This document shows positions 1 to 28,230 of a DNA stretch of 28,230 nucleotides, piece by piece. The notes under the pieces were generated by a model. That model was not told the origin of the DNA and did not search any database. It saw only the letters and a list, made by a program, of their open reading frames with translations. The position numbers and the translations under genes were made by a program. The first letter of the stretch is position 1; every line of letters starts with the position of its first letter. The DNA is from a virus: IMG/VR virus record IMGVR_UViG_3300022753_001925; one strand, given 5' to 3'.

Positions 1-64
1 ATAGATTATAATGACCATTAGCTATTGATACATTTAGTATTGGAAACATAACATCTTATTTTCA

Positions 65-172
65 CATTAACGTGGGTTCAGCTATTCAAAACTTCATTTC
101 CAAAACCCTTTCATATATATCACAGTGCAGAATCCAATTCCCCATCAGGAACCATTGCCGTTAATGTTAATG
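65..172. repeat. Copy A of ~100-bp cassette: CATTAACG ... AAACCCTTTCATATATATCAC ... CGTTAATGTTAATG
   Basis: CATTAACG 65-72, core CATATATATC 112-121, CGTTAATG from 159. Homologous to 9228-9331 and 25437-25546. Confidence 0.85.
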
Positions 173-318
173 CAGATTCAATATTATGATTAATTAAAAA
201 GTAGCTATTGATTTGGTGGACATTACCATTAATTATTTTAATGCCATGATTAATGTTAAAAAATAGTTAGGTATTGTTTACACACTGTGTTGATTTAAAA
301 AAAATAATTAACAAGAAG

Positions 319-603
319 TTATTCATCTTCTTCTTTTATGTATTCATAGACTCGTAATCCTAACTCTGTGAGTCTGTATAATCTGCCTCGTTTTTTCTCT
401 TCATTCAAGCAGATGACTATATTTGCACCTTTTAGCTCTGATAGTGTTGCGGATATTTGACTCATCCTTAAATCTAGTTCTTCAGCTATTTTAGATGGTA
501 CTTTCATATTGCCGGCAAGTACTTTGATCACTTTGCTGCGGTTTGTACCAGATTGTGCAAATGATACTGCATCTATGAATTCTTGATCATTATCAGATGA
601 CAT
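319..603 (-). CDS. Winged-helix (ArsR/MarR-like) transcriptional regulator
   Basis: 94 aa with pattern RSKVIKVL...PSKIAEEL...SQISATLSELK...RGRLYRLTELG. Paralogous to 18899-19165 and 21028-21297. Confidence 0.85.
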   Translation of the reverse strand: MSSDNDQEFIDAVSFAQSGTNRSKVIKVLAGNMKVPSKIAEELDLRMSQISATLSELKGANIVICLNEEKKRGRLYRLTELGLRVYEYIKEEDE

Positions 604-930
604 GTAAATATATTTTCATTAAGGGTTAAATAATTTAATACTAAGTTTTAATTAAGAGTTAGTTAAGAGTTAATTAAGGCTCTAAAAATTTATTTCATTT
701 TATCAAACGAATTTAAAATTAATTACAACGAGTTTTATTGGATTTATACACAAGGTATGTATTTATACTTTAAATAAAAAGGTTTCAGTTAAGTTGATAA
801 TAATTCGTGTAAAAAATAATTGATATATAAAGTATAAAGGAATATTTAAAAAAAAATAGTATACCTTTTTATATAATAAAAATAATAAAATAATATAATT
901 ATTGTATACAGTACAAAAGGAATAAATATT

Positions 931-1122
931 ATGGCAAATGTAAATAATACATCATCCTATATGGATGCAGATAAAAAGGAAATAATCAAAAAATCAAATT
1001 ATACATACCGTGATGCTCTTGAAGTATCCGCATATCTTATAGAAAAAGGAAAATTCGAAAGATTCTATAAGGAAATGCAAATTGATAATTTAAAAAAAGA
1101 ATTAGAAGAATTAGACGATTAA
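931..1122 (+). CDS. Small putative ribbon-helix-helix-like protein with short coiled coil
   Basis: 63 aa downstream of a TATA-like AT tract. SNYTYRDALE motif resembles SEYSHKEAYE (1358) and SGLTHRQIFE (5108). Confidence 0.6.
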   Translation: MANVNNTSSYMDADKKEIIKKSNYTYRDALEVSAYLIEKGKFERFYKEMQIDNLKKELEELDD

Positions 1123-1137
1123 ACATTTATAGGTTGC

Positions 1138-1171
1138 GAACTGCACAAGATTTATGAGACTTATGCAGTTC
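1138..1171 (+). terminator. Stem-loop after 931-1122 ORF (putative terminator)
   Basis: GAACTGCA (1138-1145) / TGCAGTTC (1164-1171) perfect inverted repeat. Confidence 0.45.
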
Positions 1172-1357
1172 TAATTATGACCTATGTTAATAATACCTTT
1201 ACACCACTATTTCTTTAATTCATCATTTAAAAATATATCCCAAAACTACTTTTTTTAACCTTCCAAAATTATTATTTATTACTTTTAAATTTGATAAATT
1301 TCTATGGTTTGAATATTATGTAATGTATTATATACAAGTAATATATAAACTATCATT

Positions 1358-1606
1358 ATGTTAGGTAATAAATCTACAATCAGTGCAAGAGTGTCTAACA
1401 CTCTCAAAGAAGTGGTAGTTGATTCTGAGTATTCTCACAAAGAGGCATATGAACTTGGAGCTGGTCTAATAGCAGTTAACAAGGCAGAAGAAACCAAAAC
1501 TGAATTAGAACATGACCCAACATATGAAAAAGCAATCAGAGAGAAAAAGACAAAACTACTTAAAGACGAGAAAAAGAAACTGGAAAAAGAATTGAGAGAT
1601 CTATAG
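1358..1606 (+). CDS. Putative RHH-type DNA-binding protein with C-terminal coiled coil
   Basis: N-terminal TISARVS beta-strand followed by helices. Lys/Glu-rich coiled-coil C-terminus. Confidence 0.7.
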   Translation: MLGNKSTISARVSNTLKEVVVDSEYSHKEAYELGAGLIAVNKAEETKTELEHDPTYEKAIREKKTKLLKDEKKKLEKELRDL

Positions 1607-1616
1607 GAGGAATCCT

Positions 1617-2426
1617 GTGGGTCAGAAGAATTCAGACGTGATATACTTTTTAGAACAGCACAAGCAAGAAATAATAAATAATTGCAAAAAAGGAATGAGT
1701 AACAATGAGGTACGCGAAATACTGAAAACCAAATACGGAAGAGATGTAGCAGATAATACCTATAGAAAATTCAAGGCAACGCTAAAACTAAACAAGAATG
1801 ATTTCCTGGAAACCTTACTGGATGAAATCATTACCATGAAAACGGCTGGGGCCACAGATGAAAACGTTCGAAGGTGGTTAGCTGACGAACACTTATTTGA
1901 AGTTAGTCGAGCTTCATTTTCACGGTTCAAAAAGAAATACCAATTAAGGGATAAGGACAAAGACCCCAGAGCCCAAGACAAAGAAACATTAACTAATCGA
2001 GCAATATCACAAGGCCAACTACTAGACAATGACATCCACACCGATAATATAGATACAGCTATTGATACAATACTACAGCAACAGGTAACTGATATTAAAA
2101 CCGGCCTTAACAATCTTGACAAGATAACCAAGAATGCAGTGAATATTGAAATTGATTTTGCAAAGCTTGATCAGGAAATACGATTTAATGCTAATGAAAA
2201 AAGCTTAGCTAGATATTTACTGGATTTGGCTGAATTGAAAATTCGTTATTTAGAATTATCTGTTAAAGCATTTGATGCGAAAAATAAACTATTTAAAGAT
2301 GAGATGGACAGACTCTTTAAAAACAGAGTCCTTGAGCTAGAAGATAAGAAAATTGAAATCTCACAAAAAGATTTGATGAATGAAATTGAAGTCCTTGCAA
2401 AGCAAATAGATGATAATAATGTATGA
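1617..2426 (+). CDS. Probable terminase small subunit (two tandem HTH-like repeats + helical region)
   Basis: GGAGGA RBS and GTG start. Overlaps the TerL start. Two similar helical repeats (EIINNCKKGMSNNEVREIL..TYRKFK / EIITMKTAGATDENVRRWL..SFSRFK). Confidence 0.6.
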   Translation: MGQKNSDVIYFLEQHKQEIINNCKKGMSNNEVREILKTKYGRDVADNTYRKFKATLKLNKNDFLETLLDEIITMKTAGATDENVRRWLADEHLFEVSRASFSRFKKKYQLRDKDKDPRAQDKETLTNRAISQGQLLDNDIHTDNIDTAIDTILQQQVTDIKTGLNNLDKITKNAVNIEIDFAKLDQEIRFNANEKSLARYLLDLAELKIRYLELSVKAFDAKNKLFKDEMDRLFKNRVLELEDKKIEISQKDLMNEIEVLAKQIDDNNV

Positions 2427-3828
2427 TGAAAACAACCGATTCTATTTAGATGCAAGAGATAAAGCTATTCTTCAGAAATGTGTATATGAGAATCCATATA
2501 TACCATTCAAACCATTCATCAAACAAGCTGAGATGATTCTAGCTACTGAAAAAGAAGTATTGATTGGTGGTGCTGCCGGAGGCAGTAAATCCACCAGCTT
2601 ACTTATGAGAGCCTTATTTTATGTACAGGATGATGCTAATGAGTATCATGCACTAATTTTAAGAAGAACATTATCCGATTTAAAAAGGAAAGGTGCTTTA
2701 ATCCATAAGGCCAGTCAATGGCTTAACAGGAAAGAAATTCAAAGAGACCCAGCTATTAGGGTTAAGTGGGATGGTACTGAACATTCATGGACTTTTCCAA
2801 ACGGCAATTCATTAACATTCGGATATTTGCGTAACATTAACGACCTCGATACTTATCAAGGTTCTGAATATCAATTCATTGGCATTGATGAGTTAACACA
2901 ACTGGAGCGCTTTAAATATATCTATATGCGTTCACGTGTCAGGAAAACTAAAGACAATAAACTTCCAACTCAACTGATGGCTTCAAGTAATCCTGGTAAG
3001 CGGGGTAACAAGTGGGTGCGCGAAAGATTTATTGAAAAGATAGATGAGGACATTCAGGACAAAGACCAGATAAGATTCATATCCTCCAGTTATGTGGATA
3101 ATATCTATTTAGACCGTAAGGACTATGAAGAATATCTTATGGGATTGGATAGGGTGACACGGGAACAGTTAATGAATGGTAACTGGTATGCTACCGTTAA
3201 AGGTGAGCTATTTGATGAATCGGATTTCCACTTGATCTCTCACGATGAGTATATGAAAATTCCGATCATTAGTGTTATCAGGTATTGGGATCTTGCAGCT
3301 ACTGAAGTCATAAGTGACAGCACCAGGAGAAATGATGATTCGGATTTCACCGCAGGTGTCATGCTGGCAAAAGACTTGAACGGCAATATCTATATTCTTG
3401 ATTCATACGAGTTTCAATTGGAATCACGGAACTTAATTAATGAGATTATCAATACTGCTGCACGTGATAAAGCGGACACTCAATATATAGAACTTGACGG
3501 AAGTACAGGTAAAAACTTCGGCCTGTTAATCATTGATGAATTAAACAGACGTGGATTCAATACCGGTACTGGTAACTCCCGTGAGAATAAAGTTGACAGG
3601 GCCAGAAGAGTGTCAGCTGATATTCAGCTCAATGGAATATATCTGGTTGGAAAGGATAGAACAGGGTTTACTAAAAAATGGGCTATGGAATTTTTGGAAA
3701 AAATAACTGCATATCCTAATGAATCAATACATGACGATTGTGTTGTTGCCTTTACTGGAGCATATGAAAAACTGGCTTCACAAAACCAACCTAAAAGAGT
3801 TGATGTCGATAAATGGTATTCTACTTGA
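2410..3828 (+). CDS. terL: Terminase large subunit
   Basis: Walker A-like GGAAGGSKS, ILRRT, Walker B FIGIDELTQ, SSNPG coupling motif, nuclease RYWDLA ... HDDCVVA. Confidence 0.95.
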   Translation: MIIMYDENNRFYLDARDKAILQKCVYENPYIPFKPFIKQAEMILATEKEVLIGGAAGGSKSTSLLMRALFYVQDDANEYHALILRRTLSDLKRKGALIHKASQWLNRKEIQRDPAIRVKWDGTEHSWTFPNGNSLTFGYLRNINDLDTYQGSEYQFIGIDELTQLERFKYIYMRSRVRKTKDNKLPTQLMASSNPGKRGNKWVRERFIEKIDEDIQDKDQIRFISSSYVDNIYLDRKDYEEYLMGLDRVTREQLMNGNWYATVKGELFDESDFHLISHDEYMKIPIISVIRYWDLAATEVISDSTRRNDDSDFTAGVMLAKDLNGNIYILDSYEFQLESRNLINEIINTAARDKADTQYIELDGSTGKNFGLLIIDELNRRGFNTGTGNSRENKVDRARRVSADIQLNGIYLVGKDRTGFTKKWAMEFLEKITAYPNESIHDDCVVAFTGAYEKLASQNQPKRVDVDKWYST

Positions 3829-3871
3829 ATAGCTATCGTTAACGTGGATATTAATCGTTAATGTTAATGTT

Positions 3872-4424
3872 TGGACTTTATCATGGAGTTGATGTACATG
3901 AGCATGGACATATTATGGACTGGTCTATGGACTAACTATGGACTACCTTGTGGACTTGATGGACTACATTATGGACTAACTATGGACTATATTATGGACT
4001 GTTTATGGACTAATCAATGGACAAAGTATGGACTAACCTATGGACTGTTTATGGACTAAGTTATGGATGGACTTAAATTTGGACTACAAATGGACTTATG
4101 GATGGACGGATGGACATGTGGACATGACCAAATCAGGTATACCCCCCAAGTGAATTTAATCCAAGCCCAAATTGAGCTTCTTTTTTTAGGGTGTCCATAG
4201 CTATGGACTAACTATGGACTATGTTATGGACTGTTTATGGACTGGACTATGGACTACTTTTTTCATATTTTGTGAAAAATTGTTGCCTGCGAATATAGTC
4301 AGGCGAATATAACATTGTTATCTTTCCAGAATCTACGCAATTTTCAGGGGGTACACATTTTTTTGGGTAGTCCATATGGACGGATGGATGGACTACAGTC
4401 CATTTTATGGACTATGTTATGGAC
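3872..4424 (+). repeat. TGGAC (consensus TATGGACT) direct-repeat array in three clusters, 31 forward and 3 inverted copies
   Basis: Counted by hand: 21 copies in 3872-4123, 6 in 4204-4254, 4 in 4377-4424. Mostly alternating 11/12-bp spacing. Palindromes GTCCATAGCTATGGAC (4193-4208) and GTCCATATGGAC (4370-4381). Confidence 0.95.
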
Positions 4425-4668
4425 TGTTTACAGTGCAACAGTTCACTCTGTCGCGCAAAAATTCATCCCGCGAAAAAATCAACATAATAATTTTTTTGCA
4501 ATTTTACAATTGTAAAATTCTAACTGCAATACAATTTATTATTATACTTAAATAATAAAATAATATAATATAATACAAATAAAATAAAAAAATAATTTTA
4601 TATTTTGCTATCATTTTATATAGTAGTAATTCTAAAAATTAATTTATATATTGGAGTGAGTGATAATC

Positions 4669-4827
4669 ATGCCAAATACTAAACAAAAATCATTTAGAAT
4701 ATCTGAAGAGTTAGCAATTGAATTTGAAGTTCATGCTAGAAAAACTCAGACAAAAGAAGTTGATCTTATAACAAGATACATAACAGAGGGATTGAAAAGG
4801 GATAGTAATCAAACTACATTGGATTAA
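4669..4827 (+). CDS. CopG/RHH-like protein, 52 aa (absent from ORF track)
   Basis: My translation: MPNTKQKSFRISEELAIEFEVHARKTQTKEVDLITRYITEGLKRDSNQTTLD. GGAGTGA RBS upstream. Alternating beta-strand KSFRI then two helices. Confidence 0.8.
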   Translation: MPNTKQKSFRISEELAIEFEVHARKTQTKEVDLITRYITEGLKRDSNQTTLD

Positions 4828-4867
4828 AATTATTGAAAATGTGTAAAAAAATAGCGATAAGTAGTAA

Positions 4868-4895
4868 TTATGAAATGACGGCAATCATTTCATAA
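4868..4895 (+). terminator. 11-bp perfect stem-loop downstream of RHH gene
   Basis: TTATGAAATGA-cggcaa-TCATTTCATAA. Confidence 0.5.
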
Positions 4896-5024
4896 CACAT
4901 AAGTTTAAACTTAATTATAATTTTAGAAATTAATTATATTTAAACTTTTATATAAAAAAGTGTATTATATACATAATATTTTTTTCGCATTTCCAATTCA
5001 AGAGTGAGAATGGAAGTGTTATAT

Positions 5025-5108
5025 ATGGAAACTGAAACTGATAAGTCTTCCAGTAGAGTGATGGAAGCGAAAAACAATTTAAACAGCTTATTATGGAAGT
5101 GTTTATAA
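5025..5108 (+). CDS. Possible 27-aa leader ORF coupled (TAATG) to 5108 gene
   Basis: METETDKSSSRVMEAKNNLNSLLWKCL*. Preceded by GGAAGTG, and its stop overlaps the next ATG. Confidence 0.3.
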   Translation: METETDKSSSRVMEAKNNLNSLLWKCL

Positions 5109-5572
5109 TGGCTGAGAAAAAAGACTTTCATATTTTAGCTGACAGTAAAATGGCATCCAAAGCCAAAGAATTATCTGGTTTAACACACAGACAGATTTTT
5201 GAGTTAGGTTGTCAGGCTGCTATAGAACAGAACAGGAACATTTTAGATGCTGAGATTTTAGAATTGAATGATGCAATGGATAGGGTTAATGAATTAACTG
5301 CATCAATCAGATCAAGACTAAAAGATAAAGAGGTTCCAACAAAACCTAGTGATGATGAAAATGATCCTGAAGAATTAAGAAGAAATATTTTACCATTAGA
5401 TTTGTTTAAAGAAATGGTATTGTATTATATGGATGATTTTGATATAACTAATTTAGAAGATTTAGGTAGTAAGAATAAAGAAATCTTCAGATTCGTTTTA
5501 ATTAATTTGGCTAACCACGATTTGAATATGGAAGATATAAATAGTTTATATGAGGATATTAACTCTGAATAA
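5108..5572 (+). CDS. Putative RHH-like + coiled-coil protein (start may be 5093 or 5108)
   Basis: DFHILAD strand and SGLTHRQIFELG motif shared with 931 and 1358 proteins, then a heptad region. Confidence 0.7.
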   Translation: MAEKKDFHILADSKMASKAKELSGLTHRQIFELGCQAAIEQNRNILDAEILELNDAMDRVNELTASIRSRLKDKEVPTKPSDDENDPEELRRNILPLDLFKEMVLYYMDDFDITNLEDLGSKNKEIFRFVLINLANHDLNMEDINSLYEDINSE

Positions 5573-5610
5573 CATTTATATCTTCTTTTCACCCCACTCT
5601 TTTTTTAAAG

Positions 5611-5659
5611 TTGCAACTGTTTTTTCAGGAATTGCAATTAATTGCAACAAAATTGCAAT
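5611..5659. repeat. TTGCAA palindrome cluster (4 copies) including a 32-bp repeat shared with 28062-28093
   Basis: TTGCAA at 5611, 5632, 5642, 5653. GGAATTGCAATTAATTGCAAYAAAATTGCAAT occurs here and at 28062 with one mismatch. Confidence 0.9.
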
Positions 5660-5918
5660 AGGCATTTGGCATGTTAAATTGTTAATGTTAATGTAAAAAT
5701 TCTTTATTATTAATGTAATTGTTTATAATTTTATATTTACTAGAATAATTTATTATTACTAGAATAAATAGTAAATAAAATAGTTATTGTATTTCTTTTC
5801 TGTGTTAGCGTTATTGTAATTGTTTTTTTATTTTAATTTCATTAACTTTATTATTTTATTTATATAAATAATATAATAATTAATATAATAAACATATATT
5901 TCAACTGTAAAGTTAATT

Positions 5919-7235
5919 ATGGAAATGGTTAAAATGGGAATTACTTCTTTTATAAAAACTAGATTGCTCAATAACAGAGTAGAACAGTACAATACTAAGC
6001 GTAGCTATTGGGGCAAGGATGAAAGGCAACCTAGAACTGATGGAATCAACACTGGCCTTGACTTGATTGATGCACTTCCTCCTGTAATTAACAAGACCAT
6101 AGCTAATGCAAGATATGCTGTTAAACTTGACGGTTACACTTCAGGAGTTTTGAAAAATAGAATTGATAAAGCTAATGTTAATATAGTTCTGGTGGATAAG
6201 GAAGAAAAGCTTTCAGCAGAGCAGAAACTAACTCTCATCCTATGGGCACGCAAGATTGACATCTCACAGGTTGCAAAGAATATCCTTCAGGCTGGAATGG
6301 TTGACGGTGAGGGATTGATTAAACCTGTTGAGCGTTGGGACCAGTCAATCGGCAAATACATTAAACCTATCTTTTTAGAAATCGGCGCCAATGGTTACGG
6401 ATTAAAGAAAGAGTTTAATGATGATAATGAAGTGCAGCTATACCTTCATGAGATGCCTAAGGATATTGTTAACGGATCTCCCGAAGAGTTCAACAATTAT
6501 GTTAGTGTTGAAGAGGGAACATTAACGGTTAAGTATGAACCGGAAGAGGTTATTAACTTCATGTACAATGAGATTTATTGCGAGGCGCAAAGCATTATCC
6601 TCAATTGCCTTGATGATATATACCACAAGTGCAATCTTGAAAGAAATCAAGTAGAGAGGATTAATAAGGATAATATTATTGAAGTAAAGCCTTCTTTGGA
6701 TAGTAACGGCCAACCTATTGTTACAGAACTTTCAGCAACTGCAAAAGAAAATCTTTATGCAGATTACGGAACAACTGCTGATTCAAATGTAGCTATTGTT
6801 CCTCCAGGAATTGAAAGTAAAATACTTGGGGGTAACAACTACCAATCTGACTATACAAGACAGACTGAAATCTTTAGAAATAATATCTTAAGGACTTTCG
6901 TTACTCCTCAGTCTCAAGCAGGTAATGAGAAATCTAATCAGAACGTGGCCGAGTACATTAACGATTCAGCTATTACAGGGTTTATTGTTAATGTGGCCAA
7001 TGACCAGAAGTGGGTGTTAAAGTATTGTAATGAATTATTAAACAGACAGTTAGAGTTAATGGGCGTTAAAGAAAACCTTAATATCTACTTTAGCTATTCA
7101 AGAGATGATGTTCTCAGATACATTATGGAACTTGATGCAAATGCTGATGAAATCTATGAGAACTATTTAAGCAACTTTGAATCCGAACAACCGGTAGGGG
7201 ATAGAGTTCTTACAGATAGTGGTGTAGAAATATAA
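5919..7235 (+). CDS. Probable portal protein
   Basis: 438 aa, lies between TerL and the protease. Portal-like succession of motifs (GMVDGEGLI, EVINF, VAIVPPG, ILRTFVTP). Recognised by pattern only. Confidence 0.7.
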   Translation: MEMVKMGITSFIKTRLLNNRVEQYNTKRSYWGKDERQPRTDGINTGLDLIDALPPVINKTIANARYAVKLDGYTSGVLKNRIDKANVNIVLVDKEEKLSAEQKLTLILWARKIDISQVAKNILQAGMVDGEGLIKPVERWDQSIGKYIKPIFLEIGANGYGLKKEFNDDNEVQLYLHEMPKDIVNGSPEEFNNYVSVEEGTLTVKYEPEEVINFMYNEIYCEAQSIILNCLDDIYHKCNLERNQVERINKDNIIEVKPSLDSNGQPIVTELSATAKENLYADYGTTADSNVAIVPPGIESKILGGNNYQSDYTRQTEIFRNNILRTFVTPQSQAGNEKSNQNVAEYINDSAITGFIVNVANDQKWVLKYCNELLNRQLELMGVKENLNIYFSYSRDDVLRYIMELDANADEIYENYLSNFESEQPVGDRVLTDSGVEI

Positions 7236-7277
7236 TAAATATTTATATAAATAAAATAATAAAAAATATAATAAAGT

Positions 7278-8261
7278 GTGATTATTATGAAGCATGAACT
7301 TTTTGAAGTTGGATTATATGACTATTCTGACTTGGATGAAAGGTTAACCAAACCTGTTGAATGGACTGCTGAAGATCTAAAACTAATAGCTGAAAATTAT
7401 AGAGGTGGAATTCCTTTAACTTCAGAACATGACAATATCTATGTAGGTATTGGAAATAAAATAGAGTATGAAGATGGAAAGCTATTCATTGAAGTTCCAG
7501 ATGACCTTGATATGGAAGGTAAAGGCCTATCTCCTAAAGTTGATGTTTTATTGAAAGATAACGGAGATTCATTTGGAATTGATACTATGAGTTTAATAGA
7601 CGTCGGCGTTACAAAGCATCCAAGAAAAATTAGATTGTTGAATTCAGATATTACTGGACAGACCGGACAGACAGGTGACCCTGAACCACCGGCACCTGCT
7701 CCGCAGCCACAACCTCAACCTCAGCCACCTGCAAAAGACACTAATGTTGCTACTACCTTATTATTAGAAAAATTGCAGGGCAAGGATGCAGAGATTGGAA
7801 AGCTTCAGGATGAAATTAATAATCTAAAAGAAGAATCTAAAAAGTACGATGAAATAAAAAAAGCTATTGAAGAGAATAAGGAATTCATTGATTCTAAAGA
7901 GGATATCTTAAAAGAATTGTCTGAGCTTAGAAAAGCTGAAAATGAAAGGAAAATAAAAGAGTACGAGGCAAAGTACAATTTTAACTATAATGAAAACGCG
8001 CAGGATAAAGAAGTTATTGATAAGCTATTATCTGGTGACGTTGATATGGAGCTAATGGAAAAACTTGCTGAGAGAAGAATTAAAATTGAAGCTAGTAATG
8101 ATGGCTCCACACCCGGCGGGAGAAATCCCGGAAACTCAGGAGATACTGGTGAGACAGGCTCAACTGGAAGCGACTCTGATGAGGATAAACCTTCTTTCAC
8201 TACTCGTGAAGAGTACAATAAAATTTTAAAAGATATGGGATTCAATAGAACTAGAATATAG
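7278..8261 (+). CDS. Prohead protease-scaffold fusion (Mu gpI-like)
   Basis: N-terminal IPLTSEH ... GLSPKV ... DVGVTKHP (His/Ser, ALTNxP-like), PQ-rich linker, acidic coiled-coil scaffold-like C-terminus. True start may be ATG 7287. Confidence 0.7.
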   Translation: MIIMKHELFEVGLYDYSDLDERLTKPVEWTAEDLKLIAENYRGGIPLTSEHDNIYVGIGNKIEYEDGKLFIEVPDDLDMEGKGLSPKVDVLLKDNGDSFGIDTMSLIDVGVTKHPRKIRLLNSDITGQTGQTGDPEPPAPAPQPQPQPQPPAKDTNVATTLLLEKLQGKDAEIGKLQDEINNLKEESKKYDEIKKAIEENKEFIDSKEDILKELSELRKAENERKIKEYEAKYNFNYNENAQDKEVIDKLLSGDVDMELMEKLAERRIKIEASNDGSTPGGRNPGNSGDTGETGSTGSDSDEDKPSFTTREEYNKILKDMGFNRTRI

Positions 8262-8332
8262 CTATGATAGTGTTTTTAGTTACTTGGCACTGGAGCTACA
8301 TTTTCAATTGAATCACTCTTTGACGAATTGAG

Positions 8333-8862
8333 GGAGAGGTGTTTACTCTTTCTACCTCTCCTATTAAATTTACAGCGATACCTTGCATTGAAACCCTTAA
8401 TGCCTAAACTAAGGGGGGACAAGCCCCCCTTTAGATTACCCATGATAGCGCAATGCAAGATAATTTTCATATGATTTCATTTAGACCTCGAACCGACCGG
8501 CAAGGGTCGGTTCTTAAATCTGACATACAAATTATTCCAAATCCATAACCTCGGAACAGGGGACAAGCCCCTGTTCCTTAAACTTTGACGTAGCTATTAT
8601 TGTTAGGTCTATAGTATTGGCCTTTCGCTATCGCTCAAGGCGTCCAGTCCGACCTAAAGGTCGGACGGAACATAAGGATTAAATTCTTGTTATTAAAAAT
8701 GTTTTTTCTCCATTATTGAATTACGGAACCGACCGGCGAGGGTCGGTTCCTCCCTATAGTATTGCTCGCCAATTCTATTCACCCCACCTATACCACGCCT
8801 CCCACTTCGGCCTCCCTTACGGTCGGCCTCGGGTCGGCGTGGTTATGGTGGGGCGAATTGGC
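8333..8862. other. GC-rich multi-hairpin element (structured ncRNA or ssDNA signal)
   Basis: Stems at 8333-8361, 8382-8459 (enclosing 8411-8431), 8490-8513, 8553-8577, 8620-8641, 8647-8666, 8725-8750, 8768-8862. Internal sequence repeats. Confidence 0.8.
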
Positions 8863-9026
8863 TCGCTTAAAACGTGGGTGTACACAGGTGACTTGATTCC
8901 ACTAAATTTTTATTTATCCTTCCATGACTATTTTTCCCAACTGGTGTAACCTATCAAATAATCAATGTTACTGTTAATTAAAATGAATGTATTGTAATTA
9001 CTTACAATTTAATAATGTATGTATTA

Positions 9027-9130
9027 CATTAACGGCAAGGTTTCTCAAAATCAATTTACTTTTCAACTCTGCATATACATCAACTACTTTTCAAAAACAA
9101 GTTTCTATTTCAAAATGGTCGCCGTTAATG
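9027..9130. repeat. Degenerate copy D of ~100-bp cassette
   Basis: CATTAACG 9027-9034, core CATATACATC 9072-9081, CGTTAATG from 9123. Confidence 0.7.
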
Positions 9131-9227
9131 TTAAAGTGGTTCTGGCTCAGCTATCGTTAATGTTAATGTTAGTGTTAATTTAATCAATGGCAACTTCTTT
9201 TGCTTTAATTATCTGATTTGAATTTCA

Positions 9228-9331
9228 CATTAACGCCAATGGTTGTTAATGTTCTTCTTTTCTAAACCCTTGCATATATATCGCAGTGCAGGGGAAAACA
9301 CCTTTTGAAATCGCAATCGTTAATGTTAATG
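9228..9331. repeat. Copy B of ~100-bp cassette
   Basis: CATTAACG 9228-9235, AAACCCTTGCATATATATCGCAGTGCAG 9264-9291, CGTTAATGTTAATG from 9318. Confidence 0.85.
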
Positions 9332-9390
9332 TTGTTTTTAAAAAAAGATTTGTGAAATGAGTAAAATTATCCTCATTTCTATTTTTGGTT

Positions 9391-9792
9391 TTATAATTCG
9401 TAGGATTTTGGTGGGTTTCCGGAGAAATCCGCAATAGTTGCTTTACCGGTTATTGTGAATACTTCAAATAATGGGTTGTCTGCAGTTTCATATAATGCTT
9501 TAACCAATTCATTGGAGTCAATTACTTTTTGTTTTAAGTCTAGGCTGTCAGTGAATTCTACTTTTCCAGCGATTCTTAACCATGCAAATTCAGGAGTTGC
9601 AACAACCATTTCACAGTTAGGGTTTGCATCTAATTCCTTAAACATAGGTTTGTTGTTTGCAGTACAGAAGTATGGTTTTCCATCTTCTTCAAAGTAAAAT
9701 AATATTGGTCTTACTTTTGCATTTCCGTCAAGTCCACTGGTTGCTAAATATATTAAAGAGTTTTCTTCTAAAAATTCTATTACATCGCTCAT
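9391..9792 (-). CDS. Pyridoxamine 5'-phosphate oxidase-like FMN-binding split-barrel protein
   Basis: YLAT..DG.AKVRP....EDGKPYFCT.NNKPMFKEL.ANP motif typical of the family. Confidence 0.9.
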   Translation of the reverse strand: MSDVIEFLEENSLIYLATSGLDGNAKVRPILFYFEEDGKPYFCTANNKPMFKELDANPNCEMVVATPEFAWLRIAGKVEFTDSLDLKQKVIDSNELVKALYETADNPLFEVFTITGKATIADFSGNPPKSYEL

Positions 9793-9854
9793 TTTTTTAA
9801 ATCTCCTAATAGTTTGTTGTTTATAGTTTATTTTAAGGTATATAAAGCATTTTT

Positions 9855-9890
9855 GTAACTAGCAAGTTACTTAGTTACCATTTGGTAATT
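9855..9890. promoter_or_regulatory. Palindromic operator-like sites upstream of oxidase gene
   Basis: GTAACT-agca-AGTTAC (9855-9870) followed by TTACCA-tt-TGGTAA, in the divergent promoter region. Confidence 0.45.
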
Positions 9891-9948
9891 AATCTTATTA
9901 CTTAATTTATTATATATTATATATAAACAAAATAATAAAAATTAAATC

Positions 9949-11136
9949 ATGACATTAATAAAAGAATTGCAGATTAATATTGCAATGAGCAATTACAATC
10001 AAAGAAGCAGTAGCTATTCATCTAATTATGATTATTTGTTCTTAGATAACTTATTGGATAGTTCTTATGCCAGTTCCTTCAGAAGTGATTTAAAAAATCT
10101 AAAGATCAAAACATTTGACGGAACAGAATGTAAAATTCTATACCTTCCAAAATATGGATCTCAAGATGCTGCCATCCTGGTGAGAATTCCAGTTGGAAAA
10201 ATTTCTGAAACTACAAAGCTGATCCTTGAAGTTCATGACACCACCTTCAGCAGCACTTTATCAACAGGTGGTGATCTGTTAATGTTTGATGCAAACTCTG
10301 ATACATACTCAAACTTTTTCATGAATTACTCAGGTTTAAGTATCAACAATGACTCAACAGATGGAGGTAAATTTCTACGTGCTAGATTCGCCCCAAGCTT
10401 TGATAGTGGAGTTCCAAACGATTTATTTACCACATTTGCTTCAGGTCAAGACTTAAGCAATAATCGTGTTACAGTAATCAGATTTAAACATATTGGTGGT
10501 AATGTTGCCGTTAATGATAATGGAACATATCCTGGTACAACTATTGGAAGTTACATGATGCAATCAGATTTTAATCTCACAACGTATCAAGAAGATATCA
10601 AAGAAACAAGCTTAAACTGGACCAGCAGCGTTAAGTCATATTGTATGTTTAGCGGCGCTAAGACATTAGTTATGGCTAGTTCATGGGATGCATATTCATC
10701 AGGCAGTGATGATGAGGGAGATTGGAAACAATACCACATTCACGGCCGTGTAGGTACAGGAACATCAAATTCATCAGATTATCTTGAAGGATTCATGAGG
10801 AACAATCCTGCTAAAATGTATCAAAATGAATATTCAGAAATAGAAATCTCTCCAACATGGTATGCAACATCTGATTTTGAAGAATACAACTATGTTGACT
10901 TGAAATGGATATTAATATTTCCATCCCCATTATTTGCAGCTAATGGAATTCCAGAAATAACAGTAACAGAAAAACAATCCAAACATGGAATCAGATTATT
11001 CAAAGGCGAACATGAATATCCTAAAGCATATAAAGGCAGTAAGCTATTGTGGGATGCTAACGATGAAACAATGGATAATACTGGTCTATACTTGCCAGAT
11101 AAAATAATCAATAAAGATTGGGACTGGGTGTTCTAG
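9949..11136 (+). CDS. Putative adhesin/receptor-binding virion protein (DUF2341-like N-terminus, beta-rich body)
   Basis: FRSDLKNLKIKTFDGTECKILY...AAILVRIP resembles the DUF2341 pattern. Ser/Thr/aromatic-rich. C-terminal RLFKGEHEYPKAYKGSKLLW knob-like motif. Confidence 0.55.
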   Translation: MTLIKELQINIAMSNYNQRSSSYSSNYDYLFLDNLLDSSYASSFRSDLKNLKIKTFDGTECKILYLPKYGSQDAAILVRIPVGKISETTKLILEVHDTTFSSTLSTGGDLLMFDANSDTYSNFFMNYSGLSINNDSTDGGKFLRARFAPSFDSGVPNDLFTTFASGQDLSNNRVTVIRFKHIGGNVAVNDNGTYPGTTIGSYMMQSDFNLTTYQEDIKETSLNWTSSVKSYCMFSGAKTLVMASSWDAYSSGSDDEGDWKQYHIHGRVGTGTSNSSDYLEGFMRNNPAKMYQNEYSEIEISPTWYATSDFEEYNYVDLKWILIFPSPLFAANGIPEITVTEKQSKHGIRLFKGEHEYPKAYKGSKLLWDANDETMDNTGLYLPDKIINKDWDWVF

Positions 11137-11907
11137 ATGATTGAAGAATATAGGGAAACTATTGGTCATAATCGTGGCCATCCAACTGGACTGAGCCATG
11201 AGGAAAAGATGGACGTTATTGCTTGTTTACTTGATGAGGGCGAAAGGACTTACGTTAACGAAGAGCATACTGCTTGGATTTCATCTAATCAATGTCGAGT
11301 CGGTGAAATGGTAACGTTAGCTGAAGAATCAACAATGGAACACACAATAGTTAAGAAAGCAAAGGAAGGGGACTTAGCATTCGGTTATCTGTTAGGTAAG
11401 GTTCAGGTAAGGTCTTCAGGACATACGTTAGTTACTGTGGCTGTTCTTGGAGATGTTTTCAGATTAAAATTAAAACGGCCTAGCTCAGCACCTATATTGC
11501 CGAACACAAGAATCTATATCGATAAGGATGGTGAATGCAATCCAACACAAGGCCATGATTTAAGACTGCTTTCCATTGTTAACTTAACGGAAAATGAAGA
11601 CGTGGAATACATTAGAGTCTACAGGCAAATGTCAGAAATCGAAATGTATCCTGAATCTCAGAACTGTCTTGATCTTGCCGACTGCAGTTTCGAGCAGGAC
11701 CAGTTCACTCACGTTGTCAATATGATCGTACCAGATGAATCCAATATCATGGCGCAGGCCAATTATGTTAAAGATTCAGACGGCGTTACTTATTGTGAAC
11801 TTCCTGATGTAGCTATTGTCAATAATGTCAGATTTGTATGGGAAGACAATAAGCTGTACATGGAATGGGAAGGGTGTGATGATGGCGAACAAGTATACTT
11901 TATATAA
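11137..11907 (+). CDS. Capsid decoration-protein paralogue with C-terminal extension
   Basis: Shares LLDEG, VTL.E.S, LG..FRLKL, YI.V.R with 22377 and 13464 proteins. Confidence 0.65.
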   Translation: MIEEYRETIGHNRGHPTGLSHEEKMDVIACLLDEGERTYVNEEHTAWISSNQCRVGEMVTLAEESTMEHTIVKKAKEGDLAFGYLLGKVQVRSSGHTLVTVAVLGDVFRLKLKRPSSAPILPNTRIYIDKDGECNPTQGHDLRLLSIVNLTENEDVEYIRVYRQMSEIEMYPESQNCLDLADCSFEQDQFTHVVNMIVPDESNIMAQANYVKDSDGVTYCELPDVAIVNNVRFVWEDNKLYMEWEGCDDGEQVYFI

Positions 11908-11960
11908 ACAAAATAATAAAATATATAATAAAACATATAATATTATAGCGAGGTTTAAAC

Positions 11961-12152
11961 ATGACCATAAGGAAACTTGTCGGAACTTTAGAAAATAAAG
12001 GACCATACATTGACCAGTCAACAGGGCACTGGTTCTACTGGAACGGAACCAAATACGTTGATAGTGGCTATCCTTATGCAGTTAAACCCGTAATAGCTTT
12101 TAAAATCGAAGATGGTATTTTATATTATTCAATTACTTGGGAGGCAAAATGA
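11961..12152 (+). CDS. Small virion/fibre-associated protein
   Basis: PYID..TGHWFYWNG and FKIEDGILYY motifs of the kind seen in phage fibre spacers. Stop overlaps next ATG (ATGA). Confidence 0.6.
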   Translation: MTIRKLVGTLENKGPYIDQSTGHWFYWNGTKYVDSGYPYAVKPVIAFKIEDGILYYSITWEAK

Positions 12153-12322
12153 AGTACATTAAATATTTTGAAACATTCGAAGAATACGAAGATTGGATGA
12201 AAAATGAATCAAACGCTGAAGAAGTATTTGAGAGTGAAGAAAAGATTTGTGTCGATGGCCTAATCTTAAGCCATACAAATAAAAGTTTTGAAGAATCCAT
12301 CGCCGAAGGTGATGATGAATGA
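12149..12322 (+). CDS. Small acidic hypothetical protein
   Basis: GGAGG RBS. ATGA overlaps at both ends. Confidence 0.65.
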   Translation: MKYIKYFETFEEYEDWMKNESNAEEVFESEEKICVDGLILSHTNKSFEESIAEGDDE

Positions 12323-12570
12323 TATATGAATGGTTAGAAGCCAATAGGAAAGATATTGATATCTTAACATCTTTTTTAGTAACTGTAATTCCAATCATCA
12401 TGTTATATTCTGAAAGCTTAGGTATTGTTGAAAATACTGTTCCCTACTGTATACTAATGATTATTTTAGGTGTAGCCAGTCACTATGCAAGTAGGATACG
12501 AGGCGATGGAGATGTTGAATACGCTAAGAAAAAAGCTAAGAAAGTTTTGGGATGTCCTCAAGAAGAATAA
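12319..12570 (+). CDS. Small two-TM membrane protein (holin-like)
   Basis: Two hydrophobic segments and a basic C-terminus. Confidence 0.6.
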   Translation: MIYEWLEANRKDIDILTSFLVTVIPIIMLYSESLGIVENTVPYCILMIILGVASHYASRIRGDGDVEYAKKKAKKVLGCPQEE

Positions 12571-12594
12571 ACTTCTCTGGAGAATATTATTAAG

Positions 12595-12858
12595 TTGATT
12601 TCTATGAAAGATTTAAAAAAGAAAATCATCATTTGTAACTTTACCAAAACAATCTCAAGTGCAGTTTTAACCGCTGTAGCCATCAACATCATAATGGCTA
12701 ATGCAACCAAGTATGCTTTAATGGAAGGACTATTGCCATTTGCTTTGGCTATTGTTATTGTACTCTTAATTGATTTATATCAATATAGATGTGAAAAAGA
12801 AGATAGGATTAATCTAAACGATTTGGAAAATAGAATCCAAAAACTGGAGAACGAATAA
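12595..12858 (+). CDS. Small two-TM membrane protein with C-terminal coiled coil
   Basis: Two hydrophobic segments, then RINLNDLENRIQKLENE. Confidence 0.6.
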   Translation: MISMKDLKKKIIICNFTKTISSAVLTAVAINIIMANATKYALMEGLLPFALAIVIVLLIDLYQYRCEKEDRINLNDLENRIQKLENE

Positions 12859-12859
12859 G

Positions 12860-13459
12860 ATGGACAAGAAGATATTAATTGCAGTTCCAACCTTTGAAAA
12901 CATAAAACCACAATGCTTCAAAAGCATATACGGTTTAACAAGGCCTGAAGGTTATAGTCTATACTTTGATTATGTTTCAGGCTATGACTGCGCTAAGGCA
13001 AGAAATCAAATAGCTAAAAACTCAATGGCTGGAAACTATGACTACGTGTTAATGGTTGACTCAGACATACAACTTCCACCTGACACTTTAATCAGATTGC
13101 TTGAATGTGAATCTGATATTGCTCTTGGCTGGTACTACAGGAAAAGAACAAAATCAGATCAAACAATAATCTTCACATTCGGCAAGGACTTCAACGATGA
13201 CAATTGCATACGTGGCCATACAATGATCCACGAGGTTCCAAGACCAATCGAAGTTAAAGGTGGTGGCCTTGGAATAGCGTTAATCAAGGTTAATATCTTT
13301 TCCAAACTCACATACCCGTATTTTAAATTCGTAACCTATCCGAATGACACAGTCTTATCTGAAGATTTATATTTCTGCAATCTGGCTAGTGAAAATGGTT
13401 TTAATATTAAATGCAATCCTTCTGTTAAAGGAAATCATATATTTGAAATATTAATGTGA
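12860..13459 (+). CDS. GT-A fold (GT2-like) glycosyltransferase
   Basis: ILIAVPT, KARNQI, VLMVDSD (DxD), GGGLGIALIK, SEDLYFC, NH motifs. Confidence 0.9.
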   Translation: MDKKILIAVPTFENIKPQCFKSIYGLTRPEGYSLYFDYVSGYDCAKARNQIAKNSMAGNYDYVLMVDSDIQLPPDTLIRLLECESDIALGWYYRKRTKSDQTIIFTFGKDFNDDNCIRGHTMIHEVPRPIEVKGGGLGIALIKVNIFSKLTYPYFKFVTYPNDTVLSEDLYFCNLASENGFNIKCNPSVKGNHIFEILM

Positions 13460-13463
13460 TATT

Positions 13464-14096
13464 ATGGCGGATACAATTGTTTTATTGGAGGAACGCAAGG
13501 AGATTACCACATTCATATTGGATGATGGCACTAAAACATTAGTCGATAATGTAGTCACTCCAACAGGTAGTACTCTTGGCTATGAATACTCCAATAAATG
13601 TATGGTTGATGATATACTTTGTATTTCAGACAAATCTGCAATAGGAAAGGAATGTTTAAAGAAATACAGTGGAGATGCAACGGAAGTTCCCGTTGGCGTC
13701 CTTGTCAATGAACCGGTAGTAATGACAGCCGGGGAGAGAAAAGGAAGTGTACTTCTTTTAGGCGGACTTTACCGTTTAAAACTGGCTTCAGGCATTGTTA
13801 ATATTAAAGCAGGAGACAGAATCAAATTGTCACCAACTGGAGCTATTGTTGATAATGCAGGTGAGTTTCTAGCTTTTCATCCTGTTGCAAATTCGGATGA
13901 ATATAACTATATCAATTGTTTCCAAGTAAGTCTTGGAGGTAAAGGAGAGAAAGGAGACACCGGAGATACAGGTGCTGCGACTGTTATCCTCGGGTCTTAT
14001 GATACTTTCGAAGAACTAATTGCAGCACATCCAACAGCTAATGAAGGAGATGCCTTCCTAGTTGATGGAGAACTATTCGTTTGGCATAACGATTAA
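13464..14096 (+). CDS. Decoration-protein domain fused to short collagen and a C-terminal half-knob (fibre anchor)
   Basis: First ~155 aa align with the 22377 protein (about half identical by eye), then [13 protein letters not shown] and GSYDTFEELIAAHPT..GDAFLVDGELFVW. Confidence 0.85.
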   Translation: MADTIVLLEERKEITTFILDDGTKTLVDNVVTPTGSTLGYEYSNKCMVDDILCISDKSAIGKECLKKYSGDATEVPVGVLVNEPVVMTAGERKGSVLLLGGLYRLKLASGIVNIKAGDRIKLSPTGAIVDNAGEFLAFHPVANSDEYNYINCFQVSLGGKGEKGDTGDTGAATVILGSYDTFEELIAAHPTANEGDAFLVDGELFVWHND

Positions 14097-14126
14097 TTTA
14101 AACTAAATAAATAGAGGTGTTTATAT

Positions 14127-14999
<873 letters not shown>

Positions 15000-15024
15000 A
15001 TAATTAATTCCATTAAATCCCTTC

Positions 15025-15070
15025 AAAGGAAGTACTAGCTATTAATAATAGTCGGTACTTCCTTTTTTTT
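15025..15070 (+). terminator. Strong stem-loop + T-tract terminator inside fibre operon
   Basis: AAAGGAAGTAC / GTACTTCCTTT 11-bp stem followed by a T run. Confidence 0.75.
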
Positions 15071-15093
15071 TAAAACAATTAATAGGTGAAAAC

Positions 15094-15453
15094 ATGGCAT
15101 GGGTAAATGTAGGAAATATCAAAGGAGATACAGGAGCGACAGGTGATACTGGAGCTACTGGTGCAAGCGGTCGTTCAGCATATGTTACTGTAGATAGGGC
15201 TCATGGCTTTATCGTTTTCGGTAATGGTGATACAGAACAATTTGTTTACTTCTCAGATTTAAAAGGTCAGAAAGGAGATACTGGTGCAACCGGTCCGGCA
15301 GGCCCTGTTAATCTAGTCTCAACATTAGATACAACAGACACAACAAATGCAGTAACCAACAGTGCAATAGCTACAGCTATTGAAGATGTAGTTGACCAGA
15401 TAGGAACAATAACATCTGCACAACAAAGTAATTTAACATTGCTTGGGAGTTAA
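15094..15453 (+). CDS. Short collagen-like fibre adaptor
   Basis: Starts MAWVNVGNIKG, has G-X-Y runs and a helical C-terminus. GGTGA RBS. Confidence 0.85.
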   Translation: MAWVNVGNIKGDTGATGDTGATGASGRSAYVTVDRAHGFIVFGNGDTEQFVYFSDLKGQKGDTGATGPAGPVNLVSTLDTTDTTNAVTNSAIATAIEDVVDQIGTITSAQQSNLTLLGS

Positions 15454-15456
15454 ACA

Positions 15457-16566
15457 ATGACATTCAATCCTCCCAACCTTTCAGAGTTATTAACACACGA
15501 ACAAACAATGAATACAAGATTAACAGCACTTCAAGGTGACTTAAGAGATATACTCGATGACAATAGTATTGCTTATGCTTCAGATGAGGGCATCATTCCA
15601 TTAATCAGAAAGTTACCTGTTCCTGTTCCAACTACTGTGGAATGGAATTGCTATGAGGGTTGGTTAACAAAAGATGGGTCTCAATCAAGAAATAATGAGG
15701 CTGAAGGATATCCTGTTGTAAGAGATCAGTCTGGAACTTCAATCCCGAACGTTCCAGTTACAGTCAGAAGAAAACCAATCAGTGGTGGATCATGGACTCA
15801 ATATGGAACATACATATCAAGCAATGATGATGTTTACATGTATCCTGATTCAAACAAGGACGGATATATCTATGAAGTTTATGTTACTGCCAATCCTTCC
15901 ATTTCTGCACAGTTGGCATTGCCACAGTACTGGTTTAACTATCAAACGGATGATTATGATTATACATTTGACCAGGTTCTGGATACTGCCAATCCATTAA
16001 TCTCAACAAATGTCAAATCAATAGACACTCAGTATTTAAGTTATGGAAATAATTATTTTTATGTTACTGCAAAAGAAGCAGGGCAAATGCTACTGGCTAT
16101 TCCATTAAAGAATGCACCAGCAATTGCAGGTGCAAACAACAACACTAACATATATATCGGATATGACATAACAAGAGGAAACACTCCTTCAAGTGATGGG
16201 ATGTTCGGTGTTGGTGGAGGTATGGTCGGAAACGGTTCCAGAAATTCAATAGGAGTATTCCTTGATTCTTCAGATGCTGATTTCAGGTCAACATATGGTT
16301 CATCATTTAATTTCGGTGGTGAGGACATTGGATTTACTGAAACAGGTGTTTCAAAAGAATGTATAGTACGCATTCCTGGAGGAAACAGCGGTGCTTATAC
16401 ATGGTTTGAAAATGCTGATGCTTCAATTTCAGATTATGGTCCTTATTGGTATGCATCACAATTAGGAACAACATATGGGCCATGTCTTGTAGTCCATCAC
16501 AGCAACGCAACTGCAAACCAAAGAATAAAAGTCACAATCAAATATATAAGAGCAACCTGTCCATGA
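15457..16566 (+). CDS. Putative fibre tip/adhesin
   Basis: N-terminal helical segment (TRLTALQGDLRDIL...) resembling that of 16575, then a beta-rich G/S/T/N/Y-rich body. Confidence 0.6.
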   Translation: MTFNPPNLSELLTHEQTMNTRLTALQGDLRDILDDNSIAYASDEGIIPLIRKLPVPVPTTVEWNCYEGWLTKDGSQSRNNEAEGYPVVRDQSGTSIPNVPVTVRRKPISGGSWTQYGTYISSNDDVYMYPDSNKDGYIYEVYVTANPSISAQLALPQYWFNYQTDDYDYTFDQVLDTANPLISTNVKSIDTQYLSYGNNYFYVTAKEAGQMLLAIPLKNAPAIAGANNNTNIYIGYDITRGNTPSSDGMFGVGGGMVGNGSRNSIGVFLDSSDADFRSTYGSSFNFGGEDIGFTETGVSKECIVRIPGGNSGAYTWFENADASISDYGPYWYASQLGTTYGPCLVVHHSNATANQRIKVTIKYIRATCP

Positions 16567-16574
16567 GGTGAATT

Positions 16575-17608
16575 ATGAGCATAGCAAGTAATGTAATTGA
16601 AACAAATTCAAGACTCACAACAGCTAGAAACTTACTTAGAGAAAAGTTAACTGCCAATGGAGTTCAATATGATGAGTCAGATACAATATTTGAATTATTG
16701 AAAAGATGGGCATATACCCGTACTGCCGGAGACTATGACTTCATTTATCCAAGTGAATATGAAGTAAAGGAAGGAGCGGAACTTTCATTCGGCGTATTCA
16801 TATATGACCATGACGGTAATTTTGTTGAAGGAGTTCCAGCCACTGTTATTGTTAATGGCACAAGCTATAAAGTCTATTCCAACAGCAACGGCCATGCAAT
16901 AAAAACAATAACAGCAGGAAGTGAAGGAAGTGAACTGGAAATAGAGATTATCGCAGGCTACAGTCATTTTTCAGATGCCTACACAATCGCTTCAGCTTTA
17001 GAGTTTACAGATGACAATGAACAGAATACTTACCTATATGATGTAATTAAATATCCTGCAAGCGTTTCCCATACATTTTCAACATATAAATATGACAGCG
17101 GTTATAACAAATACGGCTATTCATTCTCAAAAGCAGTTACAAGCGCTAGTGCAGTAATGTTAATCCCAAAAGGAATGGGAGCATATGATCCAACTAAAAA
17201 CGGAATTCATTTCTCAGTCCAGATGGTTCAAAAGAAAAACAGCAACTCTGGATGGGGAGATGCAATAGCTTTAGTAAATTCAAAGGAATTATCACATTAC
17301 CGTGACAATAAGATTTTGGAACTTGGAGCATATAATGCAAAGAAAGGAATCAAGTATTCAAATACAAATCATGTCGTTAATGAATTAAACACAACCACTG
17401 GACAGTTAACATTAGATTCAGTTTGGTATACATTCGAATTGTACTATGACAATGGATATCTCAAGGCCACTATCAAAAACGGAAGCACAACAGTTTATTC
17501 ATATGAGGGCGATGTAAGTAATGTTATTTCATTTGATAAGTTCTATCCGGTGATAATGGTGTATGATTACGGTGGAGCAATGCTGTTTAATAATGTAATA
17601 ATCGAACC

Positions 17609-17621
<13 letters not shown>
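16575..17621 (+). CDS. Putative fibre tip/adhesin (Ig-like then lectin-like region)
   Basis: MSIASNVIETNSRLTTARNLLREKLTANGV N-terminal motif, Ig-like (GNFVEGVPATVIVNG) and ConA-like (WYTFELYY..G.LKATIK) segments. Confidence 0.6.
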
Positions 17622-18874
<1,253 letters not shown>

Positions 18875-18898
18875 TATACTATTAACAGGGGTGTAAGG

Positions 18899-19165
18899 AT
18901 GGAAATTCCTGATGAATTATTAAAAGAGATTAGCTATGTTAAAATCTCAAGTTATAGGTTAAGGGTAATGAAATCATTAGAGGAGGAGGTTAAGATGCCT
19001 TCTCAGATTGCAAAAGATTCAGATATTAGACAAAATCATATTTCAAAAGTTTTATCTGAATTAAAAGCGCACGAGTTAGTAGAGTGCATTAATCCTGAAG
19101 TTAGAAAAGGTAGATTGTACAGGCATACTGATAAAGGTGTGGATGTAGTTAAAAATATTGAGTAA
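18899..19165 (+). CDS. Winged-helix (ArsR/MarR-like) regulator of a family I associate with Methanobrevibacter
   Basis: ISYVKISSYRLRVMKSL...MPSQIAKDSDIRQNHISKVLSELK...INPEVRKGRLYRHTDKG. Confidence 0.9.
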   Translation: MEIPDELLKEISYVKISSYRLRVMKSLEEEVKMPSQIAKDSDIRQNHISKVLSELKAHELVECINPEVRKGRLYRHTDKGVDVVKNIE

Positions 19166-19182
19166 TTGGTGGAGTTGGAATT

Positions 19183-19443
19183 ATGAATGATACAAATGAA
19201 TTAGTAAACGACATTATTACTTTTTTTCAAAAATTCGGTGCTTCCAATGAATTAAGTAATCGTAATTTTGATACCAGTGACTTTTTTTCAGAAGAGTATT
19301 GTAATTATGTTTTAGACCTTGGTAAAAAATATGGATTATATGATGAAATTAAAGAAGCTAAAGATATTAATTATATTATGAATTTGGAAGATGAGATGGC
19401 TAATTACTTTAAAAAAATACTTCTAGAAAGATTTAATGTATAA
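19183..19443 (+). CDS. Hypothetical acidic protein
   Basis: 86-aa ORF with GGAG RBS. No motif recognised. Confidence 0.6.
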   Translation: MNDTNELVNDIITFFQKFGASNELSNRNFDTSDFFSEEYCNYVLDLGKKYGLYDEIKEAKDINYIMNLEDEMANYFKKILLERFNV

Positions 19444-19444
19444 T

Positions 19445-19609
19445 TTATAATTCTTTAATAGAATCTTTTGTCTTAATAATAATTTTATCATCTTCAATAT
19501 CCCAGTATAACTCATCACCTGCTTTAATATCAAATTTTGTTCTAATAGCGGAAGGGATGCTTGTAGCTAATCTTGTATTTACTTTTGTTTTGCTAATATA
19601 ATCTTTCAT
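19445..19609 (-). CDS. AbrB/MazE/SpoVT-like DNA-binding protein, 54 aa (absent from ORF track)
   Basis: My translation: MKDYISKTKVNTRLATSIPSAIRTKFDIKAGDELYWDIEDDKIIIKTKDSIKEL. Shows the IP..IR....IK.GD.L.W...D.KIII pattern. GAGG RBS. Confidence 0.85.
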   Translation of the reverse strand: MKDYISKTKVNTRLATSIPSAIRTKFDIKAGDELYWDIEDDKIIIKTKDSIKEL

Positions 19610-19855
19610 TTCTTTTCCTCTTTTTATTTTTAATTTTGTAAAATATTTTATTTATATATGTAACCTCATACATTGAAAATACATATCATATACATAGTAA
19701 CATTTAAATAGAAAATAAATAAAATATTAATTAATGAAAAGTAGGATCATCAACATACTTTTAATATTTATATTGTATGATATACTTACATATAAACATA
19801 CAATTCAATCCTATTTTTCATTGATAAATTAAATGATTGAATCTGGAGATAATAT

Positions 19856-21031
19856 ATGGATCATAATAGTGATATAGCTGGAAATAATAACGGTACTGTT
19901 AATACAAATAAATACAAATGTATAGATTTGTTTTGTGGTGCAGGGGGATTAAGTTTAGGTTTTGAAATGGAAGATTTTGAAATTTTAGCAGGTTTTGAGA
20001 TTGAACCTAAATTTTTAGAAACCTATACAAACTCACATCCTAATGCTATCGGATTCAATGAAGATTTAAATGAAACTGATGTTTTAAAACTTTTAAAAGA
20101 GAATAATATTGATTCAAACGAAATTGATATTGTTATTGGTGGTCCACCATGTCAAGGTTTTAGTACTGTTGGAAATAGGATGATTGATGACCCAAGAAAT
20201 AATCTTGTTAGAATTTATGCAGATATTGTTGATAAAATAAAACCTAAAATGTTTTTAATGGAAAATGTTTCTGGGTTAGCTTCTATGAAAAATGGTAAAG
20301 ATGAATTAATTAAGGATGAACTTATTGATATCTTTAATGACATAGGTTATAATGTACAATCAAAAGTATTGCTAGCTGCAGACTATGGAGTTCCACAATT
20401 AAGAAAAAGAATATTTTTTGTGGGTATTCGAAAAGAATATGAATATACTTTTAAATTCCCTACTCCAACACATCATGATAAAAATTCATTAATGGCTCAT
20501 TCAAATAATGCAAAACAATATTTAACAGTCAAAGATGCATTATCAGATTTACCTACAATTGAATGTAAAGAATCTGCAACAGAATATACTCTTCCTCCTC
20601 AAAATGAGTATCAAGAATATTGTAGAAAAAATTCAGATAAACTATTTAATCATAAAGCTCCTAACCATTCTGAAATAGTAATAGAGCGAATTAAAAATAT
20701 TCCTCAAGGGGGAAACCATGGGGATTTACCAGATGATTTAAAACTAAAAAGAGGTTATCCTAATATTTATGGAAAATTAGATGAAAGTAAACCAGCAGAT
20801 ACAATTACAGGGAATTGTGGTTGTGCAAGTGCACCAGGTAGATTTTTACATCCTACAAGTAATAGAGTAATGTCCGTTAGAGAAGCTTGCAGACTCCAGT
20901 CTATACCAGATTATGTTGAGTTTAAAGGATCTAATAGTCAACAATATAAACAAGTTGGTAATGCAGTACCGCCTTTACTTGCTAAAGCTATAGCCTCAGA
21001 ATTTAAAAAATCATTAGATGAAATGAATTAA
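19856..21031 (+). CDS. C5-cytosine DNA methyltransferase
   Basis: Motif I DLFCGAGG, IV GGPPCQGFS, VI ENV, VIII QLRKRIFFVG, IX/X REACRLQ, YKQVGNAVPP. Confidence 0.97.
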   Translation: MDHNSDIAGNNNGTVNTNKYKCIDLFCGAGGLSLGFEMEDFEILAGFEIEPKFLETYTNSHPNAIGFNEDLNETDVLKLLKENNIDSNEIDIVIGGPPCQGFSTVGNRMIDDPRNNLVRIYADIVDKIKPKMFLMENVSGLASMKNGKDELIKDELIDIFNDIGYNVQSKVLLAADYGVPQLRKRIFFVGIRKEYEYTFKFPTPTHHDKNSLMAHSNNAKQYLTVKDALSDLPTIECKESATEYTLPPQNEYQEYCRKNSDKLFNHKAPNHSEIVIERIKNIPQGGNHGDLPDDLKLKRGYPNIYGKLDESKPADTITGNCGCASAPGRFLHPTSNRVMSVREACRLQSIPDYVEFKGSNSQQYKQVGNAVPPLLAKAIASEFKKSLDEMN

Positions 21032-21297
21032 TCAATCAATTCTTTAAAATTATCTAATAATAGTTTACTTTTATTTGTAAGAGCAAACTTTTTATTTTTT
21101 CTTATATTTGGTGTGATACATACAATATATCCTTTTTCCATCAAATCTTTTAAATTAGATGATATATGAGAAATATAAAAATTTTTATTTGTTAATTCTT
21201 TTGGAGATTTTGGAAATTCATTTAATGATAAAATTATATGTAATCTAATTTCACTCTTTAATATATACATTAATTCACTATTAATCATTATATTCAA
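21028..21297 (-). CDS. Winged-helix regulator, candidate controller of RM cassette
   Basis: RLHIILSL...SPKEL...SHISSNLKDL..KGYIVCITP..RK pattern. Stop shares TTAA with the MTase stop, and it is divergent from the nuclease. Confidence 0.75.
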   Translation of the reverse strand: MNIMINSELMYILKSEIRLHIILSLNEFPKSPKELTNKNFYISHISSNLKDLMEKGYIVCITPNIRKNKKFALTNKSKLLLDNFKELID

Positions 21298-21305
21298 TCC
21301 ATAAT

Positions 21306-21327
21306 TAGTTACATATTATTGTAACTA
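21306..21327. promoter_or_regulatory. Perfect palindromic operator between wHTH and nuclease
   Basis: TAGTTACA-tattat-TGTAACTA, abutting a TATATAAA box upstream of 21362. Confidence 0.6.
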
Positions 21328-21361
21328 TATATAAAAAATTGTTTTAAACATAGATATAAAT

Positions 21362-22078
21362 ATGTATGTTGATGATTCTAAGATGTGGGATTCCTATTCT
21401 GAATTAAAAGAATATTATGACAAATATTTAAAAAAATATGGGGTAAAATTTCCTAGATTAAAAACTAAGGATACATATACAAAAGATGCATTAGTATTGA
21501 TTTATTTATATCTTAATTTTCAAAAACCTGTATCCAAAGAAGATTTAACTAACTTTTTAGGAAAATATGGCGAAAGACCAAATGATGTACAACAGGCAAG
21601 ACATTTAGGTCAACAGAAAGGTTGGTACATTATTAGTGGTCAAAGACACGATAAAGAATGTGAAGACTATAATGTAAAACCTGGAGAATATGCATTAATA
21701 AGTGTTAAAGAATATTATCCTAACTTTACCAATTTAAAAAGAATGGATAATTTAACTGGTGATGAATGGGAATCACTTAAAAAACAATATAATTATAGAT
21801 GTGCAACATGTGGGTCTGTTGAAGGCGAACCAAATATTCATTATCCCAATATTAAAACACAACTTCAAAAAGGACATAAAGATCCTAATAAATCATTAGA
21901 ATTTGGGAATATTATTCCACAATGCGATTCCTGTAATAGACAAGATAGAAATAATTTTGTTTATAATGATAAAGGCAGAGTTATTAAAATTGCAAATCCA
22001 CAATTCGTTTTACGTTCTGATAAAAAAATTAAAGAAGAAATCTACGAATTACTTAAAAAAGAATATGGAAATAAATAA
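21362..22078 (+). CDS. HNH (beta-beta-alpha-Me) endonuclease, probable type II restriction enzyme
   Basis: CATC ... KGHKDP ... NIIPQCDSCN Zn-binding HNH-like motif. Adjacent to the C5 MTase. Confidence 0.8.
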   Translation: MYVDDSKMWDSYSELKEYYDKYLKKYGVKFPRLKTKDTYTKDALVLIYLYLNFQKPVSKEDLTNFLGKYGERPNDVQQARHLGQQKGWYIISGQRHDKECEDYNVKPGEYALISVKEYYPNFTNLKRMDNLTGDEWESLKKQYNYRCATCGSVEGEPNIHYPNIKTQLQKGHKDPNKSLEFGNIIPQCDSCNRQDRNNFVYNDKGRVIKIANPQFVLRSDKKIKEEIYELLKKEYGNK

Positions 22079-22376
22079 ACAACAATTTAATTATCTATAA
22101 ATATATAACAAACAAATATTATATTGAAGACAAACAATTCCTATTTTGTTTTCCGATAGAAATAAGCCTCCTATAATTTTACAAACAGTCAATTTGTAAA
22201 CCCTGAACAATATTGTATTTCACTGGCTTATTTCTATTCCATTCCTTATTTTAAAAACTTTAACCGTTAATGTCAATCTTCACATATCATTTCAAAAAGT
22301 AGCCATTATATAGAGAAATTTATATAACATAAATAATAAATTACATAATAATTAATATAAGTGGAGGACATATATA

Positions 22377-22859
22377 ATGGCAGATTCTATTATTTTACTT
22401 GAAGAAAGAAAGGAAGTAACCACATTCCTTTTAGACGAAGGCACCATTACTGAAACCACTGTAACAACTCCAACAGGAGAGACACCGGGATATGAATACT
22501 CAGGTGAAAAGGTTACAGTTGATAGTGCAGTAACATTGTCTGAGAACTCAGATATTGGTAAACCTACAGTTAAAAAATACACTGATGAGCAAAATGAAAT
22601 TATCCTGGGCATTGCTGTTAACGATCCAGTTACCATGACCGGTGGAAGAAGAAAAACATCCATTCTAGTATTGGGCCATTTATTCAGATTAAAATTAGCT
22701 AGTGGATTATCCAACATTAAAGTTAATGATAGAATAGCATTAACAAGTACTGGTGCTATCAAATCTGATGACGGCGAATATATAGCAATGCATCCAGTTG
22801 AAAGCTCAGATGATTATCATTACATTGAAGTATTCAGACCTTACGATATAACCGAATAG
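22377..22859 (+). CDS. Probable capsid decoration (cement) protein
   Basis: 160-aa beta-rich protein directly upstream of the MCPs (lambda D-E-like order). GIAVNDP motif. Paralogues at 11137 and 13464. Confidence 0.7.
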   Translation: MADSIILLEERKEVTTFLLDEGTITETTVTTPTGETPGYEYSGEKVTVDSAVTLSENSDIGKPTVKKYTDEQNEIILGIAVNDPVTMTGGRRKTSILVLGHLFRLKLASGLSNIKVNDRIALTSTGAIKSDDGEYIAMHPVESSDDYHYIEVFRPYDITE

Positions 22860-22872
22860 TTGGTGATAATGA

Positions 22873-23811
22873 ATGATTACAAAAGGAAATGATACTAAAG
22901 TACAAAACGAAGTAATAGCTCAAACTATTACTGATGAAACCGCAAAAAGATTGAAGTTAGCTAGATTGTTTCCTAAACAAGAAATTAAAGAAAACTCTGA
23001 TTACTATACTTACTTCAGACAAAATATTAATCTTGACGAAGCCATTAACAGGGGACTTCTGGGTGAAGCTAAAGACATTGCTCCTGGTGCATCACTTCAG
23101 GAACTCAACATCAGAAAACCAATCACTGACACTATCTCAATAGATACAGTTGGTGGTGTCCTAAACGTTAACAAGGATGTCTTCGATTCAGATATTGTTT
23201 CATTCGAGGATTTATTAGGTGATGTGGCTACCGTTATAGCTAATCGTATAGAGTTTAATATATATGATACCCTAATAAATTCATCCAATGTTCCTGAATA
23301 CAATACCACTCAAACCGAAGATACAATGGAGGCTTTCGGAAACTTTGTCATTAAGGCACAGGAAGCATTCAAAGGTAATGCTGGTGCGGGTGCTGACTTA
23401 ACAATAATGGCTGAGTCATACAAGACATTATCATATGTCAAACAGTTAGCGTATATGAACAACAAGTTAGTGCAGCCGGTTGAGGACATTAAGGAATACT
23501 ACGGCATCGACAATATTGATCTTTTAGGAACAACCCAAGCTGACGGCGGATCACTAGTAGGTGATAAGGAATATATCGGATTCGATTTAAGAAACGCTCC
23601 CTTAACAGTTTTATACTCCAAATCATCCGGTACCACTACTGCACCAATAACTAGTGATGAAAACATAGCAGACTTCTATCCTATCATTGAAATCATGCGT
23701 AAAGACATTTACGATGAGTTACCTCAATACACCAAATTATTTATACAGTCAAAAGTAGGAATATTATTAAACAAACCAGGTCTTGCTTTGAAAGGTACTT
23801 GCAGACCATAA
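22873..23811 (+). CDS. Major capsid protein 1 (HK97-like fold)
   Basis: LARLFPKQEI, GEAKDIAPGASL, E-loop-like TDTISIDTVGGVLNV, spine helix VATVIANRIEFNIY. 312 aa. Confidence 0.8.
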   Translation: MITKGNDTKVQNEVIAQTITDETAKRLKLARLFPKQEIKENSDYYTYFRQNINLDEAINRGLLGEAKDIAPGASLQELNIRKPITDTISIDTVGGVLNVNKDVFDSDIVSFEDLLGDVATVIANRIEFNIYDTLINSSNVPEYNTTQTEDTMEAFGNFVIKAQEAFKGNAGAGADLTIMAESYKTLSYVKQLAYMNNKLVQPVEDIKEYYGIDNIDLLGTTQADGGSLVGDKEYIGFDLRNAPLTVLYSKSSGTTTAPITSDENIADFYPIIEIMRKDIYDELPQYTKLFIQSKVGILLNKPGLALKGTCRP

Positions 23812-23827
23812 ACGGGAGGATTGTTAA

Positions 23828-24754
23828 ATGTTAACTAAAGGAAATGATGCTAAAGTACAAAATGAAGTGATGGCTCAGATTGTAGCTGACACTTCAGCCA
23901 AATGGATGAAATTCACCAGATTACTTCCAAAGCAAGAGATAGAAGAAAACTCACAGTACTATACCTATATGTCACAGAGAGTTAATATCGAGGAAGCTAT
24001 TCAATCCGGTGTACTGGGCGAGGCCAAAGACATTGCTCCAGGTGCAACCCTTCAGGAATTAAACGTAAGAAAACCAATCTCAGAAACAATATCCATTGAC
24101 ACTATCGGTGGTGTCTTAAACGTATCAGCACAAATGCTTGATTCTAATTTAATCAGTGTTAATGATATGCTGCAGGACGTTGGTATTCTTATCGGCCGTA
24201 GTATTGAAAAGGCAGCTATTGATATGATAATGAATTCCAATAAGGTTGCCAAATATGATTTTGAATCCGGTGACGATACTGGTATGACCATCCTTAAAGC
24301 ACAAGAGAAATTCAAGGAATCAGCTGGAAGCTTTACCAACTTAAACTCAATGGCTGTTAGTTATAAATCACTCACTACATTAAAGTCTGATTTGTTTTCA
24401 AGCAATCGTCAAGTCGAACCGGTAGAGTTAATTCAAAGCTATTATGGCGTGGACAATATTGATATCTTAGGTACTGCTGTCTGTGATGGCGGTTCCGAGA
24501 TGGGTGACAAGACATATATTGGTATGGACTACATTAACCCAGGAATGAAACTGTTATACTCCCGAACAACTGGAACAACCGTTGCTCCTTTAGGACCGGA
24601 TGGTGAGATGTATGACTTCTATCCGTTAATCGAATTTATGCGCAAAGACATTCGTGATGAACTGCCAATGTATACAAAACTCTTCATATTATCATCAGTC
24701 GGTGTTTTAATGAACGCACCAAATAGAATTATTACAGGCAATTTCAGAGCATAA
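23828..24754 (+). CDS. Major capsid protein 2 (paralogue of MCP1)
   Basis: Colinear over its full length with MCP1 (TKGND.KVQNEV, GEAKDIAPGA.LQELN.RKPI, MRKDI.DELP.YTKLFI). GGAGGA RBS. Confidence 0.8.
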   Translation: MLTKGNDAKVQNEVMAQIVADTSAKWMKFTRLLPKQEIEENSQYYTYMSQRVNIEEAIQSGVLGEAKDIAPGATLQELNVRKPISETISIDTIGGVLNVSAQMLDSNLISVNDMLQDVGILIGRSIEKAAIDMIMNSNKVAKYDFESGDDTGMTILKAQEKFKESAGSFTNLNSMAVSYKSLTTLKSDLFSSNRQVEPVELIQSYYGVDNIDILGTAVCDGGSEMGDKTYIGMDYINPGMKLLYSRTTGTTVAPLGPDGEMYDFYPLIEFMRKDIRDELPMYTKLFILSSVGVLMNAPNRIITGNFRA

Positions 24755-24924
24755 CTCTTCCATATTTAAATCTCCGAAATTAGCCCTTTCGTCTGGGAGC
24801 GTGTAGGGAATAAAGAATATTTAACTCCCATTGTAAAAAACATTAGTGTTAATGTGGAATATTTTCAATTGCTTTTCATTTCACGTTTGCATCTTCTGCT
24901 AAGGGTTTTTTACTCCAAATCCTT

Positions 24925-24965
24925 AATAGCGGGGTTCTAGACTCTTGCCCCGCTATTCTGTTTTT
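24925..24965 (+). terminator. Stem-loop + T-tract after capsid operon
   Basis: AATAGCGGGG / CCCCGCTATT 10-bp stem followed by CTGTTTTT. Confidence 0.7.
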
Positions 24966-25033
24966 AAAAAAATATATATTTTAACTAATAGCTACATATA
25001 TAATATAAATAATAAATTATTGGAGTACATACA

Positions 25034-25432
25034 ATGAAACTGATATTAGATACTGAAAATTCACATCCAACAACAATAACCGTTAGAGGAAAGGAAATAA
25101 CATTACTGTTAATTGAATCCAGTATCCTAATTGATTCATCACAGATTGCAAAGATATTTGATAAGAAAGAAAAGACAGTAGCTACTAAAGTACAGAAATC
25201 CAAGTTAGAGAAATACGAAACAGACAATACTAAGCTATTAAAACGGTACGGCCTTATGCATCCTGAAGCGGTTAAGCCTAGACCATTTTATGATCTCAGG
25301 CAAATGTTGGAAGGACCAGCACAATATTATTTCAAACAGATTGATGATCTTGATCTCATTGATGTTATTGTTAGAGTAGCTATTGGTAAGCATCGTGAGT
25401 GGATCCATAACAGAAATATTGATAAATTTTAG
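25034..25432 (+). CDS. Hypothetical protein, possibly DNA-binding (Rha/Bro-N-like IDSSQIAKIFDK)
   Basis: 132-aa ORF with GGAG RBS. Family suggestion is weak. Confidence 0.6.
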   Translation: MKLILDTENSHPTTITVRGKEITLLLIESSILIDSSQIAKIFDKKEKTVATKVQKSKLEKYETDNTKLLKRYGLMHPEAVKPRPFYDLRQMLEGPAQYYFKQIDDLDLIDVIVRVAIGKHREWIHNRNIDKF

Positions 25433-25436
25433 TTTA

Positions 25437-25546
25437 CTTTAACGGCAGCCATTACCAATTGAAAACTTATTTTTTGAAACCCTTTCATATATATCACGGT
25501 TTAAATTCAGAATTGAATTTCAAAAACCCTTCCGTTAAAGTTAAAG
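25437..25546. repeat. Copy C of ~100-bp cassette
   Basis: CTTTAACG 25437-25444, AAACCCTTTCATATATATCAC 25478-25498, CGTTAAAGTTAAAG from 25533. A further degenerate copy may follow (core at 25605, CGTTAATG at 25656). Confidence 0.8.
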
Positions 25547-25712
25547 TTGAATCAATAAATCGAAAGCTATTGATTGCACATATAGATTTTCTTATCGGGA
25601 ACTTCATATATTCATTCTAGTAATGAATATAGTTTTCCAGTAACGGAATTGCAATCGTTAATGTTAATGTACTAAGAACGGAACCTCAACTAATTATTAT
25701 TGCATATACCTA

Positions 25713-25759
25713 TTGCGACTCACTACGTTCGTCGCAACCTGTCCAACTTCGTTGGACAG
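25713..25759. other. Two abutting GC-rich hairpins
   Basis: TTGCGAC/GTCGCAA (25713-25737) and CTGTCCAAC/GTTGGACAG (25739-25759). Confidence 0.8.
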
Positions 25760-25878
25760 CTTATTTTGTTAATATCAAAATGTTTATATACATCAAATAA
25801 CATATTATGTATATCAATTGATAATGTAATTACATTTAATAAGTAACTACATTAATTAACATCCGGGAGGAAAACAAC

Positions 25879-26436
25879 ATGACAAGAGACCAGGACAAAT
25901 ATGATGAGTTAATAGAAAAACATACTCAAAGAGTCGACAATTTAAAAGCTGTCACTGAAGATTACATTAACGAAGAACAAACTCCTACTAAACAAATAAC
26001 AGTTAAACTATACCCAAATACTCACAAGGCACTTAAACTAATGGCTACTGCAAAAGATACCACATTAGATAAGGTAGCAACATCAATCATTGAAACTAAA
26101 CTTGAAGATATAGACATTGTTGAATATGTTAAAGACGCAGTTGAAAACAGTAATGAATATGAAAACGGGTTTGAATGGCTGCAAAGAGAAGACATTGACA
26201 ATTCAACATATGATTTAAATGACAAGCTATTGAATAAAGGCAATCCACGAAAAAGAATTAATGTTAAAGTGGATTTAGATACACATAGAAATTTAAGAGT
26301 AATCTCAGCTATTCAGGACAGATCCCTGGACAAGATAGTTGGCTCCATCATTGAATATGAGATTGGAGAAAAAATTCAAATTGACACATCCAAATTAATG
26401 GATGAAATACTAGAATCACTTGAAGATAAAGAATAG
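25879..26436 (+). CDS. Tandem double RHH-like DNA-binding protein
   Basis: Two internal repeats: KQITVKLYPNTHKALKLMATAKDTTLDKVATSIIE and KRINVKVDLDTHRNLRVISAIQDRSLDKIVGSIIE. GGGAGG RBS. Confidence 0.85.
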   Translation: MTRDQDKYDELIEKHTQRVDNLKAVTEDYINEEQTPTKQITVKLYPNTHKALKLMATAKDTTLDKVATSIIETKLEDIDIVEYVKDAVENSNEYENGFEWLQREDIDNSTYDLNDKLLNKGNPRKRINVKVDLDTHRNLRVISAIQDRSLDKIVGSIIEYEIGEKIQIDTSKLMDEILESLEDKE

Positions 26437-26468
26437 CTAACGTTAATGTTAATGTTGGACTTGAAGGA

Positions 26469-27587
26469 TTATATTAAAGTTATATTATCCTTCGGAACAT
26501 ATTCAATTGTTTCTGTAGGTTCTTCCACCTCTATCTCCTCAAGTTCAACAGGTTCTTTATCTTTAACAATTGCTTTATGTCTTCCAGACAGTAATATGTT
26601 AATTCTTGATAGTGAGCTTGCATCTCCAAGTAAATGGTTATAGTCTTTAGCTAGTTCATTATATTTCAATTTATAATGATTAAGCTGCTGGTTATAAGCA
26701 ACTAACATTTGTGCTTTTTCTTCAGTATGCTTAACATCCATTTCAGATTTCTGAGTCTTAAGTTTCATATCAACTTCAGCCATCGCTTTGCTTAATTCAG
26801 TTTCAGCTTCCTTGATTTTATCTTTCAGTTCTTCAAGTGCGGCGTAATGTTCTGTTGGTGGAATGTACTCCTTAAGACCAATAAGAGATTCTACTTTTTC
26901 AGTTAATTCATCTATATGTGTTTGTTGTTTTGTAATAGTTTCTTTTAATTCTTTCTCAGTGGCTTCGTGATTGGACTGGAGTTCGTGGGTTGTTTCTTTA
27001 AAATTAGCATTTGAAGCTATGAGATTTTCATTTAACAATTTATTGGTTTGGTTTATCTCATCATTGGTATTTTTCAACCTGTCATTTTCTTTAATCAATT
27101 CTTCATTCCTGGCTGAAAGTTCATCAGAGGTATCCATTATATTTTCAAAGGAACTCTTCCAGTATTCATGCTGACTACGTTCTGATTCCAATTCTTCTTT
27201 CAGTTTATCTATTTCATCCTTATCATGAATCTTAGGTTGACTCTTATTTGATTCAAGTTCTTGTCCAAGTGAATCGACTCTCTCCTTCAGGACATTTATC
27301 ATATCATCTTTTTCCTGAAGCTGCTTTTTCAAATCGTCAGCGTTATCGTAAGATTTATTGTCAGCTATTATCTTTTCAAGTTCTTTTATTCTGGACTTGT
27401 ATTCATCAACTTGATCCATATCTTTGATTATGTCAAAGTGCTGCTCTTCTGAAATAACATAGACTTTTTCACCAACTTTAAATAGGGTATTGCTGAATCC
27501 TATCCTATTTGCATTCTTGGTATTTTTCTTAACTTCAAATTCAAGACCAAATCTTTCATCCGAATCTTTGAGTTTTTTCTCCACCAT
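26469..27587 (-). CDS. Long coiled-coil protein with small N-terminal beta domain
   Basis: About 300 aa of Glu/Lys-rich heptads. GGAGTGA RBS supports ATG 27587, whereas the ORF track starts at 27611. Confidence 0.85.
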   Translation of the reverse strand: MVEKKLKDSDERFGLEFEVKKNTKNANRIGFSNTLFKVGEKVYVISEEQHFDIIKDMDQVDEYKSRIKELEKIIADNKSYDNADDLKKQLQEKDDMINVLKERVDSLGQELESNKSQPKIHDKDEIDKLKEELESERSQHEYWKSSFENIMDTSDELSARNEELIKENDRLKNTNDEINQTNKLLNENLIASNANFKETTHELQSNHEATEKELKETITKQQTHIDELTEKVESLIGLKEYIPPTEHYAALEELKDKIKEAETELSKAMAEVDMKLKTQKSEMDVKHTEEKAQMLVAYNQQLNHYKLKYNELAKDYNHLLGDASSLSRINILLSGRHKAIVKDKEPVELEEIEVEEPTETIEYVPKDNITLI

Positions 27588-27644
27588 TGTTTTCACTCCA
27601 TTCCTTAACACACATATTTTTATAACAACTATATTTTATAGCTA

Positions 27645-28227
27645 TTGCAATCGAGTTGCAATTTTATTGCAACAGTTGCAACTGGGAATTGCAACTCCAA
27701 TTTTAGAATTGCAACTTTTGAACAATGTTGAAAACTGTTTAATTTTGGGTTTTTGAAAAAAAATAAAACGATAACATTCGTTTTTCGGACTTTGTTGTTT
27801 GCTTGCAGGAAAGTGTAATTATTGTAATACTTATAGTGTAAGACATACATTTCCTTACTATGCCAGACAAGTGCCATATTTGGGGGTAGTCTGGACATAC
27901 ATATGTCCCAGTAGCTGTTCGCCACTTTCGTAATATACTACAATAATCTATATACATTCGTGTAAACATTCACAATTGCAACTATTGCAACTTTTAAATA
28001 CTGAATTGCAACTTGCATTAAAATGGGGTCAAAAACGGATATGCGGGGTTTTTCGATTTTTGGAATTGCAATTAATTGCAATAAAATTGCAATTCTTAGG
28101 GGGAAAATTGCAACTAAATTGCAATTTCTCATTGACGTTAAATTTAACATTCTTAAAATTACACTTGTTCAGTTATCATTAACTTTTTTAATAAAATATT
28201 GAACAAACTAATAATTAAAAATTGCAA
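27645..28227. repeat. TTGCAA palindrome clusters (15 copies) in AT-rich non-coding DNA
   Basis: At 27645, 27656, 27667, 27676, 27689, 27709; 27976, 27985, 28006; 28066, 28076, 28087, 28108, 28119; 28222. Confidence 0.9.
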
Positions 28228-28230
28228 TTA

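Follow-up and report, generated by a model that had tools for sequence, protein, structure and literature searches.

The window analysed here, i.e., the whole stretch of 28,230 bp of viral DNA, carries a TerS-like gene and the gene of the terminase large subunit (TerL), which are followed by an array of short phased repeats, a stretch of 80% AT, a gene for a protein of 52 aa, a gene for a protein of 154-159 aa, an AT-rich gap, and the portal gene (Table 1). A search of the phage database returned a single match to the window, namely BK063679.1 ("Caudoviricetes sp. vir323"; reportedly named in the compendium of Medvedeva et al.), with blockwise identity of 78-97%, and a search of the plasmid database returned none. 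The vir323 record describes a circular genome of 34,179 bp from goat faeces, with the host assigned as Methanobacteriales. Based on these similarities, the window can be assigned to a vir323-like tailed virus of a rumen methanogen, Methanobrevibacter. The region 24,248-28,580 of vir323 has no counterpart in the window, which indicates that the window is probably an incomplete contig.

The TerL of the window is 93.6% identical to that of vir323. The product of the TerS-like gene gave a single weak Pfam match, to Clr5 and under the cutoff of that family; it showed no similarity to TerS of Methanothermobacter virus psiM2 and nothing significant in fold and sequence searches. In the psiM2 genome, terS, terL, and the portal gene are contiguous, and there is no comparable array. 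The 2.1 kb that separate terL from the portal gene in the window can therefore be regarded as an added module.

Table 1. Coordinates of the features discussed in the text (numbering of the window)
Feature	Position	Strand	Characteristics
TerS-like gene	1617-2426	+	Two HTH-like motifs and a coiled coil; overlaps the terL start; assigned by position and architecture only
Terminase large subunit (TerL) gene	2410-3828	+	Pfam Terminase_6N, Terminase_3, Terminase_6C; phrog_979 at 2.6e-82
Outlier box; degenerate boxes	3872; 3885-3900		Upstream of cluster 1
Cluster 1	3905-4123	+	20 forward TATGGACT boxes at spacings that mostly alternate between 11 and 12 bp
GGTATACCCCCC element	4136-4147	+	Conserved in 10 arrays; partial inverted match to 4347-4356
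T7 run	4181-4187		Precedes cluster 2
Cluster 2	4193-4254	+	1 inverted and 6 forward boxes; palindrome GTCCATAGCTATGGAC, then forward boxes at 11/12 bp
Highly conserved unique block	4283-4365	+	87-91% column identity across 10 arrays; tandem GCGAATATA pair, palindrome ATAACATTGTTAT (4309-4321), GGGGGTACAC (4347-4356), T7 run
Cluster 3	4370-4427	+	2 inverted and 4 forward boxes; palindrome GTCCATATGGAC, convergent pair 4389/4398, two forward boxes
Promoter-like block	4467-4519	+	CCCGCGAAAAAATC..ATAATAA and perfect palindrome AATTTTACAATTGTAAAATT (4500-4519); conserved
TATA-like box TTTATATA	4643-4650	+	About 26 nt upstream of ATG 4669; read from sequence
Gene of 52-aa RHH-like protein	4669-4827	+	N-terminal TKQK(S/T)F(R/K)I conserved
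Gene of 154-159-aa RHH-like protein	5108-5572	+	RHH-like N-terminus, G-L-T loop, long helix, acidic linker, C-terminal helical bundle
Four TTGCAA boxes	5611-5658	+	Inside the array module; same word as in the array at 27640-28228
Host-type origin recognition box (ORB) TTACAGTTGAAAT-ATATGTTTA	5889-5910	-	In 82% AT gap just upstream of the portal gene, 1.5 kb downstream of the array
Portal protein gene	5919-7235	+	93% identical to the annotated vir323 portal
Second lineage-specific cassette	25879-28228		Tandem-RHH gene 25879-26436 (+), coiled-coil gene 26469-27611 (-)
TTGCAA box arrays	27640-27720, 27975-28228		Part of the second cassette

A sequence-only reading of this DNA had drawn attention to the array, and all TGGAC starts that it listed were reproduced by a word search, which found 31 forward copies in 3872-4424 and, in the same interval, three of the opposite orientation (4193, 4370, and 4398). 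Altogether, 66 copies of TGGAC are present in the window, as compared with 36.8 +/- 5.9 in shuffled sequences (none of 100 shuffles reached 66), and 34 of the 66 are confined to the array region, i.e., to 2% of the window. A position-by-position listing of the boxes extended the conserved word to eight letters, (T)ATGGAC(T), that is TATGGACT. The palindromes proposed to open clusters 2 and 3 were confirmed at 4193-4208 (GTCCATAGCTATGGAC, which is perfect) and at 4370-4381 (GTCCATATGGAC). The array is of 62% AT as opposed to 78-83% in most other intergenic gaps of the window (two further gaps are of 69-71%). A search of Rfam for RNA elements at E<=1 over positions 3700-6000 returned one chance match to a snoRNA, located outside the array.

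Periods of 11, 12, 23, and 46 were detected in the array by TRF. Neighbouring spacings of 11 and 12 bp alternate in 14 cases and repeat in none, and since they alternate, the true unit of the array is 23 bp long (box, 11 bp, box, 12 bp). Both the double unit postulated in the sequence-only reading and the conservation of its phase in related elements, which that reading had proposed as a check, hold in the 13 arrays available to us, where 180 pairs of neighbouring spacings alternate and 2 repeat.

The relatives that supplied the remaining twelve arrays were sought in species-representative genomes, in IMG/VR, and in metagenome contigs (vir323, L061, L062, L097, L128, L130, L133, L134, L136, L142, L143, and L145). 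All twelve are located directly after terL, and wherever the contig continues, they are followed by the same two small genes and the portal gene. Complete arrays comprise from 26 to 38 boxes. In an alignment of ten genomes, the pairwise identity is 91% in box columns, 66% in spacer columns, and 79% in the unique sequence between the clusters, and it reaches 87-91% in the alignment block 4310-4400. The arrays differ in length by insertions of 22-23 bp and 46 bp that keep the phase, and the inverted boxes occupy fixed positions across the arrays.

These comparisons bear on the possibility that the array is a functionless product of slippage or a mis-called small gene (ORF 3871-4059). While a tandem array is indeed what TRF sees, and vir323 has an annotation of a 53-aa ORF in this place, such origin of the array is hardly credible given the conservation of the boxes next to diverging spacers, the strict 11/12 alternation, and the fixed places of the inverted copies. 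The coding reading of ORF 3871-4059 was rejected, as the indels of 22, 23, and 46 bp would disrupt any reading frame. The earlier suggestion that selection for protein binding rather than slippage alone shaped the array gains support from the drift of spacers between conserved boxes, the retention of phase, and the whole-unit size of the indels in the 13 arrays. As judged from this pattern, purifying selection acts both on the boxes, as a set of putative binding sites, and on their 11+12 phase. Host genomes contain no TGGAC array outside the viral contigs. Arrays of ATGGACT type are also present on unrelated contigs (L039, L005/L045, L141, and L129), which have no genes in common with the virus.

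The two small genes of the module were found only beside arrays, and their products form families of 21 (52-aa protein) and 117 (larger protein) sequence clusters, all from this virus group. As all array-bearing genomes represent one lineage, the co-occurrence of the array and the small genes may partly reflect common descent. The N-terminal stretch of the 52-aa protein, in which polar and hydrophobic residues alternate and which would face the DNA, is conserved down to 71% overall identity, and the AF2 model of the monomer comprises an extended N-terminus and two helices. The best match of a fold search with this model was a ParD antitoxin, at a non-significant E of 3.4. The larger protein starts with DFHILAD, which is followed by a helix, the G-L-T loop, and a second helix; its linker is rich in proline in addition to acidic residues, and its C-terminal helical bundle is modelled confidently in the AF2 monomer. 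Of the neighbours named in the sequence-only reading, TerL is corroborated by Pfam and PHROGs, while the two genes downstream of the array, described there as RHH genes, encode RHH-like patterns for which Pfam, NCBIfam, PDB-sequence, and Foldseek searches gave no significant match. The RHH fold is therefore inferred for both proteins, from the sequence pattern and the monomer AF2 models. Homology of the 159-aa protein to RHH150, an RHH protein encoded next to MCM in relatives, was considered and rejected (BLASTP E of 0.59, hhalign probability of 0.2%). An Atlas feature match of 0.81 to a CcdA-like archaeal cluster can be treated as a lead only.

In two metatranscriptome studies, an RNA contig spans exactly the operon of the two small genes, from 4660/4670 to 5592/5647. 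In one of these studies, the sequencing adapter abuts position 4670, which lies about 26 nt downstream of the TATA-like box and one base past the A of the ATG. These observations hint that the operon is actively transcribed and leaderless, although the depth of the RNA contigs cannot rank genes. In four RNA runs, the array itself had little or no RNA cover, which, the data being assembled contigs, is evidence neither way.

The array might be an operator, silencer, or insulator, with an RHH coat that would control its own operon, the read-through from terL, or a switch between the carrier and lytic states. RHH proteins are typically repressors acting on tandem repeats, one relative has a short GTACACTG repeat immediately upstream of its RHH gene, and T-runs and promoter-like blocks are present between the clusters. 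However, the last box ends at 4427, which is 215 bp upstream of the TATA-like box and makes the occlusion of the promoter unlikely. In addition, 31 sites in 550 bp are far beyond any known operator, and other promoters show no excess of TGGAC (outside the array, there are 32 copies vs. about 36 expected). Taken together, a regulatory role of this kind seems unlikely.

The position of the array directly after terL suggested, in turn, a pac site, on which TerS would oligomerize and near which TerL would cut to begin headful packaging. In phages P1 and SPP1, the pac cut site is flanked by repeated short words, and the two tandem HTH-like motifs of the TerS-like protein could read a double unit. 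Results of our analysis speak against this possibility, which the sequence-only reading had listed among its options as a pac or TerS-loading site. About 40 Methanobrevibacter loci encode TerL and TerS-like proteins that are 89-91% and 76-84% identical, respectively, to those of the window, yet no TGGAC cluster is present after TerL or elsewhere in these loci. The distances between the terminase proteins of the window and those of the array-less loci equal the distances among array-bearers, and the putative reading helices of the TerS-like protein (TYRKFKA, FSRFKKKY) show no variation in either group. A search for the paired-box pattern gave 1-2 chance matches in each of three array-less whole genomes, whereas two array-bearing genomes gave 11 and 16, none of which was located outside the viral contig. 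A TerS tree groups the array-bearers only weakly and does not discriminate; inside that grouping, three of the loci scored as array-less are contigs too short to reach the place of the array. Moreover, the prophage of several relatives ends directly after TerL. We consider the role of the array in packaging to be very improbable.

The array-less relatives are informative also with regard to the place of the module in the genome. Host genes start about 170 bp past terL in locus L063 and follow terL also in L073. In nine array-less loci, terL is followed by an RHH-type gene and an MCM helicase gene on the opposite strand. In G004, a contig of 100 kb, host genes are located 2.4 kb upstream of the portal gene, and there is a weak match to tyrosine recombinases after the MCM module. 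The presence of host genes or of MCM at the terL-portal junction implies that the circular map of the integrated relatives was opened between terL and the portal gene. By this comparison of gene orders, the array module occupies the junction at which the relatives examined have a provirus end or an MCM module.

The full-length contigs of array-bearers are of about 34-37 kb, two of them are circular, and their breaks are unrelated to the terL-portal junction. An IMG/VR record nearly identical to the circular vir323 has terminal repeats, and a contig of 36,922 bp (G003) has a terminal overlap of 141 bp. No match to PF00589 was found on the array-bearing contigs. Neither the window nor vir323 yielded a Rep, primase, MCM, Cdc6, or integrase in Pfam and PHROGs searches, and the scans of the main ORFs tested with Pfam detected no protein of the ParA family. 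The deviant Walker A motif (KGGxxK[ST]) is absent from all ORFs of at least 80 aa, and no ParM or other ATPase gene is located between the array and the portal gene, where the two small genes are the only ones. As far as can be judged from their contigs, the array-bearers are stand-alone circles of a non-integrating lineage, in which no integrase, MCM, or ParA is detected. A circular assembly fits also a purely lytic virus with terminal redundancy. A related methanogen virus, psiM2, can persist extrachromosomally (bioRxiv 10.64898/2026.10.07.757236).

The way in which the array-bearers may start their replication is suggested by a short sequence in the gap between the larger RHH-like gene and the portal gene. 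The oriC regions upstream of cdc6 in two Methanobrevibacter genomes contain repeated TTACACTTGAAAT-ATACCTCT boxes, and a 22-nt PWM built from ten such boxes identified in this gap of the window an ORB that scores 20.2 bits, as compared with 9.8 for the next best match in the window and with the maxima in shuffled sequences (median of 11.5, 95th percentile of 18.1). Eight array-bearing genomes or contigs have a single ORB of 20-25 bits at this position. The array-less sequences scanned, namely 60 kb of the integrated provirus, three portal-upstream loci, and 368 kb of terL loci, contained none. Both variants of the viral ORB, TTACAGTTGAAAT and TTTCACTTGAAAT, occur in host oriC. The array box TATGGACT was considered as a host ORB as well and was rejected, being unrelated to TTACACTTGAAAT-ATACCTCT. 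The viral ORB likely represents a borrowed Cdc6/Orc1 binding site and, hence, the replication start. As a host-type ORB would already supply origin recognition, the TGGAC boxes are unlikely to serve this function. An origin had been among the options of the sequence-only reading for the array, but origin recognition is more likely performed by the ORB, 1.5 kb downstream.

This affects the assessment of the array as an iteron-type origin or copy-control element, in which an RHH-like protein would act as the initiator or controller, the repeats would load or titrate it, the inverted boxes would bind dimers, and the arrays of sister molecules could become handcuffed. The 23-bp double unit fits the iteron spacing, which is of 22-23 bp in plasmids F, P1, RK2, and R6K, and the direct and inverted boxes are located in separate clusters. 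The array is followed by the AT-rich stretch 4429-4668, the module takes the slot of the MCM replication module of nine relatives, and the ORB lies within the same module. However, the 31-38 boxes are far above the number in known origins, and the module encodes no Rep-like initiator, but only the 52-aa and 154-159-aa proteins. Furthermore, AT-rich gaps are usual in the genome of the window (78-83% in most gaps, vs. 80% in the stretch 4429-4668), and the dedicated ORB does not adjoin the boxes. Altogether, we find an iteron-type function of the array doubtful.

The reading that we prefer is that the array is a centromere-like or tethering platform, coated with RHH proteins, of an episome-maintenance module that replicates probably from the ORB. 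We estimate the probability of this reading at about 0.5. RHH centromere binders, such as those of R1 and pSK41 (ParR/parC), pB171, and TP228 (ParG/parH), coat 10-35 short phased repeats. A centromere-like site had been among the options of the sequence-only reading and is the one that fits our results best, with the exception that the locus is not of the ParR/parC type, as it has no ParM or ParA gene and its boxes end well before the RHH promoter. The 2.1-kb module would consist of the TATGGACT array, the two RHH-like genes, the TTGCAA boxes, and the AT-rich stretch with one ORB. Dimers of the 52-aa protein, possibly with the larger protein, would bind one box each, with a dimer of dimers per 23-bp unit. 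With sites every 11.5 bp, each protein in the coat would be turned by about 34 degrees relative to its predecessor. The coat would therefore complete one spiral turn in about 120 bp, or roughly 10 sites, which amounts to about two turns in cluster 1. The nucleoprotein body so formed would have the role of a centromere or tether and would be connected, through the C-terminal bundle of the larger protein, either with a segregation ATPase of the host or with its chromatin. Replication would be started at the ORB by host Cdc6/Orc1 together with MCM. As no partition NTPase is encoded by the virus, the partition motor or tether is hypothetical.

A more specific and more tentative variant of the episome-maintenance reading, which we consider possible, assumes a motor-less element similar to oriP. 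The array, coated with an RHH adaptor, would tether the circle to host chromatin or to a SegA-type machinery, while the ORB would recruit Cdc6 and MCM and ensure replication once per cell cycle. Such an element would take the place of the integrase/att modules, and of the MCM modules, that sister viruses carry. The presence of an attachment end or an MCM module at the same junction in those viruses makes this locus a natural case of module swap. If this variant is true, the virus provides a ready-made mini-replicon of 2 kb for Methanobrevibacter.

The assignment of a centromere function to the TGGAC array has to take into account the second cassette of these viruses. A gene-by-gene comparison indicated that the two small genes and this cassette are common to four array-bearing genomes and absent from the G004 provirus. 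Besides the tandem-RHH gene and the coiled-coil gene, whose product has 372-380 aa, the cassette contains two small ORFs. As only these genes are lineage-specific, all lineage-specific content is of a DNA-binding or coiled-coil nature. The TTGCAA arrays and the coiled-coil gene are an equally good candidate for a centromere, and if they have this function, the TGGAC array is left with a different role. One of the arrays may partition the genome, and the other may control copy number or gene expression.

To our knowledge, there is almost no account of how archaeal tailed viruses that do not integrate are maintained while their hosts divide, and in the searchable literature we encountered neither this array nor a centromere, origin, tether, or other maintenance element of any methanogen virus. 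The locus described here is a compact candidate, as its 2.1 kb contain the array, both small genes, and an ORB of the host type. Should the module support autonomous maintenance, it could seed shuttle vectors for Methanobrevibacter, the principal source of methane in the rumen and in the human gut. The strict 11+12 alternation is in itself an unusually clean geometric constraint for the modelling of higher-order RHH coats on DNA.

In comparison with known systems, the array is a member of none of the following classes: type II and type Ib partition loci, iteron-Rep origins, archaeal oriC, and pac sites. As to the last of these, the repeats of P1 pac and of SPP1 pacL/pacR adjoin the terminase genes, similarly to the array, but in the relatives the array is not linked to these genes. 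The origins and incompatibility regions P1 oriR/incA, F incB/incC, and RK2 oriV resemble the array in the unit of 22-23 bp, in the direct and inverted copies in separate clusters, and in the adjacent AT-rich stretch, although such stretches are usual in the genome of the window. They differ from it in that the virus encodes no initiator of the Rep family, its sites are three to six times more numerous, and each 23-bp unit holds two of its boxes.

The closest working models, by analogy, appear to be the RHH-coated plasmid centromeres of R1, pSK41, pB171, and TP228, and the omega sites of pSM19035. Type II partition loci of R1 and pSK41 (parC/ParR) and the type Ib systems TP228 ParG/parH (PMC3130281), pB171 ParB/parC1-parC2, and pSM19035 omega contain, as the window does, many short repeats of the same orientation, spaced at about one helical turn, and these are located beside a small gene for an RHH protein (RHH-like by sequence pattern in the window). 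The array has the direct repeats of about 10-11 bp or 20 bp by which type II partition sites are recognized. The 20-bp repeats of pSK41 form a double unit that suggests a dimer of dimers, as does the array, the spacing in RHH centromeres likewise deviates slightly from 10.5 bp, which makes the coat spiral, and the number of boxes in pB171 is similar to the 31-38 found here. In contrast to the type II and Ib loci, the window has no ParM or ParA gene, and in contrast to the type II loci, its boxes do not overlap the operon promoter. It differs from plasmid RHH centromeres also in having two RHH-like genes instead of one, an 11+12 alternation instead of a uniform period, an archaeal host, and a tailed virus as the replicon, and no similarity between them was found in sequence or fold. 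The archaeal SegAB/segS and pNOB8 AspA-ParB-ParA (PMC8682754) systems have in common with the virus the archaeal setting and a small site-specific DNA binder, putative in the virus, that adjoins repeats, but the virus lacks SegA and ParA, the repeated word is different, and neither of the small proteins resembles SegB or AspA in searches.

With regard to overall layout, oriP of EBV appears to be the closest analogue. It consists of a family of repeats and a dyad symmetry element, both bound by EBNA1. The analogy with oriP, as well as with the tethering sites of papillomavirus E2 and KSHV LANA, is a functional one. The proteins involved are unrelated and belong to another domain of life, and the tethering to chromatin is purely conjectural here. 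Similarly to oriP, the viral module would combine a long one-way block of repeats with smaller dyad blocks and a small, putative virus-encoded DNA binder, and it would depend, in place of a viral motor or helicase, on a nearby site for the host initiator to keep the genome as a circle.

Features of the window virus are listed together with those of the compared contigs in the table. The host-type origin recognition box (ORB) of the window is present in a single copy, inside the AT-rich gap directly upstream of the portal gene. A search with the host oriC matrix found one ORB, at a conserved position, in 8 genomes that bear the TGGAC array, while the array-less relatives searched with the same matrix contain no host-type ORB. 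This box is likely the Cdc6/Orc1-dependent origin of the viral circle.

Coordinates of features in the window and in compared contigs (L-numbers)
Feature	Location	Position	Strand	Remarks
Conserved palindrome ATAACATTGTTAT	window	4309-4321		between clusters 2 and 3 of the TGGAC array
Conserved palindrome AATTTTACAATTGTAAAATT	window	4500-4519		AT-rich stretch
Four TTGCAA boxes	window	5611-5658		flanked by the larger RHH-like gene on one side and the ORB on the other
Host-type ORB, TTACAGTTGAAAT-ATATGTTTA	window	5889-5910	minus	20.2 bits against host oriC matrix
ATTGCAAT, single copies	window	9979 and 25648		
Second lineage-specific cassette	window	25879-28228		tandem-RHH gene, 380-aa coiled-coil gene (minus strand) and (A/G)TTGCAA(C/T) box arrays
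RHH (CcdA-like) + MCM module	L067	7425-9961		also in L071, L077, L079, L081, L087, L095 and L102
ATGGACT-core array	L039	10960-11330		unrelated contig
ATGGACT-core array	L005 with L045	10040-10144; 1-160		unrelated contigs
ATGGACT-core array	L141	1-135		unrelated contig

In each of two metatranscriptome studies, one RNA contig covers exactly the two RHH-like genes downstream of the array (window 4660-5647). Since in one of these studies position 4670 is abutted by an Illumina adapter, the transcript of these genes appears to be leaderless, with its start at the ATG at 4669.

The two conserved palindromes are not members of the array box family and may represent sites for other factors. The word ATTGCAAT occurs 10 times in the window, as compared to the 1.5 occurrences expected, and the TTGCAA array of the second cassette is cut by the end of the window. 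The region of vir323 (BK063679.1, a circular, array-bearing relative) between 24,248 and 28,580, which encodes a pseudomurein endopeptidase and contains four minus-strand genes, has no counterpart in the window, and the window ends (1 and 28230) share no terminal overlap. The window is probably an incomplete contig, derived from a circle of roughly 32-34 kb.

Tandem arrays with the ATGGACT core, of 11-bp or 11/12-bp spacing, were found also in unrelated viral and metagenome contigs. The array of L039 consists of nine copies of AATGGACTCGA followed by inverted AGTCCG units, with 11-bp spacing. None of these contigs (L039, L005/L045 and L141) has genes in common with the window virus, and the occurrence of the ATGGACT word in them may reflect convergence.

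The slot 3' of terL is a swap site. In nine array-less relatives it is filled by a gene encoding a 150-aa RHH (CcdA-like) protein and an MCM helicase gene, and in other relatives by a gene encoding a 564-669-aa protein, for which a family match was not found; in still others, terL is followed by host genes.

In the array-bearing relative L061, the gap that separates the larger RHH-like gene from the ORB and the portal gene contains an inserted HaeIII-type restriction-modification pair (9310-11263), and therefore this gap also takes cargo. An integrated array-less relative in a Methanobrevibacter genome (G004:C140, ~19,300-36,200; L151, L152) contains ~17 kb of extra DNA between the protease gene and the next shared structural gene; this DNA may represent either an element nested in the relative or an accessory region of large size.

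In the relatives with the MCM module, the RHH gene is preceded by 4.5 copies of the GTACACTG repeat and by a CATACCCCC element, the latter of which recalls GGTATACCCCCC and GGGGGTACAC of the window.
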